Made by a program: the position numbers and the translations under genes | The notes under the pieces: generated by a model | Told to the model about the DNA's origin: nothing | Seen by the model: the letters and a program-made list of their open reading frames with translations, nothing else | Databases searched by the model: none | Virus record (IMG/VR): IMGVR_UViG_3300011116_000174 | Coordinates: 1 to 63,357 of that record | Strand: one strand, 5' to 3' | DNA: 63,357 bases | Source: a virus | Taxonomy: Duplodnaviria; Caudoviricetes | Shown here: positions 1 to 63,357 of the stretch, in pieces | Layout of the letters: every line of letters begins with the position of its first letter | Position numbering within the stretch: the first letter of the stretch is position 1

Positions 1-168
1 CGGCTTGCCCGATCGACCCCGACAAATCAATACCCACAGTGCTACGACCAACCGCCTCGCCGATCACGCTAGGTAGATACACACCCGACGCAACCAGTCT
101 ACGATTCGGACGTCGCCATGTAGCGTTGTCCTTGTCGTTGCAGATGGACGATACAAAGTCTCGCAGGA
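1..168. repeat. End overlap with 63190-63357 (circular assembly; complete genome)
   Basis: 1-168 equals 63190-63357 except 3 mismatches (positions 3, 25, 42); one reading frame runs across the junction. Confidence 0.95.
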
Positions 169-835
169 CTTCGCGCCAATTCACCTTGGCTTCCATGGCT
201 TCGCTAATTTCTCGCGGGACGTTGCCATTTAGTTTCCCCGCAAGTAGCGCACCTTGTCTCAGTGCTTGATCGACCTCACGAGCGAGTGCTTGTTTCTCGT
301 CCTCGGACATTTCACTGGCACTCTCCCAGTCGTGTTCGTCAAAGCCCTGCCCACCTTCCGTTTGTGAATCGCCATCACCATCGCCTTTTCCACCTTGACC
401 TCCTTGTTGTTGTAGTAGTTTGAATACTTGCCCCGCGTCCATGCCCCGATACTTCTCATCAAGACAACCACCCTCGGGCAACGCAACCATCGTGCCTTGC
501 GGGTCAGAGTCGTGAATCATCAGGTTAATCACATAATCGCATGCCATGTTCGCCAACTGCGGATTCTTCTCATAAAGATGTTTCCATACAGTCGTATGAC
601 GAAATGCTTTGTGCAAGTTCTCGTGCAAGATCAGACCCTTGAGTTCGGTATCCTTCAACTTGTCTACAAACTTACGTCCGTAGAATATGTTGCGCCCATC
701 GGTGCATGCAGTAGGCACACTATCGTCCACCTCGGTGCGCCCGAGCATAAAGATACCCGAATACAAACAATACTTAGGGTCATTCATCAATGCGACGTGC
801 GACTTTTGCACACGTTGTTCAGCAGTTAGTTTCAT
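1..835 (-). CDS. Metallopeptidase + VWA protein (DUF2201-like), 5' part; continues across the origin to 62846
   Basis: Not in ORF track. ATG at 835 after AAGGAG; MKLTAEQRVQKSH...PTACTDGR...LILHENLH (HExxH)...ANMACDYVIN; in frame with 62846..63271; ~392 aa in total. Confidence 0.85.
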   Translation of the reverse strand, partial: MKLTAEQRVQKSHVALMNDPKYCLYSGIFMLGRTEVDDSVPTACTDGRNIFYGRKFVDKLKDTELKGLILHENLHKAFRHTTVWKHLYEKNPQLANMACDYVINLMIHDSDPQGTMVALPEGGCLDEKYRGMDAGQVFKLLQQQGGQGGKGDGDGDSQTEGGQGFDEHDWESASEMSEDEKQALAREVDQALRQGALLAGKLNGNVPREISEAMEAKVNWREVLRDFVSSICNDKDNATWRRPNRRLVASGVYLPSVIGEAVGRSTVGIDLSGSIGQA

Positions 836-853
836 AGTTTCTCCTTGTTTGAA

Positions 854-870
854 ATACTGTCAGACAGTAT
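854..870. promoter_or_regulatory. 17-bp palindrome ATACTGTCAGACAGTAT (operator-like)
   Basis: Perfect inverted repeat, recurring 11 times in the early arc. Confidence 0.8.
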
Positions 871-1970
871 TAGAACAACCATTGGTTATCGGTAGCCCAC
901 TTCACAAAGTCCTTGTTGGATACCGCCATGGCTTGTTTGGTAGATGACTTCACGATCGACCGAGCGAACAACGCTTGTAACTCTTTGTCCAACCGATCGG
1001 CATACTTCAACCACTTGGGTAATGTATCTTTGTCCACCCGACTGATTGCAGAGAACACCAAGATACATTTAGCAACCGCGTCATCAGGAACTTTAGCGGA
1101 CGCAGGACTTTCACAGATGGCTTCCCATGTAGGTAACTTGTCCACCACAGTAAAAAATGCTTGCATATCACGACTAGCAGACTCGCCGATCGTGCCCGAC
1201 AACGCGCTGATAGTTACGGACTCGCCCAGTGCGCTACGTTTCTTAGCAATATGACTAGCCTTCTCGAGCGAACGTGGGGTTACAAATGCAGTCTGTCCCG
1301 CCCGAGTAGGATTAAAGATATATGGATTGTCCTTCTGAGCATGGTCAGTATATGACTCAAGCGCATGGGGAAACTGTTTAACCCAAGCGATAATCTCAGG
1401 CGCAATATCGTTATCCAACGCCCAAGCACCCCACGAATCGGGGTCAATACCATCAGCAGTAAACCCCGCGTGTGGCTTACGAACTGTTACAAAACACACA
1501 CGATTCCTTGCATGTGCCTCGAGCGAATCTCCAACACCATCGGTAGATAAGTTAGTCGTGCCGAACACAATGCTACCCTCGGGCAAGTGCATATCACCAA
1601 TGCGTTTCTCGAGCATGAGAGTAAGTAGCACATTCTTGACCGCCTTCATAGCCTTGCCGATCTCGTCGAGCATGACAATCACAGGCTTACCCGATTGGAA
1701 CTTGAACCTAGCGTTAGGCGCAAACTTGGTAACTTTCAAGTCGCTACTCACGTCCTCGGTATACGGCAACGCAAAGTCGCCAAGGTCTAGCAACGTGCAG
1801 TCGATGTATGCCAACTCATAATCGGGAAAGCGTTTAGCCAAGACCTTGAGCATAGATGACTTGCCAATTCCGGGCTCACCTTGACCGATCACAGTAACAT
1901 CAGACCCAACTGTTGCAACCATGTTTGCAAACTCGTTGAGAGATACAGAACTTCCGAACTTAATACTCAT
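870..1970 (-). CDS. MoxR-like AAA+ ATPase
   Basis: Walker A GEPGIGKS, Walker B VMLDE, TTN sensor, TPRS motif; start MSIKF after AAGGAG; adjacent to the VWA gene. Confidence 0.85.
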   Translation of the reverse strand: MSIKFGSSVSLNEFANMVATVGSDVTVIGQGEPGIGKSSMLKVLAKRFPDYELAYIDCTLLDLGDFALPYTEDVSSDLKVTKFAPNARFKFQSGKPVIVMLDEIGKAMKAVKNVLLTLMLEKRIGDMHLPEGSIVFGTTNLSTDGVGDSLEAHARNRVCFVTVRKPHAGFTADGIDPDSWGAWALDNDIAPEIIAWVKQFPHALESYTDHAQKDNPYIFNPTRAGQTAFVTPRSLEKASHIAKKRSALGESVTISALSGTIGESASRDMQAFFTVVDKLPTWEAICESPASAKVPDDAVAKCILVFSAISRVDKDTLPKWLKYADRLDKELQALFARSIVKSSTKQAMAVSNKDFVKWATDNQWLF

Positions 1971-2024
1971 AATAATTCTCCTTGATAAAGTTAAATGAAA
2001 ACAACCAATACCACTTGTCATAAC

Positions 2025-2041
2025 ATACTGTCAGACAGTAT
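2025..2041. promoter_or_regulatory. 17-bp palindrome (extends to 2021-2045)
   Basis: TAAC-ATACTGTCAGACAGTAT-GTTA, just downstream of the promoter at 2064-2092. Confidence 0.8.
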
Positions 2042-2063
2042 GTTACTTCTACAACATAATACT

Positions 2064-2092
2064 ATTATAAATCTTAATACAACCTATGTCAA
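2064..2092 (-). promoter_or_regulatory. Consensus sigma70 promoter
   Basis: TTGACA-17 nt-TATAAT on the minus strand. Confidence 0.85.
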
Positions 2093-3006
2093 ACTAGATT
2101 GGTTAGCACCTCACCCGCCTCGACATCAACCACCTTGGTAACATCGTTGGCTTTCTTGCAGATGTATTCAATGCGGGTAATCACTGATTGGGGGCGATAC
2201 TGATACTCACGAATATCACGTCGCTCAGTTCGTGTTGTGCCATCGTGATACTTCTGTTGAAATTCCTCAGTCCGCACAACCCTACTCTCTTGCGAGTTAG
2301 CCCCCATGGTTATCAATACCAACAAGTTTGGATACTCGTCCTCGGTAGCAGTTTGCATAAATCCAAACAACTGTTTTGCTCTACCCTCAGACAAACGATC
2401 GTTCACGTCATAGTAAGAGAATGATTCACCCCTAAATATCACGTTGCTACGCCCCCAATAGTCCTGAGTTCTACTACTATCCACATACTGTTCAACCAAG
2501 TCGCGGGTAATCCAACCATCAGCCAACTTCAACATGTTTCTACAATAGTCGCGGAATCCCTTGATTTGATCTCGGACGTCGCGGGACTTGGTTCGATCAA
2601 CTACACGCTGTTGCAGTTTGGGTATCTCGGCAGGGACGTATTCACCATTGACGTAGTTAAGTAAGAACATCTGTTCCTTGGGTAAGGGATAACTCTTACC
2701 GCCTACCTCAATCCATATAGACCCATAACGCTTAAAGCAACTGATTGCATAGCGACAATGCTTTTCGATAAACGCAGTAGTCAGGGGTGTTGCCCATGTG
2801 TCAATGCGTAGTTCGATTGACCCATCAGGTCTAAACATCACGCACTTGGTGTCATACAACTGCGCGCCATAGTTTTCACCATCTTGCACAACACGTTCCC
2901 AATCCCTACGACGTTCACCGATAGGACGAATATCCTCAGACCTACCTCGGATTGGTTTGGTGTCGTGATACTTGGACTTCATAATGTTATAACGTTCGAT
3001 ACTCAT
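2089..3006 (-). CDS. Hypothetical early protein (305 aa)
   Basis: Long ORF; likely start MSIERYN after AAGGAG. Confidence 0.8.
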   Translation of the reverse strand: MSIERYNIMKSKYHDTKPIRGRSEDIRPIGERRRDWERVVQDGENYGAQLYDTKCVMFRPDGSIELRIDTWATPLTTAFIEKHCRYAISCFKRYGSIWIEVGGKSYPLPKEQMFLLNYVNGEYVPAEIPKLQQRVVDRTKSRDVRDQIKGFRDYCRNMLKLADGWITRDLVEQYVDSSRTQDYWGRSNVIFRGESFSYYDVNDRLSEGRAKQLFGFMQTATEDEYPNLLVLITMGANSQESRVVRTEEFQQKYHDGTTRTERRDIREYQYRPQSVITRIEYICKKANDVTKVVDVEAGEVLTNLV

Positions 3007-3040
3007 AATGCTCTCCTTGAAATTAAAAAGATGTTTATAA

Positions 3041-3057
3041 ATACTGTCAGACAGTAT
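3041..3057. promoter_or_regulatory. 17-bp palindrome
   Basis: ATACTGTCAGACAGTAT. Confidence 0.8.
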
Positions 3058-3377
3058 TACCTGAACAACCACAATGCCAATGCTATCGGCAAAGCCATAC
3101 CCGCACCGATCCAAAAGAATGTCATAAACAATTCCCCGAACCAATCAACCGCCTCCCGCCAGTCGCTCTTGTGTCGGTATATAGCAGTGGCATACTCCGC
3201 GTCCCTAAACGCTTCACTTGCGCTTCGGTGTGTCCTACCCACCGCGTGTTGCAAGTCGTTAATGTGAACGAGCGTCGCGGGACTACGCAGGTCTATGCCC
3301 TCAACTGTCCCGCAGAACTCGCGCTTGGGTTTGTCTTTTACAAGACGTTGTGTAGATGTAATAGGGTTTACCCTCAT
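3057..3377 (-). CDS. Hypothetical membrane protein
   Basis: C-terminal hydrophobic helix; ATGA overlap with the upstream gene. Confidence 0.7.
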   Translation of the reverse strand: MRVNPITSTQRLVKDKPKREFCGTVEGIDLRSPATLVHINDLQHAVGRTHRSASEAFRDAEYATAIYRHKSDWREAVDWFGELFMTFFWIGAGMALPIALALWLFR

Positions 3378-3565
3378 TTTTTCTCTCCTTTAATTGCCCT
3401 GAGTTTCGCTTTCGCAATCGCCAATACCGCATAGGCATGGCAGTATTCCTCATACCGCGCCATGCTAAACGGATCGACATCCTTGTTGTGTTCCTTGAGA
3501 GTGTTCTCTAACCTATCAATCTCGCGCAATAGATCGGATACCCTCTCGCCTTTATAAAGTTCCAT
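3374..3565 (-). CDS. Hypothetical protein
   Basis: MELYKGE start after GGAGGT; coupled overlaps. Confidence 0.7.
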   Translation of the reverse strand: MELYKGERVSDLLREIDRLENTLKEHNKDVDPFSMARYEEYCHAYAVLAIAKAKLRAIKGEKK

Positions 3566-3666
3566 TACCAATCACCTCCATATAAAAGAAAACCCACTCT
3601 CAACATCAAGAGCAGTATGACCACAAAAAGCACATCACAAAGCGCGTTCCAAAACTTATCGCTCAT
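3565..3666 (-). CDS. Small membrane peptide (33 aa)
   Basis: MSDKFWNALCDVLFVVILLLMLRVGFLLYGGDW; fills the gap in a coupled gene run. Confidence 0.5.
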   Translation of the reverse strand: MSDKFWNALCDVLFVVILLLMLRVGFLLYGGDW

Positions 3667-3667
3667 A

Positions 3668-3754
3668 TCAGTCCCCCTTGAATAGTTCAACAACCTTGCA
3701 AACCGCAATTACTACGATAGCAAGAACCATAACTTCACCTAGCATTTCGTTCAT
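3668..3754 (-). CDS. Small membrane peptide (28 aa)
   Basis: MNEMLGEVMVLAIVVIAVCKVVELFKGD; ATGA overlap, GGAGG RBS. Confidence 0.5.
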   Translation of the reverse strand: MNEMLGEVMVLAIVVIAVCKVVELFKGD

Positions 3755-3945
3755 TTCACAATACCTCCTTTGTTATTTATACCTAATAAATCACTACGAT
3801 TAAAGACCGCCACATAGTTAGACTTGTGTAGCGGGACGATACAGAATCTTCGGGACTTGGCTACCTCGTCCCCGCAAGATAAACACGTCTTGTAGCCTAA
3901 CTCGGCTCGGCGACGCGGGACTTTGTTACCACATAAACATACCAT
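3751..3945 (-). CDS. C4 zinc-finger protein (DksA/TraR-like finger)
   Basis: CLC...RRAELGYKTCLSC; AAGGAGG RBS. Confidence 0.65.
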   Translation of the reverse strand: MVCLCGNKVPRRRAELGYKTCLSCGDEVAKSRRFCIVPLHKSNYVAVFNRSDLLGINNKGGIVK

Positions 3946-3961
3946 AGTGCACCTCCTTAAA

Positions 3962-3978
3962 ATACTGTCAGACAGTAT
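3962..3978. promoter_or_regulatory. 17-bp palindrome
   Basis: ATACTGTCAGACAGTAT, intergenic. Confidence 0.8.
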
Positions 3979-3982
3979 CGGT

Positions 3983-4204
3983 TTACCATTTGGACTCGTT
4001 GTAGTCCTCGGGGTCGGTATTGCGTAAGTCCTCGTAATCCACGCAATACGTTTCTATCTCCATGGCAAGGGTAGAATCCTCTGCCAAGTCCTCAGACCAA
4101 TCTTCGACTAGCCCATCGTTCCACACCGCGACAACCCGCCACTCCACAATCTCATACAGATTGCCATTCTCCACATCTTTAACTTCTCTCTTTCTGCGTT
4201 GCAT
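3983..4204 (-). CDS. Small acidic hypothetical protein
   Basis: MQRRKRE start after AAGGAGG; D/E-rich C-terminal half. Confidence 0.7.
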   Translation of the reverse strand: MQRRKREVKDVENGNLYEIVEWRVVAVWNDGLVEDWSEDLAEDSTLAMEIETYCVDYEDLRNTDPEDYNESKW

Positions 4205-4349
4205 AGCACACCTCCTTGTAAAAACCTCAAGCGGACAGACTGTTGCCAATCTGCCCTATGAAATCTCTATTTGTTTGTTTGCCCTCTGCTATTTTCTCGC
4301 AGTCCTGTTTGGGGTTCGGGCATGGGGTGGTTTACTGCGTGTGATTGAA

Positions 4350-4366
4350 ATACTGTCAGACAGTAT
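4350..4366. promoter_or_regulatory. 17-bp palindrome
   Basis: ATACTGTCAGACAGTAT. Confidence 0.8.
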
Positions 4367-4637
4367 GGGTCTGTAATGCACCCTGTATATATAGATAGTC
4401 GGTCTAATGTATTTCCTACAATAAATTACACCCGCAAGGATACTGCTCGGTATTCATTGACTTAGTTTGTCGGCTCTAACGGACTTGCTATTTTGAACTG
4501 GCGATACGCAACTTTGTATCTTTCTTCCGCTACTTACAATGGTCTGTATTCCCATAGCCTTAGCATATAGGCAACTGCAACCTACGCCTACCTTGCACTA
4601 GGATTAACCTAGCGTTCTACATATTGTTAAAGAGCAA

Positions 4638-4654
4638 ATACTGTCAGACAGTAT
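4638..4654. promoter_or_regulatory. 17-bp palindrome
   Basis: CAA-ATACTGTCAGACAGTAT-TTG. Confidence 0.8.
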
Positions 4655-4698
4655 TTGAGTGGCTCGACAACAACTCGCTTTACCCACTCTATAATACT

Positions 4699-4727
4699 AT
4701 TATAAACCTATGTTAGTCCTATGTCAA
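4699..4727 (-). promoter_or_regulatory. Consensus sigma70 promoter
   Basis: TTGACA-17 nt-TATAAT; shares TTGACATAGG...TATAATAGTATTAT with the 2064-2092 promoter. Confidence 0.85.
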
Positions 4728-4793
4728 TACCCCTAACTTGGAAACTTGACAGTCAGCGTCCCGCGAAACTCATTCTATAAAGATGTTTGCCAA

Positions 4794-4810
4794 ATACTGT
4801 CGGACAGTAT
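4794..4810. promoter_or_regulatory. 17-bp palindrome (central G variant)
   Basis: ATACTGTCGGACAGTAT. Confidence 0.8.
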
Positions 4811-4827
4811 TTTGTTTGACAATGTAT

Positions 4828-5264
4828 AGCGTGGCGGGACTTTGTTCACTAATTTGTTCACTCTGTTCGGGTTTGTTCACTGGTCAATGAACGGGCGGGA
4901 AGTTAAGCGTGGCGGGACTTCGCGGGATTTGTTGTGTGTTGTTCACTCAAAAAATGAAAATACACGACTTGCCAAAAGGCACTTAGTCCCGCGAAACTTT
5001 ACAATGCGTTCTACCTTTACAATGTCAAGAGAAAATTTATCCCCTGTATACTTTTTGAAAATGAGTGAACAAGTGAACATTTATAATAATAATAAATAAA
5101 ATAGATAGATAGAACAAGAACTTAGCCCTGCTTTGTCCCGAAAAAAGTTTGTTCACTCATGAGTGAACATTGTGAACATTGTGAACAAAATGGTTGGTGG
5201 CTACTAACATGCTCTCTCCGCCAAAAACTGGTTTCAACTCCACGTCCTGCGTAGTCCCGCGAAA
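4828..5264. repeat. Iteron-like repeat cluster (TGTTCAC x10, GTCCCGCGAAA, AGCGTGGCGGGACTT) around an AT-rich core; candidate replication origin
   Basis: Non-coding; repeats listed under findings. Confidence 0.6.
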
Positions 5265-5280
5265 TACTGTCAGACAGTAT
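5264..5280. promoter_or_regulatory. 17-bp palindrome
   Basis: ATACTGTCAGACAGTAT. Confidence 0.8.
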
Positions 5281-5463
5281 TTGGGTGTAATTGGGTATCT
5301 TTGTGGGTGCGTGATGTAACGTGAAAGAACTTTATGGAATGAAGCGGGACGACGTGCAACCTGAACGCAACCTACTCGCACCGACCCTCTCTCCCGCGCC
5401 CTCTCCCCAACTCTCCCGCCAACCAGCCCCACCAACCGAGATGACACCAGTTCCCAAAGGGCG

Positions 5464-5490
5464 AAAAAAAACCCCGCCTTTCGGCGGGGC
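5464..5490 (-). terminator. Rho-independent terminator
   Basis: CCCCGCC-GAAA-GGCGGGG followed by T8 on the minus strand, after the 5510..5989 gene. Confidence 0.85.
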
Positions 5491-5509
5491 TTAGTCCTGC
5501 GGTGTCCTG

Positions 5510-5989
5510 TTACTCGCCGTCGAACTCGTCGAGCGCGTCGATAACGAAAGCCACAAGTTCGGCGTATTGTTCGCGGTATTGCTCAACCGCTTGGCGTAAG
5601 CCCTTGCTAACTGAATCGGCGGGGCTATCCTTAACGATCGACAATTTGACGATCGGCTTGGATTCATTAGCCTTTGTTACCTTCGCGCCCTTCGCGGCGG
5701 GTTTGCGGTAAGCGTTCATGCTAAACGGGACGCCGTCATTGACCGCCTTGCGAAAAGCCGTCGCAAGGTTTTTAATGGTTTGCTCGGCTTTACCCGCTTT
5801 CGATAACACTTCAGTAAAGCGGATCATTACCGCATCTCCGCTTTTAACTGTGCCGAGGGGCTTACCCTTACGTGCCTTGCGTATTGCTTGGCAACCCTTG
5901 TCAATCTCCGCCGTAGCATTACCAGCCACTACAATATTGTTTGCTACGTCAACGCTTAATTGCTCTTGTTTGCTTAACTGAATAGTCAT
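5510..5989 (-). CDS. Hypothetical protein, monocistronic immediate-early candidate
   Basis: MTIQLSKQ after AGGAG; own promoter and terminator. Confidence 0.8.
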   Translation of the reverse strand: MTIQLSKQEQLSVDVANNIVVAGNATAEIDKGCQAIRKARKGKPLGTVKSGDAVMIRFTEVLSKAGKAEQTIKNLATAFRKAVNDGVPFSMNAYRKPAAKGAKVTKANESKPIVKLSIVKDSPADSVSKGLRQAVEQYREQYAELVAFVIDALDEFDGE

Positions 5990-6041
5990 AGTAATTCTCC
6001 TAATTATGTCGTAAGCGATATTGCCCCGATCCATAAGTGAT

Positions 6042-6070
6042 ACTTTACTCTTATGTTATCGCTATGTCAA
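6042..6070 (-). promoter_or_regulatory. sigma70 promoter
   Basis: TTGACA-17 nt-TAAAGT. Confidence 0.7.
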
Positions 6071-6092
6071 TAGGATTTTGTCAAAAAATCAA

Positions 6093-6109
6093 ATAATGTC
6101 CGACAGTAT
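6093..6109. promoter_or_regulatory. Degenerate 17-bp palindrome
   Basis: ATAATGTCCGACAGTAT (one arm mismatch). Confidence 0.6.
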
Positions 6110-6448
6110 TTCGCGACCCCAACCCCCCAAAATGGCGAGATGTTACTTGGCGTCCGCTCTGCTGCTGTAATGTGCACAAAGGATGTGCTCAAAATAAAAA
6201 TGACCCCCACCCCTATTAGGGTTTTCCCTAGGTTTTGTTTCTTATAATATACAAAACACCCCCCTTATGTATATTTTGGGACTCCTACCCCCGGGGGGTA
6301 TATAAAAATTTTAAAATGCCGGTGCCATATTAAAGTAGACTTTAATGACTCATAAATGTTGCATTAACCCACTTAAGGACTTATTTATGATACATTGTTG
6401 CAGCGCAGCAATTGTGTGATATACTACACATTATTTGAGGAGAACCTT

Positions 6449-6676
6449 ATGAAACAAGTACTTACCATCAAAGACTTTATCGACCAGCAGTACGAGTTGC
6501 AAAAGCGCTATGCTGATGTAGCCGACAAGTTTGTTAGCAAGGCTGTAGATTTGATGCCCAAAGCCCCAACTCCTGCCGAAGTTATTGATTCTGCTATGGA
6601 AATCAACAAACTAGCAGCCAAAGTGGTGCAGGATGAACTAACTACAGCGGCTAAAAAGTTCTACGACTTTAAGTAA
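6449..6676 (+). CDS. Small helical protein, possibly phasin-like
   Basis: ATG after GAGGAG; amphipathic helices; upstream TGC-rich inverted repeat. Confidence 0.6.
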   Translation: MKQVLTIKDFIDQQYELQKRYADVADKFVSKAVDLMPKAPTPAEVIDSAMEINKLAAKVVQDELTTAAKKFYDFK

Positions 6677-6787
6677 TTTTAGGTAAACTAAGTTTGGAAG
6701 GCGGTCTGGGCTAGAAGCTCACACCCGCTAACGAATCGACTAGCTGTCTACAGTCTCACGACGCCTTCCATTTTCCAGGGAGGCGTC

Positions 6788-7267
6788 ATGAAATTTTCAA
6801 TTCGTAAGGTTGATATTAGAGAACCCGCTAACGTCAATCTGCTATTACATTTGCAAAGAAGGATATTACCGAGTGATCGCTCCTATAAACCTGACCACGG
6901 GCATTGGTGGATTGCCTACGCTGAGTGTGGAAAACCTGTTGGCTTTGGCGGCCTCGTCCGATCTATTCGTTTTAGTGATACTGGGTATCTATGTCGCGCT
7001 GGTGTGCTTGATGCTTTCACTGGTCACGGACTTCAAAAAAGACTGATAGATGCCCGAGTGCGTAAAGCCAAAGAGCTTGGCTGGAACTGGGTCATCACAG
7101 ACACAACAGACAACCCAGCCAGTGCTAACAGCCTCATTAATGCGGGGTTTAAAATTTACACACCTGGAGAACCTTGGTCTTATAAACATAGCATTTATTG
7201 GAAGTACAAGGTCGACCAGTCTGCGTACAAACCCAAAAAATTAAAAAAGTCCTTAGCAACTGTTTGA
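6788..7267 (+). CDS. GNAT-family acetyltransferase
   Basis: YLCRAGV...GHGLQKRLI motif A; NPASANSL..AGF motif B. Confidence 0.85.
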   Translation: MKFSIRKVDIREPANVNLLLHLQRRILPSDRSYKPDHGHWWIAYAECGKPVGFGGLVRSIRFSDTGYLCRAGVLDAFTGHGLQKRLIDARVRKAKELGWNWVITDTTDNPASANSLINAGFKIYTPGEPWSYKHSIYWKYKVDQSAYKPKKLKKSLATV

Positions 7268-7309
7268 AAACAATATACAATTCGCTCATCGTTGCCACAA
7301 ACCGCACGT

Positions 7310-7930
7310 ATGCCAATTACTATTGAACCTGAATCAGGAATACCGTTCCCTTTCGATACAAACCCGGAAGAGATAGAACAGTTTCGAGAGCGCGCCAAGG
7401 CCGCAGTAGAAACCATTAAAGAAATCATCCATTTGGGTGGGGAGATAGAAATTACTGAAGACGACCGTGCTCAAGCTAGAAGCGCGGCAGTAGGTAATTC
7501 CACAATTAAAGTCAACGAAAAGAACGCAGGTGCGTTAGTACACCTAGAGGCTATTCTTGCCGAATACGACCGCGACTTACTGAATGTCTCCTCCCGCCTG
7601 CGGTCTTACGTAACCAACAAGCTCCTGCTTGAGACGATCGACGAAGATGCCCGTATAAGGATCAAAGCCTTAGAGTTGCTGGGCAAGGTTACGTCCGTCG
7701 GTCTTTTCTCTGAGAACCTAAACGTAGAAGTAAAGCATCGCAAGATCGAAGACATCGACAGCGAGCTAAATGTATTGCTGGAAAAGTACCTTGGAGTTGC
7801 AGAAGTTGTAGACGAAGAGGACGAGTTAGAGTCTTTAAACAAAGAGAAGAGTTTGCTCGAGATGAACGACGAGGAACTTGGACTAGAAGATGTTAAGTCA
7901 GAAGAAATTAGAACTCCTCCAGCAGCATAA
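7310..7930 (+). CDS. Putative terminase small subunit
   Basis: Directly upstream of and overlapping TerL; RIKALELLGK helix. Confidence 0.6.
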   Translation: MPITIEPESGIPFPFDTNPEEIEQFRERAKAAVETIKEIIHLGGEIEITEDDRAQARSAAVGNSTIKVNEKNAGALVHLEAILAEYDRDLLNVSSRLRSYVTNKLLLETIDEDARIRIKALELLGKVTSVGLFSENLNVEVKHRKIEDIDSELNVLLEKYLGVAEVVDEEDELESLNKEKSLLEMNDEELGLEDVKSEEIRTPPAA

Positions 7931-9416
7931 AGACAAGCTGCCTCCAGAGATCAGAGCTAAGCTGGGTGCTTTGTTAGAGGAGCGCGACGAGCTTGAGACC
8001 ACCACACAAGCCCAAAAAGATTTCATGACCTACGTAAATTACGTATGGCCTAGCTTTATCCACGGTAAACATCATGTAAAAATGGCGAAAGCCTTTGAAA
8101 GGGTCGCAAATGGAGAAATTAAACGTCTTATTATTAACATGCCTCCTCGTCATACTAAGTCTGAATTTGCTTCTTACCTGCTTCCTGCGTGGTTCTTGGG
8201 ACGCTTTCCTGGAAAGAAAATTATTCAGACATCTCATACAGCTGAGCTCGCGGTTGGCTTTGGACGTAAAGTCAGAAACCTTGTCGATAGTGACGTCTAT
8301 AAAGACATATTTCCAGACGTTGCGCTACAGGCGGACTCTAAAGCTGCTGGTCGATGGGCAACTAACAAGGGCGGAGAGTATTTTGCTATCGGTGTTGGAG
8401 GCGCTGTTACGGGTAAAGGTGCGGATTTGCTCATTATTGACGACCCTCACTCGGAACAAGAAGCAACCATAGCCGAAACGAACCCCGAAGTCTACGATAA
8501 GACCTACGAATGGTACACATCTGGTCCTCGTCAGCGTCTACAACCGGGCGGGGCTATCGTAATCGTGATGACAAGGTGGTCAAAGAAGGACTTAACCGGT
8601 CAAGTTGTCAAAGCAGCAGCCCAAAGAAGCGGAGAAGACTGGGAAGTTATTGAATTTCCTGCACTTTTGCCGTCTGGGAACCCACTTTGGCCTCAGTTTT
8701 GGTCAAAATTAGAGCTTGAAGCCCTAAAATCTGAACTTCCTAACTCGAAATGGATGGCTCAGTACCAACAACAGCCTACTTCTGACGTAAACGCCATCAT
8801 TAAACGTGAATGGTGGCAGATTTGGGAGGATGATGACCCACCACACTGCGAGTTTTTGATACAAAGCTGGGATACGGCCTTCTTAAAGACACAAAGAAGC
8901 GACTTTTCTGCCTGTACTACGTGGGGAGTTTTCTATAAACCCGACGATACAGGCCGAGATCAGGCAAATATTATCTTGTTGAACGCGTTCAAGGAGCGTA
9001 TGGAGTTCCCAGAACTAAAAGAACGTGCCAGAGAACAGTATGACGAGTGGGAACCAGACGCACTAATTGTCGAAGCCAAGGCTGCGGGTAGTCCGTTGAT
9101 ATTTGAGTTGCGAGCCATGGGTATACCCGTGCAAGAGTTTACGCCTAGTAAGGGTAATGATAAGATAGCAAGACTGAATGCAGTAGCAGATATATTTGCA
9201 AGTGGTAGAGTGTGGGTACCTAACACACATTGGGCGGAAGAACTTGTAGAAGAGGTAGCAAGCTTCCCTTCTGGTGAACATGACGACTTAGTAGACTCTA
9301 TGACTCAGGCGTTATTACGGTACAGAAAAGGCGGCTTCTTACGTCTGCCATCAGACGAAGAAGATGAAGTTAGAGAATTTAAATCCAGACGGCATGCTGG
9401 GTATTACAACGTATAG
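7890..9416 (+). CDS. terL: Terminase large subunit
   Basis: NMPPRHTKS Walker A, LLIIDDP Walker B, SWDTA and HDDLVDS nuclease motifs. Confidence 0.95.
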   Translation: MLSQKKLELLQQHKDKLPPEIRAKLGALLEERDELETTTQAQKDFMTYVNYVWPSFIHGKHHVKMAKAFERVANGEIKRLIINMPPRHTKSEFASYLLPAWFLGRFPGKKIIQTSHTAELAVGFGRKVRNLVDSDVYKDIFPDVALQADSKAAGRWATNKGGEYFAIGVGGAVTGKGADLLIIDDPHSEQEATIAETNPEVYDKTYEWYTSGPRQRLQPGGAIVIVMTRWSKKDLTGQVVKAAAQRSGEDWEVIEFPALLPSGNPLWPQFWSKLELEALKSELPNSKWMAQYQQQPTSDVNAIIKREWWQIWEDDDPPHCEFLIQSWDTAFLKTQRSDFSACTTWGVFYKPDDTGRDQANIILLNAFKERMEFPELKERAREQYDEWEPDALIVEAKAAGSPLIFELRAMGIPVQEFTPSKGNDKIARLNAVADIFASGRVWVPNTHWAEELVEEVASFPSGEHDDLVDSMTQALLRYRKGGFLRLPSDEEDEVREFKSRRHAGYYNV

Positions 9417-9424
9417 GTACATTT

Positions 9425-11893
9425 ATGTCTATTGAAAAAAGTTTAGCACAAGCCCCGCAAGGCCTAACAGACCTAATCGCGTCCAGCGAACCCGACTTAG
9501 AGATTGAGATCGAGGACCCAGAATCGGTCAAGATCGCGATGGATGGTATAGAGATCGAAATCGAGCCAAGAGAAGAAACAGACGAGGACTTTAATGCTAA
9601 CTTGGCTGAGTACATCGGCGAGAGAGAACTCGTTGAATTAGTTGGCGATTTAATTGGTGACTTTGATAGTGATATCGCGTCCCGCAAAGACTGGATACAA
9701 ACCTACGTTGATGGCTTAGAACTCCTTGGCATGAAGATCGAGGAAAGAACAGAGCCTTGGGAAGGTGCTTGCGGCGTCTACCACCCGATACTAAGTGAGG
9801 CACTTGTTAAGTTCCAAGCAGAGACTATGATGTCGACGTTCCCTGCTTCGGGTCCCGTTAAGACCCAGATCATTGGCAAAGAAACACCAGAGAAAAAAGA
9901 AGCGGCTGAGCGTGTTAAAGATGACATGAACTATCAGCTCATGGATGTGATGCAGGAGTACCGCCCAGAACATGAGAGGATGCTGTGGGGCTTGGGCCTT
10001 GCAGGTAACGCATTTAAGAAAGTGTATGTTGACCCAAGCTTAGATCGGCAAGTCAGTATGTTCGTGCCGGCGGAGGACATTGTGGTACCATACGGGGCTT
10101 CGTCCATCGAGCAAGCCGAGCGAGTCACACATGTGATGCGTAAGACGGAGAACGAGTTAAGGCGTCTCCAAGTTGCCGGGTTTTATCGGGACGTCGACCT
10201 TGGCACGCCAGACAATGTCATGGATGAGGTTGAGAAGAAGATTGCCGAGAAGCTTGGCTTTAGAGCAACTTCAGATGATCGGTATAAAGTTTTGGAGATG
10301 CACGTTGACTTGGACTTGCCGGGTTACGAGCATAAAGATGAAGACGGAAAACCCACAGGCATTGCACTGCCATATGTGGTGACTATTGAGAAGGGCAGCA
10401 ACACCGTCCTATCTATCCGTCGTAATTGGGAGCCAGATGATGAGACTCATCAAAAACGTCAGCACTTCGTTCACTACGGTTATGTACCCGGCTTTGGGTT
10501 CTATTGCTTTGGTCTTATTCATTTGGTCGGTGCATTTGCTAAGTCAGGCACTTCCATTCTCCGCCAGCTCGTTGACGCTGGCTCACTTGCAAACTTGCCA
10601 GGTGGCTTTAAGGCCCGTGGACTGCGTGTTAAAGGCGACGACACCCCGATAAGCCCCGGCGAGTTCCGCGACGTCGACTTACCGTCCGGCGTTATCAAGG
10701 ACAACATCATGACGCTCCCCTACAAGGAGCCGAGTCAAGTTCTTGCTGGGTTACTAAATCAGATCATCGACGAGGGACGTCGCTTTGCTACGGCAGGTGA
10801 TATGAAGGTGAGCGACATGAGCGCTCAGTCCCCAGTTGGGACTACGTTAGCAATTCTGGAGAGAACGTTAAAAGTGATGAGCGCTATTCAGGCGCGGATT
10901 CACTACTCGATGAAGCAAGAGTTTAAGTTACTCAAGCAGATCATCGCCGACTACACACCAGAGGAGTATAGCTATGAACCCGTGGAGGGATCGCCAAGAG
11001 CGAAGAAGGCTGACTACGACAATGTGGAGGTCATTCCTGTCTCGGACCCAAATGCGGCAACGATGGCGCAAAAGATTGTGCAGTACCAAGCAGTCTTACA
11101 ACTGGCGCAGCAGGCTCCACAACTCTACAACTTACCCTTACTACATCGGCAAATGCTCGATGTTTTGGGGATCAAGAATGCGGCAAAACTTATTCCGATG
11201 CAAGAGGACCAAAAGCCCACGGATCCAGTTACGGAGAACATGGATGCGATCCGTAACAAGCCGCTAAAGGCATTTATGTATCAAGACCATCAAGCACACT
11301 TGACTGCGCATACGGCGTTTATGCAAGACCCGTTTACGCAGCAGATGTTGCAACAGAACCCAGCAGGGCAGGCGATTATTGGCGCGATGCAAGCACACAT
11401 GGCAGAGCATTTTGCGTTCAAGTACCGCAACGACATTGAGCAGCAACTTGGGGCACCACTCCCATACAGTGAAGAAACTCCTGACAAAGAAAGAGAAGTT
11501 CTTCCTGAAGAGTACGAGGTACAAATCTCTCGTTTGGTTGCACAAGCAGGTGTTCAGTTATTAACTATGGATCAACAGCAAGCAGCAAAAGCGCAAGCAG
11601 CGCAGCAAGCTGAAGACCCGATCATTCAGATGCAGCAACAAGAGCTTGCACTGAAAGGTCAAGAAATTCAACGTAAAGCGCTAAAGGACCGGACTGATGC
11701 GCAGTTGAGAAACCGTCAGCTTGACATTGAGGAAGAACGCATTGCCTCGACGGAAGAGATTGAGGGTACGAAGTTAGGCGTTAAGTTGGCAAAAGACAAA
11801 GAAGAGCAAGAGTTCCGTCAAGAGTTTGAAGGAACTAAGCTTGGAATTGAGATAGCCAAGGCTAAAGACAAACCGACAAAAGGTAACGAATGA
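9425..11893 (+). CDS. Portal protein
   Basis: 822 aa directly after TerL; Q-rich coiled-coil C-terminus as in P22-like portals. Confidence 0.85.
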   Translation: MSIEKSLAQAPQGLTDLIASSEPDLEIEIEDPESVKIAMDGIEIEIEPREETDEDFNANLAEYIGERELVELVGDLIGDFDSDIASRKDWIQTYVDGLELLGMKIEERTEPWEGACGVYHPILSEALVKFQAETMMSTFPASGPVKTQIIGKETPEKKEAAERVKDDMNYQLMDVMQEYRPEHERMLWGLGLAGNAFKKVYVDPSLDRQVSMFVPAEDIVVPYGASSIEQAERVTHVMRKTENELRRLQVAGFYRDVDLGTPDNVMDEVEKKIAEKLGFRATSDDRYKVLEMHVDLDLPGYEHKDEDGKPTGIALPYVVTIEKGSNTVLSIRRNWEPDDETHQKRQHFVHYGYVPGFGFYCFGLIHLVGAFAKSGTSILRQLVDAGSLANLPGGFKARGLRVKGDDTPISPGEFRDVDLPSGVIKDNIMTLPYKEPSQVLAGLLNQIIDEGRRFATAGDMKVSDMSAQSPVGTTLAILERTLKVMSAIQARIHYSMKQEFKLLKQIIADYTPEEYSYEPVEGSPRAKKADYDNVEVIPVSDPNAATMAQKIVQYQAVLQLAQQAPQLYNLPLLHRQMLDVLGIKNAAKLIPMQEDQKPTDPVTENMDAIRNKPLKAFMYQDHQAHLTAHTAFMQDPFTQQMLQQNPAGQAIIGAMQAHMAEHFAFKYRNDIEQQLGAPLPYSEETPDKEREVLPEEYEVQISRLVAQAGVQLLTMDQQQAAKAQAAQQAEDPIIQMQQQELALKGQEIQRKALKDRTDAQLRNRQLDIEEERIASTEEIEGTKLGVKLAKDKEEQEFRQEFEGTKLGIEIAKAKDKPTKGNE

Positions 11894-12075
11894 CAGAACT
11901 AGAGCTTTTAATTAAGCAGATTGATGATAAGACGAACCAACTCAAGGATGCGGTGATAGTTGGTAGTCTCGATCACATTCAGTATCAAAGACTTTGTGGT
12001 GAAATTCGAGGTCTGTTCACTGCAAAGGGGTACATATTAGACCTCAAAGAACGAATGGAGAACTCAGATGAGTGA
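11890..12075 (+). CDS. Conserved phage hypothetical protein
   Basis: YQRLCGEIRGL; coupled between portal and GroES. Confidence 0.75.
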   Translation: MTELELLIKQIDDKTNQLKDAVIVGSLDHIQYQRLCGEIRGLFTAKGYILDLKERMENSDE

Positions 12076-12490
12076 AATCCTTATCGGCACAAACCCCGAT
12101 AAACCGCAGATAGTAGGTGCAGTAAATTTTGCAGCAACAAACGAAGAAAAAGCTAGTCAACTACCTGAACCGATGGGCTATCGCATTTTGTGCGCTATTC
12201 CAGAAGTAGAGGATAAGTTTGATAGCGGGATCTTAAAGTCAGACGAAACTGTCCGGCATGACGAGCTCTTAACTACGGTTTTATTTGTAGTCAAGCTAGG
12301 CCCAGATTGCTATCAGGACAAGACACGGTTCCCTAACGGGCCTTGGTGTAAACAAGGTGATTTTATTTTAGTGCGACCAAACGCCGGGACAAGACTGGTT
12401 ATTCACGGGCGTGAGTTCCGCATCATTAACGACGACTCTGTGGAGGCTGTAGTTCAAGACCCCCGCGGGATTACTCGTAAATTTGTCTAA
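12068..12490 (+). CDS. groES: GroES-like co-chaperonin
   Basis: PMGYRIL, SGIL, VVKLGPD, GDFILV, FRIINDDSVEAVV. Confidence 0.85.
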   Translation: MSEILIGTNPDKPQIVGAVNFAATNEEKASQLPEPMGYRILCAIPEVEDKFDSGILKSDETVRHDELLTTVLFVVKLGPDCYQDKTRFPNGPWCKQGDFILVRPNAGTRLVIHGREFRIINDDSVEAVVQDPRGITRKFV

Positions 12491-12501
12491 AGGAGTTGTA
12501 A

Positions 12502-13497
12502 ATGGCTGAAAACAAACAAGAAACTATGGAATTTGAGTTTCCGGATGAGGTTGAAGCTAAGGGTAAACCCTTAGAAGAAGTTGCCAAAGCTCTTGCAAAA
12601 GAGGAAGAGCCGGAGATTGAGATTGAGGACGATACCCCACCAGAGGATCGTGGACGTCAACCACTACCCAAGGAAGTAACCGAGCGACTGGAGAAGGATG
12701 AGTTAGACCAGTACGAAGGCGAAACCAAGGAGAAGTTCAAGCAGTTAAAGAAGGTTTGGCATGATGAACGTCGTGCTAAAGAAGCTGCGTATCGCGAGCA
12801 GCAAGAGGCGTTGGCAATCGCTAAGAAGCTTATGGAAGAGAACAAAGCCCTCAAAGCTAAAGTTACTTCTGGGCACGAAGTATTTGCTACCGCAGCTAAA
12901 GAGGCGGCAGATAACGAGCTTGCCTTGGCTAAACGCGACTACAAAGAGGCTTACGAGTCAGGCGATGCAGACAAGATCATCGAAGCTCAAGAGAGAATGA
13001 CGGTTGCAAAGTTTAAAGCTGAGCAACTTAAATTTTACAAATCTGACAGTGAAGCTTTACAAAATCAAGAAAATGATGTACAACTAGCGCAAGAGCAGCC
13101 TAGATACGTGCCTGATCCTAAAGCAAAAGCGTGGCAAGAACGCAATAGCTGGTTCGGTCAAGACGAAGAAATGACTAGTTTAGCCCTCGGGTTACATGAA
13201 AAACTAGTTAAGGAACATGGTATGTCCTACGCTACTACTAACGAGTATTACGACACCATTGACAAAACAATGCGTCGGAGATTCCCAGAGCAATTTGAGG
13301 AGTCTGAAGTAAAGGAAGATGAGCCACAAAAAACTAATCGTCCTAAAGCAAGCACGGTTGTAGCGCCGGCAACACGTAGCACCTCGCCTAAGAAAATTAG
13401 GTTAAGTGGTACGCAGGTCCAACTTGCCAAGAAACTTGGACTAACACCAGAGCAGTACGCCCGTGAACTTACAAAATTGGAGGCCCAAAATGGCTGA
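12502..13497 (+). CDS. Putative capsid scaffolding protein
   Basis: Acidic coiled-coil; C-terminal LAKKLGLTPEQYA; upstream of capsid genes. Confidence 0.7.
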   Translation: MAENKQETMEFEFPDEVEAKGKPLEEVAKALAKEEEPEIEIEDDTPPEDRGRQPLPKEVTERLEKDELDQYEGETKEKFKQLKKVWHDERRAKEAAYREQQEALAIAKKLMEENKALKAKVTSGHEVFATAAKEAADNELALAKRDYKEAYESGDADKIIEAQERMTVAKFKAEQLKFYKSDSEALQNQENDVQLAQEQPRYVPDPKAKAWQERNSWFGQDEEMTSLALGLHEKLVKEHGMSYATTNEYYDTIDKTMRRRFPEQFEESEVKEDEPQKTNRPKASTVVAPATRSTSPKKIRLSGTQVQLAKKLGLTPEQYARELTKLEAQNG

Positions 13498-13939
13498 AAA
13501 CAGATTATCGCGTGAGCTTCAAAGCCGCGCAACGACAGAGCGTCCTAAACAGTGGGCGCCCGCAGAGTTGCTCCCAGAGCCCGACAAACAGGCTGGCTAT
13601 GCTTATCGCTGGATTCGCACTTCGACTTTAAATACCGCTGACCCACGGAACTTATCCGCTAAATTGCGTGAAGGCTGGGAGCCAGTGAGTATCGAAGAGC
13701 AACCAAAATTAAAACTGTTAGTCGACCCCAATAGTCGCTTTAAGGACAATATTGAGATCGGCGGATTGCTACTCTGCAAAACCCCAGAGGAGTTTGTTCA
13801 GCAGCGTAATGAACATTACGCAAAGCAAAGCGAATCCCAAACTGAGGCTGTGGACAACAATCTCATGCGCCAGAGTGACCCGCGGATGCCGTTGTTTAAA
13901 GAACGGAAATCTTCGACAAGCTTTGGTAAAGGTAACTAA
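13490..13939 (+). CDS. Conserved head-module protein
   Basis: MAENRLSR after GGAGG; YRWIR, REGWEPV. Confidence 0.75.
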   Translation: MAENRLSRELQSRATTERPKQWAPAELLPEPDKQAGYAYRWIRTSTLNTADPRNLSAKLREGWEPVSIEEQPKLKLLVDPNSRFKDNIEIGGLLLCKTPEEFVQQRNEHYAKQSESQTEAVDNNLMRQSDPRMPLFKERKSSTSFGKGN

Positions 13940-13958
13940 ATTTAATTAGGAGTTTTAA

Positions 13959-14573
13959 ATGGCTTATCCTACCGTAGACGGACCCTATGGGTTCAAGCCG
14001 ATCAATCTGATCGGTGGTCAGGTATTTGCTGGTGCAACTCGTCAAATTCCAATTGATTCAGGTTCTGGCACTTCCATTTTTTATGGTGATGTCGTACGTC
14101 TGAATACTGCTGGTACTTTGAGCCGTGTTTCTACCACCGATTCCGCGACCGACGCTGTTGGTATTTTCTTGGGCTGTCAGTTTACTAACCCAACTACCAA
14201 GCAGCTCCTTCAGCAACAATACTATCCAGGCGGCACTGTTGCTTCGGATATCGTTGCTTATGTTTGTGACGATCCTGACACTCTCTTTAAAGTGGCAGTT
14301 CTCTCGTCTTCAACCGCAGTTGGCGGCTTGACCCAGACTGATGTAGGTAACAACGTTGGTATCTTTACCACCGCTGGCTCTACAACTTCTGGTGATTCAA
14401 ACGAAGGTGTACGTAACGCTACCAGCACTTCAGTAACAACTCTGCCATTCCGTATTATTGCGGGTGTTCCGGAGACTGTTAATGCGTCTGGTTCTTTCAC
14501 TGAGGTAATCGTCAAGTTCAACTTTGGCGTCCATACCTATTACAGTGCAACCCCTGTAGCAACCGCAGCATAA
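13959..14573 (+). CDS. Putative capsid decoration/minor head protein
   Basis: IFYGDVV beta-rich protein immediately before the MCP. Confidence 0.65.
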   Translation: MAYPTVDGPYGFKPINLIGGQVFAGATRQIPIDSGSGTSIFYGDVVRLNTAGTLSRVSTTDSATDAVGIFLGCQFTNPTTKQLLQQQYYPGGTVASDIVAYVCDDPDTLFKVAVLSSSTAVGGLTQTDVGNNVGIFTTAGSTTSGDSNEGVRNATSTSVTTLPFRIIAGVPETVNASGSFTEVIVKFNFGVHTYYSATPVATAA

Positions 14574-14584
14574 GGAGCATATAA

Positions 14585-15499
14585 ATGGCTATTTCACGCG
14601 CACAACTACTGAAAGAGCTGCTCCCAGGCTTGAACGCTTTGTTCGGTCTTGAGTATGCTCGATATGGTGAAGAACACAAAGAGATCTATGAAACTGAGAC
14701 CTCTGAGCGTTCCTTCGAAGAAGAAACCAAATTGTCTGGATTCTCTGCTGCACCAGTCAAAAACGAAGGCTCTGCCATCGCTTATGACAATGCACAAGAG
14801 GCATTTACAGCACGCTACAACCATGAGACCATCGCTCTCGGCTTCTCCCTCACGGAAGAGGCAATCGAGGACAACTTGTATGACAGCCTCTCGGCTCGTT
14901 ATACCAAGGCTTTGGCTCGTGCAATGGCTTATACCAAGCAGGTTAAAGCCGCTGCCGTGTTGAACAACGGTTTCACCAACTCTGCCCAATATTACGGTGG
15001 CGACGGTGTACCTTTGTTTGCAACTAACCATCCTTTGGTTTCTGGTGGTACTAACAGCAACACTCAGTCTACCGCCGCTGATTTGAACGAAACTTCCTTG
15101 GAAGCTGCCGTTATTCAAATCGCTGCTTGGACAGACGAGCGTGGCCTGTTGATCGCCGCTAAACCCAAGAAGTTGATTGTTCCTCCATCACTACAGTTCG
15201 TGGCTACTCGTTTGCTCGAGACACAACTCCGTGTTGGTACGACCGACAACGACATCAACGCTTTGGTAAACAATGGTTCGATCCCAGAAGGTTATGCAAT
15301 TAACCACTTCTTGACCGATCCAAATGCTTACTTCCTCACCACTGACGTTCCAAATGGTATGAAGCATTTCGTTCGTACTCCTTTGAGCAACTCAATGGAC
15401 GGAGACTTTGACACAGGCAACGTACGTTATAAGTCACGCGAGCGTTATAGCTTTGGCTGGTCTGATCCCCTCGGTATGTGGGGAAGCCAAGGAGCATAA
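14585..15499 (+). CDS. Major capsid protein
   Basis: MAISRAQLLKELLPGLNALFGLEY...GGDGVPLF...KLIVPP...RERYSFGWSDP; strong RBS; followed by a terminator. Confidence 0.9.
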   Translation: MAISRAQLLKELLPGLNALFGLEYARYGEEHKEIYETETSERSFEEETKLSGFSAAPVKNEGSAIAYDNAQEAFTARYNHETIALGFSLTEEAIEDNLYDSLSARYTKALARAMAYTKQVKAAAVLNNGFTNSAQYYGGDGVPLFATNHPLVSGGTNSNTQSTAADLNETSLEAAVIQIAAWTDERGLLIAAKPKKLIVPPSLQFVATRLLETQLRVGTTDNDINALVNNGSIPEGYAINHFLTDPNAYFLTTDVPNGMKHFVRTPLSNSMDGDFDTGNVRYKSRERYSFGWSDPLGMWGSQGA

Positions 15500-15517
15500 G
15501 GCTTCTGAAGTAACAAG

Positions 15518-15540
15518 ACCCCGCTTCGGCGGGGTTTTTT
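15518..15540 (+). terminator. Rho-independent terminator
   Basis: ACCCCGC-TTCG-GCGGGGT-TTTTT. Confidence 0.9.
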
Positions 15541-15580
15541 ATTACGTGTTATATTACCCGTATCGTAACTCGGAGGTAAT

Positions 15581-16153
15581 ATGAACTACCCAAAAACACG
15601 TAAAGAAGCAAAAGAACTAGGGGCTACACACTACTACACAGGGCAACCTTGTTCTCGCGGGCATATAGCTTTGCGTAAAACCAAGGGTGTATGTATAGAG
15701 TGCATGAAAGAAGACTGGGTTAAGGACAACGCCAAACGCGGCTTTAAACCTAAGTCTGAAGCGGCAAAAGAAGCCGGGCGCAGGTATTACGAGCGAAATA
15801 GAGAAATGGTTAAGGCACGCGCGCTTGCTAGAACCCCAGAAGAAAAGAAAGCTTGGAAAAAAACGCATAAGCAACGGCACCCAGAATACTATAACGCACT
15901 AACTAGTTTAAGAAAACGTAGGCACAGAAACGCAACGCCGCCGTGGTTAACCGCAAAACAAAAAACCGAAATTAAACAGCTATATTTAATTGCAATTACT
16001 ATGTCTAATACCACGGGTCAAAGGTATGTAGTAGACCACATAGTTCCTTTACTTGGTAAAGATGTATGTGGACTTCACGTACCTTGGAATATGCAAGTTA
16101 TAACCCAAGAGGAAAACCTCAAAAAGTCAAACAAACTGCTTGCAACTACGTAA
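15581..16153 (+). CDS. HNH homing endonuclease
   Basis: YTGQPC..GH N-terminus; VDHIVPL..VCGLHVPWNMQVI..EN..KSN. Confidence 0.85.
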   Translation: MNYPKTRKEAKELGATHYYTGQPCSRGHIALRKTKGVCIECMKEDWVKDNAKRGFKPKSEAAKEAGRRYYERNREMVKARALARTPEEKKAWKKTHKQRHPEYYNALTSLRKRRHRNATPPWLTAKQKTEIKQLYLIAITMSNTTGQRYVVDHIVPLLGKDVCGLHVPWNMQVITQEENLKKSNKLLATT

Positions 16154-16251
16154 AAAAGTAGTAATATGGTGAAAACTGGGAAACCAGCTTATTAAACTGT
16201 CCCAGCAGACGCATACACGATTAATAAGCTAACTTTGTATGGAGAACTATC

Positions 16252-16722
16252 ATGGGTTTTGCTACTCACTTAGGTCCTTGGCTATTAGGTACCGTTAAAA
16301 ACACTACCGGCACGACTGCCGGCACTATCCGCAACACAGGTTGCACCAACGTAACTCAAAACGCTACCGTAGCTTTTAATACTAGCGCTGCTACTCAAGT
16401 AGCTGTATTGCCTGCTGGCGCTTTGATTACCGAAATCTTTATTCTTCAGACCACCACGTTTACTTCTGGTTCGTCTGGAACGGTTACCGTGCTAATTAAT
16501 GGTACTGCCGCAGCTTCTGCCACCATTACTACTGGTACTGCTGGCGTACTAACGCTAAACGGCACTGCTGGTCAAATGAGCACTTGGTCTAACGTTGGTT
16601 CTACTGATGCAATCGTTACCTTTACCCCAGCTACACTAAGCGCTGGTGCTGGTACTTTGGTAATTCAGTATTCAGTTCGTAACTCTGACGGCGGACAGTT
16701 CCAAACCACGTTTAATAATTAA
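16252..16722 (+). CDS. Putative virion structural protein
   Basis: T/G/A-rich beta protein in the head module. Confidence 0.65.
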   Translation: MGFATHLGPWLLGTVKNTTGTTAGTIRNTGCTNVTQNATVAFNTSAATQVAVLPAGALITEIFILQTTTFTSGSSGTVTVLINGTAAASATITTGTAGVLTLNGTAGQMSTWSNVGSTDAIVTFTPATLSAGAGTLVIQYSVRNSDGGQFQTTFNN

Positions 16723-16774
16723 TCCAGCGGGCTAGGGTTTTCCCTAGTCCACTTTAACTTTTTGGAGATTAATT

Positions 16775-17089
16775 ATGGCGATGCAAACTGATGTACAAGC
16801 CTCAGCACCGTTAACTGCTACCGGGCAAGTTACCAACAATGCCGGCACGCCTGCTAATTTAGCGCGTATCCGCATGAAGGGCTTATATGTTGTGCCTGGT
16901 ACTTTAGCTGGTTCTGTTGTTTTTAGAGACAACGGAGCAAGTGGCGATATTCTTTTGACCCTAAATACCCCAGCCGTAGCAAATGCTGGTGCGTATAGCG
17001 TTATTATTCCAGGAGAAGGCATTCTGGTTGAAACCAACCTACATGGAACCGTAACTAATACGGCTTCTGTAGTTGTCTTTTACGGATAA
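16775..17089 (+). CDS. Putative virion structural protein
   Basis: IPGEGIL...VVVFYG C-terminus. Confidence 0.65.
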   Translation: MAMQTDVQASAPLTATGQVTNNAGTPANLARIRMKGLYVVPGTLAGSVVFRDNGASGDILLTLNTPAVANAGAYSVIIPGEGILVETNLHGTVTNTASVVVFYG

Positions 17090-17092
17090 AAA

Positions 17093-17863
17093 ATGTCAGA
17101 ACCAATGCAAGCACAAGGTTCATTTAATTTAGTAGGTAGGAAGATCATGCTTGGTCTTCCCGCTTATGACTTTAAAGTATCAGTAAAACTAGCTATTTCA
17201 CTAGCCCAGTTTTGCGTAGAGGCACCTAAACACGGGGTTCAAATTCAGATCTGTAATATCTCTGGATGCTCCGTAGTTTCCCGTGTTCGTAACCTGATTG
17301 CTAAAGATTTCCTAGCTTCAGATTGCACAGACCTAATGTTTATTGACTCTGATATTAACTTTAATGCAGAGGACATCTTTCGCTTAATGGCTTGGAACAC
17401 CGACCCTAAGAAGGGTATTGTTGGTGGAGTTCCCGTTGCTCGTAAGAAACAAAAGACATATATATCTACATTAGAGCAAGATGCTGATGGCGGTATTTAT
17501 ATGAACGCTTATGGATTGGTAAAGGCTAAACGGATTGCGACCGCTTTCATGCTGATTCGTAGAGAAGTATTTGAGACTCTCAGAGATAATCATCCCGAGT
17601 GGAAATATCATGATGACCGAGTAGAAAACGGACATCCCGACAAGTTTTGTTATTCCTTCTTTGACTTTAAATCTACGCCAGAAGGCTATGTTGGTGAAGA
17701 CTACACATTCTGCGATCGTGCTACAGCGCATGGATATGAAGTCTGGATTGATCCAACAATTAAGTTAAATCACATGGGCATTACTGAGTTTGAAGGTTCG
17801 TTTGGGGAAGATTATCTATACCCAATGTTACGCCCAGTAGACGCTAAGAAGGATGTCGCATAA
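17093..17863 (+). CDS. GT-A fold glycosyltransferase-like protein
   Basis: RN..AKDFL, LMFIDSD (DxD), FMLIRREVFE, GEDYTFC. Confidence 0.8.
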   Translation: MSEPMQAQGSFNLVGRKIMLGLPAYDFKVSVKLAISLAQFCVEAPKHGVQIQICNISGCSVVSRVRNLIAKDFLASDCTDLMFIDSDINFNAEDIFRLMAWNTDPKKGIVGGVPVARKKQKTYISTLEQDADGGIYMNAYGLVKAKRIATAFMLIRREVFETLRDNHPEWKYHDDRVENGHPDKFCYSFFDFKSTPEGYVGEDYTFCDRATAHGYEVWIDPTIKLNHMGITEFEGSFGEDYLYPMLRPVDAKKDVA

Positions 17864-18183
17864 TGGCTAAAACTCCTGCATGGCAACGCAAAGAAGGCAA
17901 AAACCCTAGCGGCGGTTTAAATGCTAAAGGTAGAGCTTCTTATAACGCAGCCAATCCCGGTAAACCCGGGTTAAAGCGCCCACAACCAGAAGGCGGCGCA
18001 AGACGGGACTCTTTTTGTGCCCGTATGAAAGGGATGAAAAAGAAACTTACTTCCGCTAAAACGGCTAATGATCCAAACTCGCGGATCAATAAAAGCCTTC
18101 GTGCTTGGAATTGCAAAGAAGGCGGTTCAGTTCGTGGCAGTGGATGCGAAATTCGTGGAAAAACTAAAGGTAAGATTGTATGA
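17863..18183 (+). CDS. Small basic virion-module protein
   Basis: GGLNAKGRAS, SFCARM; translationally coupled. Confidence 0.75.
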   Translation: MAKTPAWQRKEGKNPSGGLNAKGRASYNAANPGKPGLKRPQPEGGARRDSFCARMKGMKKKLTSAKTANDPNSRINKSLRAWNCKEGGSVRGSGCEIRGKTKGKIV

Positions 18184-18365
18184 AAGAACATTTAAGCGAG
18201 GGGACAAAGCACGTTTTAGACGGGCTATCCGTTATAACTGTATTAGGAGCTCTTGTGCAAATATTGCCAGCAGTAGCAGCTTTGTTTACGATTGTATGGA
18301 CCGGTATTCGTATTTACGAAACTGACACAGTTCAGAGGTTAATTAAACGTGCCAAGCGTAAGTAA
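18180..18365 (+). CDS. Small membrane protein
   Basis: Hydrophobic core LPAVAALFTIVW. Confidence 0.7.
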   Translation: MKEHLSEGTKHVLDGLSVITVLGALVQILPAVAALFTIVWTGIRIYETDTVQRLIKRAKRK

Positions 18366-18693
18366 AAAACAACACAATTTTATGGCTGCGGTGGCTAAAA
18401 ACCCAGCGTTTGCCAAAAAAGTAGGAGTACCTCGCTCTGTCGGTGAGGAATTTTTAACTGCCGATAAGGGCAAAAAATTTAATAAAGGTGGAGCTATGAA
18501 ACACGAAGATATTGCAAAAGACAAACCTATGATGAAAAAAGTCGCTAAGGCCGAAGTCAAGATGCATGAAAAGAAAATGCACAAGATGGCTAGTGGTGGC
18601 AAAGTTGGTCAGCTTTCCAAAGCCGACGGCTGTGCTAAAAAAGGTAAGTCCAAAGGTACCATGGTCAAAATGAACAAAGGCGGATACTGCTAA
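18349..18693 (+). CDS. Small basic protein
   Basis: MPSVSKKQHNFMAAVA; three xxGG motifs. Confidence 0.75.
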   Translation: MPSVSKKQHNFMAAVAKNPAFAKKVGVPRSVGEEFLTADKGKKFNKGGAMKHEDIAKDKPMMKKVAKAEVKMHEKKMHKMASGGKVGQLSKADGCAKKGKSKGTMVKMNKGGYC

Positions 18694-18968
18694 TGAGACC
18701 CTCTCGTGGAATGGGGGATATACTCCCTTCCAAAATGCCCGGTAAAAAAGTTATTAAGCGTAAAGACAAACCGCAAGATGTCGAAGTTTATAAAGAAGGC
18801 GGTAATGTTAATACTGCCGGTAATTATACAAAACCCGGCTTACGCAAACGGATTGTCGCGCAAGTAAAAGCAGCGGCAACTCATGGTACTGGCGCAGGAC
18901 AGTGGTCTGCTAGAAAAGCACAACTTGTAGCAAAAAAATATAAGGCGGCTGGCGGTGGTTATAAATGA
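18693..18968 (+). CDS. Small basic protein
   Basis: NYTKPGLRKRI, GQWSARKAQ, YKAAGGGYK. Confidence 0.75.
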   Translation: MRPSRGMGDILPSKMPGKKVIKRKDKPQDVEVYKEGGNVNTAGNYTKPGLRKRIVAQVKAAATHGTGAGQWSARKAQLVAKKYKAAGGGYK

Positions 18969-19216
18969 CTGGATTAGCAAAATCGCAACGTTCTTTAAAG
19001 GCTTGGGGAGACCAAAAGTGGACGACCAAGTCGGGAAAAAAGTCGTCCGAAACCGGCGAGCGATACTTGCCAAAAAAAGCGATCGAGTCGCTAAGCCCGC
19101 AGGAGTACGCAGCGACGACAAGAGCAAAGCGGGCGGGAAAGCGCCAAGGAAAACAGTTCGTAGCACAGCCACCAAAAATAAGGCAAAAAGTAAAGCCTTA
19201 CCGAAAGGTTAAGTAA
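18965..19216 (+). CDS. Small basic protein
   Basis: QRSLKAW..QKWTTKSGK, GERYLP. Confidence 0.75.
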   Translation: MTGLAKSQRSLKAWGDQKWTTKSGKKSSETGERYLPKKAIESLSPQEYAATTRAKRAGKRQGKQFVAQPPKIRQKVKPYRKVK

Positions 19217-20148
19217 TGTCTACATCGGGTACAACCACATTTAATTTAGACCTCAACAATCTTATAGAAGAAGCTTTTGAGCGTTGTGGTACTGAACTCC
19301 GTACGGGTTACGACATGCGTACCGCACGCAGGTCTTTAAATTTACTTACTATTGAGTGGGCTAACCGCGGTATTAACTTATGGACTATTGAACAGGGCCA
19401 GATACCGATGGTAACTGGGCAGGCTATTTATCCTGTTCCAGCGAATACTATTGACTTGTTAGACCATGTGGTGCGTCAAAACAATGGCGTAACAAGCAAT
19501 CAAATAGACATTAATATTAGCCGTATTTCGGAGTCTACTTATTCTACGATCCCGAATAAATTAACTACTGGACGCCCTATTCAAGTTTGGTTTAACCGCC
19601 AGTCTGGGCAGTCTAATTCGACCGCTGTATATTTGGCACAGTCAATTAACTCAACGGATACATCAATTACAGTTAGCGATGCCAGCAACCTTCCGATTGG
19701 CGGGTTTGTGAAGATTGACAACGAAACAATTAGCTACGCTAATGTTATTGGAAATGTTTTAACCAACTGCTATCGTGGTCAGAATGGGACAACCGCTGCG
19801 AGTCATACGGCTGGTGTGAACACTCTTTTAACAGTACAGAATCTTCCTTCAATTAATGTTTGGCCTACCCCAGATGCCGGCGGCGGTCCATATACATTTG
19901 TGTATTGGAGGCTACGTAGAGTTCAAGATGCAGGATCTAATGGGACAGTAGAGCCAGATATTCCGTTCCGTTTACTACCCTGCATGGTGTCTGGTTTGGC
20001 GTTTTATTTGGCGCAGAAGCTACCAGAAGGCCAAGCCCGGTTACAGTTTTTGAAGCAAGAATACGAGGAGCAGTGGCTCATGGCTTCTACGGAGGACAGA
20101 GAGAAAGCCGCTTCTAGGTTCGTTCCTAGGACGACATTCTATGCCTAA
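19216..20148 (+). CDS. Putative head-tail adaptor
   Basis: IEEAFERCG, ARRSLNLL, EWANRG, PFRLLP. Confidence 0.65.
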   Translation: MSTSGTTTFNLDLNNLIEEAFERCGTELRTGYDMRTARRSLNLLTIEWANRGINLWTIEQGQIPMVTGQAIYPVPANTIDLLDHVVRQNNGVTSNQIDINISRISESTYSTIPNKLTTGRPIQVWFNRQSGQSNSTAVYLAQSINSTDTSITVSDASNLPIGGFVKIDNETISYANVIGNVLTNCYRGQNGTTAASHTAGVNTLLTVQNLPSINVWPTPDAGGGPYTFVYWRLRRVQDAGSNGTVEPDIPFRLLPCMVSGLAFYLAQKLPEGQARLQFLKQEYEEQWLMASTEDREKAASRFVPRTTFYA

Positions 20149-20563
20149 TAAATTTAGTAGTGGTAAGTTTGCGATTGCCGAATGTGATAGATGTGGACAA
20201 CGGTATAAGCTAAAAGAACTTAGAAAATTAGTTGTAAAGCAGCAGATAAAGAATATTAAGGTTTGCCCCAGCTGCTGGGACCCCGATCAGCCACAGTTAT
20301 CGCTAGGTTTATATCCTGTCGACGACCCACAAGCTGTACGGGAGCCTAGACCTGATGTAAGCTATAAGGTGTCTGGAACAAGTGGTTTACAAATTAACGG
20401 GACTAATGACAACACAGAACAAGGTGTTGGCTACCCGGAAGGCGGTAGTAGGGTATTTCAGTGGGGGTGGAACCCGGTTGGTGGGGCTAGAGATGATGGG
20501 CTAACACCAAACGATCTTGCCCCTAGCTGCTTGGTGGGTAGTGTAACGGTATCAATAACGTAA
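20141..20563 (+). CDS. Zn-binding virion-module protein
   Basis: CDRCG and CPSC motifs. Confidence 0.7.
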   Translation: MPNKFSSGKFAIAECDRCGQRYKLKELRKLVVKQQIKNIKVCPSCWDPDQPQLSLGLYPVDDPQAVREPRPDVSYKVSGTSGLQINGTNDNTEQGVGYPEGGSRVFQWGWNPVGGARDDGLTPNDLAPSCLVGSVTVSIT

Positions 20564-20573
20564 GGAGTTTCAA

Positions 20574-20774
20574 ATGTATAAACGGGATGCAGACGGTGTA
20601 GCCAAAAAGGGCAAAACCGAAGGTAAAAATTTAGGTAATAGCGGCCCAACAGCCCCTATTGAGAAAGCTAAGACCGCTAAACACGGTGTTAGCTCTGCGG
20701 CTATGAAGCAAATGGGTCGCAATCTTGCTCGTGTAGCTAACCAAGGTATGAAGAAAGCCGGAAGGGGTCGTTAA
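20574..20774 (+). CDS. Small basic protein
   Basis: AAGGAG RBS; ADGVAKKGKTEG. Confidence 0.7.
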   Translation: MYKRDADGVAKKGKTEGKNLGNSGPTAPIEKAKTAKHGVSSAAMKQMGRNLARVANQGMKKAGRGR

Positions 20775-20776
20775 TC

Positions 20777-21034
20777 ATGGCTAAATTTAGCGCAAAAATG
20801 ATGGGTAAAGAAGTTGGCGATGCTGGCGTTTACGCCAAACCACATACTATGGCTGGTAAAGAAATTACTACCGCCGAAGACGCTGTGGTTAAAAAAGGCA
20901 ACCAATCCAATGAGTTGCGTCCATCTATTGGTAATGTTTTTATTAGCCAACCAGAGACCAAGACGTCTGGTATTAAGCAACGCGGTCATGGCGCAGCTAC
21001 CAAAGGCTATACCTCTAGAGGCCCAATGGCATGA
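20777..21034 (+). CDS. Small protein
   Basis: RGHGAATKG C-terminus. Confidence 0.7.
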   Translation: MAKFSAKMMGKEVGDAGVYAKPHTMAGKEITTAEDAVVKKGNQSNELRPSIGNVFISQPETKTSGIKQRGHGAATKGYTSRGPMA

Positions 21035-21690
21035 ATTACACGCAGTTAACGGCTGCAATCAAAGGGTTTGCTGAGAACGACTTCCCAGCAACAGTAGGTT
21101 CGTTTACGTCCGCTGACCAGATTGCTAGGTTTGTCCAGCTTGCTGAGCAACGTATATACAATACGGTGCAAATGCCTGCTTTCCGTAAGAACGTTACGGG
21201 AAACATGACTACTGGAAACAAATATCTAGCTACTCCCACCGACTGGTTAGCAACGTTTAGCCTTGCGGTAATTAATGCGGCAAACGAGTATCACTACCTT
21301 TTGAACAAAGACGTTAACTTTATCCGTGAATCCTATCCCGACACGGACGCGGCATTTTATGCAGAGCCTCAGTATTACGCTATTTTTGACAACAACACCT
21401 TTATTTTAGGTCCTACCCCAGACGCTAACTATGCGGTAGAATTACATTATTTTTACTACCCACAGTCTATTGTTACTGCCGGTACGTCTTGGCTTGGAGA
21501 TAATTTCGACTCAGTTCTTTTGTATGGCGCACTCTTGGAAGCTGCCGCATTCATGAAGTCTGACGCAGATTCTGTCGCTTTATATAAAGCTCGCTATGAT
21601 GACGCTATGGCAGAGCTTAAGCAGTTGGGTGATGCGAAGGATCGTCAAGATTCTTATCGTAGTGGTCAAGTGAGGTACCCAGTTAAATGA
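21031..21690 (+). CDS. Putative head completion/adaptor protein
   Basis: AEQRI, GPTPD, LLYGALLEA. Confidence 0.7.
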   Translation: MNYTQLTAAIKGFAENDFPATVGSFTSADQIARFVQLAEQRIYNTVQMPAFRKNVTGNMTTGNKYLATPTDWLATFSLAVINAANEYHYLLNKDVNFIRESYPDTDAAFYAEPQYYAIFDNNTFILGPTPDANYAVELHYFYYPQSIVTAGTSWLGDNFDSVLLYGALLEAAAFMKSDADSVALYKARYDDAMAELKQLGDAKDRQDSYRSGQVRYPVK

Positions 21691-21974
21691 TTAGCGTACA
21701 AGGATTAGGCGAGTCTAGCGGCATCCAAGTCTTTACTAAAGACCATGGCGGCTTTACTCCAGAGGAGTTAGCTGAGCGGGCATTAGACAAAATTATTCAG
21801 GTAGGGGATCAGTCTCACCCTTTGGTTCGGGAGCAAGCAATTGCTTTTAGAAATCATATTCGGGAAGTACTAGTCTTTTATATGAATGAAGCGGTAAAAT
21901 TTGATCGTGTAACACTAGCTTATAAGCTAAGAGAAGCTGGTCATCCTGAATTAATTAAACTTTTAAACGAATAG
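21687..21974 (+). CDS. Hypothetical protein
   Basis: Coupled ORF. Confidence 0.7.
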   Translation: MISVQGLGESSGIQVFTKDHGGFTPEELAERALDKIIQVGDQSHPLVREQAIAFRNHIREVLVFYMNEAVKFDRVTLAYKLREAGHPELIKLLNE

Positions 21975-21984
21975 GAGAACTATC

Positions 21985-22422
21985 GTGGCTTTTACTGGAA
22001 ATTTCATGTGCACCAGCTTCAAAGTAGAGCTGATGCAGGGCGTTCACAACTTTACAGCTAGTACTGGTAATACCTTTAAATTGGCTATGTATGACAATAA
22101 CGCATCGTTTACCGCTGCGACCACTGCTTATACAAGCTCTAACGAGGTGGCTAACTCTGGTACATATTCCGCTGGTGGTGGTACGTTGACTAACATTACC
22201 CCAACTTCTTCGGGTACAACTGCATTTACCGACTTTGCTGACTTATCGTTTACGTCTGCGACCATTACTGCATATGGCGCTATGATTTATAACGACACCG
22301 CAGCTGGTAATCCATCGGTATGTATTTTAGATTTTGGTGGTGCTAAGACCTCTACTAACGGTACGTTTACGATTGTTTTCCCAACAGCAGACGCAAGCAA
22401 CGCAATTATTCGTATTGCTTAG
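21985..22422 (+). CDS. Putative virion/tail protein
   Basis: GTG start after AGGAG; SFKVEL..G.HNF, GTYSAGG. Confidence 0.7.
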   Translation: MAFTGNFMCTSFKVELMQGVHNFTASTGNTFKLAMYDNNASFTAATTAYTSSNEVANSGTYSAGGGTLTNITPTSSGTTAFTDFADLSFTSATITAYGAMIYNDTAAGNPSVCILDFGGAKTSTNGTFTIVFPTADASNAIIRIA

Positions 22423-22432
22423 GAATGGCTAG

Positions 22433-23464
22433 GTGGCAACCTATTCTGGCTGGGGCAGAGGTGCTTGGAGTGCTGGACCATGGGGCGAGGACTACACTGA
22501 TGTAGAAGTCCCTCTTGGCGGCTGGGGTTATGGTGGCTGGGGGCAAAATCCCTGGGGTGAAAATAGTGGTGGTGTAGTAGCAAATGGGCAAGTAGGCTCA
22601 GTAACTGTACAAACCACCGTAGATGTAGTAGTAAACGTAACAGGCGTTGCTGGCACTGGACAAGTTGGAAGCGTAACCGTAACGGGTGCGTCAGTAGTAG
22701 AAGATGTAACTGGAGTAAGCGGTACAGGGCAGGTAGGATCAGTAAATGCTCAAGCTGGTGCGGATGTCCCAGTTTCTGGTCTACAGGCTTCTGGAAGCGT
22801 AGGTTCAGTCACTATAACGGCTGGGGCAAATATAAATGTCACGGGCGTAGCAGGAACGGTATTTGTAGGAACAGTAACAGTATCAAGTACGGTAGACGTA
22901 GATGTTACTGGATTGGCGGCAACGGGCAGTGTTGGTAGTGTAACAGTCGCTGGCGCTGCGGTAGTAAACGTAACAGGCGTTGTAGGGACCGTAGTACAAG
23001 GCTCCGTAACTGTAGAAGCAGCAGCAAATGCTCCAGTCACAGGGCTTCAGGCTACAGGTAGCGTTGGCAGCGTAACCGTACAAGAAGGTACGGATGTTGG
23101 CGTAACTGGAGTTTCTGGAACGGTAGATGTCGGTAGCGTAGCAGTTACGGGCGGTAGTTCTGTAGATTTAACGGGCGTAGAGGCAACGGCAACTACGGCT
23201 CAGGTAAACGTAATTACTGGGCAGAATATTGATGTCACAGGATTACAGGCAATAGGCAGTGTTGGAAGTATTGCGGTAGTCATTGGAGCAGTAGTAAGCG
23301 TAACAGGCGTACAGGCAGTTGGAGAGGTAGGAAGTGTATTAATTTGGCAGGTAATTGATGACGGACAAACACCAAATTGGGTAACTATAAATGACTCGCA
23401 ATCAGGCACTTGGAATGATATTATTGACACACAATCACCCAACTGGGTGGAGATAGCGGCATAA
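22433..23464 (+). CDS. Repetitive V/T/G-rich virion fibre-like protein
   Basis: ~26-aa repeats (VTGV.ATGSVGSVTV); W/G-rich N-terminus. Confidence 0.7.
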   Translation: MATYSGWGRGAWSAGPWGEDYTDVEVPLGGWGYGGWGQNPWGENSGGVVANGQVGSVTVQTTVDVVVNVTGVAGTGQVGSVTVTGASVVEDVTGVSGTGQVGSVNAQAGADVPVSGLQASGSVGSVTITAGANINVTGVAGTVFVGTVTVSSTVDVDVTGLAATGSVGSVTVAGAAVVNVTGVVGTVVQGSVTVEAAANAPVTGLQATGSVGSVTVQEGTDVGVTGVSGTVDVGSVAVTGGSSVDLTGVEATATTAQVNVITGQNIDVTGLQAIGSVGSIAVVIGAVVSVTGVQAVGEVGSVLIWQVIDDGQTPNWVTINDSQSGTWNDIIDTQSPNWVEIAA

Positions 23465-23474
23465 AGGATAGACT

Positions 23475-24185
23475 ATGGCATCGACTTATTCAGCACTAAA
23501 AATCGAGCTTATCGGTACAGGCGACCAGTCTGGGACTTGGGGTACAACCACTAATACAAACTTAGGAACTGCGTTAGAAGAAGCCATTACTGGCTCTGCC
23601 GATGTAACCTTTGCCAGTGGAACAGTTACTTTAACCCTCACAGACACCAACGCCAGCCAAACAGCCCGTAATCTACGGCTTAACTTAACAGGCACTTCTG
23701 GCGGTGCGCAGAACCTTATCGTCCCAGCTATCGAGAAACTGTATCTCGTAAACAATGGATGTGCGGATACCATCACTATTAAAAACTCCACAGGCTCTGG
23801 CGTTGCCGTTCCTGCTGGTAAGTCCATGTTTGTATTCAACAATGGTACAGACGTATTAAACGCAATTAGCTATGTAACTGCTCTGGCAACCGCAACTGCT
23901 ACGATTACTGGCGGTACAATCTCTGGGATTACTCAGTTAGACGTAGCTGGTACATCAGCCGCTGGAGCTAATCTTAAGCTCTATGAAGACACAGATAACG
24001 GTACAAACTATGTATCGTTAAAAGCAGCAGACAATATTGCATCAAATATTACCTTTACCTTACCAAGCGCAGATGGTTCTAGTGGTCAGGCTTTAGTTAC
24101 AAACGGTTCAGGGACTTTGAGCTTTGGTTCAGCAGGTATTTCAACAGGTAAGGCAATCGCTATGGCGATGATTTTCGGATATTAA
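23475..24185 (+). CDS. Putative tail fibre base protein
   Basis: GTWGTTTNTN N-terminus; TLPSADG..GQAL.TNGSG.LSF; TGKAIAMAMIFG end. Confidence 0.7.
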   Translation: MASTYSALKIELIGTGDQSGTWGTTTNTNLGTALEEAITGSADVTFASGTVTLTLTDTNASQTARNLRLNLTGTSGGAQNLIVPAIEKLYLVNNGCADTITIKNSTGSGVAVPAGKSMFVFNNGTDVLNAISYVTALATATATITGGTISGITQLDVAGTSAAGANLKLYEDTDNGTNYVSLKAADNIASNITFTLPSADGSSGQALVTNGSGTLSFGSAGISTGKAIAMAMIFGY

Positions 24186-24197
24186 TGGAGCGATCAA

Positions 24198-24575
24198 ATG
24201 GCAAATCCTAATATAGTCAACGTAACATCAATCTACGGTAACACTACGTATGTTGCTTTAAGCACTACAAGTGCGACTACCCTTCTATCCAATGCTGCTT
24301 CTAGTGGCTTGGTTTATAAGGTAGATAACATTGTGGTATCTAACGTCAACGGCTCAACTGCCGCTAACGTCACGGTATCGGTTAACTCAGCCGCTGCGGG
24401 TGGCGGTACAGCCTATCGACTGGCGTACCAAATCTCCGTTCCTGCTGGTGCATCATTGATCGTAACCGACAAATCAACCGCATTTTATTTAATGGAGAAT
24501 CAGTCCGTAGTGATTACAGCGGGAACAGCTAACTATTTAGAAGCCGTTCTTTCCTACGAAAACATTAGCAGCTAA
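24198..24575 (+). CDS. Putative tail/fibre-associated protein
   Basis: MANPNIVNV; beta-rich. Confidence 0.65.
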   Translation: MANPNIVNVTSIYGNTTYVALSTTSATTLLSNAASSGLVYKVDNIVVSNVNGSTAANVTVSVNSAAAGGGTAYRLAYQISVPAGASLIVTDKSTAFYLMENQSVVITAGTANYLEAVLSYENISS

Positions 24576-24584
24576 GAGGCTTAG

Positions 24585-27071
24585 ATGTCTGATCGCTACA
24601 AAGGCGCAATACTTTCGCCAACTGCTCCTACTGTCACACCCCAGTCGGCTGGCGGTATTTACACGTCTAGCCAACAGCTACAGTATCAGGGACAGGGAGT
24701 TTGGCCCACCGCTTTTAATAATCCTATAAACAATTCGTTACGCTTTCGGGCTAGTGCCAGTGCTTTTTTAAACAGGACTCCTGCTAGTGCTGGTAATCGT
24801 AGAACTTGGACTTATTCTGTATGGGTTAAAAGAGGAGCCTTAGGCGGGAACATAACATTGCTTGATGCGGGCAGACCTAATAACCCTTGGACAGCTTTTT
24901 ATTTTTCAGATGGTGACGGGGTTGCTGGGCTTAATACTTTAGCTTTTGCTACCACCGCTGGTACTCAGCCTGGAACACATACCAATGCTACATTTAGAGA
25001 TGTTTCTGCCTGGTATCATTTTGTTCTTGCTGTAGATACCACTCAAGCCACAGCAGCAGATAGAGTAAAAATTTGGGTAAATAATGTTGCTCAAACTTTC
25101 TCATATACAAACTATCCATCACAAAATTACGATACTTACGTAAACAGCACAACTTCCCATAGTATCGGTGCTTTATCCAATGGTGGCGCATCAAACCATT
25201 TTGATGGCTACATGACCGAAATAAACCTTATTGACGGGGCAGCCCTAACCCCCTCTTCGTTCGGCACAACCGATGCCTATGGTATCTGGCAACCTATCCC
25301 ATACACAGGTGCGTATGGTACGAATGGATTTTATTTACCATTTACAGACAACTCCGCCCTCACGACTAGCTCAAATGTTGGCTTAGGTAAAGACTTCTCT
25401 GGTAATGGAAACTACTGGACAACCAATGGTATAAGCATTACCGCTGGCTCCACATACGACAGTATGAAGGATGTGCCGACCAACACGAACTCGAATACGG
25501 CTAATTATTGTGTGATGAATCCATTAAATCTTCCTAAAGGTGGAACACTATCAAATGGAAATCTTTTATGGACAGCCCCATCTGCTGAAGGTCAAGCTGT
25601 TGGAACAATGTATGCTTCTAGCGGTAAGTTTTATTGGGAGATGGTATTAAATACTGCTGGTGCTGGATGTGCTTTTGGTATTGCAAGCATTACTACAGAT
25701 ATTAACAATATTAATTTAACTGCTGGTTCTTATGTTTATTACACAAATGGTAATAAATACAATGGTGGTTCTGGCTCTGCTTATGGTGCAACATTTACTA
25801 ATGGTGATATTATTGGTGTTGCATTAGACCTTGATGCTGGAACACTTGTTTTTTATAAAAACAATACAAGTCAAGGGACTGCATTTACTGGTTTGTCAGG
25901 AACTTTTACTGCCTTAATTTATGACGGAACAAGTGCAAGCACACCTACATATACAGCAAACTTCGGTCAACGCCCATTTAGCTACACACCCCCAACAGGT
26001 TTTTATCCGTTAAACACATATAACCTCCCAACGCCTACGATATTGGAAGGCGGGGAGTATATGAATGTTGTTACTTGGACTGGGACTGGAACAAGCTCAG
26101 GTCGCTCCATTACTGGTGTTGGGTTTCAGCCTGATTTTGTTTGGGGTAAGCCAAGAAGTCTTGCCTATACCCATAGCTTATCTGATGCAGTAAGAGGGGC
26201 TAATAAAAGATTAAATAGTGGGTCAACATCCGCAGAAGATACTAACTTCCAATACGGCTACACCTCCTCTTTTGATACCGATGGGTTTACTACAACTTCT
26301 GGTTCATCAAGTAATGAAAACTGGAACACTACTAACGAAACATTCGTAGCATGGAACTGGAAAGCGTCTAACGCTGCTGGAGTATCCAACACCCAAGGCA
26401 CAATAACCTCAACCGTCTCCGCAAACACAACCGCTGGATTTAGTATTGTTACTTATACAGGTAATGGTTCAAATTCAACTATCGGTCATGGTCTTGGTGT
26501 TGCTCCGTCATTCATTATTGCTAAAGCAAGAAACTCAGCACAAAGGTGGACTGTTTACACAGGCGCATTAGGTAATGCTTACTATGGTTATTTAAATGAA
26601 ACCTTTGCTTTTGACACAGCTAATGGAAGTTTAAGATGGAATACTGCACCTACAAGCTCTGTATTTGGTGTCGGAACTTCTGTTGATGTAAATAACAATA
26701 CAACCACTTATGTAGCCTACTGCTTTGCCCAAGTCGCTGGTTACTCTGCCTTTGGGTCTTACACGGGTAACGGGTCAAGCGATGGTGTGTTTGTGTACCT
26801 TGGATTTAGGGCAAGATACTTGATGATTAAATGCTCTAGTAGCACAGGTGGTTGGGTATTGCTAGATACTGCTAGAGACCCATATAACGATGTAGATAAT
26901 TATTTATATGCAAATTCATCTGCGGCTGATGCTGGTTCTTCAAACGTTTTGGACATTAATGCTAACGGCTTTAAAATAAGAAATTCGTGGACCGACATTA
27001 ATGGAAGCGGGACAACATACATCTACGCAGCTTTCGCAGAAAACCCCTTCAAGATTGCTAGGGCAAGATAA
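24585..27071 (+). CDS. Receptor-binding fibre 1 (LamG/ConA + SPRY-like domains)
   Basis: WTYSVWVKRG, WYHFVLAVDTT, GKFYWE, IGVALDLD, GFQPDFVW. Confidence 0.8.
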   Translation: MSDRYKGAILSPTAPTVTPQSAGGIYTSSQQLQYQGQGVWPTAFNNPINNSLRFRASASAFLNRTPASAGNRRTWTYSVWVKRGALGGNITLLDAGRPNNPWTAFYFSDGDGVAGLNTLAFATTAGTQPGTHTNATFRDVSAWYHFVLAVDTTQATAADRVKIWVNNVAQTFSYTNYPSQNYDTYVNSTTSHSIGALSNGGASNHFDGYMTEINLIDGAALTPSSFGTTDAYGIWQPIPYTGAYGTNGFYLPFTDNSALTTSSNVGLGKDFSGNGNYWTTNGISITAGSTYDSMKDVPTNTNSNTANYCVMNPLNLPKGGTLSNGNLLWTAPSAEGQAVGTMYASSGKFYWEMVLNTAGAGCAFGIASITTDINNINLTAGSYVYYTNGNKYNGGSGSAYGATFTNGDIIGVALDLDAGTLVFYKNNTSQGTAFTGLSGTFTALIYDGTSASTPTYTANFGQRPFSYTPPTGFYPLNTYNLPTPTILEGGEYMNVVTWTGTGTSSGRSITGVGFQPDFVWGKPRSLAYTHSLSDAVRGANKRLNSGSTSAEDTNFQYGYTSSFDTDGFTTTSGSSSNENWNTTNETFVAWNWKASNAAGVSNTQGTITSTVSANTTAGFSIVTYTGNGSNSTIGHGLGVAPSFIIAKARNSAQRWTVYTGALGNAYYGYLNETFAFDTANGSLRWNTAPTSSVFGVGTSVDVNNNTTTYVAYCFAQVAGYSAFGSYTGNGSSDGVFVYLGFRARYLMIKCSSSTGGWVLLDTARDPYNDVDNYLYANSSAADAGSSNVLDINANGFKIRNSWTDINGSGTTYIYAAFAENPFKIARAR

Positions 27072-29608
27072 TGAGTAAACGATATCCAGGCGGAATACTC
27101 CGCAAGACTCCTCCGACACCAAGCCAGACATCTGCTCAAGGTATTTGGGATATGGCGTCCGTCACTCAGGCGGTTAAGGAGAATACTTGGCCCATCGCTG
27201 GCGTCCCTGATCCAATTAGTAAGTCCTTGCGGTTTAGAGCAAGCGCTTCTGCTTATTTAGGCAGAACTCCAACTAGTGTTGGGAATCGTAGAACTTGGAC
27301 TTTTTCTACTTGGATTAAATTAGGGGAAATTGCGGCAAGCAACGGAACTATTTTTGCGGCTGGAACTGCAAGTGGTGAAACAACCAGATTTTATTTACGC
27401 TATACAGGAAGTCAGTTTCAAACTGGATATGGAAGCCAAAACTTAGATACTACGTCAGCAGTTTATCGAGACCCTTCTGCTTGGTATCATTTAGTATTGG
27501 CTGTAGATACAACACAAGCAACCGCTGCAAACCGTTTAAAAATATATGTAAATGGGGTTCAACAAGCGGTTTCAACTAGTGTTAACTATACTCAAAACGT
27601 TGATACTGCCGTTAATAATTCGGTAACCCACTCTATCGCTAGAGATCATATAATTCCTGGCGGGTATTTTGATGGGTATTTAACCGAAACATACTTAATT
27701 GACGGTCAAGCCCTAACCCCATCATCCTTTGGCTCTACTAACGACCAGACAGGCGTATGGCAACCCATCGCTTACACAGGTACATACGGAACCAACGGCT
27801 TTTACTTGCCGTTCTCCAACACCGCCTCGACCACCACGCTAGGCTACGACTTCTCAGGTAACTCCAACAACTGGACAACCAACAATATCTCATTGACCAG
27901 CGGTACTACCTATGACTCGATGGTAGACGTGCCAACCCAGTGGATACCCTACAACACAGCGGGCGACACAGGAGCGTTGTTTAGGGGGAATTACTGTGTG
28001 TTGAATCCTTTAGCATCTCGGTCTGTTGGAACAATGCAAAATGGTAATTTAACTTGGAAAAAGTCTGATGCGGCTGGAGATAATTATTGCTGTGCATCAA
28101 GTATTTCTATTCCGTCTTCAGGAAAATGGTATTGGGAAGTAACTATTACTGATGGTGCTTCGGGTGCAAATTGTATTGGAATTATCCCTAGCACATCTAC
28201 AACACAGCAAACAGCCAATACTATTCCTGGTGATTTTGGCATAACAACAAATGCTTTTGGATATTATTCTGACGGCACTAAACGAAATAGTGGGTCATCT
28301 ACTGCTTATGGCAATTCATTTACAACTGGCGATATTATTGGTGTTGCAGTAGATACCACCAACGGCAAAATATGGTGGTCTAAGAATGGCACATGGCAAG
28401 CAAGTGGTGACCCTGCGGCTGGCACAAATGCCGCCTTTACTACATTGTCAGGAAGTTATTATGCCGCTAGTTCTGTTCGCTATAATGGCAATCAACATGA
28501 TTACAATTTTGGACAACGGTCATTTAGCTACACCTTACCATCAGGCTTTGTAACACTAAACACACTTAACTTATCTACTCCTACTATTGGTGCTACTGCA
28601 TCTACTCAGGCTAATGATTACTTTAACGCAACGCTTTATACTGGCAATAACTCAACACAAAGCGTAACAGGAGTCGGATTCCAGCCAGATTTTGTATGGA
28701 TTAAAGAAAGAGATGCAGTAGAAGATCACTTTTTATTTGATTCTGTAAGAGGTGCAACTAATTTTCTTAGATCAAACACAACCGATGCTCAGGGAACATT
28801 AGCAAACTATTTAACAGCATTTAACTCTGATGGTTTTTCTCTTGGCAATGGTGGCGGTGTTAATGGTGCAAGTGATTTGTATGTTTCATGGAACTGGAGA
28901 GCATCTAACGCCACAGCCGTAACCAACACAGCAGGCTCTATTACATCTACAGTAAGTGCTAATACGACTGCTGGATTTAGTATTGTTACTTATACAGGTA
29001 ATGGAACAAATGGTGCAACAGTAGGGCATGGTTTAGGTGTTTCACCTAGTATGATTATTGGAAAAATAAGAAGCACTACTGGTGATTGGTATGTGTGGCA
29101 AACGGCTATGGGCGATAATTTTATGAAACTAAACACAACTGCAGCCCAACTCGCATCTACCGCAAACGGAGTATATAACACAGCAAGTTTTAGTTCTACT
29201 GTGTTTGCACTTGGTTCTAGTATTGCCATGAATGCAAGCGGTGGAACTTTTGTAGCCTACTGCTTTGCCCAAGTCGCTGGCTATTCCGCATTTGGTAGCT
29301 ATACAGGCAATGGCTCTAGTGATGGTCCTTTTATATTTACTGGGTTTAGGCCCGCATTCGTGTTAACGAAGTGTTCAAGCACTACAGGCAACTGGATGAT
29401 TACAGATGATGCAAGAAACCCATCTAACCTTGCTGGTGAAATATTAATGCCAAACAATGCAGATACAGAATACAGCCAAGATGGTATTGATATGCTTTCT
29501 AACGGGTTTAAACTAAGAGCTTCCACAAGTAACAGAAACTCAAATGGTGCTACTTACATCTACATGGCTTTTGCCGAATCACCCTTTAAATACGCACTCG
29601 CCCGCTAA
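27071..29608 (+). CDS. Receptor-binding fibre 2 (paralog of fibre 1)
   Basis: Same motif order as 24585..27071. Confidence 0.8.
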   Translation: MSKRYPGGILRKTPPTPSQTSAQGIWDMASVTQAVKENTWPIAGVPDPISKSLRFRASASAYLGRTPTSVGNRRTWTFSTWIKLGEIAASNGTIFAAGTASGETTRFYLRYTGSQFQTGYGSQNLDTTSAVYRDPSAWYHLVLAVDTTQATAANRLKIYVNGVQQAVSTSVNYTQNVDTAVNNSVTHSIARDHIIPGGYFDGYLTETYLIDGQALTPSSFGSTNDQTGVWQPIAYTGTYGTNGFYLPFSNTASTTTLGYDFSGNSNNWTTNNISLTSGTTYDSMVDVPTQWIPYNTAGDTGALFRGNYCVLNPLASRSVGTMQNGNLTWKKSDAAGDNYCCASSISIPSSGKWYWEVTITDGASGANCIGIIPSTSTTQQTANTIPGDFGITTNAFGYYSDGTKRNSGSSTAYGNSFTTGDIIGVAVDTTNGKIWWSKNGTWQASGDPAAGTNAAFTTLSGSYYAASSVRYNGNQHDYNFGQRSFSYTLPSGFVTLNTLNLSTPTIGATASTQANDYFNATLYTGNNSTQSVTGVGFQPDFVWIKERDAVEDHFLFDSVRGATNFLRSNTTDAQGTLANYLTAFNSDGFSLGNGGGVNGASDLYVSWNWRASNATAVTNTAGSITSTVSANTTAGFSIVTYTGNGTNGATVGHGLGVSPSMIIGKIRSTTGDWYVWQTAMGDNFMKLNTTAAQLASTANGVYNTASFSSTVFALGSSIAMNASGGTFVAYCFAQVAGYSAFGSYTGNGSSDGPFIFTGFRPAFVLTKCSSTTGNWMITDDARNPSNLAGEILMPNNADTEYSQDGIDMLSNGFKLRASTSNRNSNGATYIYMAFAESPFKYALAR

Positions 29609-29632
29609 CAATTTTTTACAGGAGCAAATAAC

Positions 29633-30244
29633 ATGAGTAACTTTGCAGTAGTACAAAACGGACAAGTAGTACAGATTGTCCCCTTAGATGTACCGTTCAC
29701 CGTAGGAACTAAGACCTATTCAGGTTCGTTCTTGCGTTCTTCAACCCCTGCCGAAAAGCTACAAGCTGGCGTTTGGGAAATCATTCATGGCGCACGCCCT
29801 GACGATAAGTATTACTGGGTCTCTGGTCCTACCTATCGTGTGAATGAAACCAACAGCACCGTAGAAGCGACTTATTCTGGCACGGCTAAATTGCTTGACG
29901 ACCGTGAAGAGTCTGACGAGAATGGCAACCCACTATACGTTCAAGAGTACGACCCAACCGCTAACAACGGTCAAGGCGGCATGGTTAACACCACCGAGCG
30001 TCTAGTGACCAAAGGTCTGAAGTCTAACGAGATTGCCGCAGTTAAATCTGCCGCTGGTTCGCTCTTGGCATCGACTGACTGGATGATTATTCGCAAGGTT
30101 GAGCGTAATGTGGATGTCCCTGCAAGCGTAACCGCCTATCGTGCAGCCGTAGTTGCTGAAGCCGACCGTTTAGAAGCAGCGATTGCTGCTGTTACTGACG
30201 TTGATGCCTTAGCTGCGATCAAGGCAAACTGGCCCAAAGCATGA
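29633..30244 (+). CDS. Putative tail fibre assembly protein
   Basis: LLASTDW.IIR, YRAAV, C-terminal WP. Confidence 0.7.
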   Translation: MSNFAVVQNGQVVQIVPLDVPFTVGTKTYSGSFLRSSTPAEKLQAGVWEIIHGARPDDKYYWVSGPTYRVNETNSTVEATYSGTAKLLDDREESDENGNPLYVQEYDPTANNGQGGMVNTTERLVTKGLKSNEIAAVKSAAGSLLASTDWMIIRKVERNVDVPASVTAYRAAVVAEADRLEAAIAAVTDVDALAAIKANWPKA

Positions 30245-30450
30245 AAGCCGTATACGAAGCTCAACTAGTGGATGGGCAAGTACAGCCTAAGCACGAGGTT
30301 GAGATCGTGTGCGCAGCGTGTGGATATGACTTAGATGAGGCGGAGTTGACCGCAGACACTTGCTCCGACTGTGGGACTCCCCTTAACCTAAAACAGCATA
30401 TCTCCATTCATGCTACGTCCGTTCCTGCCGCTGGCGGAGAGGTGTTTTAA
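30241..30450 (+). CDS. Small Zn-ribbon protein
   Basis: CAACG...CSDCG. Confidence 0.7.
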   Translation: MKAVYEAQLVDGQVQPKHEVEIVCAACGYDLDEAELTADTCSDCGTPLNLKQHISIHATSVPAAGGEVF

Positions 30451-30458
30451 ATTGAGAT

Positions 30459-30911
30459 ATGGCAGACGAATTGGGGTTATCGGCTGGTGCTAAAGGCATC
30501 AGCGAAGGAATTAAGGTCGGCAGAGATGCTGGCAAAGAGATTGGTAAGAACATCGAGGATGTTCAGAAGGAGGCAGTAGATTTAGCAAGGCAGAAGGCAA
30601 ACCAAAAGATACGGGAGCGCAGAGAAGCCGAGCTAAGAAAAGAACGTGCAATATACAAAGCCCTTGAGGAGTACCGTCACCGCAAGAAGATTACGGATGA
30701 AGAGTACAAATTGAGGGTTGATTTTATAAAGCAGCATGGTACGAAAGAGTGGGAAAAGGTTATACAGATCAAAGCCGAGATTGAGAAACTAGAGAAGGCA
30801 GACCAAGAGTTTTTTGATGCGGAGTTGGCAAAGGTTAAATGGGTGCAGTTCTGGTGCTTTTTGGCGGCAGCTTGGATTGCTTATTACATAGTATGGGGGT
30901 CTAAACAATAA
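30459..30911 (+). CDS. Coiled-coil membrane-anchored protein
   Basis: C-terminal TM helix; in the lysis region. Confidence 0.7.
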   Translation: MADELGLSAGAKGISEGIKVGRDAGKEIGKNIEDVQKEAVDLARQKANQKIRERREAELRKERAIYKALEEYRHRKKITDEEYKLRVDFIKQHGTKEWEKVIQIKAEIEKLEKADQEFFDAELAKVKWVQFWCFLAAAWIAYYIVWGSKQ

Positions 30912-31393
30912 TGCTTACACTAATATCTACCACGCTATCCTTCCTGATGGGAGGACTACCTAAGCTCCTAGACTTCTTCCAAGACAAGGGCGACAAGAAG
31001 CATGAACTTGCCATGGCTGCTATGCAGATGGAACGGGAACTCAAACTCATGGAGGCTGGCTACGCAGCCCAAGCCCGTGTAGAAGAGATCCGCACAGAGC
31101 AGGTAGCGATGGAGACTCAGGCTCAAGAACGTCAAGCCCTGTACGCACACGACATCGAGATTGGTAAGGGTGCATCCCAGTGGGTCATTAACCTGCGTGC
31201 CTCAGTCCGCCCAGTCGTAACCTATCTGTTTGTCCTCCTATTAATCGTAGTAGACATCGCCTCTATTTGGTGGGCATGGTCTACGGGAGCCGCTTTTGCT
31301 GAGTCGGTAACGATGATTTTTGACAGTGACGAGATGCAGATTTTGGCGTCTATTATTGCTTTCTGGTTTGGTACACAGGCATTTAAGAAGTGA
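30911..31393 (+). CDS. Putative holin
   Basis: VRPVVTY + TM helices + IIAFWFG; directly before lysozyme. Confidence 0.6.
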   Translation: MLTLISTTLSFLMGGLPKLLDFFQDKGDKKHELAMAAMQMERELKLMEAGYAAQARVEEIRTEQVAMETQAQERQALYAHDIEIGKGASQWVINLRASVRPVVTYLFVLLLIVVDIASIWWAWSTGAAFAESVTMIFDSDEMQILASIIAFWFGTQAFKK

Positions 31394-31866
31394 ACGTAAG
31401 CGATAAAGCCATCAAAATGATTAAGCACCATGAGGGTGTACGGCAGAAGCCTTATCGTTGTCCAGCTAAGTTATGGACGATTGGGGTAGGCCATGTTTTG
31501 TACCCCCGACAGGCTCAGGTCAAGTTTGAAGAACGAGATGCTTATCCACTAGAAGAACGAGACAACCGAACATTCTCCATGGAGGAAGTCGATGGAATAC
31601 TTAGGGATGATCTTAACCGCTTTGAACGAGGTGTTGAACGCTTCTGTCCTGTCAAGCTCACTCAAGGTCAGTTCGATGCTCTTGTTAGCTTTAGCTTTAA
31701 TCTTGGGCTTGGAACACTACAGCGCTCAACCCTCCGTCAGAAGGTTATTCGTGGCGATATGGAAGGGGCGGCGGAAGAGTTCTTGAAGTATACGATGGCT
31801 GGCGGTAAAGTACTAAGAGGGTTAGTAACCCGCAGAAATGATGAACGTGCCTTATTCTTGAGTTAA
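31390..31866 (+). CDS. Endolysin, GH24 lysozyme
   Basis: HEG..PY.C..WTIGVGH; QFDALVSFSFNLG; GLVTRR..E. Confidence 0.9.
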   Translation: MNVSDKAIKMIKHHEGVRQKPYRCPAKLWTIGVGHVLYPRQAQVKFEERDAYPLEERDNRTFSMEEVDGILRDDLNRFERGVERFCPVKLTQGQFDALVSFSFNLGLGTLQRSTLRQKVIRGDMEGAAEEFLKYTMAGGKVLRGLVTRRNDERALFLS

Positions 31867-31867
31867 T

Positions 31868-33739
31868 ATGCCATTACAGAAACTACAATTTAAGCCGGGC
31901 GTTAATCGGGACCAGACCAACTATACCAACGAAGGTGGTTGGTTTGAGTGCGATAAAGTACGCTTTCGTTCAGGATACCCACAAAAGTTAGGCGGCTGGT
32001 TACGCTACGGCACATTTACGATTATCGGGGTCTGCCGTCAGATGTTTAATTGGGTGACTACTCTTAGTGATAACTTCCTTGCGATGGGAACTAGCAAAAA
32101 GGTCTACCTAGAGGCTGGAACTGAGGTCTATGACATCACCCCCCTACAGCATACTTCTACGACCCTAGGGGCTGCTGCGGGTCCGTTTACGGCTACTTCA
32201 GGCTCTCCTACGCTGACAGTCTCCTACTCAACGGATACCGCCTACGACCCAGAGGTAGGGAACTATGTAACGTATTCAGGTGCAGCTAGTCTGGGTGGGG
32301 CTATTACCGCAGATGTCTTAAATAAAGCATTTGGCTATGAGATTCTGACCGTTAATACAGCCGCAAAAACCTATACCATTAATGTAGGAGTAAACGCCAA
32401 TGGCTCTGATACTGGTAAAGGCGGGGCAACCGTTACAGCCAAATACGACATTGATGTCGGTTATGATATAGATACCTACGGCTACGGTTGGGGTGCTGGT
32501 GCTTGGGGTCGTTTAGGTTGGGGTTCTGGAGCAGTTACTCCAGTTGTTTTACAGCAACGGGATTGGTTCTTCAATAACTTTGATAACGACTTAGTGATGA
32601 ATATCCGTAACGGTCCAATTTATTACTGGGAGCGTTCTGCTGGTATCACTTCTCGTGCAGCATTACTGTCTGCTACAACCATTAATGGCGTGGCTCCAGC
32701 CGATGTTCCGGCAGAAGCTACTGAAATTCTAGTATCTCAGAATGATAAACACCTGTTGGCTTTTGGTGCAACCCCCTATGGTGGCGGTACATTTGACCCA
32801 TTATTAATCCGTTGGGCTACACAAGACCAGCCTAATGTCTGGACTCCTCTAACTACTAATTCAGCAGGATTTTTACGGCTTTCCCGTGGTTCTAAGATTG
32901 TTTGTGCCATAACAACTCGCCAAGAGATTCTGGTTTATACCGAGGGAACGCTTAATTCATTACAGTTTTTAGGCACAGCAGATGTGTTTGGAATTCAGGA
33001 ACTTGCAGATAACATTTCGATTATTAGCCCAAGGGCCGTATCTGTAGTAAATAACGTAGCCTACTGGATGGGTAAAGATAAGTTCTATGCTTATTCTGGA
33101 CGGGTGGAGACGCTTCCGTCTACTTTAAGAAACCACGTTTTTACTAATCTTAACTTTGCTCAAGCAGACCAGATTGTTTCTGGCACTAACGAAGGATGGA
33201 ATGAGATTTGGTGGTTCTACCCAACGGCTAATAGCCAAGTAAATGATGCCTATGTGGTCTATAACCACTTGGAAAAAATCTGGTACTACGGCACAATCCA
33301 TCGCACTGCATGGCTAGATTCTCCTGTTAGGGAATACCCTCAAGCGGTTGGCGACTATAAGCTCTATAACCATGAGCAAGGAACAAATGACGATAATCTG
33401 CCAATGACAGCAACTATTTCATCTTCGGACTTTGACCTTGTAGATGGGGATCAGTTTATTTTGACGAAACGAATCATCCCAGACCTGAGCTTCTCTGGGT
33501 CTACTGCCAATACCCCAACGGCTACGATGTATATAAAACCAAGGAATTTCCCTGGCAGTGCTTATTCAAATATTGATTCTGATAACGTGATTGAGACCTC
33601 GGTAGATGTATATACCGAACAGATATTTTTGCGGGCTAGGGCGCGCCAGATGGCTATCGAGATTGAGTCTACAGAATTAGATGTTCAGTGGCAGTTGGGT
33701 AGTCCTCGTTTAGACGGTAGACCAGATGGAAGACGCTAA
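31868..33739 (+). CDS. Putative tail hub/nozzle (DNA stabilisation protein)
   Basis: 623 aa beta-rich; position before the ejection genes. Confidence 0.65.
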   Translation: MPLQKLQFKPGVNRDQTNYTNEGGWFECDKVRFRSGYPQKLGGWLRYGTFTIIGVCRQMFNWVTTLSDNFLAMGTSKKVYLEAGTEVYDITPLQHTSTTLGAAAGPFTATSGSPTLTVSYSTDTAYDPEVGNYVTYSGAASLGGAITADVLNKAFGYEILTVNTAAKTYTINVGVNANGSDTGKGGATVTAKYDIDVGYDIDTYGYGWGAGAWGRLGWGSGAVTPVVLQQRDWFFNNFDNDLVMNIRNGPIYYWERSAGITSRAALLSATTINGVAPADVPAEATEILVSQNDKHLLAFGATPYGGGTFDPLLIRWATQDQPNVWTPLTTNSAGFLRLSRGSKIVCAITTRQEILVYTEGTLNSLQFLGTADVFGIQELADNISIISPRAVSVVNNVAYWMGKDKFYAYSGRVETLPSTLRNHVFTNLNFAQADQIVSGTNEGWNEIWWFYPTANSQVNDAYVVYNHLEKIWYYGTIHRTAWLDSPVREYPQAVGDYKLYNHEQGTNDDNLPMTATISSSDFDLVDGDQFILTKRIIPDLSFSGSTANTPTATMYIKPRNFPGSAYSNIDSDNVIETSVDVYTEQIFLRARARQMAIEIESTELDVQWQLGSPRLDGRPDGRR

Positions 33740-35127
33740 TGGATTGCACACCGTACAACGTCAGGGCGCCCTCGTTACCATTACCCACGCCCGAATACAA
33801 TCAATCCCAACAAGACCAATTTCAGTATGCCCTACGCCTCTACTTTAACCGTCTTGATAACTATTTAACTGAGCTAAGTGCGTGTATTAATATGAGCGGA
33901 ACTATTACAGACCCAACTTATGTAACCTTCCCGCCTACTAACGTAGACGCTTTTAACCGTCTAAACGTAGCGCAGCCCTATACGCTATTTGACAGCCAGA
34001 ACCGCTTTGCGATTGACAATCAGTTTGATACTTCAACTGCATCGGGTGGTTCTACAACCTACCTACCTAATGAGTCTACGGTTCAATTAGGCGTTACAAC
34101 TACTAGTGGCTCTGAGGTAGTCCGCCAGTCTTACCGCAACATGCCGTACCAGCCAGGTAAGGGATTAGGGCTATTGGCAACCTTTACGATGAACCAAGGA
34201 AAGACGGGTCTTCGGCAACGGGTGGGGTACTTTAACACTCAGAACGGGGTATTTTTCCAGCAAAACGACACTACCCTAGCGTTTGTTATGCGGTCTTACA
34301 CTAGTGGTGCGCCTGTCGATACAACTATTACCCAAGCCAACTGGAACGGGGATAAGTTAGACGGCACAGGAGCGAGTGGTAGGACTATTGACGTAACCAA
34401 AACCCAGATTCTAGCGATTGACTTTGAGTGGCTAGGGGTAGGGGATGTACGGTGCGGGTTCTTTATTGATGGTCAGTTTGTAATCTGCCATACCTTCCAC
34501 AACGATAACGTCAATACTGCCGTCTACATGACCACGGCTATCCTGCCTGTACGGTACGAGATTAGGAATACGGCTGCTACGGCTTCTAGTTCTTCTATGA
34601 AACAGATCTGCTCAACTGTCTATTCTTCGGGCGGGTACGAACAAACATCTATTGACCATGTGGCTAGGCGAACCACCATCTTTAATAACATTACTACCGC
34701 AGCAACCTTCTTCCCCATTGTCTCTATAAGACTAGCTTCAACGGCTTTAGGGGCGGTAGTCTTACCTAACCGCATCCAGTTTTTGCCCACAACCAGCCAA
34801 AACTATGAGGTGGCTTTACTTAAGAACCCAACTTTGACGGGTGCTACTTGGGCGGCTGCTGTGCCATCGGACGCAAACGTAGAGTTTGACGTTGCAGCTA
34901 CGGCTATTTCTAACGTTGGAACTATTGTACAAACTGACTATGTAACTGCATCTGGTAGTGCTGGTGTAGGTAATACAAGTGAACCAACAGGATACAACTG
35001 GGATTTGCAGCTAGGAGCATCTCTGGCAGGTGTTAGCGATATATACACTTTAGCCGTCAGGACGGTATCTGGCGCTACTAATGGAGACGGTGTAGGCTCA
35101 ATTAGCTTCTATGATTTAACGCAATAA
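33739..35127 (+). CDS. Virion protein with lectin-like beta domain
   Basis: YQPGKG, IDFEWLGVG. Confidence 0.65.
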   Translation: MDCTPYNVRAPSLPLPTPEYNQSQQDQFQYALRLYFNRLDNYLTELSACINMSGTITDPTYVTFPPTNVDAFNRLNVAQPYTLFDSQNRFAIDNQFDTSTASGGSTTYLPNESTVQLGVTTTSGSEVVRQSYRNMPYQPGKGLGLLATFTMNQGKTGLRQRVGYFNTQNGVFFQQNDTTLAFVMRSYTSGAPVDTTITQANWNGDKLDGTGASGRTIDVTKTQILAIDFEWLGVGDVRCGFFIDGQFVICHTFHNDNVNTAVYMTTAILPVRYEIRNTAATASSSSMKQICSTVYSSGGYEQTSIDHVARRTTIFNNITTAATFFPIVSIRLASTALGAVVLPNRIQFLPTTSQNYEVALLKNPTLTGATWAAAVPSDANVEFDVAATAISNVGTIVQTDYVTASGSAGVGNTSEPTGYNWDLQLGASLAGVSDIYTLAVRTVSGATNGDGVGSISFYDLTQ

Positions 35128-35166
35128 CATGATAAACTTAACCCCAAATAACCCCATGAGGTTTTT

Positions 35167-36621
35167 ATGAATTACAATTCCAAGGGCGGGCAGCCGCACG
35201 GACTAAAAGCTATTGCTCAAGAACTCACCCGTTACGGACGTAACGGAGATACTATTCTTGCGCACATTAACCCAGACGAAGCGGCTTTACTTAAAAAGCT
35301 AGGGGGTTCTGGAAGCATCAATCCGGTTACGGGTTTACCCGAATATTTTTGGAAATCGGTTACTAGGGCAATTGCTGCACCATTTAGGGCAGTAAATGAA
35401 GTAGTTAAGGCCGTTCCTGTTATTGGCCCCGCTATTGACAAGGGGCTGGTAAGTTTAGATAAAGCCGTTGGTAGCGCTATTCCGGGGGGCTGGAATACTC
35501 TTGCCCAGACCGCTTTGGCATTTACTCCTCTTGGTCTACCGGCTAAAGTAGGTCTTGCTGCCCTAGGTGGTAGCGGCGCTCTTGGACCAAAAGGCAAGTT
35601 TAATTTTCAAAAAGCACTATTAAGTGGCGCTTTAGCTTATGGTGCCAATCAACTAGCCGAAGGGCTTCAGGCTGCTGGCGGTCCTGGAGCTGACGCTTCT
35701 GTAACAGATGTTGCTTCTAAATTAGGTGTAGAAGGTGTTTCTACTGCTCCCACCGATGCAGCGGCAATGTTAGCTAAACAGGCTGAAGGTCTTGGTCCAG
35801 AAGGTTTACGAAATATTGCTTCTAGTGCAAGTTACGCGGGAGCGCCTACTAATGTAGACGTGTTTAGTGGTTTAGCTGGTACACAAGGTGCTATTCCTGT
35901 TACTGCCTCCCAACAAGCAGCCCCCGGATTTTTTGACAAAATTGCCTCATCAGACTTTGTTACTCAAACAGGTGAAAATTTATCCGCTGCTGGACAAGGT
36001 ATCAAAAACCTTACTGGATTTGGTAGCGGCGCAAAAGCCGCAGCGTCTGCGTTTACTGGTCCAGTAACCGCTGGCGGCATGACTGCTTTAGGTATTGGTG
36101 CTATGGGCCTCATGCAGCTTAATGAGCAAGAGAAGATGTTAAACGAGCAGCTTGCGTCCGGTACTATTGCTCAATCTGAATACGATGCAAACATGGCACG
36201 GATTAATGAAGCAAGAGCTCGCGCTGAACAAGCAGTTCGCGAGAACCCATATCAGTTTGCTGCTGGTGGCTCTATTGACGATGAGCCCGGTATGGATAGC
36301 GCACGCGGCATAGACCCAGGCAATTTACAAAAAGGTCTTTTTGGTTTAGGTTACGCTACGGGCGGGCAACCAAGATTTTTGTCGGGTGGCGGTGATGGAA
36401 TGAGCGATTCTATCCAAGCTACTATTAACGACAAACAACCAGCCAGACTTGCCGACGGCGAATTTGTTATTCCTGCCGATGTAGTATCTAATTTAGGAAA
36501 TGGCTCCTCTAAAGCAGGAGCTAAGCGTTTATATGGAATGATGGATCGGGTGCGTAAAGCCCGCACCGGAACTACCAAACAGGCTAAAGCGATTAACCCC
36601 GCTAAAGTAATGCCAGCTTAA
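35167..36621 (+). CDS. Putative internal/ejection protein
   Basis: GRNGDTILAHI..SINPVTGLPEY; GDGMSDSI; LADGEFV. Confidence 0.7.
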   Translation: MNYNSKGGQPHGLKAIAQELTRYGRNGDTILAHINPDEAALLKKLGGSGSINPVTGLPEYFWKSVTRAIAAPFRAVNEVVKAVPVIGPAIDKGLVSLDKAVGSAIPGGWNTLAQTALAFTPLGLPAKVGLAALGGSGALGPKGKFNFQKALLSGALAYGANQLAEGLQAAGGPGADASVTDVASKLGVEGVSTAPTDAAAMLAKQAEGLGPEGLRNIASSASYAGAPTNVDVFSGLAGTQGAIPVTASQQAAPGFFDKIASSDFVTQTGENLSAAGQGIKNLTGFGSGAKAAASAFTGPVTAGGMTALGIGAMGLMQLNEQEKMLNEQLASGTIAQSEYDANMARINEARARAEQAVRENPYQFAAGGSIDDEPGMDSARGIDPGNLQKGLFGLGYATGGQPRFLSGGGDGMSDSIQATINDKQPARLADGEFVIPADVVSNLGNGSSKAGAKRLYGMMDRVRKARTGTTKQAKAINPAKVMPA

Positions 36622-36630
36622 GGATAAATT

Positions 36631-37530
36631 ATGCCAGTACAAACAACTACAGTCACAGGCCAACAGGCAATCCCAACCGAGTTAATGCCGTACTTTACAG
36701 GTACGGGCGGTGTTGCTGGTCTATTACCTAAAGCCCAAGAAATTTTTTCAAAAGATTACGCTACACAATATGGTACGCCGTTACAAGAAGCCGGCTTAGC
36801 TGGTACTGGGCGTGTAGCACCTATGTCTGCTATGCAACAACAAGTTGGTACACAGCTTGGTGCGATGGGTACTCCCGGACAATTTCAAACAGGTTATGGC
36901 GCGGCTGGTATGGGTCTAGGTGCTTTGGGCTCATTAATTAGCCCCGAGATGACTCAGCAATACATGTCTCCATACGTGCAAAACGTCATTGATGTAAACA
37001 AAGCCGAAGCTTTGCGTGATGCACAAAAGGGATTATTAGCTGGTAATCTTGCTGCGGCGCGTCAAGGTACTTATGGTGGCGCTCGTCAGCTATTGGCACA
37101 GACTGAGCAAGAGCGTAACCTGCAAACTAAGCTTGGTCAAATCCAAGCACAAGGTATGCAGTCTGCGTTTGAAGCCGCACAGAAAGCTCAACTCGGTTCC
37201 GCGGCGGCCTACGGCTCTCTGGGAGACGTCTTAACTCGTAGTGGTACAGCCCAACAAGCGTCGGATATTGATCGACTCAAGACGATGGGCGCTTACGGCG
37301 ACCTACAACGTGCTCTTGAGCAACAACAGATTGATGCTCGCTATCAAGACTTCCTTACCCGGATTGGCTACCCACAAGAGCAACTTGGTAAAATGGCTGA
37401 CATCTTGCGTGGTGTACCTATTGCTAAGGTTGGTGAGAGCACAACAACGACAACCCCACCCCCCAGCTTTGCTAGTCAGTTAGCTGGTATGGGACTAACC
37501 GGCTTGTCTTTATACAACATGTTTAAGTAA
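36631..37530 (+). CDS. Putative DNA ejection protein
   Basis: Q/A/G-rich; YMSPY, GTYGGARQ. Confidence 0.7.
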   Translation: MPVQTTTVTGQQAIPTELMPYFTGTGGVAGLLPKAQEIFSKDYATQYGTPLQEAGLAGTGRVAPMSAMQQQVGTQLGAMGTPGQFQTGYGAAGMGLGALGSLISPEMTQQYMSPYVQNVIDVNKAEALRDAQKGLLAGNLAAARQGTYGGARQLLAQTEQERNLQTKLGQIQAQGMQSAFEAAQKAQLGSAAAYGSLGDVLTRSGTAQQASDIDRLKTMGAYGDLQRALEQQQIDARYQDFLTRIGYPQEQLGKMADILRGVPIAKVGESTTTTTPPPSFASQLAGMGLTGLSLYNMFK

Positions 37531-37539
37531 GAGATAACT

Positions 37540-38970
37540 ATGAGCATACTTGGCGCACTCAAACAAATGAAGCAACAAACAGGCTCGCTAGATGAGCTTG
37601 CTGGTCTGCCACAAGCTATGATTATGCAGATGGCGCGCAACGGGCAGATACCCAAAGAGCAGGTATTGCCAATACTTAACCGTAAAGCAGAACTAGCTAA
37701 TGCTTCAGCCAAGACTCAAGCAACACGACAAGCGGGCGGTCAACCTACCGTTCTTGAGCAAATACTTGCTGCACCACAACAGCAACCACAAGAAATGGCA
37801 GACGCCGGTGTTGCACAGTTACCGATTCGTGAAGATATGTATAACGAGCAGCGTATGGCTGGTGGTGGTATTGTTGCTTTCCAAAATAACGAAGATCAGC
37901 CTGTAGATGAGAATATGCCAACTACAGATGAGACCAACCCATACTTGCGTCGTAGCCAAGGTGTGTACGAAGCAGGTCGTCAGTTGTTTAACCCAAGAAA
38001 CTACAACCCGTTTGCCAAGGCAAGCGATCTATATCAAGCTTATCAGCAAAATATTGGGCAGCCTTTTGCTGGTGCCGTTAATCGGTTTATCAATGAAACC
38101 CCTGAGCAACAAGCAGATCGTTTTCGCCGCGCCTCACAAACCCGGGAAAATATTGGTAAGCGTGTAGCTGGTGTTCCTACTACTTCTGAAGAAGTACGTC
38201 GTTTAGCCCCCGCAGAAAAAATTATTGGTAGCGAGCAAAAACTATTTGAGGATGAAGCTGCGGCTAAAGCTGCAAAACCAAAAAACGCCCCAACAGTAGA
38301 TGCTGCGGGCAACATTGTTCCAAACGTTAACGCTTCTAAAACTAAACAAGCAGCTGCAGCTGCCGCAAACGCCGTTGGAGACGCTACTGGCGCCCCTAAA
38401 CCAAGCATATATGAAGAGATGCTTTTAAAACAAGGTGAAGACGCCGCTAAAGCACGACAGGAAGCCAAATACATGCGGCTGCTCGAAGCGGGACTTGGCA
38501 TCATGGGCGGTACATCCCCATATGCCTTTACTAATATTGGTCAGGGCGCTATTGGTGCCGCTAAAGGCTACGCTGAAGATATCAAAGGATTCCGTACAGA
38601 AGAACGCGAACGCGCTAAGACTCTTGGTGCTTTAAGCATGGAGAAAGAAAAGATTGCTGCAGATCGCGAAAGAACAGCTATGCTTGAGCGTCGATATAAG
38701 GAAATGGCTGACGTAGACCGCCAAAAGATTGGGGTTATGTCTGCGCAAAATAGAGACGAAAAAACAGCGCGTTTAGTGGGTCAAGCATTTAATACCCTTA
38801 TGAGCGAGTACAAAACTAGACTTGATCGCGGAGAAGTTACTCCGTCCGATTTATACTTACAAGCACAACAAATGGTAAGTTCAAGTTTAGGTACAAACGT
38901 AGGGGGCGCAGCGGCGGCTCCGGCTAATCCAACCTTTTCTTGGTCTTCGTTAAACACAAAGGCTAAGTAA
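37540..38970 (+). CDS. Putative internal/ejection protein
   Basis: MAGGGIVAF; helical, low complexity. Confidence 0.7.
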   Translation: MSILGALKQMKQQTGSLDELAGLPQAMIMQMARNGQIPKEQVLPILNRKAELANASAKTQATRQAGGQPTVLEQILAAPQQQPQEMADAGVAQLPIREDMYNEQRMAGGGIVAFQNNEDQPVDENMPTTDETNPYLRRSQGVYEAGRQLFNPRNYNPFAKASDLYQAYQQNIGQPFAGAVNRFINETPEQQADRFRRASQTRENIGKRVAGVPTTSEEVRRLAPAEKIIGSEQKLFEDEAAAKAAKPKNAPTVDAAGNIVPNVNASKTKQAAAAAANAVGDATGAPKPSIYEEMLLKQGEDAAKARQEAKYMRLLEAGLGIMGGTSPYAFTNIGQGAIGAAKGYAEDIKGFRTEERERAKTLGALSMEKEKIAADRERTAMLERRYKEMADVDRQKIGVMSAQNRDEKTARLVGQAFNTLMSEYKTRLDRGEVTPSDLYLQAQQMVSSSLGTNVGGAAAAPANPTFSWSSLNTKAK

Positions 38971-41900
38971 TGCCATACAACGTTAGGCTTCCTGACGGAA
39001 GAATTGTTTCGGACATCCCCGACGATGTATCGAAAGAAGATGCTAGAAAGAAAATTCTAGAGTCTTTTCCTGACCTTGCCGCAAAACAAAAACGCGGTTG
39101 GGGCGAAGCTCTAACTGACGTTGGTGCTAGTCTTGCAACGGGTGTAGGACAATTAGCTCAGCTGCCCGGACAGGTCGCCGAACTTACCGGTATCTCCAAA
39201 CCAGAAGAACGAGACACAGGCCTACAAGGTTTGGGTAGAAGATTAGAAGCTTTTGGAGAAGAAGTTAAATCTCCAATACTAAAAGGCAAAGAAACTATGC
39301 GTGCGCAAAAAATTGCGCAAGCCGAGGGGTTTATTCCTGAGTTTACAACTGCCATTAAAGAAACAGTACGCGATCCCGCGTTGCTTACGTCGTTTTTCAC
39401 CGAACAACTACCTAATTTAGTTGGTTCATTTGGTGGTGGTATGTTAGCTCGCGGCGCTACTAAAGCGCTGATGTCTGACACTATTAAGACATCTCTAGGT
39501 AAAGCCGGTGCAGAAAAAGTTTTAGGTAAAGCTGGGGTATCAGGTGCCGTTGGTACCGGTGCAGTTATGCAGGGTGCTGATATTGGCGCGGATACTTACG
39601 AAACTATTTATACCCAATTACGCGAGCAAGGCGTTCCTGATGACGAAGCTAACGGTATTGCACTATCTAAAGCACGGGTAGCAGCTATTGAGGCTGCCGG
39701 ACTATCTATTGGTACTGCGTTTTTACCCGGCGGCACTACTATTGAACGCGCATTGGCTGGTAAAGGTTTGCCTCGTGCCGGTGGGTTTACCCGCGGTCTT
39801 GTAGGCGAAGCCGCTTCCGAGGCTATTGAAGAAGGCGGTGGTGCATTTGCTAAACAAGTTGGTGTACAAGAAGTATTTCCCGAGACTGACTTACTAAAAG
39901 GTGTTGGTGCTGCAGCAGGTTTCGGTGCATTAGGCGGTGCGTTATTTGGTGGCCCCGCTGGTGCATTTAACGCTCGTGCAGTAAAAGAAGCACAAGTTAC
40001 GGCAGCAGAAACTAATCAACCACAGCAGGTAGTTTTGCAGTTGCCATACGACGAGAGGGTATCTGCTCCGACGACATTTGGTACCGTGCCGATGATTGTC
40101 TATCCCGACGGTACTACGGCTTTTCAAAGCGAAGCTGGTCCAATACCTACGTCTGAATTAAGTGAAGAAGAATTTACTAAAAAGTTTGCTCCACAAACAG
40201 TACCAAATGTAATAGGGCAAAAAGATTTGGATGCTATGGGGCTAGACAAAGCCAAGGGTGTAGCATTTAATAAACTTAAAAAAGCTATTTTAGATAAAGA
40301 CATAAGCGACCCGGCACAGGCACAGGAAGTAAAAGAAGCAATTGAGGCTTATGGGCAACGTAAAACAGTTAGCAATAAGGTTACTCCTAAGCTTGAGGCT
40401 TTCTTATCGCGTCCTGAGTTTCAAGAACCTGCTAAAGTAGAAGAAACAATTGAACCAATTGTAGAGCCCAAAAAGCGGGCTAAAAAAGTTAAAGAAGCTA
40501 TTCCCGCGGAAGAACAAGCCGCATTACAAGCCGAGCTAGAAGCAGAGCTTGCCCAACCGGAGACGACAGATGTTAGACGGCCTACTGAAGTTATCGCCCG
40601 AACAGATGAGTCGGGCATTCCAGTGCTTAGCGAGCGAGGAGAACCCGCCGCCGGAGTTACAGAAACTGAACGACGAGGAATGGTTACTCCTGAGCGTCCT
40701 ATTGGACGGGCTATTACAGGAGAGGGACCAGTCGAGCGTACATTAGAAACGCCCGCTGTAGAACTAAACCCACGCCAAGAAAAAGAATTTCAACAAGCAG
40801 CGGCTAAATACATTCAACAAACTAAGTCTCCTGAGCAGGCTTTAGAGTATTTGGCTGGAGATTTATACGCGAGAGAAAACCTAACACAGGCTAATCGCTT
40901 CAAACGTGGTCTATCTCCCGAACAAATGGAGATTGTTAACCGCAAGATAGCGGAACTTAAACAATACGAAGCTCGGGGTAATGTATCTTTGTCTCGTCGT
41001 AATGCTGAACAAAAGCTACGCCGGGCTGAGTTGGCTCAAAACGAAGAAGCTATTGCCGCTGCTCAAGAAGAACTTAAGAAGATCAAAGCTAAGATGCCCA
41101 AGGTAGAGCGGGACGACGTCTATGGCGGAGTAACCCCACGACTTGTTATGGCAGTAGAGCGCGGCAATACTCGTGCTGCACTGCAAGAAATTATTGATAA
41201 TGACTCAGGCGCTTATAACATCTTAGAAAAGCTAGTGGCAAAACGCCTACTGGCTGTTCGCGCTACGCTACCTAATATTGAAGTAGCGACCAAAGAACAA
41301 ATCGGTGCAGATGGTGAGTACAACCCATTTACTGATACCGTACGAATTGCCCAAGGAGAGATTGACTCGCATACTGTATTGCATGAGCTAACACATGGCT
41401 ACTTGCACTCAATTATTCAAAAATATGAGGCGGGTGCATTTAACAAAGGTGTTGCAGACTTAGATCGTATCTATAAGTATGTGTTGCAAGAGCGACCAGA
41501 CTTGGCAAATATGTATGGCATGACCAACCTCTCTGAGTTTGCGTCAGAAGCTATGTCTAACCGTGAGTTCCAACGTGAACTAGCACAGATACCTACACAG
41601 CGGGGTAACATATTTACTGAGTTTGCTCGTGCTGTATTACGTGCCTTAGGTCTTAGCCCAACTGAAAAACTCAGCGCATTAGCAGATACCTTAATAGCCG
41701 CAGATCGTAGTTTGGCGTTTGGTCGCAAAATTCAAGAAGACGTAGTGACCGGTAAAGAAACCATACCTACGGCACAAGTATCCCGTTATGACTCAATAGA
41801 AGCCGCTGCTGGTTATACCGGCAAACGTCCTGAGAAGACCCAACCATTCCAAATTCGTAAGATAACGCCTGTTGAAGCTAAGCAAGGACTCAACAAGTTC

Positions 41901-44357
41901 TTAAATAAAACTGAGACCATGTGGTTCTCGTCAGATGCGGCTTTGTCTAACAGAATTAGACAAGAATTAGAAGCAGCCGGAACTAACTGGGAAACTATTA
42001 AAGAGCAGATGTTTAAGATTAGTACCTCCCAAGCTACGCATGCTGAGGCGGTGGCTATGAAGTTCTTAGAGCAAGGTAACGTTGAGTACGACACCGAAGC
42101 CTTTAAATGGGCGGCTAAAGACGACAAGAATAACTGGAAGAGCCTGATCCAAGATATTTCTGCTTTGGCTGGGAAGTATGGGGTATCAACAGAAAAGATG
42201 AGTGATTATGCGCATCAGGCGTTTGTTGCCGAGCGTTTGCAGGGATTAAGCAAAAATAAGAAACAGTTTTACAGTCACAAGAGCGCCGAGCAAATTAAAG
42301 CTGGCTTAGAGTGGTTTAACGAGTTCCCCGAACTAAAAGAGCTTCGTAACAAGTGGAACGCTATCCGTAAGAACGCTATGGATGTAGCCGTGCAGTCTGG
42401 TCTGTATAACAAAGCACAAGCAGAAGAACTGCTTGATGCTATGGACTACGTCCCGTTTTACCGTGTTGAGCAACTCGAAGCTAAAGCCGGTCCCAAGGAG
42501 TTTGGTCGCGGCTTACTAGACTTTGCTAAGAATTACAAAATCCGTGGTAGCGAAGATGAAGTATCTAACGTGTTTGATAACATGGAGCGTTGGATTAGTT
42601 ATACCGTTTCTCGGTCGGTCAAGAATAAGACCGCCCTCAATATGTATGACATCGCCAAGCAACTGATGCCCGACGAAGTCAAAGACTTACGCCAAGACGA
42701 GCGTGTACGTCGTGACCAAAACGTAGTGGACTTATGGGTTGATGGTAATCGCCGTAAGGTAGAGTTTAAAGACCCAATGTTTATCTATGCCTTCCAAGGC
42801 ATGGAGCCTGTCGTATTGCCATCATTAAAAATTTGGGCACAAGCGGCAAATATGTTACGTAAGAATATCGTGCTTATTCCGTTCTTCTCAGTCAGTCAGC
42901 TATCGCAGGACTCCTTTGCGGCTATGTTGTCGTCAGGCTTGAAGCGTCCGTTTAAGTTACCACTAGAAGTAGCTAAAGAGTTTACAAAGACGTTGATGGG
43001 TACAAGTCAGGCTGCCGCCGCTTTGAACAAGTATGGTGCAGTGGGTATTAAAGACTACTCCGCAGTTATCGCCCGTAACGAGGCAGAGATTGCTGCAGGA
43101 CTTAAAAAGCCAAGTAATTGGCAGAAGGTATTGTCGCCACTTGAGCGTATCGCTATGGCATCAGATAACGCTGTGCGTCAGGCTGTATACAATTTAACAC
43201 TCGAAGAGGGTGGGGATAAGGCTACGGCTGTGGAGCGTGCCTTTGAGATTATTAACTTTAAGCGTAGCGGCGCTAGTGGCTACGTGCAGATTTTGCGTCA
43301 GGTTATTCCGTTCTTTGGTGCGTATCTCCAAGCACAGAACGTAGTCTATAAAACCCTGACTGGCAGGAGCATTTCCCCATCGCAGAAGAAAGAAGCTCAG
43401 CGTATTTTGCTTAGCAACGCGGCAAAAATTGCTGCTCTGGCATTTGTATATACCGCCCTTGTTAGCGATGACGAAGATTATCAAAACATGGACCCAACCA
43501 TCCGTGATAGACACTTAATCATCCCAGGAACTGGCTTCATGTTACCGCTTCGTACCGATATATTCCTCTTCCCCAAACTTACGGCTGAGTATGCGTATCA
43601 GTACCTAACTGATGCAGGTTACACCGACGGTAAGAAGATGCGTAGAGGTATGGCTGATGCAGTGGCTAACGCTATCCTTAGCCCAACCGTAGCACCGCAG
43701 GTAGCTAAGCCGGCCCTTGAAGTATTTGCAAACTACAACACGTTTACAGGTAGGCCGATCATTGGGCAAGGCTTGGAGAACTTACCGACCGCGCAACAAT
43801 ATTCTAACTACACATCTGAGTTAGCCAAGATATTAGGTAAAGCGGGAATTATAGCGCCGGTCAATATTGACCATTTAATCAGAGGTTATTTTGGTACTAC
43901 TGGTGGGTTGTTCCTATCGGGTACAAACTGGATGATTAACGCCGGTCAAGACATACCCGCACCTGAAAAGACCATGCAAGATGCCTTGGCTACGTTCCCC
44001 GGACTTAGTGCGTTCTTCTATCGTGAGTACGGTAGTGCCGCTAAGAACGACTTCTATGAACTACGCACCGAAGTAGATAAGGCAGTTAACGGCTTTAACC
44101 GCATGAAGAAACGCGGGCAGATTGAAGAAGCCAAAGAGTTTATGGAAGAGAAGAAAGATTTATTGGGTCTTCGTAGCCAAGTTAATGCAATTAACAATCA
44201 GCTGGCGAAGATTCGTGCTCGTGAAAACGAGATATATGAAGCCCCTGAGTCGCAGATGTCTGCCGAGCGTAAGGGCGAGGAACTTAGAAAACTTCGTGAA
44301 CTAGAAAAGAAAGCCCTCGAGCAAGTTTACGACCTACGCCAAAGGGCTGGGTTTTAA
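38970..44357 (+). CDS. Large polyvalent (ejected) protein with zincin metallopeptidase motif and LPD38-like C-terminus
   Basis: 1795 aa; GEYNP...VLHELTH...EFASEA; YVPFYR; IPFFGAYLQ; NYNTFTGRPI. Confidence 0.75.
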   Translation: MPYNVRLPDGRIVSDIPDDVSKEDARKKILESFPDLAAKQKRGWGEALTDVGASLATGVGQLAQLPGQVAELTGISKPEERDTGLQGLGRRLEAFGEEVKSPILKGKETMRAQKIAQAEGFIPEFTTAIKETVRDPALLTSFFTEQLPNLVGSFGGGMLARGATKALMSDTIKTSLGKAGAEKVLGKAGVSGAVGTGAVMQGADIGADTYETIYTQLREQGVPDDEANGIALSKARVAAIEAAGLSIGTAFLPGGTTIERALAGKGLPRAGGFTRGLVGEAASEAIEEGGGAFAKQVGVQEVFPETDLLKGVGAAAGFGALGGALFGGPAGAFNARAVKEAQVTAAETNQPQQVVLQLPYDERVSAPTTFGTVPMIVYPDGTTAFQSEAGPIPTSELSEEEFTKKFAPQTVPNVIGQKDLDAMGLDKAKGVAFNKLKKAILDKDISDPAQAQEVKEAIEAYGQRKTVSNKVTPKLEAFLSRPEFQEPAKVEETIEPIVEPKKRAKKVKEAIPAEEQAALQAELEAELAQPETTDVRRPTEVIARTDESGIPVLSERGEPAAGVTETERRGMVTPERPIGRAITGEGPVERTLETPAVELNPRQEKEFQQAAAKYIQQTKSPEQALEYLAGDLYARENLTQANRFKRGLSPEQMEIVNRKIAELKQYEARGNVSLSRRNAEQKLRRAELAQNEEAIAAAQEELKKIKAKMPKVERDDVYGGVTPRLVMAVERGNTRAALQEIIDNDSGAYNILEKLVAKRLLAVRATLPNIEVATKEQIGADGEYNPFTDTVRIAQGEIDSHTVLHELTHGYLHSIIQKYEAGAFNKGVADLDRIYKYVLQERPDLANMYGMTNLSEFASEAMSNREFQRELAQIPTQRGNIFTEFARAVLRALGLSPTEKLSALADTLIAADRSLAFGRKIQEDVVTGKETIPTAQVSRYDSIEAAAGYTGKRPEKTQPFQIRKITPVEAKQGLNKFLNKTETMWFSSDAALSNRIRQELEAAGTNWETIKEQMFKISTSQATHAEAVAMKFLEQGNVEYDTEAFKWAAKDDKNNWKSLIQDISALAGKYGVSTEKMSDYAHQAFVAERLQGLSKNKKQFYSHKSAEQIKAGLEWFNEFPELKELRNKWNAIRKNAMDVAVQSGLYNKAQAEELLDAMDYVPFYRVEQLEAKAGPKEFGRGLLDFAKNYKIRGSEDEVSNVFDNMERWISYTVSRSVKNKTALNMYDIAKQLMPDEVKDLRQDERVRRDQNVVDLWVDGNRRKVEFKDPMFIYAFQGMEPVVLPSLKIWAQAANMLRKNIVLIPFFSVSQLSQDSFAAMLSSGLKRPFKLPLEVAKEFTKTLMGTSQAAAALNKYGAVGIKDYSAVIARNEAEIAAGLKKPSNWQKVLSPLERIAMASDNAVRQAVYNLTLEEGGDKATAVERAFEIINFKRSGASGYVQILRQVIPFFGAYLQAQNVVYKTLTGRSISPSQKKEAQRILLSNAAKIAALAFVYTALVSDDEDYQNMDPTIRDRHLIIPGTGFMLPLRTDIFLFPKLTAEYAYQYLTDAGYTDGKKMRRGMADAVANAILSPTVAPQVAKPALEVFANYNTFTGRPIIGQGLENLPTAQQYSNYTSELAKILGKAGIIAPVNIDHLIRGYFGTTGGLFLSGTNWMINAGQDIPAPEKTMQDALATFPGLSAFFYREYGSAAKNDFYELRTEVDKAVNGFNRMKKRGQIEEAKEFMEEKKDLLGLRSQVNAINNQLAKIRARENEIYEAPESQMSAERKGEELRKLRELEKKALEQVYDLRQRAGF
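40570..40746 (+). CDS. Candidate overprinted gene inside the polyvalent protein gene
   Basis: GGAG-spaced ATG; 58 aa helical protein in a different frame. Confidence 0.45.
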   Translation: MLDGLLKLSPEQMSRAFQCLASEENPPPELQKLNDEEWLLLSVLLDGLLQERDQSSVH

Positions 44358-44384
44358 AAAAGAACCCCGCAGGAAGTGGCGGGG
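44357..44384 (-). terminator. Terminator between convergent operons
   Basis: CCCCGC-loop-GCGGGG-TTCTTTTT on the minus strand. Confidence 0.7.
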
Positions 44385-44425
44385 CTAAGTCCTCGTGCTT
44401 TTTGAGGAGAAGAGTGACTTAATTA

Positions 44426-44626
44426 TCACTCAACCCTCCATATTCGCAAGCCATATAGACCCTTTTCTATAACTTCTTTACAGATAATCTTATAGCCCCA
44501 CCGCTCTGCTTCAGCTTTTAAAGTTTTGCAGTGGGTTTTCCGGTCTAAACAAGGGACAAATAAAGACTGCCCCGGCTCAAACTTCTTCCACGGAATCAGC
44601 ACTATCAGATTCAGGATCTTCAGCAT
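44426..44626 (-). CDS. Small hypothetical protein
   Basis: W..F.PG.S.FVPC...G.YGLRIWRV; overlaps the primase 3' end. Confidence 0.7.
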   Translation of the reverse strand: MLKILNLIVLIPWKKFEPGQSLFVPCLDRKTHCKTLKAEAERWGYKIICKEVIEKGLYGLRIWRVE

Positions 44627-47444
44627 TTAAGAACTTGTCTTCACGGAAAAAGTCTAGCTTGGTAGCATCAAACATAAAGGCCGGTACGTTTACTTCCGCA
44701 CCCATAATAGTGCCGGCAGTCATACGCTTGCGCTTAGTGCCAAGGAACGCCTTGTTCTTCCTGTGCATTGACAACGACTCGTCAACGTTGAGTTGCATCT
44801 TGGCACATTCGGCTCGGTATTCCTTAGCCACTACAAACAATAGCTTTGTGTCGGGCTCGTAGCGGATAGTAAGTGCGCCTTTGGGTTCTCGGATAGGTCC
44901 GGTTTCCAGTCCGGTTTTTCCGTCTTTCTTACCGTTAATCGTAAGAGTCTCATGGAACTTGCGATTAATGAACCCACCCAAGAAGTCGCTACTTTCAAGC
45001 ATCAGCATCTTGTTCTGATGCCTAGAATCTTTAATGTGCTGAATAATATACTTCAGAACCGGCTTGTGGTCAATATCGTGTAGTCCAAGGTTCTTGGAAA
45101 TAATCCCGCCTACGATAGCAATCGTAGACATAGCCGACCAGTAGCGCTCATGCGATTTAATCTCCGCGGCTTGCTCTATCTTGGACTGCATCGTGCCAAT
45201 AAACGTGATTACTTCGGGCAAGTGGCTAACAATGTATTGGATGTATGGGAATACAGCGTGCCCATAATTGTCATACAGCCGGTTAAAGTGTTTGCGAGAC
45301 CATTCAGGATCATCATTAGGATCGTTGAAGATATGCAACTCCATAATACGCATCAGTTCGCCTTCGGGAAATGCCTTGATAGATAGCAAGTCATCCCGCA
45401 ACGACCGGTTGGACGTTGTAATTAATCCTGTTGCCCACTTCGTATGATTGACGCGCTCTGCGTTTTCTTGTGAACGCATACGGTTCTTGGCGCGACCTTC
45501 GGTAATGTCATACGTTAGGTTTGACTTTTGGTCTGCGGGCATATTGGTCATCTCGTCAAACAAAATTGGTATGTTTTGGAACGTGCCAATACGCTGAAGC
45601 TTTTGGTTGTAGGTATCTTTGACCCGCATCAATGAGTCTTTGGGGTGTCCGTAGATACTACCAATAGCGTGCAGGATAGTCGTCTTACCTGATCCTGAAC
45701 CTTGCGACTTAAGACTTAATAGATAGCCCTCTAAGTTAGTAAATTTAAGCAGGACGTTGCCAAACCCCATGAACAAAGCAAATGCTTTGGCTTCCATGTG
45801 ATCTCGAGAATAGGCATTAATAACATCTTTCCATATGTGGAAGTCGCCCTTTTGCCTAAACATTGGCACAAGTTCTAATGTAGTTGCCGTGGGTGGGCTA
45901 TATTTAATTTCCGTAGCCGTGATCTCTTTGTCGCCAAGAATAAAGGCGCTATCGTCAGACAACCACCCAAATTGCTTGCGTGCTAATTCTGCTTCTGAAC
46001 TAGCTTGCAGTTCTTCTACCCATCTAGTTATGTAAGCCATCAGTGTTTCCTGTTTCTTTCCTAAAACCGCTACGCCCTTTTCAGCAATAGCATCCCTAAA
46101 TCTATCTTTGGATAGCACCGCAGTCAAAGGCATGATGAACTCACGAACACCGTCCTTTGGTAAGTGCAGTCTTAATAAAATACATTCACCCTTATCGGGA
46201 TCGTGCATACGCTTGACTACATAAAAGTCGTATGCGTAGACAAGCGCATCTTCGTCTTCATCCGTATCGGGGTTTTTACTGCGTACGTACACCCCTCCAA
46301 CCTTGCCTCGGAAGAAAGGGTATGGGTACTTTGGGATTGTGTATTCCTTGAGTTCGTTTGTTGCCTTTTCTTTCTCGACAACCACGCTTTCTTCTTCGGC
46401 TTCCGCAATCTCCTTACCAAGTTGGATTGGCGAGGTAATTTTGTGCGGGCATCCTTGGCACAATTTAGGATTGATCTTCTTAAATGTAGCGCAGGTATAC
46501 GGTCCTTTAGTATCGTTTGCTTTCTTCTCTGTTGTGTATTTGGAATAGTCGGGGTGATTCTTAGAGATTATGTGTATTGCCTTTTCCCCATCTACACAAG
46601 CATGGGCAATACTAAGTCCCGCTCTCCATAAGGGTTCTTCTATCGAATCTTGGTTTTCATAGATATTAACTATCTGTGGGCATCCTTCACCTTCCAAGCT
46701 TTTAATTAGTATCGTCTTAAACCTAGACTGGCTATTACCCATCAGTGCCATGGTCAGCGCATCCATCTCCCTAGGGATAAATGGCTTGCCTTTCATTCCA
46801 GCAAAGATATCTTGCTCTTGTGTTGTTTCTGTGTCAGATACTTTTAAAAGATCTTTGAAAACAGAGTTAGCTACCAGGGAACCTGAAATCAGCACCTCAA
46901 CAGGTATGGGCGTCTCGTCCTTAAAGTTGAACGTATTGGGAATACGCAGGATGCGGGCTACGTCAGCCGTAACTACTGGGTCAGCCTTCAAGTCATAGAC
47001 GTCGCAGAGAAGCTTAAATGCCTCGGCATGGGGCTTCCATTGTTCCTTTGGCATAGGCTCTTCTAAAGCCCAGTAAACGTGCAATCCACGCCCTGAATTC
47101 ACTACCGTAGGCTTAGGCAACCCAAGCTTCTTAACAAACGCTTTGAGCGCTTTCATGCCCTCTTCTTGGGTTTCGTAAGGCTTGCCCTGCCCACAATCCA
47201 AATCTATAAAGAAGGACTTCAACGCTACGGCATTAGCGTTTACCCTACCCCCCTTGGGGTCTGCAAATGATGCTAATGCAAAGTATGTTTCATATCCGTC
47301 GTTTGCTAATGCGTTACCTAATCTTTCTAACTCTTCTATTGACGCGACCAATTTTTGTCTTGGTGCGCCGTCTTTCTTCAATCCAACCACGCAGTATTGT
47401 CCTGTTGGTGGGAGGATTTGTTGCAAAAATATATTCGTTAACAT
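44577..47444 (-). CDS. Primase-helicase (AEP primase + DUF927-like P-loop NTPase)
   Basis: FFIDLD, VNSGRGLHVYW, RILRIP; GSGSGKTT; ILFDE. Confidence 0.85.
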   Translation of the reverse strand: MLTNIFLQQILPPTGQYCVVGLKKDGAPRQKLVASIEELERLGNALANDGYETYFALASFADPKGGRVNANAVALKSFFIDLDCGQGKPYETQEEGMKALKAFVKKLGLPKPTVVNSGRGLHVYWALEEPMPKEQWKPHAEAFKLLCDVYDLKADPVVTADVARILRIPNTFNFKDETPIPVEVLISGSLVANSVFKDLLKVSDTETTQEQDIFAGMKGKPFIPREMDALTMALMGNSQSRFKTILIKSLEGEGCPQIVNIYENQDSIEEPLWRAGLSIAHACVDGEKAIHIISKNHPDYSKYTTEKKANDTKGPYTCATFKKINPKLCQGCPHKITSPIQLGKEIAEAEEESVVVEKEKATNELKEYTIPKYPYPFFRGKVGGVYVRSKNPDTDEDEDALVYAYDFYVVKRMHDPDKGECILLRLHLPKDGVREFIMPLTAVLSKDRFRDAIAEKGVAVLGKKQETLMAYITRWVEELQASSEAELARKQFGWLSDDSAFILGDKEITATEIKYSPPTATTLELVPMFRQKGDFHIWKDVINAYSRDHMEAKAFALFMGFGNVLLKFTNLEGYLLSLKSQGSGSGKTTILHAIGSIYGHPKDSLMRVKDTYNQKLQRIGTFQNIPILFDEMTNMPADQKSNLTYDITEGRAKNRMRSQENAERVNHTKWATGLITTSNRSLRDDLLSIKAFPEGELMRIMELHIFNDPNDDPEWSRKHFNRLYDNYGHAVFPYIQYIVSHLPEVITFIGTMQSKIEQAAEIKSHERYWSAMSTIAIVGGIISKNLGLHDIDHKPVLKYIIQHIKDSRHQNKMLMLESSDFLGGFINRKFHETLTINGKKDGKTGLETGPIREPKGALTIRYEPDTKLLFVVAKEYRAECAKMQLNVDESLSMHRKNKAFLGTKRKRMTAGTIMGAEVNVPAFMFDATKLDFFREDKFLNAEDPESDSADSVEEV

Positions 47445-47526
47445 AATCGCCTTTAACCGTCAAAAATGGATGGGCAGGAGTGGACGGCGATACACTCTCT
47501 TCGGGTGCTACCCTAGCCCCCCAGTA

Positions 47527-47763
47527 CTACTTAATCATCAATTTATCAACAAGCTTTTGCATCTTTTCTTGGTGCTTCTGTGGGACATTAGTTTTACCAC
47601 GAAACCAAGAATAGACTGTCATGCGTGAAACATCAAAGAAGGTGGCTACGTCGGATACAGGAATATCCTTTTTAATACAAGCACTTCCGAATAACACACC
47701 AATCTTTGATTTGTCGGCACTATTCACTTCGTTAATAAACGTAACCGAATAGCCTTTGGACAT
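47527..47763 (-). CDS. HTH DNA-binding protein
   Basis: VSDVATFFDVSRMTVYSWFRG. Confidence 0.75.
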   Translation of the reverse strand: MSKGYSVTFINEVNSADKSKIGVLFGSACIKKDIPVSDVATFFDVSRMTVYSWFRGKTNVPQKHQEKMQKLVDKLMIK

Positions 47764-47766
47764 GGT

Positions 47767-48666
47767 CTACTCCTCGTCATCCCAATCGGCAAGAACCTTA
47801 CTCAAGTCTTTCTTGGGTGCGGGCTCTTCCTTCTTAGTTGCACGTTTAGTAGGCTCTTCTACTTCTTCCGGCTCTTCGACTTTGGCTTGTGCTTTTGGCG
47901 CAGGCTCGGCTTTAGGGGCAGGTGCTTCTAGCTTGGGCGTTGCATCTGTCTTAGGTTTAGGAACAACCATGGTAATTGCACGCATAGCTGACTCGCTCTT
48001 GCCTTGCTCGATAGCTACGGCGATTTCGTTGGATTCCAAAAAGCGCACTGGCTTGAATGTAATCTTAGGAGTGGAGGATGCCGTATCAAACCGCATCTCA
48101 GTTACTACCGCAGTAATCGGAACGCTCTTAGCGCCAATCATCTTTGCATACATTTGCAAAGGCCATTTACCTGCTTCGCCCTCACCAAAAATAGATGTGG
48201 CAGGTAGGGTTAATTGGAACACGTCGCCACCAATATCGTTATCTAGCACAACTGCAATACGCTGACTGTATCGGCAAGCACGGCTATCGCCCTGTCCTGA
48301 ACCTTTGATGTTTTGTGGACAGCTTGCACAACTCTTAGCTTGTGGTTCGGCAATACTATTGTCGGGGAAATCTCCGTTAGCAGACCAACAATCAGGAGGT
48401 CCGGATTGTCCCTTCTTGTATACACCTGCGTAATATGTGCGGGATACCTTTGAGGAAGCCGCGACAATTACAACATTCAGCGAACGCTCTTCTTTAATGG
48501 CTACTTCCTTACCATTAATCAACAAGCGCCATACACCGCCTTCGATAGAAATACGCTTGCTTCCACCGCCGGTATCGCCCATCAGGGCTTTAGTAGTGTC
48601 GTCAAGTTCGGCAACTTTAAGGTGCGCCGGCAACCCTCCATCTAACATAGCAAGTTCGTTGCTCAT
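47767..48666 (-). CDS. Putative ssDNA-binding/annealing protein
   Basis: PPDCWS.NG, CASCPQN..GS, ACRY; acidic C-terminal tail WDDEE. Confidence 0.65.
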   Translation of the reverse strand: MSNELAMLDGGLPAHLKVAELDDTTKALMGDTGGGSKRISIEGGVWRLLINGKEVAIKEERSLNVVIVAASSKVSRTYYAGVYKKGQSGPPDCWSANGDFPDNSIAEPQAKSCASCPQNIKGSGQGDSRACRYSQRIAVVLDNDIGGDVFQLTLPATSIFGEGEAGKWPLQMYAKMIGAKSVPITAVVTEMRFDTASSTPKITFKPVRFLESNEIAVAIEQGKSESAMRAITMVVPKPKTDATPKLEAPAPKAEPAPKAQAKVEEPEEVEEPTKRATKKEEPAPKKDLSKVLADWDDEE

Positions 48667-48678
48667 TATCTTCTCCAT

Positions 48679-49059
48679 TTATTTACGACGAATAACCGCA
48701 GTGAACTGACGGTCAACCTGTAGCCCCGGTGGTAATAGATCGGGGTTTTCCTCAAGGAACGCAGACATCGTTGATTGCGCTATACGCTTTTCTAATAAAT
48801 CAACGGCATCGTGCTTCTTAAGAAAATCATAGAACGAACTCCAATCGCTCGTCCAATATCTTTTGCTGACTTTACGAGAGACAGTGCCAAACTCTGTGCG
48901 CAAACTTTCTGCGCCAGTAGCTTTGCAAATCTCAAGTAATTCAGACTCAATTATTTTTTGTTGTTCTTCAAGATCGTCGTCCTGCTTTTTAAGTTCAGCA
49001 CGTTTATCACGAATCTTGATGTAGGTTTTAACTAGCTTATCAGCCGTAATATTTTCCAT
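48679..49059 (-). CDS. Conserved replication-module protein
   Basis: MENITAD after GGAG; YIKIRD, RTEFGTV, DWSSFYDF, LPPG. Confidence 0.75.
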   Translation of the reverse strand: MENITADKLVKTYIKIRDKRAELKKQDDDLEEQQKIIESELLEICKATGAESLRTEFGTVSRKVSKRYWTSDWSSFYDFLKKHDAVDLLEKRIAQSTMSAFLEENPDLLPPGLQVDRQFTAVIRRK

Positions 49060-49085
49060 ACTCTTCTCCATATAGTTATACCTAT

Positions 49086-49114
49086 AATTTAGTACCAATA
49101 TTTGACTTTGTCAA
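49086..49114 (-). promoter_or_regulatory. Putative sigma70 promoter
   Basis: TTGACA-17 nt-TAAATT. Confidence 0.55.
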
Positions 49115-50658
49115 GAGTCCTCCAAAATATTTTTATAAAGGTCAATCATCTGTGTGTGAATATCAATCTTAGACTGCAACATCTTGTACATTTTCTTTTC
49201 GACCGGCGAGCCTTGTAGATGCACGACTGTGGTGGGGTTGCGTTGTCCCGCACGATGCACGCGAGCGTTAGCTTGTAGATAAGTTTCTACCGATGTAATA
49301 GGGGAAAACCATACCACTACGTTTGCTTCAGTCAGCGTTACACCATGAGAAGCCGCTTGTGGTTGTATTACAAGCACTCTTGGGTTGGGTGTTTCTTGGA
49401 ACTGCTTAAATATTTCTGTGCGTTTGGTAGGTGGCACGTCGCCATTAATAATTTCTGTTGTTATTTTGCTACGCTTTAGTTCTTCGGTAATAATCTCAAT
49501 AGCATGGCGATACGGTACAAATACCAAAACTTTATGGCTTGCTTCTTCTATAACTTCTTTTAGTTCATTGATACGACTAGAAGCGTCAAACTCCACGACT
49601 TCGCCGTTGTCTGAATATACTGCACCGCAAGATAATTGTAATAACTTGTTTAGGTTAGCCGCCGCATTTACTGTTGTGATCTGCTCACCCGCGGCAAGGG
49701 CTATCATGTTCTTACGGATGATCTCGTAGTATTTCATCTGCTGTGCCGTAAGCGGAATATCCCTAGTAACATAGGTCATATCAGGTAAATCTAAACAATC
49801 TTCTTTTGTAAACCGTATTGCAGGTTGCAATATATCGTGAACTATCTTTTCTGAGTTTGGTTTCGGAACCCACTTAAACTGCGTAATCTTGTGCATTACA
49901 GTGTCGCGGAACGAACCAAAGAATCGCGGGACGCCGCTAGGGTTTATCAGTTTGGCTAATCCGTAAGCATCCGTGGGGGATTGGGATGCGGGTGTTCCTG
50001 TCAGCATCCATAACCATGTGTTTGGTTTAAGTATAGAGTTCAACGTTTTCCATCTTGTAGTCGAAACTGTTTTATACGCGTTTGCTTCGTCCACGACAAT
50101 TAGGTCAAACCCTCCTTGCTCAACTGCCTCTTTTATGATTCCTAATCCGTCAAAGTTACATATGACAAATTCTGAACCACTATTGACGGCTTGAATCCGC
50201 TTTTCTCTTGAGTAGCTATGAGCAACGGAACATGTGCGGTGCATGGCAAACTTAAACAAATCGTCTTGCCAAGCCGATTGCATAATGGATAGTGGGCATA
50301 ACACGAGCACGCGTTTGATAACGCCTAGCTTCATTAAATAATCAGCCGCCCAAATTACGCTACCGGTTTTGCCTGTGCCTTGCTCATTAAAGCAATAGGC
50401 ACGGCGGTGTAGGGTTAGGAATGAGGCGGTTTCTTTTTGGTGATCGAACGGTTTATACAAACCGGGCCACTCGTAGTGAGCAGTAATTGGGGACGGTACG
50501 TTTTTTATCTTTAGGTTTTTTAATACTTGGGACTCTTCGATGCCCCACTTAACAACTACTTCCCCGCTATCTAACATTCTGCTCTTAGGGATAACCGTCA
50601 GTATGCGGTTTGGGTCTTTGACTTTTAGTAATAATGCTTTGTTTTCTATTATTTGCAC
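49111..50658 (-). CDS. SNF2-family helicase
   Basis: EQGTGKT, VVDEA, LTGTP, HGVTLT, QANARVHRAGQ; likely GTG start at 50658. Confidence 0.9.
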   Translation of the reverse strand: MQIIENKALLLKVKDPNRILTVIPKSRMLDSGEVVVKWGIEESQVLKNLKIKNVPSPITAHYEWPGLYKPFDHQKETASFLTLHRRAYCFNEQGTGKTGSVIWAADYLMKLGVIKRVLVLCPLSIMQSAWQDDLFKFAMHRTCSVAHSYSREKRIQAVNSGSEFVICNFDGLGIIKEAVEQGGFDLIVVDEANAYKTVSTTRWKTLNSILKPNTWLWMLTGTPASQSPTDAYGLAKLINPSGVPRFFGSFRDTVMHKITQFKWVPKPNSEKIVHDILQPAIRFTKEDCLDLPDMTYVTRDIPLTAQQMKYYEIIRKNMIALAAGEQITTVNAAANLNKLLQLSCGAVYSDNGEVVEFDASSRINELKEVIEEASHKVLVFVPYRHAIEIITEELKRSKITTEIINGDVPPTKRTEIFKQFQETPNPRVLVIQPQAASHGVTLTEANVVVWFSPITSVETYLQANARVHRAGQRNPTTVVHLQGSPVEKKMYKMLQSKIDIHTQMIDLYKNILEDS

Positions 50659-50864
50659 TCTCTTCTCCGACGACAAATCGCTCAAAACACATGTTTTGAG
50701 TTGCACCTTACGGGTGCTAGTCGGCTATCTCTCTGCCCAAGGAGGGAAGTCGTATCTGCGAAAGATCAGATCAACTAACTGGCAACGATAACTGATATGG
50801 TTATTTGGGCTATGAGAACCCTGTCGCTATCACTCATACCTTACTTCACGACATCACTACAACA

Positions 50865-51182
50865 TCAAACCTTCTTTTTACGCTCTCTCTTACTTACTTC
50901 AGAAACTAAATTGCCTTGCGAATCTCTTTTAAAGGAACGATTCTTAGCCGGTGTGGTGATATACACACCATGTTTATTAGAACCACCCTTGTCTAATGCT
51001 TTTTTGTGGGCTACGTCTTTGCCCTCACGTGCGTCAGCTTTGCCGTTGCCATTTGCATCTTTACCGTTTTTATCAATAGCACGACGAGCACGTTGGCGCT
51101 CCATGCGGTTCTCGTGTTCGCCCCTTGCTTTTTGCAAGGCATATTCCCTTTTATAGGGTCTTGGTGATTTAGTGTATGGCAT
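50865..51182 (-). CDS. Small HNH-like protein
   Basis: GKDVAHKKAL.KGGSN...NRSF. Confidence 0.65.
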   Translation of the reverse strand: MPYTKSPRPYKREYALQKARGEHENRMERQRARRAIDKNGKDANGNGKADAREGKDVAHKKALDKGGSNKHGVYITTPAKNRSFKRDSQGNLVSEVSKRERKKKV

Positions 51183-51850
51183 TAGTGTTGTTTCCCATTA
51201 TGTTCGCAGTCGGTTACTGGACACCAACCCTTACAGGAAAAGTTTGGCTTTTTATTCCAAACGTTGCTCTCAATCGCTCCCTCTAAGCGCTTGGTATCTT
51301 CTAGCCACTTGCTCCAATACACCCCTTCGTTATCCTGCTCAAAGTTGGCTTTTATAAAGTCGTTGGCTACTACAAATAGTAACCCAGCTTTGACTTTTTT
51401 GACTTGCGGATAGTGCTTGAATACTGCCAAAGCAAGTAGTTCTAGCTGATCGGTTTCGGCAAATTTTGCCTTTCCGGTTTTATAATCAATAACATACGCA
51501 CGATCCTCTTGGATAATCAAAAGGTCAGCCACCCCGCGCCACCAAACATCCTTGGCAAAAAAGGTGCAGGGCTTCAAATCATAGGTCAGCCCTAACCGTT
51601 CTTCGCACAATTTCTCGCCGGGGATGTCTTTGAGTTTGTCGAGATGGTCTTGCATAAAGCTAAACTGCTCGGGGATTGGTGTGCCTTTTCCAATGTAGTT
51701 TTCGGCGGCTTTATGAACTTCATTACCATAGACCAAGTGTTCGCCAAGCGGTTCCGTAATATCTTTAACTACTTTTAGCCGATAGTATCGGTGCGGGCAC
51801 TGCTTAAATAAACTAAGCGACGAGTACGACCATGTATATTTGTTTGTCAT
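51182..51850 (-). CDS. PD-(D/E)XK (Cas4/RecB-like) exonuclease
   Basis: WSYSSL.LF.QCP, GNEVH, GVADL, IDYKTGK, QL.L.A, C..WCP...C. Confidence 0.85.
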   Translation of the reverse strand: MTNKYTWSYSSLSLFKQCPHRYYRLKVVKDITEPLGEHLVYGNEVHKAAENYIGKGTPIPEQFSFMQDHLDKLKDIPGEKLCEERLGLTYDLKPCTFFAKDVWWRGVADLLIIQEDRAYVIDYKTGKAKFAETDQLELLALAVFKHYPQVKKVKAGLLFVVANDFIKANFEQDNEGVYWSKWLEDTKRLEGAIESNVWNKKPNFSCKGWCPVTDCEHNGKQH

Positions 51851-51930
51851 TTGTTTTTCCAAAAGATTGCTGAAAGCACTCCAAGTATTGCTAAAAATAA
51901 TAGCGTTCCTAAAACTATGTAGTAGACCAT

Positions 51931-52233
51931 TTAGCACCTACTGTCGTCAAGCTTTTTCTTTTTCTTCTTGTATATTTTTTTAAGCATCTCTTCTCTATAT
52001 GCTTTAGCTTCGTCCGTAGCATACTCGTCAAGTTGCGCAATCTTTTTATATTCGTCAAATAACTTTTCGCAATACAGGTCAAGGGTATACTCGACCGCAA
52101 TTAGTTGATTTGCCATTTCGTCTTCTGTCATGACCTCGGGGTGATCCATATAGCGCCACAACAACGTCTGAATTTGTTGTTTGACTGTCCAAAGGTTATG
52201 TATGTGTGTTTCTAAATCTGTAATACTCTTCAT
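51931..52233 (-). CDS. Hypothetical protein
   Basis: Coupled ORF. Confidence 0.7.
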   Translation of the reverse strand: MKSITDLETHIHNLWTVKQQIQTLLWRYMDHPEVMTEDEMANQLIAVEYTLDLYCEKLFDEYKKIAQLDEYATDEAKAYREEMLKKIYKKKKKKLDDSRC

Positions 52234-52409
52234 TAGTCTCTCCCAAAAAAGTCTTTCATAGTGTAACCACGCTTCTTTAAAGCAATTCTAAGTTTGCGCA
52301 GAGCGTTCTTTTCTAAATCAGCCACCGCCGCACGAGATACTCCCAACACCTCTGCTACTTCCTGCTGTGTCATATTGGGTTGTGGTGGTTTATTTTTCTT
52401 GTCCTGCAT
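52233..52409 (-). CDS. Small sigma70-region-4-like HTH protein (58 aa)
   Basis: Not in ORF track; MTQQEVAEVLGVSRAAVADLEKNALRKLR. Confidence 0.7.
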   Translation of the reverse strand: MQDKKNKPPQPNMTQQEVAEVLGVSRAAVADLEKNALRKLRIALKKRGYTMKDFFGRD

Positions 52410-52554
52410 TTTTCGCTAATACCGTTAATAGTCTAAGTTCTGCTAGTGTATTTAGTGCATGCTCCTCTGCTTCTTTGTATTCCTTATCTCTCATCGCCTC
52501 TTCGTATAATTTTAAATTTCGTTTTGCCTCTAGTAAAAAAGACGAGTATTCCAT
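52390..52554 (-). CDS. Small hypothetical protein (54 aa)
   Basis: Not in ORF track; MEYSSFLLEAKRNL..., TGATG overlap with the pol stop. Confidence 0.6.
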   Translation of the reverse strand: MEYSSFLLEAKRNLKLYEEAMRDKEYKEAEEHALNTLAELRLLTVLAKNAGQEK

Positions 52555-54395
52555 CAACAATCTCCGTAACTATATCCATAACTTGCTTCACAATTTAAAG
52601 GCAAAGTATCCGCCCACGTTGGTCTCCAACGCATACATTCCATCACGTATTGAAGGGCTTCCTCTTTCTCTTCTTCTTTTGCGATACAGGCAACGGCATC
52701 ATGCACCGTTAAAACTACCCTATATCGTTGGCTTATTTTAATCATTTGTTCAGCAATCACACAACGCGCCACTGCTTGACAAATGTTCTCAATTACTTTA
52801 CCGCCGTAAAGCTTTACCATACCGCGTCTTGTCGGGTATTCAAATTGGGTATTACCCTGAGGGTCTGTAACTTTATCAATACCTTCGTAGCGTTGCCATA
52901 ACCCACTGGGTAATAAAAACCCTGCTTTGTATGGGTCAAATCCAACTACATCAGGCACACCCAAAGAGCATGCTTGCTTAGATATTATGGCGTCTAAGCA
53001 TCTACCCGCTTGTTTCCATAGTTCGGGTATCTTTCCGTAAGTCGCCCGATAAATTTGTATAATGTGGCTCGCTTCATCTTCCGGTATATCGACTCCGAAT
53101 GTTTTAAGTTGGGCTTGGAACTTCTTACCGCCCATGCCGTATCCGGCGCCGAGAATCGTCGTTTTACCCACAAACCTCTCTGCCGTAGATATTTCTGAGA
53201 CATCCTTGCTATATATAGCAGATGCCATGATTTTGTATACGTCCTCGCCATTCTCAAATGCCTCCACCAAATCTGTTTGTCCTGCTAACCACGCAACCGT
53301 TCGCGCTTCAATCTGCGACGAGTCTGCATCAATAACCACATACCCTTCGGGGGCGCATATGGCTTTCTTTAATTTGTTTGCGTTTGCCCCGCGACTAGGT
53401 AAGTTTTGTAGATTAATTTTGTCATCACCGCCCCACCGCCCAGTGTGCGCCGCGTAATATTTAATCGGTACAGGTAACTTCCCACGCTTGGCTATATCAA
53501 TAAAGCGTTGTGTGCGCGTCTCTTCAAGCGTAGTCTTGTTGCCCAATCTTGCTTCGACCAAAGCCTGAACGCGAGGATCAGGATGTGATGCCAGTTGCTT
53601 GAACGCTTCGTCGGTCTTAGCAAATGCCCACGCTTCCTTGCCAGTGCGCGCACTGATCTTTGTAGGGGGGTCTACACCCAAAGACTTTAATATATCTGCA
53701 AACTTCTCGTTTGACATCAGCGTATCTTTGTCTGCCACGCACGCTAGTAGTAGGGCTTCCTTTTTGTTTTTAGTATCCTCTAAGTGTTGCTCAAGTAGTG
53801 GTAGGTTTAGTTCCAGTACCGGTTCAATAAACATCTTTAGAGTTGTGTCGATTACCTTGAGTTCTTTCATAGGAAAGCCACCACCAATCCCAGGCAACAT
53901 AAGTATGTTAAACAACGTGTATGTCAAATCCACATCGTTCCTACAATACTCACCATAGGCATCTATCTCTGACTGGGTAAAGTTGTTACGGCGTTTGCCC
54001 ATAGCATTTATCACTTCCGTGCCTTTTTCGCCGATGTTATAACGTTCAGCTAATACTTTAAGACTACCGCCCGCCTCAACACCATGGGTAGCACGAGCCA
54101 TACAAAGTGTATCGAGCCAACCCTTCGGTTTGATACCATAGCGCCAAGATAAAATAGCGCCATCAAACTGAGTGTTGTGCGCTAGGACTAGGCAGTTCTT
54201 CCAGTCATATAGTTTGGCAAAGCGGGACTCGGTCATGTGTTTGTTGTCATACCAAACAGTTTCGCCGTCGTCTTCTTTCACCGCTACACCGATAACCTCA
54301 AACCGATCATCGCGAATGTACTCCTCGGTCGTCAATCGCGACAAAGAATATTCTCTGTCGTAATACGTTTCAAAATCTACCGTTAATATTTTCAT
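52554..54395 (-). CDS. polA: Family A DNA polymerase with 3'-5' exonuclease
   Basis: DFET, AHN..FD, HTGRW, NLQNLP, DSSQIEAR, RFVGK...LG.GYG, TVHD. Confidence 0.92.
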   Translation of the reverse strand: MKILTVDFETYYDREYSLSRLTTEEYIRDDRFEVIGVAVKEDDGETVWYDNKHMTESRFAKLYDWKNCLVLAHNTQFDGAILSWRYGIKPKGWLDTLCMARATHGVEAGGSLKVLAERYNIGEKGTEVINAMGKRRNNFTQSEIDAYGEYCRNDVDLTYTLFNILMLPGIGGGFPMKELKVIDTTLKMFIEPVLELNLPLLEQHLEDTKNKKEALLLACVADKDTLMSNEKFADILKSLGVDPPTKISARTGKEAWAFAKTDEAFKQLASHPDPRVQALVEARLGNKTTLEETRTQRFIDIAKRGKLPVPIKYYAAHTGRWGGDDKINLQNLPSRGANANKLKKAICAPEGYVVIDADSSQIEARTVAWLAGQTDLVEAFENGEDVYKIMASAIYSKDVSEISTAERFVGKTTILGAGYGMGGKKFQAQLKTFGVDIPEDEASHIIQIYRATYGKIPELWKQAGRCLDAIISKQACSLGVPDVVGFDPYKAGFLLPSGLWQRYEGIDKVTDPQGNTQFEYPTRRGMVKLYGGKVIENICQAVARCVIAEQMIKISQRYRVVLTVHDAVACIAKEEEKEEALQYVMECMRWRPTWADTLPLNCEASYGYSYGDC

Positions 54396-54625
54396 TTGTC
54401 TAACATGTCATCAACAAGGCACTGAGACAATACTTGTGCCAATCCAACCCTATGCGACTTGCGCTCCTCTTGTTCGTCAGTCGTGTAAATAAAAAGAGAG
54501 TCATCTTTGTGCATAGCGATTCCAACAAAGCTAACTATCTCACCATTTTCAAATTCTTTCAATAGGGTTTTCAATGATGAATAAACATCTTCTCGTTTTC
54601 TATTAATTGATACTATATTTGCCAT
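54392..54625 (-). CDS. Hypothetical protein (77 aa)
   Basis: MANIVSIN after AAGGAG, immediately downstream of the array. Confidence 0.7.
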   Translation of the reverse strand: MANIVSINRKREDVYSSLKTLLKEFENGEIVSFVGIAMHKDDSLFIYTTDEQEERKSHRVGLAQVLSQCLVDDMLDK

Positions 54626-54638
54626 TTCTTTTCTCCTT

Positions 54639-55297
54639 GATATCCTCACCCGACCACACCTAGACTCGCATCACCGCACCGTTCCATACCTTACCGAAAA
54701 ATCCATACCATGCCTTACATGACCTTCGCCATACAGCGCCTAGCCGAGCCACGAACTCCTTGCCATAACTCACCCCGCCGTATCGTACCGAACCGAGCCA
54801 TGCCCGAGCGCGAACTCCTTGCCTGACTGAATCCCGCCACTCCTAGCTATAACATGCCGAACCTAGAACTCCGTGTCTTACCAAACTTCGCCGTGCCCGA
54901 CCATGCCGAGCCGTACCGCGCTAGAACCACGATACCCAAACCTTGCCGATCCCAACTTCACCGCACCACACCTCGCCCCGCCTAGTGGGAACCGCAATAC
55001 CCTTGCCAAACCGGGCACGAACTGAACTCACCATGCCCAACCCTGAACTCCTCACTACACCGCACCTTACCCAACCATGCCTCTACTAACCATGAATCCC
55101 TTACCTCACCAGTACAAACCTCGCACCGCCCGACCCGACCTAACCGCATCGCGCATCACCAAAAAATCCATACCGAACCTTTCCTCACCCGACCAGACCC
55201 CGCCGTAGCTAGTCAAGAAGCCCAAGCCTTGCCCTGCCGGATCGGGACAGACCGATCCATGCCGGGACGCGCCATACACTACCGGAGCCTGATGCCC
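54639..55297 (-). ncRNA. Array of 11 putative guide RNAs: (GGY-NN)n pentamer tracts separated by 7-nt GGRNWUY linkers
   Basis: 5-nt periodicity NN-RCC on the + strand; 12 linkers; begins 3 nt after the stop codon of the RAMP-like gene. Confidence 0.85.
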
Positions 55298-55300
55298 TAG

Positions 55301-55912
55301 TTATGCTACTTTTTTGAGTGGCATTTTTACCGCTGCGAACTTTTTAACTTCATAGCGACCATGACGTGGTCTCCAATCGCCGATGCCAACGTAAGAACCC
55401 GCGTCTTCAACCCAACGCTTTAACTGCGCTTCGTTTGCTACGTCTGAGTTAATAGATACTTTGAACTTAGCAGTCCAGTCTTTGAAGTGCGGACGAGTGC
55501 GCATAACCTTTGCCATACCAACACGCACCGCAACACAGATACGATGGTCTTCGCTCTCAACCAACTGATCGACAGTCATTGTTCCGCCTTCGTATGTAAA
55601 CGTAGCATCGGTATCTACAAACATACCTGATAATGCCAATTTACCTTCCTTGCTTTTCTTAGCGCCTTCGACAAGCACCGACTCAAGCACACGACTTGGG
55701 ACAATTACTTCGTTCTTTTTGTTTAGGTATAACCCTGCACGATACTCGATGTTTGCCATAGCTTCATAGTCTGTATCGGTTTTCTTGCGCTTGCTACTAA
55801 TTTCTTTCATAGCTTTGCTAAACGGATTAAGCGGGTCTGCCGTTTGTCCGTTGTGCATAATCAATGAATCACCGCTTAATTCAACTTCATATTGTGTGTA
55901 GCCTTTTGGCAT
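55301..55912 (-). CDS. Cas7/RAMP-like RNA-binding protein (putative guide-RNA filament subunit)
   Basis: N-terminal strand + LIMHN; IVPSRVLESVL..GA helix; RTRPHF..W; C-terminal Gly-rich loop AGSYVGIGDWRPRHGRY; GAGGAG RBS. Confidence 0.75.
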   Translation of the reverse strand: MPKGYTQYEVELSGDSLIMHNGQTADPLNPFSKAMKEISSKRKKTDTDYEAMANIEYRAGLYLNKKNEVIVPSRVLESVLVEGAKKSKEGKLALSGMFVDTDATFTYEGGTMTVDQLVESEDHRICVAVRVGMAKVMRTRPHFKDWTAKFKVSINSDVANEAQLKRWVEDAGSYVGIGDWRPRHGRYEVKKFAAVKMPLKKVA

Positions 55913-55934
55913 GTTACTCTCCTCTTTATTTAAA

Positions 55935-56351
55935 TTATGGACGTCGTGATCGTTTGATCTCTTTCGTCCGCACAGTTTTAGGAACTTTTACCTTCCTCTT
56001 TTTTGGCTTGGAAGATTGTTTTGGTTTAATCTCCCTAGTCAAAACCTTTCGCAACGTCTGATCGCCAAGCGCCCGACGTCTACTTCTAATTGATTCCGTA
56101 ATCCCATCATGACAAGACTCGCATAACATAATCACGTCGTTGATAGTTTCCTCACCCCATGTGTCGTAGTGTCGATGATGTAACTCCATAGCGTATTCTT
56201 CGCTTGACCGCCAACATGTTCCGCACTGATACATTTGTTGTAGCGCTTTTAGGTTACGCAACTGAAACCAATGATCGGGATTTGGGTGGGACTTCGCGGG
56301 ACGTAGGACTTTATGTCCGTCGATCTCCCTAACTCTTTTCAATTGAGTCAT
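55935..56351 (-). CDS. HNH endonuclease with basic C-terminal tail
   Basis: CGTC...ELHHRHY..WGEE...LCESCH. Confidence 0.8.
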   Translation of the reverse strand: MTQLKRVREIDGHKVLRPAKSHPNPDHWFQLRNLKALQQMYQCGTCWRSSEEYAMELHHRHYDTWGEETINDVIMLCESCHDGITESIRSRRRALGDQTLRKVLTREIKPKQSSKPKKRKVKVPKTVRTKEIKRSRRP

Positions 56352-56643
56352 ACTTTAGCCTTCCAAATACTGTTGTACTGCCCAAACTTAACTTTTGGGT
56401 ATGTCTTGCTCTTTTAAGTGCTTCATCAAAAGGGTCATCCTCTTCTGCATGTAACAACTCTTTCATAACATCTCTAGTAAATTCGTCCGCCACTAACTTG
56501 CGTGCTTCATCGGTAAGTGGTTTTAGTTCGTTAGGAATGTATTCGTTATATTCAGCCAAAAGCGGAACCCACCTACCGCCCTTCATAAACTCCTCGGGGT
56601 GTGTCTTGATACGCTCGAGCAATAACCGGACGCCCTCGTTCAT
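56329..56643 (-). CDS. Hypothetical protein
   Basis: LLERIKTHPEEF; coupled. Confidence 0.7.
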   Translation of the reverse strand: MNEGVRLLLERIKTHPEEFMKGGRWVPLLAEYNEYIPNELKPLTDEARKLVADEFTRDVMKELLHAEEDDPFDEALKRARHTQKLSLGSTTVFGRLKYDSIEKS

Positions 56644-56918
56644 AAGATTTCCTCAAGGTCTTTTAGTCTTGCGCCCTCGGTTACATACTTGACCCGAGCA
56701 TCGCTATCGCATGGTGTTAGCTTTACCAATTTCTTTTTGACAAGCTTCTTGGTCAGGCGCGAGTGCAAGTTTGCCGGCGATCCCAAGTGCTTACAGTCTT
56801 CCAACACGTTGGTTACTCGCTCGTTCATACCCACACCAAGCAACATTAAATCAATACTATCTATACCGAACTTGGCATGCACCATGTTTAGTGTGTTCCC
56901 TATTTTTTCTACCTTCAT
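56640..56918 (-). CDS. Winged-helix (MarR-like) protein
   Basis: SPANLHSRL.KKLV..KLV...D.RVKYV. Confidence 0.6.
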   Translation of the reverse strand: MKVEKIGNTLNMVHAKFGIDSIDLMLLGVGMNERVTNVLEDCKHLGSPANLHSRLTKKLVKKKLVKLTPCDSDARVKYVTEGARLKDLEEIL

Positions 56919-57145
56919 CTTACTTTCCTATACTTAATTGGTATTGTGCCGTCCGTATGTAATACAACTTTGCCGTCTTGCAACAACTCTTTTAAATACC
57001 TGCCCGCCGTATACTTATGAACGCGTAGATACTTTGCTACTTCGCTTATTGTTTTTGGGTTTCCCTTTAATAGCCGTAGCACTTGCGCGTGTCTTACGCG
57101 CTTCGGCTCTTTTACGCATTTCGATACCCTTCTTCGCGTTTTCAT
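56915..57145 (-). CDS. Winged HTH protein
   Basis: PKTISEVAKYLRVHKYTAGRYLKELLQDGKV. Confidence 0.65.
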   Translation of the reverse strand: MKTRRRVSKCVKEPKRVRHAQVLRLLKGNPKTISEVAKYLRVHKYTAGRYLKELLQDGKVVLHTDGTIPIKYRKVR

Positions 57146-57281
57146 TTTGTTTTAGGTAATCCTTAATAATTGCTATAAATCCCTCTTGCACTAGAAACTG
57201 CAAGCCCTCTTTATCAAAGTCAAGCGTAACAACCCCCGACCCATCTTTGTTTTCTCTAACCATCGTGGCTTCAATTTTCAC
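57015..57281 (-). CDS. Hypothetical protein
   Basis: GTG start after GAGGAG; ENKDGS...LDFD. Confidence 0.6.
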   Translation of the reverse strand: MKIEATMVRENKDGSGVVTLDFDKEGLQFLVQEGFIAIIKDYLKQNENAKKGIEMRKRAEARKTRASATAIKGKPKNNKRSSKVSTRS

Positions 57282-57540
57282 GTTTTCTCCTCTCGATTTC
57301 TCGTTTAACATACCAAACTGCTTTTTCCAAATCCTCAATCGCATCGCCTTTTAAGTCGGCGCGCCATATGTATTTCATCGCGTTGCCCAAACAAAAACTC
57401 ATGTGTTCTGTAATTTGTATACAGTCAATCCCACTGGGGTGCGACGTGTAATGCTTGGGATTATTTACGTTGTCAATAACCGCGTCTTCATAGCCCGGAT
57501 GATATGGTGCTTCTTCAACTTTTTTTTGATATTCATTCAT
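57271..57540 (-). CDS. DUF3310 (SaV-like) protein
   Basis: VNNPKHY...FCLGNAMKYIWRA..K...EDLEKA.WY. Confidence 0.85.
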   Translation of the reverse strand: MNEYQKKVEEAPYHPGYEDAVIDNVNNPKHYTSHPSGIDCIQITEHMSFCLGNAMKYIWRADLKGDAIEDLEKAVWYVKREIERRKREN

Positions 57541-57763
57541 TTGATTTTTGTTCTTTCAACTTTGATTTTAAAACTTTGTTTTCCATAATTAGGTGGTCAA
57601 TTATTTTGAGATGTTCGGCGTGCCGGTCTTCCATTACTTTGACCATTCTTTCAAATTGATGTTGCCAACCCTGCATACTCGAGACTAACTGTTTAGAGTG
57701 ATACCAAACAAAGTCTTTAGTGATGCCCTCTACTGTTACGTTGTCTTTTATTTCATCAATCAT
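57533..57763 (-). CDS. Hypothetical protein
   Basis: Coupled ORF. Confidence 0.65.
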   Translation of the reverse strand: MIDEIKDNVTVEGITKDFVWYHSKQLVSSMQGWQHQFERMVKVMEDRHAEHLKIIDHLIMENKVLKSKLKEQKSNE

Positions 57764-57960
57764 TTAATCCCATGCCTCCTTCTTCTTTGTGCGGTTGCCC
57801 GATTGTTTCTTTGTACTGCCATACCAAGTTCTTTTGTTTCTTCATCGTAAGCCCACACAACATCATGGACTAACCCACAATCACAACAAGCCAATCTATA
57901 CAGTTCACCTAAAGGCACAACAAACCCCTCTCCGTCAGTTCTTTGTATGTATCGGGTCAT
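57760..57960 (-). CDS. Small Cys-motif protein
   Basis: MTRYIQ...CCDCGLVH. Confidence 0.65.
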   Translation of the reverse strand: MTRYIQRTDGEGFVVPLGELYRLACCDCGLVHDVVWAYDEETKELGMAVQRNNRATAQRRRRHGIK

Positions 57961-58223
57961 TCTTGACCTCTTGTTAATGCTTGATGATATCCTTCTAAAA
58001 ACCACGCCCTTGCACATTCTATGTTTGATTGATTACTTGTATCTAATGAATCCCAAACGGCAGTAGCTTCATCGCATATATCACTCCATGACCTATTTTT
58101 ATTGTTTGTTTGTGTGTCTAATTGGTCATAATGTCGCTGAATCATGTGTAAGTCTTTTTCCAACTCCGCTATTCGGTCTGCTTGTAGCTTTACTAACTCA
58201 TTGATTTCGTCATTGTCAGTCAT
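57957..58223 (-). CDS. Hypothetical protein
   Basis: Coupled ORF; QADRIAELEK. Confidence 0.65.
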   Translation of the reverse strand: MTDNDEINELVKLQADRIAELEKDLHMIQRHYDQLDTQTNNKNRSWSDICDEATAVWDSLDTSNQSNIECARAWFLEGYHQALTRGQE

Positions 58224-58450
58224 TTAATCCCATGCCTTTCTTTTAATAAAGATTTAGCAACATCTTGGTATTCATAATCCATAGCATTTACTGTAGCTAT
58301 CCAATCTAAGGCTTTTTCCAACTCCGCTATTCGGTCTGCTTGTTGGCGAAGCATATTGGCAACCTCTTGCATCCAATTAACATTAAAACCTTTTTGTTTT
58401 TCAGCGTTGTAATGTTCCATAACTTCATCTGCTAGTTCGTATGCGTTCAT
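58220..58450 (-). CDS. Hypothetical protein
   Basis: MNAYELAD...QADRIAELEK. Confidence 0.65.
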   Translation of the reverse strand: MNAYELADEVMEHYNAEKQKGFNVNWMQEVANMLRQQADRIAELEKALDWIATVNAMDYEYQDVAKSLLKERHGIK

Positions 58451-58517
58451 TCTTTCCCTTTCGGTAAAGTTTGCTTAGTGTTGCCCACATCTTGAGCATT
58501 ATTTCCCGATCGGTTCA

Positions 58518-58685
58518 TTACCATTTCTCCGACAATAATTCATCAACACGTTTACGCAACGCAGTGTTTTCCTCTTTCAATCTGTTCAGTTCCTCTTGAA
58601 CAATCTGTATCTGTTTACGCAACATCAACTCTGTATCTTCCACATCTTGCAACCACCCAAAAAACGGTATCGGCTCATTCATCAT
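58518..58685 (-). CDS. Small coiled-coil protein (55 aa)
   Basis: Not in ORF track; MMNEPIPFFGW...LKEENTALRKRV. Confidence 0.55.
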   Translation of the reverse strand: MMNEPIPFFGWLQDVEDTELMLRKQIQIVQEELNRLKEENTALRKRVDELLSEKW

Positions 58686-59025
58686 CTGTCCCCTTTAACA
58701 AATCAAAAAACGCACCGACGTCTTTCTGTTCCCGCTTGTGCAACACGTTTAGAAATGTCTTTAGCGTTTCAATCCCATTCTCATTAACCGCAATAGCATA
58801 GCCACCTGCACTAGATATATCCATCAGGTTCTTTTCTTGAAGCCCAGTTGGTTTACCTTTGCCTGCCTTGCACTCGATACCGACAAACTTACCGCCGATA
58901 CAAGCGACAAGGTCAGGCACTCCTGATCTACCATACCCACCAGTAGCGGGCATGAAGTAGTAAGCGCCGACCTCGGCTAGTAACTTCTTTACCTTGTCTT
59001 TGACTTTTTTCTCAGGCGTTGTCAT
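58675..59025 (-). CDS. VRR-NUC (PD-(D/E)XK) nuclease
   Basis: TPEKKVK, GVPDL, IECKAG.GKPT.LQ. Confidence 0.85.
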   Translation of the reverse strand: MTTPEKKVKDKVKKLLAEVGAYYFMPATGGYGRSGVPDLVACIGGKFVGIECKAGKGKPTGLQEKNLMDISSAGGYAIAVNENGIETLKTFLNVLHKREQKDVGAFFDLLKGTDDE

Positions 59026-59034
59026 AAACTTCTT

Positions 59035-59178
59035 TCAGCATCCAATTGGACGGAACGGCCCATCAGTTCTGATGTCCCAACAACATGTCCCACCGCTTGG
59101 GCTACGCTCACACTTGATTTGTGCTTGCACGTTCCATGACAACATACCAACAACTAATACTAATAATGCTTTTTTCAT
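59035..59178 (-). CDS. Small secreted Cys-rich peptide (47 aa)
   Basis: Not in ORF track; signal peptide MKKALLVLVVGMLSWNVQA, four Cys. Confidence 0.6.
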   Translation of the reverse strand: MKKALLVLVVGMLSWNVQAQIKCERSPSGGTCCWDIRTDGPFRPIGC

Positions 59179-59381
59179 TTCACTCTCCTTTTAGGTTTTA
59201 CTGCAACAATACCCGCTTCCTCGGGTTCTTTTGGTTCGCGCGCTTTCATCATCTGATCGGCATACTCATACGCAGTTAAGGACGCAGACTCCGTATCCTC
59301 ACCGCCATACTTAACTATGATCCCGACCAAAGCCAAGCCCGCAAACACATCTCTCAACATCTCTTTATCTTGTTCGCTCAA
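59175..59381 (-). CDS. Hypothetical protein
   Basis: LRDVFAGLAL...AYEYADQMMKAR; TTGA overlap. Confidence 0.65.
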   Translation of the reverse strand: MSEQDKEMLRDVFAGLALVGIIVKYGGEDTESASLTAYEYADQMMKAREPKEPEEAGIVAVKPKRRVK

Positions 59382-59560
59382 AATAAAGCCTCCCCACAAA
59401 TACGCATAGCCAGTGCGTATGGTGTTTCAACCTCGCGCTTGACCGATTTAACTACAACAAGTTTCATATCTTCCTTACCTTCCATAAAGCGTTCGGCTTC
59501 GTCTTTCCAATTAAAAATCCGTAATAGTCCCATGTCGTCGTGCACTTGATAACTTCTCAT
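59378..59560 (-). CDS. Hypothetical protein
   Basis: Coupled ORF. Confidence 0.65.
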   Translation of the reverse strand: MRSYQVHDDMGLLRIFNWKDEAERFMEGKEDMKLVVVKSVKREVETPYALAMRICGEALF

Positions 59561-59873
59561 GGAAATCCCCCCATTCGTTTGGTGTTACGTCTATATAAAA
59601 ACTATCCGGGCTCAACCACTTGCCTATGCCTTCCACATAGCCGCGTTCACCATGCACTTTAAGTATGGCGACCTTGTCAGTAATAAACGCAGGTAGGTGT
59701 TCTACCTTGCACGAAACTACTGGGGGTATAAACATCTTGCCCCCCAACATGTGAACTTCATCGTGCCCGATAAATTGAACTCGGATAGTGGCGGGACGGT
59801 CTTTGAAAGAATTAAGCAATCGCCTAACGTCTTCATCAAACCGCCGTCTTTTCTCCACGTCGGATTTAAACAC
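59511..59873 (-). CDS. Hypothetical protein
   Basis: GTG after AAGGAG; LP.FI..K.A.LK. Confidence 0.65.
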   Translation of the reverse strand: MFKSDVEKRRRFDEDVRRLLNSFKDRPATIRVQFIGHDEVHMLGGKMFIPPVVSCKVEHLPAFITDKVAILKVHGERGYVEGIGKWLSPDSFYIDVTPNEWGDFHEKLSSARRHGTITDF

Positions 59874-59905
59874 CCTTACTCCTTAATTTTGTAATATGTC
59901 TAATG

Positions 59906-59934
59906 ATTGTAACTACACTAAATTACAAAATCAA
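59906..59934 (-). promoter_or_regulatory. Putative sigma70 promoter
   Basis: TTGATT-17 nt-TACAAT. Confidence 0.55.
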
Positions 59935-60735
59935 CTACACATACACAAAATATTTTTGGTGTTTACCCTTATATCCAACCTCGGGAATAATTTGCTCGTC
60001 GCCCATAATCTTTAGTAAGGCTATGGCATCTCTATGTTTCTCGGGTAGAGCGTCAGCACTAGGCAATTCGGCTTGAACTCCGTCGTGGGTTATATAAATA
60101 ACCTTCTCATCGCGGAACATAATCGAGTCAGCTTTAGCTTTTATGCTCTTACGACGTTGATTTTCTTGCCATTCAGGAAACTTCTCGACCATACGCTTAA
60201 ACGCTTCAGTCTTGAACGTAACACCCAAACTTAAAAGATGTTGTAGTTCTTCAGCCACTTCGTTTGCACCGGGTCTAAACATCCACTGCAAGCTATCGCT
60301 CTCGTCCCTCCAATTTGCATGTGCTTTGAGCGCGTTGTTGCGTTCTTCGGCAACCAACTCAATCCATTCAAACGGCTTAACAAACTCCAAGATATGTTTG
60401 ATAGCTTTCTTTGGGTCTTTACTCCGTTTTGACCTATGCTCGTCCCTGTTCCAAGCATGAAAACGATCATTCTGAATCTTGCGGGACGTCGTAACATACT
60501 CTTTGTCATTACGAGAACCCCAAGCCCACCGCACAGTGCCGACCGCACCAACCTCTTTCTCATCAAAGCGCGGGTCTCTGAATATCAGTGTCCAAAACTC
60601 AGGGTTATTTGCGTCTTGCTTTGCTGATACTGTCAGACAGTATTGCAACTTGTTGTGCTTTATCATCAGATCGTCCAACAAAACCTTGATCGGTTCTGAT
60701 AACACATTTGTGTCAATATTAACTTGTTGTAGCAT
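59935..60735 (-). CDS. Hypothetical protein
   Basis: 266 aa; GGAGG RBS. Confidence 0.8.
   Translation of the reverse strand: MLQQVNIDTNVLSEPIKVLLDDLMIKHNKLQYCLTVSAKQDANNPEFWTLIFRDPRFDEKEVGAVGTVRWAWGSRNDKEYVTTSRKIQNDRFHAWNRDEHRSKRSKDPKKAIKHILEFVKPFEWIELVAEERNNALKAHANWRDESDSLQWMFRPGANEVAEELQHLLSLGVTFKTEAFKRMVEKFPEWQENQRRKSIKAKADSIMFRDEKVIYITHDGVQAELPSADALPEKHRDAIALLKIMGDEQIIPEVGYKGKHQKYFVYV
60627..60643. promoter_or_regulatory. 17-bp palindrome (intragenic)
   Basis: ATACTGTCAGACAGTAT. Confidence 0.75.
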
Positions 60736-61135
60736 GATCTTCCTCCTTGATAACTTTGTCTAAATCTTCGTCCAACACACCTGTTTCCAACGACTTCACT
60801 ACATACGGATACTCTAAGTCCCAACCCATTTCTCCATAAGCGTCCTCAGAAACGTCCTCCATGTTCTCGCCCGACCTTGCAAACCTGCACGCAAACTCCT
60901 CGTCATAGGCTTCTGCCATGTTTAGTATTTCGGCAAACGCTTTGTCTGATTCGTCATACCACTTCCAATAGCTATGCTTAAACATAATGTATTTACGCTT
61001 TTGGCGATCCTCAAAGTAATACATGTTGTCGAGCATTTCTTTTAGTGTGTCGTCTGCCTTTATCCTCATCAGTGATATAAACTTCTCGGGCTCTTTAACT
61101 TGTAGGCAAAATGCCACCTCGCTTCTATACCCCAT
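60719..61135 (-). CDS. Hypothetical protein
   Basis: MGYRSEV...KWY...RSGE. Confidence 0.75.
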   Translation of the reverse strand: MGYRSEVAFCLQVKEPEKFISLMRIKADDTLKEMLDNMYYFEDRQKRKYIMFKHSYWKWYDESDKAFAEILNMAEAYDEEFACRFARSGENMEDVSEDAYGEMGWDLEYPYVVKSLETGVLDEDLDKVIKEEDHATTS

Positions 61136-61331
61136 CTTTGACCTCCACTAATCTAGCGTCGCCATCTTCATCCAAAACTGCTTTTGCCTTACCTTCGGCG
61201 ATCAATTTAATTGACATACCCAAAAGCAATATTGCTCTAGTTCTGTTCTCAGCACGCTCTTTGAAATAGAACATAAAACCAGTCATGACCGCGCCCCATA
61301 TCAAACTAATTAGAACAATAAGATCACTCAT
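61125..61331 (-). CDS. Small membrane protein
   Basis: N-terminal TM helix. Confidence 0.65.
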   Translation of the reverse strand: MSDLIVLISLIWGAVMTGFMFYFKERAENRTRAILLLGMSIKLIAEGKAKAVLDEDGDARLVEVKDGV

Positions 61332-61506
61332 ACTTCCTCCTTGTTAGTCGTTCACATAACTTCACTACATCAGGCGGGTCTTTCTTGGTTACTTCGCCAC
61401 ACGCATAGACTGTTTTGTAATCTAGCGCATACTCGACAGACGTCTTGATTATTAAGACCTTAGTCCAAAGTAACAAGAACACACCCACCAGAATGAAGAA
61501 CTTCAT
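61324..61506 (-). CDS. Small membrane/secreted protein
   Basis: N-terminal hydrophobic stretch, two Cys. Confidence 0.6.
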   Translation of the reverse strand: MKFFILVGVFLLLWTKVLIIKTSVEYALDYKTVYACGEVTKKDPPDVVKLCERLTRRKYE

Positions 61507-61507
61507 T

Positions 61508-62347
61508 TCAGAACATGTTTAGAATTTCATCAACCTTGGACTTCACGTTACTTCTGATTGCTTCGCTCTCGCGAATATCCTCGGGCTCAACCCCTGCCAA
61601 TGCCTTCTCTAACTTCTGCCGAGCTTCCTCTAACTTGGGGTCATTGGTAACGTTCAGGCTAGTAAGCAGTGAGCATAGCTCGGTAGCATTGGTAATAGTG
61701 CTATCCCAAAACTTCTTTTTATTCTCGTCCGTATAGTCCATACGATCACTCAAATGCTTGAGCGTATCGTGCAGACGAGTCCATGCGTCCTTCATAGCCT
61801 CGGCTAGTTTGGTCTCATAGTAGGATTTGTATTGTTGTTGTAGTTCAGCTTTAGCCTGTTCCTCAACATCTATTCTGAAATCCCCCGCGTCAGGCACAGG
61901 GCAGAACACATACTTAAATCCAAACTTACCACGCAAACTATCTGCGTCAGGATATTCCCCTCGGTCAAACAAATTGCCGAGCGTAAAGGCGGAAGTTGAT
62001 ACCAGTTGCGGATACTCTTGCAGAAACTCATCAACCGCTTGGTTATACTGTTGCTCAAAGTTGTTGAGCGTTGCCTTATATGCAAAGAAGTTTTTCATTG
62101 GCAACAACCGACTACCGCCATCACTCCATGGCAACGTGTTGTTATAGTTCCAAGTGCGGACAGCAGATACGATCTTCTGTATCTTTTCTAACTTGTCTGT
62201 CCCTGCCAATAACTTCTTATGGTAGTTACCCGCACGCGCCTTCGTGCCTTTACTTGCGTCTACTTCTTCGGATACTTTCTTATCCATCTTGCGACCAGTC
62301 CACACCGAAATGTTTAGGTCTACTAACATCGCTGAGTTGCTAATCAT
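61508..62347 (-). CDS. DUF3150-like protein
   Basis: AMLVDL.IS.WTGRK.DK, TLPW...G.RLLP, LN.TNDP.LE. Confidence 0.7.
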   Translation of the reverse strand: MISNSAMLVDLNISVWTGRKMDKKVSEEVDASKGTKARAGNYHKKLLAGTDKLEKIQKIVSAVRTWNYNNTLPWSDGGSRLLPMKNFFAYKATLNNFEQQYNQAVDEFLQEYPQLVSTSAFTLGNLFDRGEYPDADSLRGKFGFKYVFCPVPDAGDFRIDVEEQAKAELQQQYKSYYETKLAEAMKDAWTRLHDTLKHLSDRMDYTDENKKKFWDSTITNATELCSLLTSLNVTNDPKLEEARQKLEKALAGVEPEDIRESEAIRSNVKSKVDEILNMF

Positions 62348-62637
62348 AGTAATTCTCCTTGTGTTGTATTCAAAAGTTTTGCTACTGAGTGTGCTTCGTG
62401 CTTGGTCAAATTGTCAGATACGATTAGTGTTTTATCAATACCATCCCTGTCATATGCTTTTGGCACATTAAGTTTGGCGCAAGGTTTATATACTGTTGTC
62501 AATGAAGAAAGCCAATTCCACTGTTCTTTTTCTTTTATCTTAAACTCAACCACCTCAATCACACACCAATTTTTGTAGTGGGTTTTGTCAATCGCGTTTT
62601 CCTTCCTACGCTTTTCCCACCATGGTTTCTTTAACAT
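62344..62637 (-). CDS. Hypothetical protein
   Basis: Coupled ORF. Confidence 0.65.
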   Translation of the reverse strand: MLKKPWWEKRRKENAIDKTHYKNWCVIEVVEFKIKEKEQWNWLSSLTTVYKPCAKLNVPKAYDRDGIDKTLIVSDNLTKHEAHSVAKLLNTTQGELL

Positions 62638-62832
62638 TTATTCCTCCATAGGCACGATCCTCATCTTTAACTTAATACTGTCAGACAGTATTTGGTCTGC
62701 CAATATCTCGATAGCATTTGAGTGTGTGAGTTCTACACCCAAGTCCTGTTCCATCTTAGCCTTCGCCTTACGGAACTTCTCTTTTGCTTCAACCTTCAAC
62801 ATCAATGTTTCAAATCCATTAGCCTTCGCCAT
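62638..62832 (-). CDS. Small ribbon-helix-helix-like DNA-binding protein
   Basis: Strand FETLML, helix VEAKEKFRKAKAKMEQDLG, helix THSNAIEILAD; AAGGAG RBS. Confidence 0.55.
   Translation of the reverse strand: MAKANGFETLMLKVEAKEKFRKAKAKMEQDLGVELTHSNAIEILADQILSDSIKLKMRIVPMEE
62675..62691. promoter_or_regulatory. 17-bp palindrome (intragenic)
   Basis: ATACTGTCAGACAGTAT. Confidence 0.75.
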
Positions 62833-62845
62833 AGTCATTCTCCTT

Positions 62846-63357
62846 TTATTCACCAACATGTATAGAAATACCGCAGTCAGCAGTAATGTTCTTGCTTGTA
62901 ATACCCCAAAACACAGGGTGCGCCCAACGTCCCCAACTAGATACATAACCATCGGTCAGCATGATTACGCACTCGGGTCTCATCTTATGTTCCAAGATGT
63001 AGTCAGATACACACGATGGATCAGTGCCACCACCGCCCTTGGGTTTAGTCGAACTCATCAGGGACTCATACTCGCCACGCTCATACTTCTCGTGTTGGCA
63101 TACCGCAGTATCCCAATACAACAAGTCGATACCCTCGGGCTGAACGTGATTGCAGATTGACAACAACTCGCCAAGGAACTGCCCGATCTCGTCTTGCCCG
63201 ATCGACCCCGACATATCAATACCCACAGTGATACGACCAACCGCCTCGCCGATCACGCTAGGTAGATACACACCCGACGCAACCAGTCTACGATTCGGAC
63301 GTCGCCATGTAGCGTTGTCCTTGTCGTTGCAGATGGACGATACAAAGTCTCGCAGGA
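62846..63357 (-). CDS. Metallopeptidase + VWA protein, 3' part (VWA domain)
   Basis: MIDAS motif IDMSGSI, GGGGT, LTDG. Confidence 0.85.
   Translation of the reverse strand, partial: LRDFVSSICNDKDNATWRRPNRRLVASGVYLPSVIGEAVGRITVGIDMSGSIGQDEIGQFLGELLSICNHVQPEGIDLLYWDTAVCQHEKYERGEYESLMSSTKPKGGGGTDPSCVSDYILEHKMRPECVIMLTDGYVSSWGRWAHPVFWGITSKNITADCGISIHVGE

Follow-up and report, generated by a model that had tools for sequence, protein, structure and literature searches.

The 63,357-nt stretch of DNA analyzed here (hereafter, the window) holds what is very probably a phage-borne VIPR system, made up of a vap-like HNH nuclease gene, a vipr gene and an array of 11 guides, within the replication module of a complete 63-kb phage (Table 1). 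VIPR (Viral Interference Programmable Repeat) was first described in 2026 as a CRISPR-related, RNA-guided DNA-recognition system that combines a RAMP protein, Vipr, with vrRNAs of alternating GGY and NN (bioRxiv 10.64898/2026.04.26.720920). It is already the subject of four 2026 preprints, and the present locus is a further member of this known system: a clean natural example from uncultured freshwater phages and no new kind of system. What it offers is a concrete target pair, guide 11 set against the DNA polymerase site of rivals and of the phage itself, and a reciprocal linkage count that establishes a small HNH nuclease as the constant companion of Vipr across a large phage branch. What guide 11 is predicted to target is a gene essential for replication in related phages; earlier reports concerned satellite or prophage regulators.

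Table 1. Features of the locus, in positions of the window.
Feature	Position	Strand	Basis or remark
HNH nuclease gene, 138 aa, vap-like accessory of vipr	55935..56351	minus	Pfam HNH, E 1.2e-5
vipr gene, 203 aa, minimal Cas7-like RAMP	55301..55912	minus	PDB 36pp_D, phrog_4652, AF2, Foldseek
vrRNA array, 11 tail-less guide blocks	54644..55297	minus	Segmentation into YNNGG units
vr1	55291-55222	minus	
vr2	55217-55168	minus	
vr3	55163-55099	minus	
vr4	55094-55050	minus	
vr5	55045-55001	minus	
vr6	54996-54936	minus	
vr7	54931-54871	minus	
vr8	54866-54817	minus	
vr9	54812-54758	minus	
vr10	54753-54703	minus	
vr11, 11 units, 22 read positions	54698-54644	minus	Matches related phages' DNA polymerase gene
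Last junction (ATAT) and ribosome-binding site (AAGGAG)	54626..54643	minus	Leads into a small gene, then the polymerase gene
Phage's own vr11 site, codons 19-29 of DNA polymerase gene 52554-54395	54310..54341	minus	17/22 match

A preliminary description of this DNA had placed an HNH gene, a 203-aa gene and periodic non-coding DNA side by side on the minus strand, and all three lie where it put them. The periodic stretch, given there as 659 nt, is present, but the array proper spans 654 nt and stops at 54644; the rest is a junction and a ribosome-binding site serving a small gene that probably starts with the ATG at 54625 on the minus strand. The start of the HNH gene overlaps the end of an upstream ORF (56329-56643), and the G-rich stretch opens 3 nt past the vipr stop codon. 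A promoter and terminator scan returned weak consensus matches only and no terminator on the minus strand, so that no terminator-like site separates the array from the small gene and the polymerase gene. Cas1 and Cas2 are absent among the 65 ORFs searched (61 of them in PADLOC, which gave only a Cas4-like fold in the phage exonuclease), and the window holds no CRISPR-like direct-repeat family. The locus thus has neither the repeat-spacer array nor the cas1/cas2 adaptation genes of CRISPR-Cas, as the preliminary description had maintained; the name VIPR, which it had given for phage RAMP genes with GGY/NN arrays, is also correct. Megablast of the locus against named phages gave no match. Beyond the probable source, 13 runs of 9 other studies contain it (share 0.67-0.84 of sampled words). 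Of the named relatives, the more distant Medea1, MakoManhole and LittleE have another gene after vipr.

Sequence and predicted structure make the 203-aa protein a homologue of Vipr, folded like Cas7. It matches PDB 36pp_D, the 'SUSP1 Vipr protein', with an E-value of 7.7e-30 over query residues 17-190 and phrog_4652 with an E-value of 6.6e-51, and is 33.5% identical to Felixounavirus-type copies; PADLOC and NCBIfam profiles gave no match to it. Its AlphaFold (AF2) model (pLDDT 91.2) retrieved Cas7-family RAMPs in Foldseek (Cmr4, Csm3 and type VII Cas7) at probability 1.00, with E-values from 1.7e-5 and a TM-score of about 0.5, which bears out the RAMP/Cas7 identity proposed earlier. The Gly-rich loop on which that proposal drew is also present (G-I-G-D-W-R-P-R-H-G-R-Y), although at residues 176-187 it lies near the end of the protein and is not its terminus. 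Residues H20, R140, D179, W180 and R181 align with SUSP1 H17, R138, D177, W178 and R179, which are described as holding G1 and G2 of GGY (bioRxiv 10.64898/2026.04.26.720927); among 31 homologues, four of them never vary and W180 is kept in at least 90%. The Y-pocket residues of SUSP1, E71 and M72, correspond here to R74 and V75, with no conservation. The cryo-EM account in the same preprint has one protomer per GGY/NN unit and a gapped target code, agreeing with the earlier suggestion that each protomer holds GGY and presents the variable NN. The Vipr described here should polymerise on guide RNA with one protomer per YNNGG unit.

The array has a strong 5-nt period: the autocorrelation of G falls from 0.40 at lag 5 to 0.32 at lag 10 and 0.24 at lag 15, and is below zero at lags 2-3. 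The array contains 85 YNNGG motifs, against 47.7 +/- 5.7 in 1000 base-preserving shuffles (maximum 66), and windows of 100 nt with at least 7 in-phase units occur solely at 54608-55307 on the minus strand, with none on the plus strand. Among the 116 phased units, GG is found in 86 (74%) and Y in 109 (94%), and all 16 NN dinucleotides are used. The units fall into blocks of 9-14, set apart by a 4-nt spacer within GG-RNWT-Y at which the phase shifts by one (junction statistics are drawn from 16 arrays); eight of the 11 blocks are exact multiples of 5 nt long and three carry one extra base. The guide is therefore such a block and not the single unit, as had been thought, whereas the idea of a gapped target code is upheld. 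An Rfam search of the array found no family, and its predicted folding is no better than that of shuffles (z -1.55).

Adjacent pentamer arrays, which the preliminary description had suggested looking for in homologues, are a regular feature of this family. Across 80 homologous vipr loci, 15 of them from close relatives, same-strand arrays lie at most 1.5 kb from vipr in 75, with antisense calls in 5, and the units number 4354 sense vs 55 antisense. Phages with 100% identical Vipr differ by whole guide blocks, relatives keeping the frame and swapping the blocks; vr11 occurs in this phage alone among 15 related arrays, and no array of relatives L002-L016 holds it at 90% or better. Three metatranscriptome runs from two studies yielded short contigs over parts of the array and vipr, for which DNA carry-over is possible; these RNA-library runs gave no contig over the 5' part of the polymerase region (53800-54655), which one run that is probably DNA does cover. 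Contigs of two studies end at 54869, inside junction 7, where strain variation in guide cassettes would also break contigs.

Judged from gene neighborhoods, the HNH family is a dedicated neighbor of vipr. In all 14 of the close loci that extend far enough, the HNH gene immediately precedes vipr; conversely, a Vipr ORF lies just downstream of HNH in 76 of the best 80 loci found with an HNH profile. Wider Vipr loci have HNH in 36 of 70 cases, and the linkage spans Vipr identities from 100% to about 40% and differing genome contexts. The protein has the layout CxxC...HH...D...CxxCH followed by a Lys/Arg-rich C-terminal tail, and C43, C46, E56, H58, H59, Y62, D72, C77, C80 and H81, catalytic residues and zinc ligands included, are invariant in 11 HNH orthologues. 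DNA cutting is its predicted activity. It matches an IscB HNH-domain profile (PADLOC/NCBIfam) below threshold, with an E-value of 5e-4. A Foldseek search of its model gave nothing at an E-value of 0.001 or better; the best, weak structural matches of its core are the 'HNH Cascade' entries PDB 8zlu, 8yha and 9siu (E 0.018-0.2), too weak for us to claim kinship. An HNH accessory, which the preliminary description had read from the present sequence, has precedent, HNH domains being already listed among Vap proteins in the fig. S21 legend of the discovery preprint (bioRxiv 10.64898/2026.04.26.720920). We also considered a tie between HNH and tail-less arrays, as in RNA processing, and rejected it as unsupported: among 74 HNH-type loci the median inter-block gap is short (4-19 nt) in 31 and longer (33-96 nt) in 43, and gaps are likewise mixed in 25 loci without HNH.

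In the DNA scanned, one guide of the 11, vr11, has a target by the published rule of a 1-nt skip (bioRxiv 10.64898/2026.04.26.720920), with the wobble base skipped and no self-target. Read in this way, its sequence corresponds in frame to codons 19-29 of the family-A DNA polymerase gene in related phages, the skipped base being the codon wobble position, at which the sites carry mixed bases. The match reaches 21 of 22 read positions in one related phage (G002, at 43827) and again in 13 other polymerase genes, and no 22/22 target was seen in the DNA scanned. Across 87 polymerase genes, the score at the homologous site is 21 in 14, 20 in 21, 19 in 14, 18 in 11, 17 in 22, 16 in 4 and 14 in 1; because all of these matches fall at a single homologous, protein-conserved site, they count as one event. 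None of 1200 shuffled guides scored 20 or more, and skips of 0 and 2 gave no match of at least 90% for any of the 79 guides of the family. The target code is indeed gapped, as expected earlier, but the published gap is one base and not three, and only the 1-nt skip yields a target here.

The phage's own site is the top self match, yet shuffled guides score as high in the window (null mean 15.4, maximum 17) and the match falls under the published line of 80% (bioRxiv 10.64898/2026.04.26.720920); no self match of any guide exceeds this null in the window. The own vr11 site differs at only 5 read positions. Compared with the sibling phage L002, 6 of 44 polymerase differences fall inside the 32-nt vr11 site (P 7.5e-5 gene-wide). 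Since 17 of the 44 cluster within the first 130 nt, a recombination patch explains the excess as well as selection does.

Targets were sought in DNA retrieved by homology: besides the window itself, this comprised 15 related contigs in full and some 240 loci. The related phage DNA scanned amounted to 1.6 Mb. In this related DNA, vr1-vr10 gave nothing above controls, at full length or in any 8-unit sub-window. Of 204 guides from wider relatives, none had a target at skip 1 or at skip 2, and two had one at skip 0. Guides of HNH-type loci had targets in 4 of 114 at skip 1, two of them borderline (18/20), and in none at skip 0 or skip 2. The first guide of one of these loci, L261, matches rival terminase genes in frame at 25/26 and 24/26, and its own terminase at 20/26.

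The explanation we favor, and regard as probable, is a VIPR system that works against rival phages. The operon would be transcribed through the array, as we infer from the lack of a terminator-like site, and cleavage of the transcript in or close to the 4-nt RNWT junctions would release RNAs of roughly 50-70 nt. Each RNA would be coated by Vipr protomers, hiding GGY and presenting NN, and the filament would bind the dsDNA of a co-infecting or resident rival that bears the site. The HNH protein might then be recruited and cut the rival DNA; at a minimum, the bound filament would block transcription, as for phage SUSP1. Competing relatives would thereby lose the use of their replication gene, and the phage's own would be spared. 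A bolder reading, less likely than not but a serious possibility, generalizes this: VIPRs linked to HNH would be RNA-guided DNA nucleases of natural origin, reading a gapped code shaped by codons, with which lytic phages cut essential genes of close competitors (polymerase here, terminase in L261) while the owner's copy is recoded at a few read positions.

It is unlikely, although less so than the alternatives taken up below, that the locus silences as in SUSP1 and that HNH is otherwise employed and not guided, whether in junction cutting of the transcript, in homing or as a general nuclease. Silencing is what the published work describes: the SUSP1 system represses transcription without a nuclease, and the VIPRs reported there as tested all act by transcriptional repression (bioRxiv 10.64898/2026.04.26.720920). 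HNH homing endonucleases often occur in phage replication modules, but a homing gene would not stay joined to vipr across the range of Vipr identities and contexts given above. An array with neither tails nor ribozymes calls for some processing activity, which HNH could supply; tail-less spacing does not, however, track with the presence of HNH.

Guided cutting of rivals has also to be set against readings in which the polymerase match, or the locus itself, means less. That vr11 tunes the phage's own polymerase gene, 250 nt downstream, or resembles a conserved motif by chance, we regard as improbable. The guide adjoins the polymerase gene and finds its best self match there, and all its matches sit at one conserved site; yet that self match reaches only what shuffled guides reach and rivals score up to 21/22, and disturbing the NN pairing abolished silencing in the published system (bioRxiv 10.64898/2026.04.26.720920). 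None of the 1200 shuffles reached 20, and L261 has the same split between own and rival copies at another gene. Still less credible, to the point of being very improbable, is the idea that the locus has decayed or gone inactive, leaving periodic DNA and a RAMP gene devoid of present function. A lack of GG in 26% of units and the 1-nt insertion in three blocks would fit decay, but the discovery preprint describes internal degeneracy of vrRNAs as frequent (bioRxiv 10.64898/2026.04.26.720920), both ORFs are intact with invariant key residues, the locus is kept in the other studies, and the array turns over by whole blocks while Vipr stays identical.

If HNH is guided, this branch would cut DNA beyond silencing, which bears on the origin of nuclease-armed RNA-guided immunity, and could give a very small programmable nuclease. 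Were the cutting of rivals true, a guide and its mismatched own target would be inherited together, making strains of one phage mutually exclusive within a cell.

Among known systems, the locus is closest in several respects to VIPR type II of Escherichia phage SUSP1 and a Pseudomonas fulva prophage (bioRxiv 10.64898/2026.04.26.720920, 10.64898/2026.04.26.720927, 10.64898/2026.10.15.759431). The two have homologous Vipr proteins with conserved GG-binding residues, YNNGG guides (9-16 units) and a 1-nt-skip target on codon positions 1 and 2, and both are phage-borne, aimed at competing elements and free of self-targeting. They differ in that Vipr identity is only about 33%, and the accessory gene is an HNH upstream of vipr in place of the DNA-binding vap1. 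Guide blocks abut here through a 4-nt junction and do not each carry a structured 3' tail of roughly 40 nt, so that both the tail and the vap1 that mark type II are missing from this locus. The target, too, is a replication gene of related phages and not a satellite or prophage regulator. With its conserved accessory gene for a predicted nuclease, the locus resembles the nuclease/helicase-Vap VIPR types III-V and the 'staggered' vrRNA arrays (figs S18, S21 and S22 of the discovery preprint), where HNH is listed among the Vaps. The nuclease-bearing types are, in the passages of that preprint that concern them, enriched in host defense islands and active against viruses (bioRxiv 10.64898/2026.04.26.720920), whereas the present locus sits in a phage replication module. 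Type I-E and I-F 'HNH Cascade' offers an analogy only, a Cas7-type RNA-guided backbone with HNH in place of Cas3; there, HNH forms a fusion with Cas5 or Cas8 and the guide runs without gaps, whereas here a separate 138-aa HNH accompanies a gapped code. With class 1 Cas7 proteins (Csm3, Cmr4 and type VII Cas7), Vipr shares the RRM core, thumb and G-rich loop, but at 8-15% identity, apart from any cas1, cas2 or repeat-spacer array, and with a period of 5 nt where theirs is 6 nt.

The minus-strand HNH gene, the 203-aa gene and the G-rich array together form a genuine, intact VIPR system, and this kind of system is already known. The preliminary description had given the name VIPR and its mechanism, and both are correct according to the accessible portions of the discovery preprint (10.64898/2026.04.26.720920) and the linked preprints on structure (10.64898/2026.04.26.720927) and satellite competition (10.64898/2026.10.15.759431); VIPR arrays have also been recovered by a language model (10.64898/2026.10.21.760802, accessible in part). 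As those portions describe it, Vipr is a ~20 kDa protein with one protomer per unit of vrRNAs that comprise 9–16 YNNGG units, and the system recognizes double-stranded DNA without a PAM, each NN pairing and one target base, usually the codon wobble, being skipped. Seven types and six vap accessory genes are distinguished, types III–V encoding predicted nucleases or helicases (10.64898/2026.04.26.720920, 10.64898/2026.04.26.720927, 10.64898/2026.10.15.759431).

The virus record is complete (63,357 bp, CheckV 100%) and belongs to an uncultured phage whose closest named relatives are distant (terminase 50–60% identical to those of aquatic phages, polymerase 35%). By PHROG matches, which include no integrase, the plus strand encodes terminase, portal, head and tail genes, and the minus strand carries a replication module of primase/helicase, SNF2 helicase, exonuclease and family-A DNA polymerase. 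On that strand a ribosome-binding site comes after the array and leads into a small gene, then the DNA polymerase gene. The small gene has no family match, and tblastn found it in none of 16 related loci, including the siblings L002 and L003, whose Vipr proteins are 100% identical to that of the window. Many freshwater and aquatic metagenome runs, drawn from several studies, contain the locus almost in full. Elsewhere in the window, an endonuclease VII-like gene may be a free-standing nuclease insertion, and the phage exonuclease bears a Cas4-like PD-(D/E)XK signature (PADLOC, E 3.3e-9 to 5.7e-6); the latter is a common phage recombination nuclease and does not speak for CRISPR adaptation genes.

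Coordinates of the VIPR locus and of other genes mentioned in the text
Feature	Position	Strand	Remarks
HNH gene	55935-56351	-	within replication module
vipr gene, 203 aa	55301-55912	-	within replication module
G-rich array	starts 3 nt past vipr stop, down to 54644	-	within replication module
Small gene, 77 aa	54392-54625	-	between array and polymerase gene; ATG at 54625, AAGGAG ribosome-binding site
Phage exonuclease	51182-51937	-	
Endonuclease VII-like gene	15581-16153	+	directly after major head protein gene
Tandem paralogous gene, ~830 aa	24585-27071	+	virion-structural/tail-fibre PHROGs phrog_19943, phrog_24898
Tandem paralogous gene, ~830 aa	27071-29608	+	same PHROGs as its paralogue

No Pfam, NCBIfam or PADLOC family covers the 203-aa protein, which falls in phrog_4652, of unknown function (E 6.6e-51). 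Its sequence matches one solved structure, 36pp chain D, 'SUSP1 Vipr protein' (E 7.7e-30, residues 17–190), and tblastn detects homologues (~33–39% identity) in 131 records of named phages, the Felixounavirus group among them. The RAMP/Cas7 fold that had been proposed for it is borne out by structure prediction: a model built on 31 homologues (pLDDT 91.2) matches the Cas7-family RAMPs Cmr4, Csm3 and type VII Cas7 in Foldseek with probability 1.00 (E from 1.7e-5, TM ~0.5), in a library that predates any VIPR entry. In SUSP1, according to the accessible text of the structure preprint, H17, D177, R138 and W178 touch the two guanines and R179 touches the pyrimidine (10.64898/2026.04.26.720927). 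In a HMMER alignment these correspond to H20, D179, R140, W180 and R181; W180 is conserved to at least 90% across 31 sequences and the other four do not vary. The same text places pyrimidine-pocket residues E71 and M72 on helix 1 (10.64898/2026.04.26.720927); they align to R74 and V75, so these pocket residues are not conserved.

The 5-nt periodic array described beside the HNH and 203-aa genes on the minus strand is upheld by autocorrelation of G (0.40, 0.32 and 0.24 at lags 5, 10 and 15) and by 85 occurrences of YNNGG, compared with 47.7 ± 5.7 in shuffles; a scan of both strands found no comparable run elsewhere in the window. A pyrimidine comes first in 109 of the 116 phased units and GG comes last in 86; all 16 NN dinucleotides are present. 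Phase-tracking segmentation followed by cuts at the motif GG-RNWT-Y resolves the array into 11 blocks (vr1–vr11) of 45–70 nt, or 9–14 units, each; the guide is such a block, and not the single unit as first supposed. In eight of the 11 blocks the length is an exact multiple of 5 nt, and the other three have one extra base; because neighboring blocks are separated by a 4-nt spacer, each is shifted in phase by one base relative to the preceding one. Across 149 junctions in 16 related arrays the consensus is R (88%), T (68%), W (83%), T (87%), with GTTT, GTAT and ATTT the commonest; block lengths in these arrays have maxima at 50 and 65 nt, with multiples of 5 accounting for 91 of 133. No long conserved tail was found in the window's array, an Rfam search of it gave no match (for example, no hammerhead), and its folding does not exceed that of shuffles (z −1.55). 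Read-through transcription of the array is plausible, since the interval from vipr to the polymerase gene shows no terminator-like site. Short pieces of the array and of vipr occur in metatranscriptome data (three runs, two studies), although as assembled contigs these cannot prove transcription or RNA ends.

Pentamer arrays accompany the homologues, as had been anticipated. Among 80 viral loci with Vipr homologues (100% down to 34% identity, 15 of them close relatives), YNNGG arrays lie within 1.5 kb of vipr and on its strand in 75, compared with opposite-strand calls in only five (4354 vs 55 units). The guides themselves turn over. L002 and L003 share vr2 and vr5–vr10 with the window and lack vr1, vr4 and vr11, with vr3 at 89% in L003 and 52% in L002; vr1 reappears in the homologous loci L006 and L009, and vr4 and vr11 are absent from all 15 arrays compared. 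Cassette swaps are likewise visible in metagenome contigs: metagenome and metatranscriptome contigs bridge 54645-54731 and 54869-54989 with 25 and 54 other letters instead, so natural variants hold a different guide block there. Two complete 65-kb relatives have the same polymerase family; G006 (the contig of locus L032) lacks Vipr, and the only Vipr-like ORF of G007 (G007:10692-11114) is distant (25% identity, E 2.9e-6).

The HNH protein has the pattern CxxC...HH...D...CxxCH, with C43, C46, E56, H58, H59, Y62, D72, C77, C80 and H81 invariant in 11 orthologues; its N-terminal segment is specific to the family, and its tail is rich in Lys and Arg. Its model is confident only in the core (blocks 81–94, mean 69.8), and structure comparison gives weak top matches: Cas5-HNH Cascade (E 0.018), Cap5 and T4 endonuclease VII. 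Linkage is the firmest evidence: the gene lies directly upstream of vipr in all 14 close loci that extend upstream, and loci L011–L015 keep it there despite otherwise unrelated neighbors. Conversely, a profile search of viral contigs yielded 211 HNH relatives, and among the best 80 (identity down to 26%) a same-strand Vipr ORF lies just downstream in 76. The HNH therefore serves one large VIPR branch as its dedicated accessory, and we rejected its reading as a passing homing gene. This HNH lies within 400 nt in 36 of 70 wider Vipr loci, and the named distant relatives Medea1, MakoManhole and LittleE have another gene after vipr instead. Nor is the partner unprecedented: HNH domains are already among the Vap proteins in the accessible text of the discovery preprint (10.64898/2026.04.26.720920). 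We infer that the guide directs the HNH protein to the target and that the protein cleaves DNA.

Target patterns were built from coordinates by joining the NN of each unit with 0, 1 or 2 wildcards (the skip). Within the window, no guide scored above its own shuffled null, a result also published for other VIPRs. Across 265 kb of related contigs, vr11 matched 21/22 at G002:43827, in a related phage contig, at skip 1 only, where ~2e-4 such matches are expected by our own arithmetic; the site covers DNA polymerase codons 19–29, the NN bases falling on the first two positions of each codon and the skip on the wobble. The proposed gapped target code thus stands as to the gap, whose size must be corrected to one target base, by the published rule and the skip-1-only match of vr11. 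Of 79 family guides, 0, 1 and 0 matched at 90% or better at skips 0, 1 and 2, respectively. After 80 more polymerase loci were added, vr11 reached at least 19/22 in 50 of 96 sequences, and the other window guides gave at most three 15/18 matches (skip 2) in the same 96 under any skip rule; shuffled vr11 scored at least 20 in 0 of 1200 cases in the same 1.63 Mb. For the other ten guides, 12 large related contigs, two of them complete genomes, yielded no target, nor did any other locus. In 87 polymerase genes (89 examined, two without the anchor motif), the homologous site scored 21 in 14, 20 in 21, 19 in 14, 18 in 11, 17 in 22, 16 in four and 14 in one, with mixed wobble bases at the skipped positions.

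The window's own polymerase site matches vr11 at 17/22 (77%), under the preprint's 80% line, and that of L002, whose Vipr and HNH are identical and which lacks vr11, at 20/22. Of the 44 nt that distinguish the two polymerase genes, 6 lie inside the 32-nt vr11 site; 17 of the 44, however, fall within the first 130 nt, which makes a recombined patch as good an account of the difference as selection. An independent second case of a rival-gene match comes from the viral locus L261. Of 114 guides from HNH-type loci, four matched at 90% or more at skip 1, whereas skip 0 and skip 2 gave no match. The first guide of L261 (L261:2847) matches 25/26 at L283:1548, in frame in the terminase large-subunit gene of a related phage, and 24/26, also in frame, in those of L274 and L276; the terminase copy of L261 itself matches at 20/26, again 77%.

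In these two natural cases, an essential gene of rival relatives is spelled by a guide whose owner has a copy just under the match threshold, and they offer a ready-made site pair for testing whether the HNH makes this VIPR branch a guided nuclease. Also worth keeping are the reciprocal HNH–vipr linkage and the junction grammar of the tail-less array. Such an array fits the 'staggered' arrays of the discovery preprint, in which, as its accessible text has it, one vrRNA's end is the next one's start (10.64898/2026.04.26.720920, fig. S18 legend). Type II VIPR guides are tailed, whereas the window's blocks are joined by 4-nt junctions; the tailed architecture of L017:536-1500, a Vipr relative at 42% identity whose guides are set apart by conserved ~30-nt spacers, is likewise unlike them.

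What the first reader, a model, noticed from the sequence alone, without database searches (positions are those of the whole stretch)
54639..55297. Array grammar: 11 units, each a 7-nt linker followed by 9-14 variable dinucleotides spaced by GGY
In RNA order the linkers are GGGCAUC (55297-55291), GGGCUUC, GGAUUUU, GGGAUUC, GGAGUUC, GGGUAUU, GGGUAUC, GGAGUUC x3, GGAUUUU and a terminal GGAUAUC (54645-54639); consensus GGRNWUY. Each is followed by NN then (GGY-NN)n. Units on + coordinates: G1 55224-55290, G2 55170-55216, G3 55101-55162, G4 55052-55093, G5 55003-55044, G6 54938-54995, G7 54873-54930, G8 54819-54865, G9 54760-54811, G10 54705-54752, G11 54646-54697. The trinucleotide tolerates substitutions and three units have one extra base, but the NN strings are all different. 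That is information in a fixed scaffold, not slippage. Linkers are plausible processing sites (inference).
Basis: seen in the sequence. Interest (0 to 1): 0.9.

Follow-up and report, generated by a model that had tools for sequence, protein, structure and literature searches.

The report
Phage VIPR guide-RNA array
This is a phage's array of eleven short guide RNAs of the recently described VIPR kind, in which variable base pairs set between fixed GGY triplets spell out the genes of rival phages, an integrating element and apparently the host.

Summary
On the minus strand, 54639-55297 holds 11 units of 9-14 NN-GGY pentamers, separated by 7-nt GGRNWUY linkers.

It is not a new class. It matches the vrRNA arrays of VIPR systems, described in 2026 bioRxiv preprints.

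The 203-aa gene directly upstream (55301-55912) is the Vipr protein:
- It has a Cas7-like RAMP fold (pLDDT 93.9; Cmr4 Z 11.1).
- It keeps the six residues that hold GGY and the target backbone in the solved complex.

Read by the published rule (NN, skip one base), 5 of 11 guides decode to real genes:
- G11: the polA start of related phages.
- G1: YqaJ-like recombinase genes.
- G3: the catalytic-tyrosine motif of tRNA-Ser-linked integrases.
- G6: the start of tRNA-Ser genes.
- G4: host moaC.

In the four protein-coding targets the skipped base is the codon wobble position; G6's target is a non-coding tRNA gene.

Other skip lengths give nothing, and no guide matches the phage itself.

This member differs from the studied type II. 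It has 7-nt linkers instead of a structured 3' tail, a conserved HNH neighbour, and guides that read host chromosomal genes.

Processing at the linkers and expression remain untested.

The parts
55301..55912 (-). vipr: 203-aa Cas7-like RAMP protein, the partner of the array
   Evidence: No Pfam, NCBIfam or PADLOC family. It matches phrog_4652 (unknown function, E 6.6e-51). The AF2 model has pLDDT 93.9. Every Foldseek row listed is a CRISPR RAMP chain, nearly all Cas7-family (Cmr4, Csm3, type VII Cas7; one Cmr1), E from 1e-5. VIA-align gives 6s6b_I Z 11.1. It is 34% identical (E 1e-37) to the Felixounavirus wV8 homologue. H20, K36, R140 and D179-W180-R181 align to H17, K33, R138 and D177-W178-R179.
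54639..55297 (-). vrRNA array: 11 guide units separated by GGRNWUY linkers. It starts 3 nt after the vipr stop codon and ends 13 nt before the next ATG.
55224..55290 (-). G1, 14 NN. It decodes, antisense, to motif GGS[DE][IM]GAILG of YqaJ-like recombinase/exonuclease genes.
   Evidence: The 10-NN core has 9 exact IMG/VR sites. All 9 lie in that motif, with the skip at the wobble position; the full unit matches 22-25 of 28. PF09588 was found in 4 of 4 ORFs tested.
55170..55216 (-). G2, 10 NN. No target found.
55101..55162 (-). G3, 13 NN. It decodes, sense, to E[AG]AYRRG[DE][LF]L[ED], the C-terminal tyrosine motif of ~410-aa integrases.
   Evidence: There are 6 IMG/VR sites and 66 genome sites, all in frame. 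Arm-DNA-bind_3 + Phage_int_M + Phage_integrase were found in the one ORF tested.
55052..55093 (-). G4, 9 NN. It decodes, sense, to IYDMCKAV[DE] of moaC.
   Evidence: There are at least 120 metagenome stretches. 81 of 81 sites examined are in frame on this motif. PF01967 was found in 5 of 5 ORFs tested.
55003..55044 (-). G5, 9 NN. No target found (local data only).
54938..54995 (-). G6, 12 NN. Its core reads positions -3 to +26 of tRNA-Ser genes, in the same sense as the tRNA.
   Evidence: There are 4 hits in 251 Pseudomonadota genomes against 0 for the control. All 4 are tRNA-Ser. The core matches 16 of 16 in the tRNA-Ser(CGA) next to G3-type integrases in 4 Burkholderiales loci.
54873..54930 (-). 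G7, 12 NN. No target found.
54819..54865 (-). G8, 10 NN. No target found (local data only).
54760..54811 (-). G9, 11 NN. No target found.
54705..54752 (-). G10, 10 NN, with one 4-nt spacer. No target found.
54646..54697 (-). G11, 11 NN. It decodes, sense, to SK[IM]TTEEYVRD, codons 19-29 of polA of related phages. It is unique to this phage among the 20 arrays compared.
54310..54341 (-). The phage's own polA site homologous to the G11 target (SRLTTEEYIRD). It matches only 17 of 22.
55935..56351 (-). HNH endonuclease gene directly upstream of vipr; a candidate accessory (vap-like) gene.
   Evidence: PF01844, E 1.2e-5. It is adjacent to vipr in all 14 related loci that reach upstream, at 57-100% identity. 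It is absent next to the distant Vipr genes of L051, L088 and L092 (L107 starts inside its array, so its upstream side is not held).
54392..54625 (-). 77-aa ORF between the array and polA; function unknown.
   Evidence: Only sub-threshold Pfam hits. tblastn finds it in no related locus.

Best explanation
The region is the guide-RNA array of a VIPR (Viral Interference Programmable Repeat) system, carried by a complete, apparently virulent 63-kb phage.

Proposed mechanism:
- The array is transcribed with vipr on the minus strand.
- It is cut at or near the 7-nt GGRNWUY linkers into eleven vrRNAs of about 50-75 nt.
- One Vipr protomer (the 203-aa Cas7-like protein encoded just upstream) binds each pentamer. 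It buries GGY and presents the NN pair.
- The filament pairs its NN with double-stranded DNA that reads NN-x-NN-x, skipping every third base, and blocks transcription there. If the neighbouring HNH protein takes part, it may instead recruit a nuclease.

Inferred targets of this array:
- the polA gene of related phages (G11)
- YqaJ-type recombination genes (G1)
- the integrase of an element integrated beside tRNA-Ser, together with the start of that tRNA gene (G3, G6)
- host moaC (G4)
- six targets not identified

Basis of each step:
- Taken from the preprints: filament assembly, the R-loop triplex and silencing.
- Inferred: co-transcription, cutting at the linkers, silencing versus cleavage, and which host.
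For: GRAMMAR. There are 9-14 NN-GGY repeats per unit, with GGY fixed and NN at about 2 bits. This matches the published definition of 9-16 YNNGG repeats (discovery preprint, Results).

PARTNERSHIP WITH THE PROTEIN.
- All 16 IMG/VR loci that encode a relative of the 203-aa protein (42-100% identity) carry a period-5 G-rich tract directly downstream.
- So do the distant homologues in Pseudomonas phage Medea1, Escherichia phage wV8, Mycobacterium phage LittleE, and Gordonia phages MakoManhole and Trine.

PROTEIN.
- Cas7-like RAMP fold.
- The six residues that the cryo-EM preprint reports as holding GGY and the target backbone are conserved.
- H20, R140 and R181 are invariant, and K36 and D179 are at least 90% conserved, in 57 family members.

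DECODING.
- G11 matches at least 18 of 22 in 61 of 97 records with skip 1, and in 0 records with skips 0, 2 or 3.
- 14 records match 21 of 22. In each the single difference is guide G opposite A. The skipped wobble bases vary freely.
- Sliding 9-NN windows of all arrays against 1.25 Mb gave 82 hits at 17 of 18 with skip 1. Skips 0, 2 and 3 gave 9, 0 and 6 such hits; skip 3 also gave one 18 of 18.
- G1: 9 of 9 exact sites lie in one YqaJ motif.
- G3: 72 of 72 sites lie in one integrase motif.
- G4: 81 of 81 examined sites lie in one MoaC motif.
- G6: 4 of 4 hits are tRNA-Ser starts, with 0 for the control.
- G3 and G6 converge. Of the first 60 of the 66 genome loci with a G3-type integrase, 21 hold a tRNA, and 20 of those are tRNA-Ser. 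The G6 core is perfect in four of them.

NO SELF-TARGET.
- No guide reaches 80% in the window.
- The phage has no YqaJ gene, no integrase and no tRNA gene.

PRECEDENT. SUSP1 VIPR silences a satellite's excision recombinase at active-site codons (competition preprint, section 6 and a legend passage).
Against: - Expression and processing are not shown. Only assembled contigs from three RNA libraries of two studies lie on the array. Such libraries can hold DNA.
- There is no structured 3' tail of the kind that caps type II vrRNAs. The linkers are 7 nt, and the whole array folds no better than shuffles (z -0.94).
- Six of 11 guides have no identified target. Exact scans for G9, G6b, G7 and G10 in IMG/VR and for G9 in metagenomes found nothing. 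G2 had no hit in 121 genomes. G10 gave 3 hits against 1 control.
- The G1, G3, G4 and G6 targets are ultra-conserved motifs found in many taxa. The actual element or host that is targeted is therefore unknown. In 24-31 kb of three Burkholderiales islands, and on the 11-kb contig of a fourth, no other guide matched.
- SUSP1 itself was not fetched. The link to the studied protein rests on the wV8 homologue, which has the same residue identities at the published positions.
- The HNH neighbour is shared only within this clade.
Confidence: 0.9

Rival explanations
1. It is a VIPR array, but it acts by destroying its targets rather than silencing them. In this reading the conserved HNH protein upstream of vipr is the accessory nuclease, recruited to the vrRNA-bound site.
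For: An HNH gene lies directly upstream of vipr in all 14 related loci that reach upstream. These include the five loci of the 57-62%-identity group, where orf104, orf92 and wHTH76 were not detected. The HNH motif residues look intact by eye. The discovery preprint says that types III-V carry predicted nucleases or helicases, and a figure legend lists HNH among Vap domains.
Against: HNH genes are common free-standing homing endonucleases in phages, and adjacency within one syntenic clade is weak evidence. The distant Vipr genes of L051, L088 and L092 have no HNH homologue beside them (L107 starts inside its array, so its upstream side is not held). There is no PADLOC hit, and the only NCBIfam hit (IscB HNH domain, 19 bits against a cut-off of 175) is meaningless. 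Cutting the host moaC or tRNA-Ser gene would be odd, though harmless for a lytic phage.
Confidence: 0.25
2. It is a protein-sponge or attenuator RNA of the TRAP kind, in which triplets spaced by 2 nt wrap around a ring-shaped RNA-binding protein and the NN carry no information.
For: The 5-nt period with about 11 triplets per unit recalls the 11 (G/U)AG repeats bound by the TRAP 11-mer (recalled from memory, not from a call). This was my first working idea.
Against: The partner protein has a Cas7-like fold, not a TRAP beta-sandwich. The NN of 5 units decode to gene sequences only in the 1-nt skip register. NN are conserved within orthologous units.
Confidence: 0.02
3. It is a structural DNA or RNA element made by slippage, such as two-tetrad G-quadruplexes or a replication-origin repeat next to polA.
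For: GG runs every 5 nt could form G-quadruplexes, G makes up 42% of the strand, and the element sits beside polA.
Against: Slippage gives identical units, whereas here all 16 dinucleotides occur at about 2 bits. The element travels with vipr, not with polA: 4 of 80 polA loci hold an array, and two complete relatives lack vipr. It also decodes to targets.
Confidence: 0.02

Closest known systems
VIPR type II (Escherichia phage SUSP1, Pseudomonas fulva prophage): Vipr + vap1 + vrRNAs (bioRxiv 10.64898/2026.04.26.720920, .720927 and 10.64898/2026.10.15.759431)
   Same: GGY/NN pentamer grammar with 9-16 repeats. A ~20-kDa RAMP protein with the same GGY-holding residues. It is phage-borne. Targets follow the 1-nt skip rule, with the skip on the codon wobble. 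There are no self-targets. One guide is aimed at a mobile element's recombinase at active-site codons.
   Different: Protein identity is only 33-34% to the Ounavirinae homologues. There is no ~40-nt tail or pseudoknot. Eleven guides are packed head to tail with 7-nt linkers. The array lies directly after vipr, with no vap1-like gene between them. An HNH gene lies upstream. Some guides read polA of kin phages, a tRNA gene and a host metabolic gene.
'Staggered' VIPR arrays of the discovery preprint (legend of Fig. S18 only; figure and supplement not seen)
   Same: [quoted passage not shown] This fits a tail-less, linker-only array.
   Different: The legend speaks of 1-nt overlaps. I could not see which type, which linker or which accessory genes are meant, so identity with this architecture is not established.
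Class 1 CRISPR Cas7 backbone filaments (Csm3/Cmr4, Cascade Cas7)
   Same: RAMP fold. One protomer per fixed step of guide RNA. A thumb interrupts pairing periodically (structure matches; mechanism from the cryo-EM preprint).
   Different: The period is 5 nt with 2 read bases, instead of 6 nt with 5 read bases. There are no long direct repeats, and no cas1 or cas2 was looked for or seen nearby. The guide information sits inside the repeats, not between them.
TRAP-trp leader RNA (look-alike only)
   Same: Triplets spaced by 2 nt, with about 11 per RNA (recalled).
   Different: The protein fold is different, the target is DNA, and the spacers carry the information.

Membership tests
VIPR | Vipr protein with a RAMP fold (RRM core, G-loop, thumb) | tested here: met
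   Model pLDDT 93.9. Every Foldseek row listed is a CRISPR RAMP chain, nearly all Cas7-family (one Cmr1), with 75 matches at E <= 0.001. VIA-align gives Cmr4 Z 11.1, Csm3 Z 10.4 and gRAMP Z 10.3.
VIPR | Residues that hold GGY and the skip-base backbone in the solved SUSP1 complex (H17, K33, R138, D177, W178, R179) | tested here: met
   They align to H20, K36, R140, D179, W180 and R181 through the wV8 homologue, which carries exactly those residues at those numbers (residue list from the cryo-EM preprint, sections 5-6). SUSP1 itself was not fetched.
VIPR | vrRNA of 9-16 YNNGG repeats next to vipr, with GGY conserved and NN hypervariable | tested here: met
   9-14 repeats per unit. Entropy is 1.98 and 1.97 bits at NN against 0.75, 0.92 and 1.38 bits at GGY. 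The array starts 3 nt after the vipr stop codon.
VIPR | Targets follow the 1-nt skip rule (NN x NN x) on either DNA strand | tested here: met
   5 of 11 guides decode, four in sense and one in antisense. Skips 0, 2 and 3 give no G11 record at 80% or more.
VIPR | No self-target at 80% NN match or more | tested here: met
   The best self-match is G11 on the phage's own polA, at 17 of 22 = 77%.
VIPR | Conserved structured 3' tail after the repeat tract (type II) | tested here: not met
   Only 7-nt linkers are present, and the fold z-score is -0.94. The preprint lists tail-less 'staggered' arrays among other types, so this excludes type II, not VIPR.
VIPR | Accessory vap gene in the operon | tested here: inconclusive
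   An HNH gene is conserved upstream within the clade but is absent in distant relatives. The vap families are defined in supplements that I could not see.
VIPR | vrRNAs are expressed, processed and co-purify with Vipr; binding silences transcription | not testable with these tools
   Only contigs of RNA libraries lie on the array.
CRISPR array | Identical direct repeats of about 24-48 nt alternating with unique spacers | tested here: not met
   Tandem Repeats Finder finds no array. The only fixed elements are GGY triplets and 7-nt linkers.
TRAP-type RNA | Partner is a small beta-sandwich protein that forms 11/12-mer rings | tested here: not met
   The partner has a RAMP fold.

The most novel reading that the evidence does not exclude
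Part of this phage's VIPR array is aimed at the host chromosome, not only at rival mobile elements. G4 reads nine consecutive moaC codons perfectly. G6, kept in at least seven related phages, reads the start of tRNA-Ser genes. A virulent phage would then use RNA-guided silencing to reprogram host genes. For G6 it might instead shut the tRNA-Ser promoter that sits just upstream of an island integrase also hit by G3. In addition, the tail-less GGRNWUY linker would be a minimal processing signal, cut by a host RNase. Its consensus resembles the RNase E preference RN|WUU, which I recall from memory and did not test.
Probability: 0.3. Interest if true: 0.75.

Novelty: new member of a known kind. 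Interest (0 to 1): 0.5.

Why it matters
VIPR was described only in 2026, and it has been studied in one E. coli phage clade and one Pseudomonas prophage clade.

This freshwater phage gives an independent test of the code, free of the E. coli data. The 1-nt skip rule holds at 33-34% protein identity and without a tail. It also shows how broad a single guide can be. G11 matches the polA start of at least 61 divergent phage records, because it reads only codon positions 1 and 2 of a conserved peptide.

The case offers concrete, cheap experiments on three open points:
- how tail-less arrays are processed
- whether an HNH partner turns silencing into cleavage
- whether phages point VIPR at host genes (moaC, tRNA-Ser)

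The pairing of a unique guide (G11) with a diverged copy of its target in the same phage bears on how new guides arise without self-harm, which remains unexplained for VIPR.

Tried and rejected
Searches on the array itself that led nowhere:
- Tandem Repeats Finder found nothing on the array.
- Rfam at permissive thresholds gave only two chance snoRNA hits in the window region. It gave nothing on the arrays of six related or distant loci.
- blastn of the locus against 50,697 phage records gave no match.
- ARAGORN found no tRNA in the window.

Ideas considered first and dropped once the fold and the decoding were in:
- A TRAP-like wrapping RNA and a G-quadruplex element (note).

Target searches without result:
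- G9, all 11 NN, exact in IMG/VR: 0.
- G9, 10 NN, in metagenome contigs: 0.
- G6, 10-NN core, exact in IMG/VR: 0. It was found only when 2 mismatches were allowed in cellular genomes.
- G7, 11 NN, in IMG/VR: 0.
- G10, 10 NN, in IMG/VR: 0. In 5 genomes it gave 0. In 251 genomes it gave 3 hits against 1 control; two of the three carry in-frame stop codons, so I read them as chance.
- G2, 9 NN with at most 1 mismatch, in 121 genomes: 0.
- G5 and G8 were tried only against sequence already fetched.
- In 625 kb of whole related phage records, only G11 matched.
- In 24-31 kb of three Burkholderiales islands, and on the 11-kb contig of a fourth, only G3 and the G6 core matched.

Host: not identified. 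polA has only 35% identity to cultured phages, of Rhizobium and Pseudomonas. The G3 and G6 matches point loosely to Pseudomonadota, and to Burkholderiales for the perfect G6 core. However, those genomes are 58-66% GC against about 45% for the phage.

RNA evidence: three metatranscriptome runs hold contigs on the array and on the 3' part of vipr, and one of them also on HNH. Contigs cannot show ends, strand or level, and a part without cover means nothing.

WIN against its sibling G003: 6 of the 44 polA differences fall in the 33-nt G11 site (binomial 1e-4). The first 130 nt of polA are generally divergent, so I read this as a recombination tract rather than proven escape.

Literature not seen: supplementary files of the preprints were closed. 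I therefore could not assign a VIPR type (I-VII). Nor could I check whether tail-less linker arrays, HNH vaps, tRNA-like punctuation or host-gene targets are already tabulated there.

What I read:
- Discovery preprint: abstract, all Results, Discussion, four Methods sections, figure-legend passages, and a term search ('tRNA', 'host gene', 'chromosomal', 'RNase': 0 occurrences).
- Cryo-EM preprint: abstract and two Results sections.
- Competition preprint: abstract, two Results sections, and a term search ('tRNA' 0, 'polymerase' 0).
- Language-model preprint 10.64898/2026.10.21.760802: passages only.

Full report
WHAT IS THERE.

The window is a whole IMG/VR virus record of 63,357 bases, estimated complete. 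On the minus strand, the stop codon of a 203-aa ORF (55301-55912) is followed after 3 nt by 659 nt of G-rich sequence (G 42%). No ORF is conserved there. The stretch ends 13 nt before the ATG of a 77-aa ORF, and polA follows.

- Lag-5 autocorrelation is 0.425 against about 0.25 at neighbouring lags.
- Over 110 pentamers, the two N positions carry 1.98 and 1.97 bits. GGY carries 0.75, 0.92 and 1.38 bits.
- In-phase GGYNNGGY occurs 39 times, against 3.5 +/- 1.9 in shuffles.
- Three units (G6, G7, G10) have one extra base, always inside a spacer.
- There is one array in the window.
- There is no predicted terminator between HNH, vipr, the array and polA.
- The RNA has no fold beyond what its composition gives (z -0.94).

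THE PARTNER PROTEIN.

The 203-aa protein has no Pfam, NCBIfam or PADLOC family. It belongs to phrog_4652, of unknown function. It has 784 relatives at E <= 1e-3 in the large protein collection; none of the 120 listed has a Pfam domain.

All 16 IMG/VR loci that encode a relative (42-100% identity) have a period-5 G-rich tract directly downstream. The same holds in very distant phages: Pseudomonas phage Medea1, Escherichia phage wV8, Mycobacterium phage LittleE, and Gordonia phages MakoManhole and Trine.

A model built on 57 sequences has pLDDT 93.9. Every Foldseek row listed is a CRISPR RAMP chain, nearly all of the Cas7 family (Cmr4, Csm3, type VII Cas7; one Cmr1). An independent all-against-all aligner gives Cmr4 Z 11.1, Csm3 Z 10.4 and gRAMP Z 10.3.

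WHAT IT IS.

A full-text search for pentanucleotide repeats in phages returned a 2026 bioRxiv preprint on VIPR systems. These consist of:
- a ~20-kDa ancestral RAMP protein, Vipr;
- vrRNAs made of 9-16 YNNGG repeats, in which GGY is fixed and NN hypervariable;
- a targeting rule in which the NN pair with double-stranded DNA and one target base is skipped between pairs.

The natural targets are competing phages, satellites and prophages.

A companion cryo-EM preprint shows one protomer per repeat. H17, D177, R138, W178 and R179 hold GGY, and K33 contacts the backbone at the skipped base. A later preprint shows that phage SUSP1 uses one vrRNA to silence a satellite's excision recombinase at active-site codons. 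A fourth preprint recovers VIPR arrays by their 5-nt entropy period.

The window protein aligns to the wV8 (Felixounavirus) homologue at 34% identity, E 1e-37. That homologue carries exactly the published residues at the published numbers. They correspond to H20, K36, R140, D179, W180 and R181 in the window protein. H20, R140 and R181 are invariant, and K36 and D179 are at least 90% conserved, in the family alignment.

wV8 also has period-5 tracts both upstream of vipr and downstream of the second gene, which is the layout described for SUSP1.

I therefore file the locus as a VIPR system and the finding as its vrRNA array.

DOES THE CODE HOLD HERE?

I applied the published rule to the 11 NN strings.

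No self-targeting. No guide reaches 80% in the window itself.

G11.
- It matches codons 19-29 of polA (SK[IM]TTEEYVRD), in frame, with the skipped base on the wobble position.
- Of 97 records compared (the window, 16 vipr loci or contigs, and 80 polA loci), the best match was 21 of 22 in 14 records, 20 in 13, 19 in 20 and 18 in 14.
- That is 61 records at 80% or more with skip 1, and none with skips 0, 2 or 3.
- In all 14 best records the single difference is guide G opposite A. This would be a G-T wobble with the target strand, which is my inference.
- The skipped bases differ freely among these records.
- The phage's own polA reads SRLTTEEYIRD and matches 17 of 22.

Array-wide control. Sliding 9-NN windows from all arrays, run against 1.25 Mb, gave 82 hits at 17 of 18 with skip 1. 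Skips 0, 2 and 3 gave 9, 0 and 6 such hits; skip 3 also gave one 18 of 18. The skip-1 signal is dominated by G11.

G1. The 10-NN core has 9 exact sites in IMG/VR, in contigs of 29-64% GC. All 9 are antisense to GGS[DE][IM]GAILG of YqaJ-like recombinase genes, with the skip on the wobble position. PF09588 was found in 4 of 4 ORFs tested.

G3.
- 11 NN have 6 sites in IMG/VR and 66 in the species-representative genomes.
- All lie in frame on E[AG]AYRRG[DE][LF]L[ED], near the C-terminus of ~410-aa integrases. I recall this as the catalytic-tyrosine region.
- 40 of the 66 match 25 of 26.
- Most of the 66 record titles name Pseudomonadota; the one clear exception is a Terriglobales MAG.
- One IMG/VR site lies at a contig end, so only the peptide, not an ORF, could be read.

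G4. 81 of 81 sites in the first 80 loci lie in frame on IYDMCKAV[DE] of MoaC, and the other 40 loci show the same DNA. PF01967 was found in 5 of 5 ORFs tested. MoaC is nearly absent from phage records: 15 of 50,697, and the ten listed are unannotated, mostly short records.

G6. The core, with up to 2 mismatches, hit 4 of 251 Pseudomonadota genomes against 0 for the reversed control. All four sites are positions -3 to +26 of tRNA-Ser genes, in the tRNA's sense.

CONVERGENCE OF G3 AND G6.

I scanned the first 60 of the 66 genome loci with a G3-type integrase. Of these, 21 contain a tRNA within the 8-kb locus, and 20 of those are tRNA-Ser. In four Burkholderiales loci (Rhizobacter, Comamonadaceae UBA2121, Comamonas suwonensis, Caldimonas), the 8-NN core of G6 matches the adjacent tRNA-Ser(CGA) 16 of 16.

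Two guides thus read the two ends of a tRNA-Ser-integrase junction, which is the usual left end of an integrated island or satellite. This parallels the published SUSP1 case.

The phage itself has no integrase, no YqaJ gene and no tRNA gene. All these targets are therefore foreign to it, and the phage is probably virulent.

HOW THE ARRAYS EVOLVE.

Related phages share some units and not others. G2, G6, G9 and G10 are widespread. G3 is shared with two arrays. G4 and G11 occur only in the window among the 20 arrays compared (the ungapped comparison misses some units that have spacer indels).

Within shared units, NN change as rarely as GG (4.7% against 3.5%), while Y toggles (14.8%). Contigs from sequencing runs also show a unit-sized replacement that starts inside the G7/G8 linker and ends a few bases into G6.

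The closest sibling (Vipr 100% identical, PolA 99%) lacks G11, has a different ORF after the array, and carries a polA start that matches G11 20 of 22. The window's own polA differs from it at 6 positions inside the 33-nt site. I read G11, the 77-aa ORF and the polA 5' end as one exchanged tract that brought a guide together with an immune allele. This is an inference.

VIPR is accessory in this phage group. Only 4 of 80 polA-centred loci hold an array, and two complete relatives with terminal repeats have no Vipr.

WHAT DIFFERS FROM THE STUDIED SYSTEMS.
- There is no 40-nt tail or pseudoknot. Units are joined by GGRNWUY. Over 45 distinct contexts in 16 arrays the consensus is G G R (U>A>C>G) U U Y, with GGGUUUC commonest.
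- Decoded targets start at the first NN after a linker and end at the last NN before the next GGR. So one unit is one guide, and the cut should fall in the linker.
[quoted passage not shown] This may be the same thing.
- An HNH gene sits directly upstream of vipr in all 14 related loci that reach that far. It is not found next to the distant Vipr genes of L051, L088 and L092 (L107 starts inside its array, so its upstream side is not held).

LIMITS.
- Expression, processing, RNP formation and silencing are not shown for this locus.
- Six guides are undecoded.
- The host and the actual targeted elements are unknown.
- The moaC and tRNA-Ser matches are to sequences so conserved that they identify a gene, not a genome.
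- The VIPR type could not be assigned, because the supplements were closed.

VERDICT.

The system is already in print (2026 preprints), so this is a new member of a known kind, not a new class.

Its value lies in three things:
- an independent confirmation of the code in a distant clade;
- a tail-less array architecture;
- guides that appear to read host genes.

Noticed in passing
L022 (Gordonia phage Trine) 3540-3830; L021 (MakoManhole) 2885-3135; L020 (Mycobacterium phage LittleE) 4150-4480: In actinophages the NNGGC arrays downstream of the Vipr homologue are punctuated by tRNA-like minihelices. Each has a 5-6-bp outer stem around a 6-7-bp hairpin with a UUCGAnU loop, and the stem sequences differ between the three genera, which suggests covariation. 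ARAGORN calls one of them 'tRNA-???'. This suggests processing by RNase P or RNase Z. The word 'tRNA' does not occur in the held text of the discovery preprint.
   Followed up: partly
L022 3555-4358 (Trine gene 40): An annotated 267-aa hypothetical CDS starts inside the vrRNA array and its tRNA-like elements. The 5' part of that annotation is probably wrong.
   Followed up: no
L019 (Escherichia phage wV8) 2720-2777 and 4113-4170: Two 58-nt direct repeats annotated 'DR_4' in 2008-era annotation lie at the ends of the period-5 tracts upstream and downstream of the vipr-like operon. They are probably the conserved vrRNA tails.
   Followed up: no
L018 540-2140: A 42%-identical Vipr is followed by several arrays whose units end in a conserved linker of about 25 nt (GGA-CUUUU...CGUACAAC-like) instead of 7 nt. 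This is a third array architecture within one protein family.
   Followed up: no
window 54310-54625, compared with G003: The last guide (G11), the 77-aa ORF and the first ~130 nt of polA differ together from the nearest sibling phage, while the rest of polA is 98% identical. This looks like a recombination tract that couples a new guide with a non-matching copy of its own target.
   Followed up: partly
L088 2113-2616, L092 8941-9459, L107 312-830: In three other VIPR-bearing polA relatives, a conserved 167-172-aa gene (with a shared N-terminal FxKKTKQ[RK]IID.YL motif) follows the array directly. It may be that clade's accessory gene.
   Followed up: no
window 54869-54989 (runs X19 and X15): Contigs from other samples replace the stretch from inside the G7/G8 linker to a few bases into G6 with a different 54-nt stretch (X19), and replace 54646-54730 (G11 and the start of G10) with other letters (X15). 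This is cassette-like polymorphism of guides in natural populations.
   Followed up: no
window 57271-57540: A DUF3310 protein (phrog 'nucleotide kinase' families) lies upstream in the same minus-strand gene block, and a second DUF3310 copy appears downstream of the array in the L012-L017 clade.
   Followed up: no

What the first reader, a model, noticed from the sequence alone, without database searches (positions are those of the whole stretch)
55101..55162. Guide G3 decodes to the catalytic-Tyr motif of P4-like integrases (EAAYRRGDLLEK)
NN string in RNA sense: UU GA GC GC UA CG CG GG GA UU CU GA AA. Read as codon positions 1-2 with every third base skipped: [FL][DE]AAYRRG[DE][FL]L[DE][KN]. 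This matches the C-terminal motif (V)EAAYRRGDL(L/F)EK of P4-family tyrosine integrases in proteobacterial prophages, satellites and islands. This phage has no integrase, so the target is foreign. It is the strongest single piece of evidence for a gapped NN-x-NN-x code.
Basis: partly seen in the sequence, partly recalled or inferred. Interest (0 to 1): 0.95.

Follow-up and report, generated by a model that had tools for sequence, protein, structure and literature searches.

The report
Phage VIPR guide against integrase genes
This stretch is one guide RNA in a phage's VIPR array, a recently described CRISPR-like system that reads DNA two bases at a time and skips every third, and its code matches the active-site tyrosine motif of P4-type integrase genes carried by other mobile elements.

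Summary
It is one unit of a roughly 650-nt, ~10-unit array, the only such region in this 63-kb phage. Just upstream lies a 203-aa gene homologous to the solved SUSP1 Vipr protein (E 7.7e-30), with the GG-binding residues conserved.

Three 2026 bioRxiv preprints describe this system (VIPR) and its "1-nt skip" code, so the code itself is already known.

Written as NNx, the guide has 56 exact matches in bacterial genomes and 6 in viral contigs. All 62 read in frame as EAAYRRG[D/E]LL[D/E]K near the C-terminus of integrase-like frames, and 22 of 22 tested carry the P4/CP4-type domains.

Controls found nothing:
- two shuffled dinucleotide orders;
- the 0-skip form;
- the 2-skip form (0/301 genomes, against 18/301 for 1-skip);
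- the pattern read backwards.

The phage has no recombinase and no self-match.

Related arrays carry a second guide against the same integrases (TFRDWAAE box).

Verdict: a real new guide-target pair in a known kind of system. The host, RNA processing and in vivo effect are untested.

The parts
55935..56351 (-). HNH endonuclease gene (138 aa) directly upstream of vipr; candidate accessory (vap) gene
   Evidence: Pfam HNH, E 1.2e-5, above the cut-off. It is conserved directly upstream of vipr in 14 of the 14 relatives whose locus extends upstream (62-100% identity). Its role is inferred.
55301..55912 (-). vipr gene (203 aa), a RAMP-fold protein that binds the GGY of each repeat
   Evidence: phmmer against PDB chain 36pp_D 'SUSP1 Vipr protein' gives E 7.7e-30; the family profile gives 2.4e-43. 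H20, R140, D179, W180 and R181 align with SUSP1 H17, R138, D177, W178 and R179 (roles from 10.64898/2026.04.26.720927, section 5). The AF2 model has pLDDT 91. The top Foldseek hits are Cas7-type subunits of type III and VII complexes, E about 1e-5, TM about 0.5.
54641..55300 (-). vrRNA array: about 10 contiguous units of 8-12 GGYNN pentamers, each closed by a 9-10-nt tail GG(G/A)KTYNNN
   Evidence: DP segmentation, composition statistics and uniqueness in the genome. The same feature lies downstream of the vipr homologue in 16 of 16 related IMG/VR loci.
55101..55160 (-). Guide 'G3': 12 pentamers with NN = GA GC GC TA CG CG GG GA TT CT GA AA; matches the EAAYRRGDLLEK codons of P4-type integrase genes under the 1-nt skip rule
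   Evidence: controls.
55092..55100 (-). Tail of G3 (GGGATTCAT)
   Evidence: The same class of motif closes units in all relatives.
55161..55169 (-).
54938..54992 (-). Unit U5: eight consecutive NN (GG GA GT GC GA TG TC AA) match the first 23 nt of tRNA-Ser(CGA) genes that sit next to targeted integrases
   Evidence: The full 11-NN pattern had 0 hits in viral contigs.
54646..54695 (-). Unit U10: NN = AA AT AC GC GA GA TA GT CG GA; matches KMTAEEYVRD at the N-terminus of family-A DNA polymerases of other phage contigs
   Evidence: 6 exact hits in viral contigs, 5 of them in PF00476 polymerases. The phage's own polymerase site matches only 6/10 NN.
52554..54395 (-). The phage's own DNA polymerase A (context; the homologous site RLTTEEYIRD at about 54338-54309 escapes U10)

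Best explanation
55101-55160 (minus strand) is one guide of a phage-encoded VIPR array.

Proposed mechanism:
1. The array is transcribed on the minus strand with or after HNH-vipr. This is inferred: no terminator-like site was found in 54300-56500 and no promoter-like site on the minus strand within the array.
2. Vipr protomers (gene 55301-55912) bind one per pentamer. They sequester each GGY and expose the NN dinucleotides. This is shown for SUSP1 and inferred here from homology and conserved contact residues.
3. The 11-12 NN pair with double-stranded DNA while skipping every third base. The guide therefore reads codon positions 1-2 of ...E-A-A-Y-R-R-G-D-L-L-E(-K), the C-terminal tyrosine box of P4/CP4-type tyrosine integrases, whatever the synonymous codon usage.
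4. The guide has the sense of the coding strand, so it would pair with the template strand.

Consequence. The phage has no recombinase, so the target is foreign: satellites, islands, ICEs or prophages that use such integrases. Binding would block expression of a catalytically complete integrase and so hold the element in the chromosome. This follows what was shown for SUSP1 vrRNA4 against a satellite serine recombinase. Alternatively, the conserved HNH neighbour might cut the bound DNA.

Shown here: the anatomy, the homology and the guide-target code match with controls. Inferred: expression, RNA processing, binding and the biological outcome.
For: Array and guide anatomy.

Vipr identity:
- PDB 36pp_D 'SUSP1 Vipr protein', E 7.7e-30 with the single sequence and 2.4e-43 with the profile.
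- The five GG-contacting residues are conserved.
- Cas7-like fold.
- The homologue in phiSUSP1 (KT454805.2, 28474-29061) is flanked by GGYNN tracts.

Code match:
- 56 + 6 exact hits, 62/62 in frame as EAAYRRG[DE]LL[DE]K. 41/62 lie in frames of at least 350 aa, 12 are cut by a contig or locus end, and 9 are short remnants.
- 22/22 of the full-length frames handed to Pfam have PF13356 + PF22022 + PF00589.
- PDB relatives of their N-terminal domains are named 'CP4-like integrase'.

Controls:
- Shuffles gave 0 and 0 hits, against 6 real hits in viral contigs.
- The 0-skip form gave 0 hits.
- The 2-skip form gave 0/301 genomes, against 18/301 for 1-skip at up to 2 mismatches, with the backward control at 0/301.
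- In 20 local shuffles the best match reached 7-9 of 12 NN.

No self-target:
- 0 hits at up to 3 mismatches in the window.
- The best self match is 6/12 NN.
- No recombinase in the genome.

Independent convergence:
- Related arrays (L001, L003, L010, L012, L014) carry a guide reading (T)FRDWAAE, the HGFRSTFRDWAAE box of the same integrases.
- 11 of 344 8-NN guide windows hit the 62 loci, against 0 in 29 shuffles and 1 in one shuffle, of 30. Five of the 11 are G3 by construction.

Guide conservation: the same guide occurs in four other arrays (L002, L013, L094, L095), at different array positions and with Vipr down to 78% identity. 10-11 of the window's 12 NN are kept while the degenerate GGY positions differ.

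Literature:
- The 1-nt skip rule, wobble alignment and targets on competing elements (10.64898/2026.04.26.720920, Results and Methods sections 17 part 1, 26 and 27).
- The filament/triplex mechanism (10.64898/2026.04.26.720927, abstract and section 5).
- A recombinase active site as target, immobilising a satellite (10.64898/2026.10.15.759431, section 6 and passages).
Against: - Nothing has been tested in this phage. The host is unknown, and co-occurrence of phage and target in one cell is not shown.
- Four of the 12 GGY positions in this guide are degenerate. The first preprint reports that perturbing GGY abolishes silencing, although it also notes frequent internal degeneracy in natural vrRNAs.
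- Exact 12/12 targets are spread over three proteobacterial classes (by my reading of the record titles: about 18 alpha, 25 beta, 7 gamma, 6 unclassified). They occur in only 56 of the 185,579 species genomes held, so no specific target element is identified.
- Most target genomes appear GC-rich (my recollection for the named genera; not measured), while the phage windows run about 40-55% GC.
- vrRNA boundaries are unproven. The tails are only 9-10 nt, unlike the roughly 35-nt structured SUSP1 tail.
- The target lies about 30 codons before the stop codon, so a transcription block there is an unusual place for silencing.
- No other guide of these arrays hit the roughly 100 kb of island DNA fetched next to five targeted integrases.
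Confidence: 0.82

Rival explanations
1. The array is a real VIPR array, but this unit is a decaying or inactive guide, or its integrase match has no consequence because the phage's host carries no matching element.
For: Four of 12 GGY positions are degenerate. L001, with an identical Vipr and a near-identical polymerase, has replaced this unit with another guide. The four metatranscriptome runs laid did not help either way. The host is unidentified.
Against: The NN string is kept in five arrays, including three (L013, L094, L095) of a divergent lineage (L013 Vipr 78% identical). Across these the GGY-position bases change while 10-11 of the window's 12 NN stay. That is the pattern expected for selection on the guide letters. 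L001's replacement guide targets the same integrase family, so the target class is maintained.
Confidence: 0.1
2. The match is coincidence: the NN string resembles an integrase motif by chance after free choice of register, strand and motif.
For: The first claimed position (UU = F/L) does not match.
Against: There are 62 exact matches of 24 fixed bases where about 0.005 is expected (expectation is my estimate). All 62 are in one frame of one protein family. There were 0 hits for two shuffles, for the 0-skip and 2-skip forms and for the backward control. A second, independent guide in relatives hits another box of the same proteins.
Confidence: 0.02
3. The G-rich pentamer tract is not a guide array but works through bulk properties. 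It might be a G-quadruplex or R-loop-forming leader or origin next to the polymerase gene, or a sponge for a ring- or filament-forming RNA-binding protein.
For: This was my first reading, before the literature search. The tract lies in the replication module as a leader of orf85 and the DNA polymerase, has a strong GC skew of -0.49, and has GG every 5 nt.
Against: It does not explain why positions 4-5 are near-random within arrays yet spell conserved codons of foreign genes. It also does not explain the adjacent Vipr homologue with intact GG-binding residues. Rfam has no match.
Confidence: 0.03
4. Same recognition, different outcome: the conserved HNH neighbour acts as a nuclease accessory protein, so the bound integrase gene (and the other targets) is cut rather than silenced.
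For: The HNH gene is conserved directly upstream of vipr in 14/14 relatives that extend upstream, and its HNH domain scores above the Pfam cut-off. The first preprint lists HNH-domain Vap proteins and nuclease vaps in types III-V (passages).
Against: Free-standing HNH homing endonucleases are common in phage replication modules (general knowledge). The preprint says nuclease vaps occur only in host-defence types III and V, not in phage-borne systems. The closest characterised Vipr (SUSP1, type II) silences. No interaction was tested.
Confidence: 0.25

Closest known systems
VIPR system of Escherichia phage SUSP1 (type II; bioRxiv 10.64898/2026.04.26.720920 and 10.64898/2026.04.26.720927)
   Same: - A roughly 200-aa Vipr protein: 32% identity over 176 residues, and PDB 36pp_D at E 7.7e-30.
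- The GG-contacting residues are conserved.
- GGYNN tandem repeats with hypervariable NN lie next to vipr.
- The 1-nt skip code has the skipped base on codon wobble positions.
- Targets are on foreign mobile elements, and there is no self-target.
   Different: - Here one contiguous ~10-unit array follows vipr, with only 9-10-nt tails. It lacks the separate ~100-nt vrRNAs that SUSP1 has, each with its own flanks and a ~35-nt structured tail (against 24).
- There is no vap1-like gene between vipr and the array.
- A conserved HNH gene lies upstream.
- The phage is an uncultivated 63-kb phage with no megablast relative in the phage collection.
SUSP1 vrRNA4 against the F5 satellite excision recombinase (bioRxiv 10.64898/2026.10.15.759431, section 6 and Discussion passages)
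   Same: The guide is aligned to codon positions 1-2 of active-site residues of a mobile element's recombinase, so that escape mutations would damage the enzyme. The expected outcome is immobilisation of the element.
   Different: - That target is a serine-type recombinase (a passage names the catalytic serine), read over an 18-bp footprint in one E. coli satellite family.
- Here the target is the tyrosine box of P4/CP4-type tyrosine integrases, read over 33-35 bp. Exact matches occur in 56 species of three proteobacterial classes.
- 'Tyrosine' occurs 0 times in that paper, and 'integrase' 0 times in the first preprint. Supplements could not be read.
'Staggered vrRNA arrays' mentioned in the first VIPR preprint (fig. 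S18 legend only)
   Same: [quoted passage not shown]
   Different: Only the legend was readable, without the figure or sequences. Whether this array is of that class, and which of types I-VII it belongs to, could not be decided.
Class 1 CRISPR effector backbones (Cas7/Csm3/Cmr4 filaments on crRNA)
   Same: The fold is RAMP-like: the top Foldseek hits are Cas7-type subunits of type III and VII complexes, E about 1e-5, TM 0.45-0.55. One protomer sits per repeat unit of the RNA, and bases are flipped out periodically.
   Different: The period is 5 nt, with 3 of 5 bases sequestered. There is no long repeat-spacer array. No cas genes were seen among the flanking genes examined; I ran no dedicated cas search. 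Target pairing is non-contiguous.

Membership tests
VIPR (Vipr + vrRNA) system | A Vipr protein: a small RAMP-fold homologue of the characterised Vipr | tested here: met
   PDB 36pp_D 'SUSP1 Vipr protein' at E 7.7e-30 and 2.4e-43 with the profile. AF2 pLDDT 91. Foldseek top hits are Cas7-type RAMPs.
VIPR (Vipr + vrRNA) system | Residues that recognise G1, G2 and Y3 of the repeat (SUSP1 H17, R138, D177, W178, R179) | tested here: met
   They align with H20, R140, D179, W180 and R181. H20, R140 and R181 are invariant and D179 nearly invariant in 32 homologues; W180 is the consensus residue there. The steric residues E71/M72 are not conserved (R74/V75).
VIPR (Vipr + vrRNA) system | At least 4 tandem YNNGG/GGYNN repeats next to vipr, with GGY conserved and NN hypervariable | tested here: met
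   109 pentamers: G1 94/109, G2 90/109, Y3 91/109. N4 and N5 have 1.95 and 1.94 bits of entropy. The same holds in 16/16 related loci.
VIPR (Vipr + vrRNA) system | An invariable structured 3' tail after each repeat tract | tested here: inconclusive
   Each unit ends in a short conserved motif GG(G/A)KTYNNN. It shares the GGGTA start with the SUSP1 tail, but it is only 9-10 nt long and no fold was tested.
VIPR (Vipr + vrRNA) system | Natural targets found with the 1-nt skip rule, with skipped bases on codon wobble positions, on foreign elements | tested here: met
   G3: 62/62 hits in frame in integrase genes. The 0-skip and 2-skip forms gave 0 hits. U10: 5 of 6 hits lie in DNA polymerases of other phages.
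VIPR (Vipr + vrRNA) system | No self-target at 80% NN match or better | tested here: met
   The best self matches of nine units are 5-6 NN, at most 67%. The G3 pattern has 0 hits at up to 3 mismatches in the window.
VIPR (Vipr + vrRNA) system | An accessory vap gene in the locus | tested here: inconclusive
   An HNH gene is conserved upstream in 14/14 relatives that extend upstream. There is no vap1-like gene. The downstream 85-aa ORF is not conserved. Homology to a named vap could not be tested, because no sequences were available.
VIPR (Vipr + vrRNA) system | vrRNAs are expressed and bound by Vipr | not testable with these tools
   Only assembled contigs of RNA libraries were available, and they cannot show transcription or RNA ends.
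P4/CP4-type tyrosine integrase (the target family) | Arm-DNA-bind_3 + central + catalytic Phage_integrase domains | tested here: met
   22/22 full-length target frames, taken from 41 such frames among the 62 hits. PDB relatives of the N-terminal domains are named 'CP4-like integrase' or 'Phage integrase'.
P4/CP4-type tyrosine integrase (the target family) | The matched Y is the catalytic tyrosine | not tested
   This is inferred from the invariant ...HGFR...LAH-x9-Y arrangement in alignment A1 and from general knowledge of tyrosine recombinases. No solved catalytic domain of this subfamily was found.

The most novel reading that the evidence does not exclude
This uncultivated phage lineage carries a compact, nuclease-associated (HNH) VIPR variant. 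Its contiguous array holds 'family-level' guides, which read invariant catalytic-motif codons rather than one element's sequence. Three kinds of target are seen:
- the Tyr box of P4-type tyrosine integrases, and in sister phages their HGFRSTFRDWAAE box, across alpha-, beta- and gammaproteobacteria;
- the N-terminal motif of rival phages' DNA polymerases;
- the 5' end of the tRNA-Ser(CGA) gene that lies directly upstream of such integrases.

On this reading one small array would disarm whole classes of integrative elements and competitors in hosts the phage has never met. It might do so by cutting DNA rather than by silencing.
Probability: 0.3. Interest if true: 0.7.

Novelty: new member of a known kind. 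Interest (0 to 1): 0.5.

Why it matters
The finding therefore confirms that work independently, from a far-removed, uncultivated phage whose Vipr is only 32% identical to SUSP1's.
- It adds a concrete guide-target pair for tyrosine integrases. Because every wobble base is skipped, one roughly 60-nt RNA matches integrase genes across three classes of Proteobacteria.
- Together with the sister guide against the HGFR...RDWAAE box and the polymerase-directed guide, this suggests that phage VIPR arrays are stocked with guides against invariant catalytic codons of competitors. Such targets would be hard for a competitor to mutate away.
- The guides can also serve as probes for the phage's unknown host and parasites.
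- The compact array with 9-10-nt tails and a conserved HNH neighbour is a testable variant for how vrRNAs are processed and whether some phage VIPRs cut DNA.

Tried and rejected
Early readings, dropped.
- Before the literature search I considered a G-quadruplex or R-loop origin, a TRAP-like ring-protein leader, a CsrA sponge, a Rho-loading site on the C-rich strand and primase-site clusters.
- I dropped them once the Vipr homology and the guide-target matches appeared.

Searches that found nothing.
- Rfam: no match in 53500-56500.
- Megablast of 54300-56000 against phages: no match.
- tRNA scan of the window: none.

Tool status.
I therefore could not check data S3/S4 of the first preprint, or the supplements of the October preprint, for this clade, its type, or integrase/tRNA targets.

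Other guides.
- The full U5 pattern had 0 hits in viral contigs.
- The U6 pattern had 0 hits in viral contigs.
- U1, U3, U4, U7, U8 and U9 gave nothing above shuffles on the 62 target loci.
- I did not scan those six units against any public collection.
- No guide beyond the three known ones hit about 100 kb of island DNA from three genomes.

Host.
- The host is not identified.
- The GC difference between phage and targets is left unexplained.

RNA evidence.
- Contigs of four metatranscriptome runs from two studies lie on 54712-55055, 55163-55322 and 55291-55579, at depth 2-4.
- None covers 55101-55160, the polymerase side or the 5' part of vipr.
- Contigs cannot show transcription, ends or absence, so I draw no conclusion.
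- The run listing names aquatic, wastewater and freshwater metagenomes at shares of 0.46 or less. I do not use it as habitat evidence.

Other checks.
- Pseudomonas phage Medea1 has a Vipr homologue (39% identity) but no comparable array in the annotated stretch. I did not read its sequence.
- No PDB structure of a catalytic domain of this integrase subfamily was found, so the tyrosine could not be fixed structurally.
- The promoter/terminator scan found no terminator-like site and only weak promoter-like sites, so the transcription unit is inferred.
Full report
WHAT IS THERE

The window is a complete 63,357-bp virus record with a CheckV completeness of 100%. Between a 203-aa gene (55301-55912, minus strand) and an 85-aa ORF followed by a family-A DNA polymerase (54392-54649 and 52554-54395, minus strand) lies about 650 nt without a convincing ORF.

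That stretch is C-rich on the plus strand, with a GC skew of -0.49. On the minus strand, GG recurs every 5 nt:
- The autocorrelation is 58 at lag 5 and 49 at lag 10, against 3 and 5 at lags 2 and 3.
- A simple dynamic-programming segmentation gives 109 pentamers in 55214-54641.
- G is at position 1 in 94 of them, G at position 2 in 90, and a pyrimidine at position 3 in 91.
- Positions 4 and 5 are almost random, at 1.95 and 1.94 bits.

The pentamers fall into about ten units of 8-12. Each unit is closed by a 9-10-nt motif of the form GG(G/A)KTYNNN. No other place in the genome, on either strand, has such in-phase GGY pentamers.

THE FINDING'S STRETCH

Coordinates 55162-55101 read, on the minus strand, TT + GGTGA TGCGC GATGC GGTTA GGTCG GGTCG GGCGG TGCGA GGTTT GTACT GGTGA GGTAA, followed by the tail GGGATTCAT.
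- Eight of the 12 pentamers are GGY.
- The 'UU' in front is the end of the T-run of the preceding unit's tail.

WHAT KIND OF THING IT IS

A full-text search for pentanucleotide repeats in phages led to bioRxiv 10.64898/2026.04.26.720920. I read its Results and Methods sections 17 (part 1), 26 and 27, plus passages. It describes VIPR systems:
- A roughly 20-kDa RAMP-fold protein, Vipr, works with vrRNAs made of 9-16 YNNGG repeats and a 3' tail.
- The NN dinucleotides pair with double-stranded DNA while one base is skipped between them.
- The skipped base falls mostly on codon wobble positions.
- The natural targets lie on satellites, prophages and rival VIPR systems.

A companion preprint, 10.64898/2026.04.26.720927 (abstract and section 5), shows one Vipr protomer per repeat. 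It names H17, R138, D177, W178 and R179 as the contacts to GGY.

The 203-aa protein here is a Vipr:
- It matches PDB chain 36pp_D, 'SUSP1 Vipr protein', at E 7.7e-30. A profile of 32 homologues matches at 2.4e-43.
- All five contact residues align with identical residues: H20, R140, D179, W180, R181.
- The AlphaFold model has pLDDT 91. Its best structural matches are Cas7-type backbone subunits of type III and VII CRISPR complexes.
- In phage phiSUSP1 (KT454805.2) the homologue is ALH47069.1. It sits between two intergenic regions full of GGYNN repeats.

All 16 IMG/VR loci that encode a relative of the protein, down to 42% identity, have a period-5 GG tract directly downstream.

Written as NNx, the guide is GANGCNGCNTANCGNCGNGGNGANTTNCTNGANAA.

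Hits:
- It has 56 exact matches in the one-genome-per-species collection and 6 in IMG/VR.
- With 24 fixed bases and about 1.2e12 positions, I estimate about 0.005 matches by chance.
- All 62 matches lie in the same reading frame as EAAYRRG[D/E]LL[D/E]K, preceded by ...ALAH-x8 and followed by R-x-x-LM-x-x-W.
- 41 of the 62 frames are at least 350 aa long, 12 are cut by a contig or locus end, and 9 are short remnants.
- I handed 22 of the 41 long frames to Pfam. All 22 have Arm-DNA-bind_3, Phage_int_M and Phage_integrase, the P4/CP4-type architecture.
- Solved N-terminal domains of relatives are named 'CP4-like integrase'.
- By the record titles all hosts are Proteobacteria. My own assignment of the names gives about 18 alpha, 25 beta, 7 gamma and 6 unclassified.

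Controls:
- Two re-orderings of the same 12 dinucleotides gave 0 and 0 hits in IMG/VR, against 6 for the real pattern.
- The 0-skip string gave 0 hits.
- In an evenly drawn sample of 301 genomes of one order, the 1-skip pattern with up to 2 mismatches hit 18 genomes. All of these read EAAYRR-like.
- In the same 301 genomes the backward control hit 0 and the 2-skip version hit 0.

None of the 62 targets has F or L there.

THE TARGET IS FOREIGN

- The phage has no match to the tyrosine-recombinase, resolvase or Arm-domain families.
- The pattern has no match in the window even with three mismatches.
- The best self match of this guide is 6 of 12 NN.

INDEPENDENT SUPPORT FROM RELATIVES

The arrays of related phages are mosaics of shared and different units.

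This guide recurs in L002 (11 of 12 NN) and in L013, L094 and L095 (10 of the window's 12 NN; one NN differs and the twelfth pentamer is absent).
- L013's Vipr is 78% identical to the window's.
- The guide sits at different positions in those arrays.
- The bases at the degenerate 'GGY' positions differ between copies (TGC/GGT, GTA/GGA), while the NN are kept.

L001 has an identical Vipr but lacks this unit. In its place it carries CG GA TG GC GC GA GA AC, which reads RDWAAE...

Longer versions of that guide in L003, L010, L012 and L014 read (T)FRDWAAE. This is the HGFRSTFRDWAAE box of the same integrases, and they hit up to 17 of the 62 target loci.

Overall, 11 of 344 eight-dinucleotide guide windows hit the 62 loci. 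In 30 shuffles, 29 gave 0 hits and one gave 1. Five of the 11 are G3 itself and so are not independent.

HOW IT MOST LIKELY WORKS

Shown elsewhere and inferred here: Vipr coats the RNA with one protomer per pentamer, hides the GGY and presents the NN.

The guide has the sequence of the coding strand, so it would pair with the template strand of the integrase gene over 33-35 bp. That pairing ignores wobble bases.

The October preprint 10.64898/2026.10.15.759431 (section 6 and passages) shows that a SUSP1 guide against active-site codons of a satellite's recombinase keeps the satellite from excising. Losing VIPR exposes the phage to parasitism.

By analogy, this guide would stop production of a complete P4-type integrase. 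A block roughly 30 codons before the stop would still remove the tyrosine. That would hold satellites, islands or prophages in place during infection.

Whether the outcome is silencing or cutting is open. An HNH endonuclease gene is conserved directly upstream of vipr in 14 of the 14 relatives that extend that far. The first preprint lists HNH-domain accessory proteins, but it assigns nuclease partners to host-borne types.

WHAT SPEAKS AGAINST, OR IS MISSING

- No experiment exists for this phage, and the host is unknown.
- The exact targets are spread over three classes, so the true target element is not identified.
- Four of the twelve GGY positions are degenerate.
- The tails are far shorter than SUSP1's, and the RNA ends are unknown.
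- The RNA-library contigs laid on the region cannot show transcription, and none covers this unit.
- No further guide hit the island DNA next to five targeted integrases.

COMPARISON AND NOVELTY

The system is a member of the VIPR kind (see the membership table).

It differs from the characterised type II loci in three ways:
- a contiguous multi-unit array with minimal tails, possibly the 'staggered' class known to me only from a figure legend;
- the lack of a vap1-like gene;
- the conserved HNH neighbour.

The guide-target pair is new as far as I could search:
- 'Integrase' and 'tRNA' occur 0 times in the main text of the first preprint.
- 'Tyrosine', 'polymerase' and 'tRNA' occur 0 times in the October preprint.
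- Supplements were closed, and the library search for vrRNA/Vipr listed four relevant preprints. I opened three and saw the fourth only in the search listing.

The principle, a wobble-skipping guide on a recombinase active site, is already in print. I therefore rate this a new member of a known kind, with moderate interest.

SIDE OBSERVATIONS

- The last unit (54695-54646) matches KMTAEEYVRD at the N-terminus of family-A polymerases of other phage contigs. It has 6 exact hits, 5 of them in such polymerases. These are 30% identical to the phage's own enzyme, whose homologous site matches only 6 of 10 NN.
- Unit 54992-54938 matches the first 23 nt of tRNA-Ser(CGA) genes in four of the target loci. 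In three of them the tRNA lies directly upstream of the integrase on the same strand.

Noticed in passing
window 54646-54695 (-); L087-L092: The last unit of the array (NN AA AT AC GC GA GA TA GT CG GA) has 6 exact 1-skip matches in IMG/VR. Five read KMTAEEYVRD at residues ~20-45 of family-A DNA polymerases on 45-61-kb phage contigs of 60-63% GC. The phage's own polymerase has RLTTEEYIRD at the homologous site and matches only 6/10 NN. This looks like a guide against rival phages' replication genes.
   Followed up: yes
window 54938-54992 (-); L054, L025, L040, L032: Eight consecutive NN of this unit match positions 1-23 of tRNA-Ser(CGA) genes. In three of the four loci the tRNA lies directly upstream of the targeted integrase on the same strand. 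The unit is shared by many related arrays. The full 11-NN pattern found nothing in IMG/VR. The purpose is unknown; blocking read-through into int, or a decoy, are possibilities.
   Followed up: partly
L001 (~4712-4756), L003, L010, L012, L014 arrays: Related phages carry a guide reading (T)FRDWAAE, the HGFRSTFRDWAAE box of the same P4-type integrases. In L001 it sits where the window has G3. The lineage therefore keeps an anti-integrase guide but swaps which catalytic box it reads.
   Followed up: yes
window 55935-56351 (-): An HNH endonuclease gene is conserved directly upstream of vipr in 14/14 relatives that extend upstream (62-100% identity). It may be a nuclease-type accessory gene of a phage-borne VIPR, or merely a resident homing endonuclease.
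   Followed up: partly
window 54392-54649 (-): The 85-aa ORF between the array and the DNA polymerase has no tblastn match in any of the 16 related loci. That includes L001, whose polymerase is 99% identical. Relatives have unrelated small genes there, so this is a variable slot.
   Followed up: partly
L016 527-2160: A distant relative (Vipr 42% identical, GC-rich) has crisp single units. Each starts after CGTACAACTyrCGrC, runs for about 13 NNGGN pentamers and ends in GGCTTGGACTTTTTTCrAC. The units are scattered over several intergenic regions, some just in front of genes. This is a different array architecture from the window's.
   Followed up: no
window 54869-54989; runs X17, X10: One RNA-library contig joins 54869 to 54989 with 54 other letters in between, meaning one or two units are replaced by a different one. 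This agrees with cassette-like turnover of units between strains. G3 itself sits at the 2nd or 4th position in other arrays (L013, L094, L095).
   Followed up: partly
window 55230-55262 (-): The first stretch after the vipr stop codon contains an inverted repeat (GGATCGG...CCGATCC) inside weakly periodic pentamers. It is shared with L005, L007 and L008. It may be a processing or terminator-like element, or a degenerate unit.
   Followed up: no
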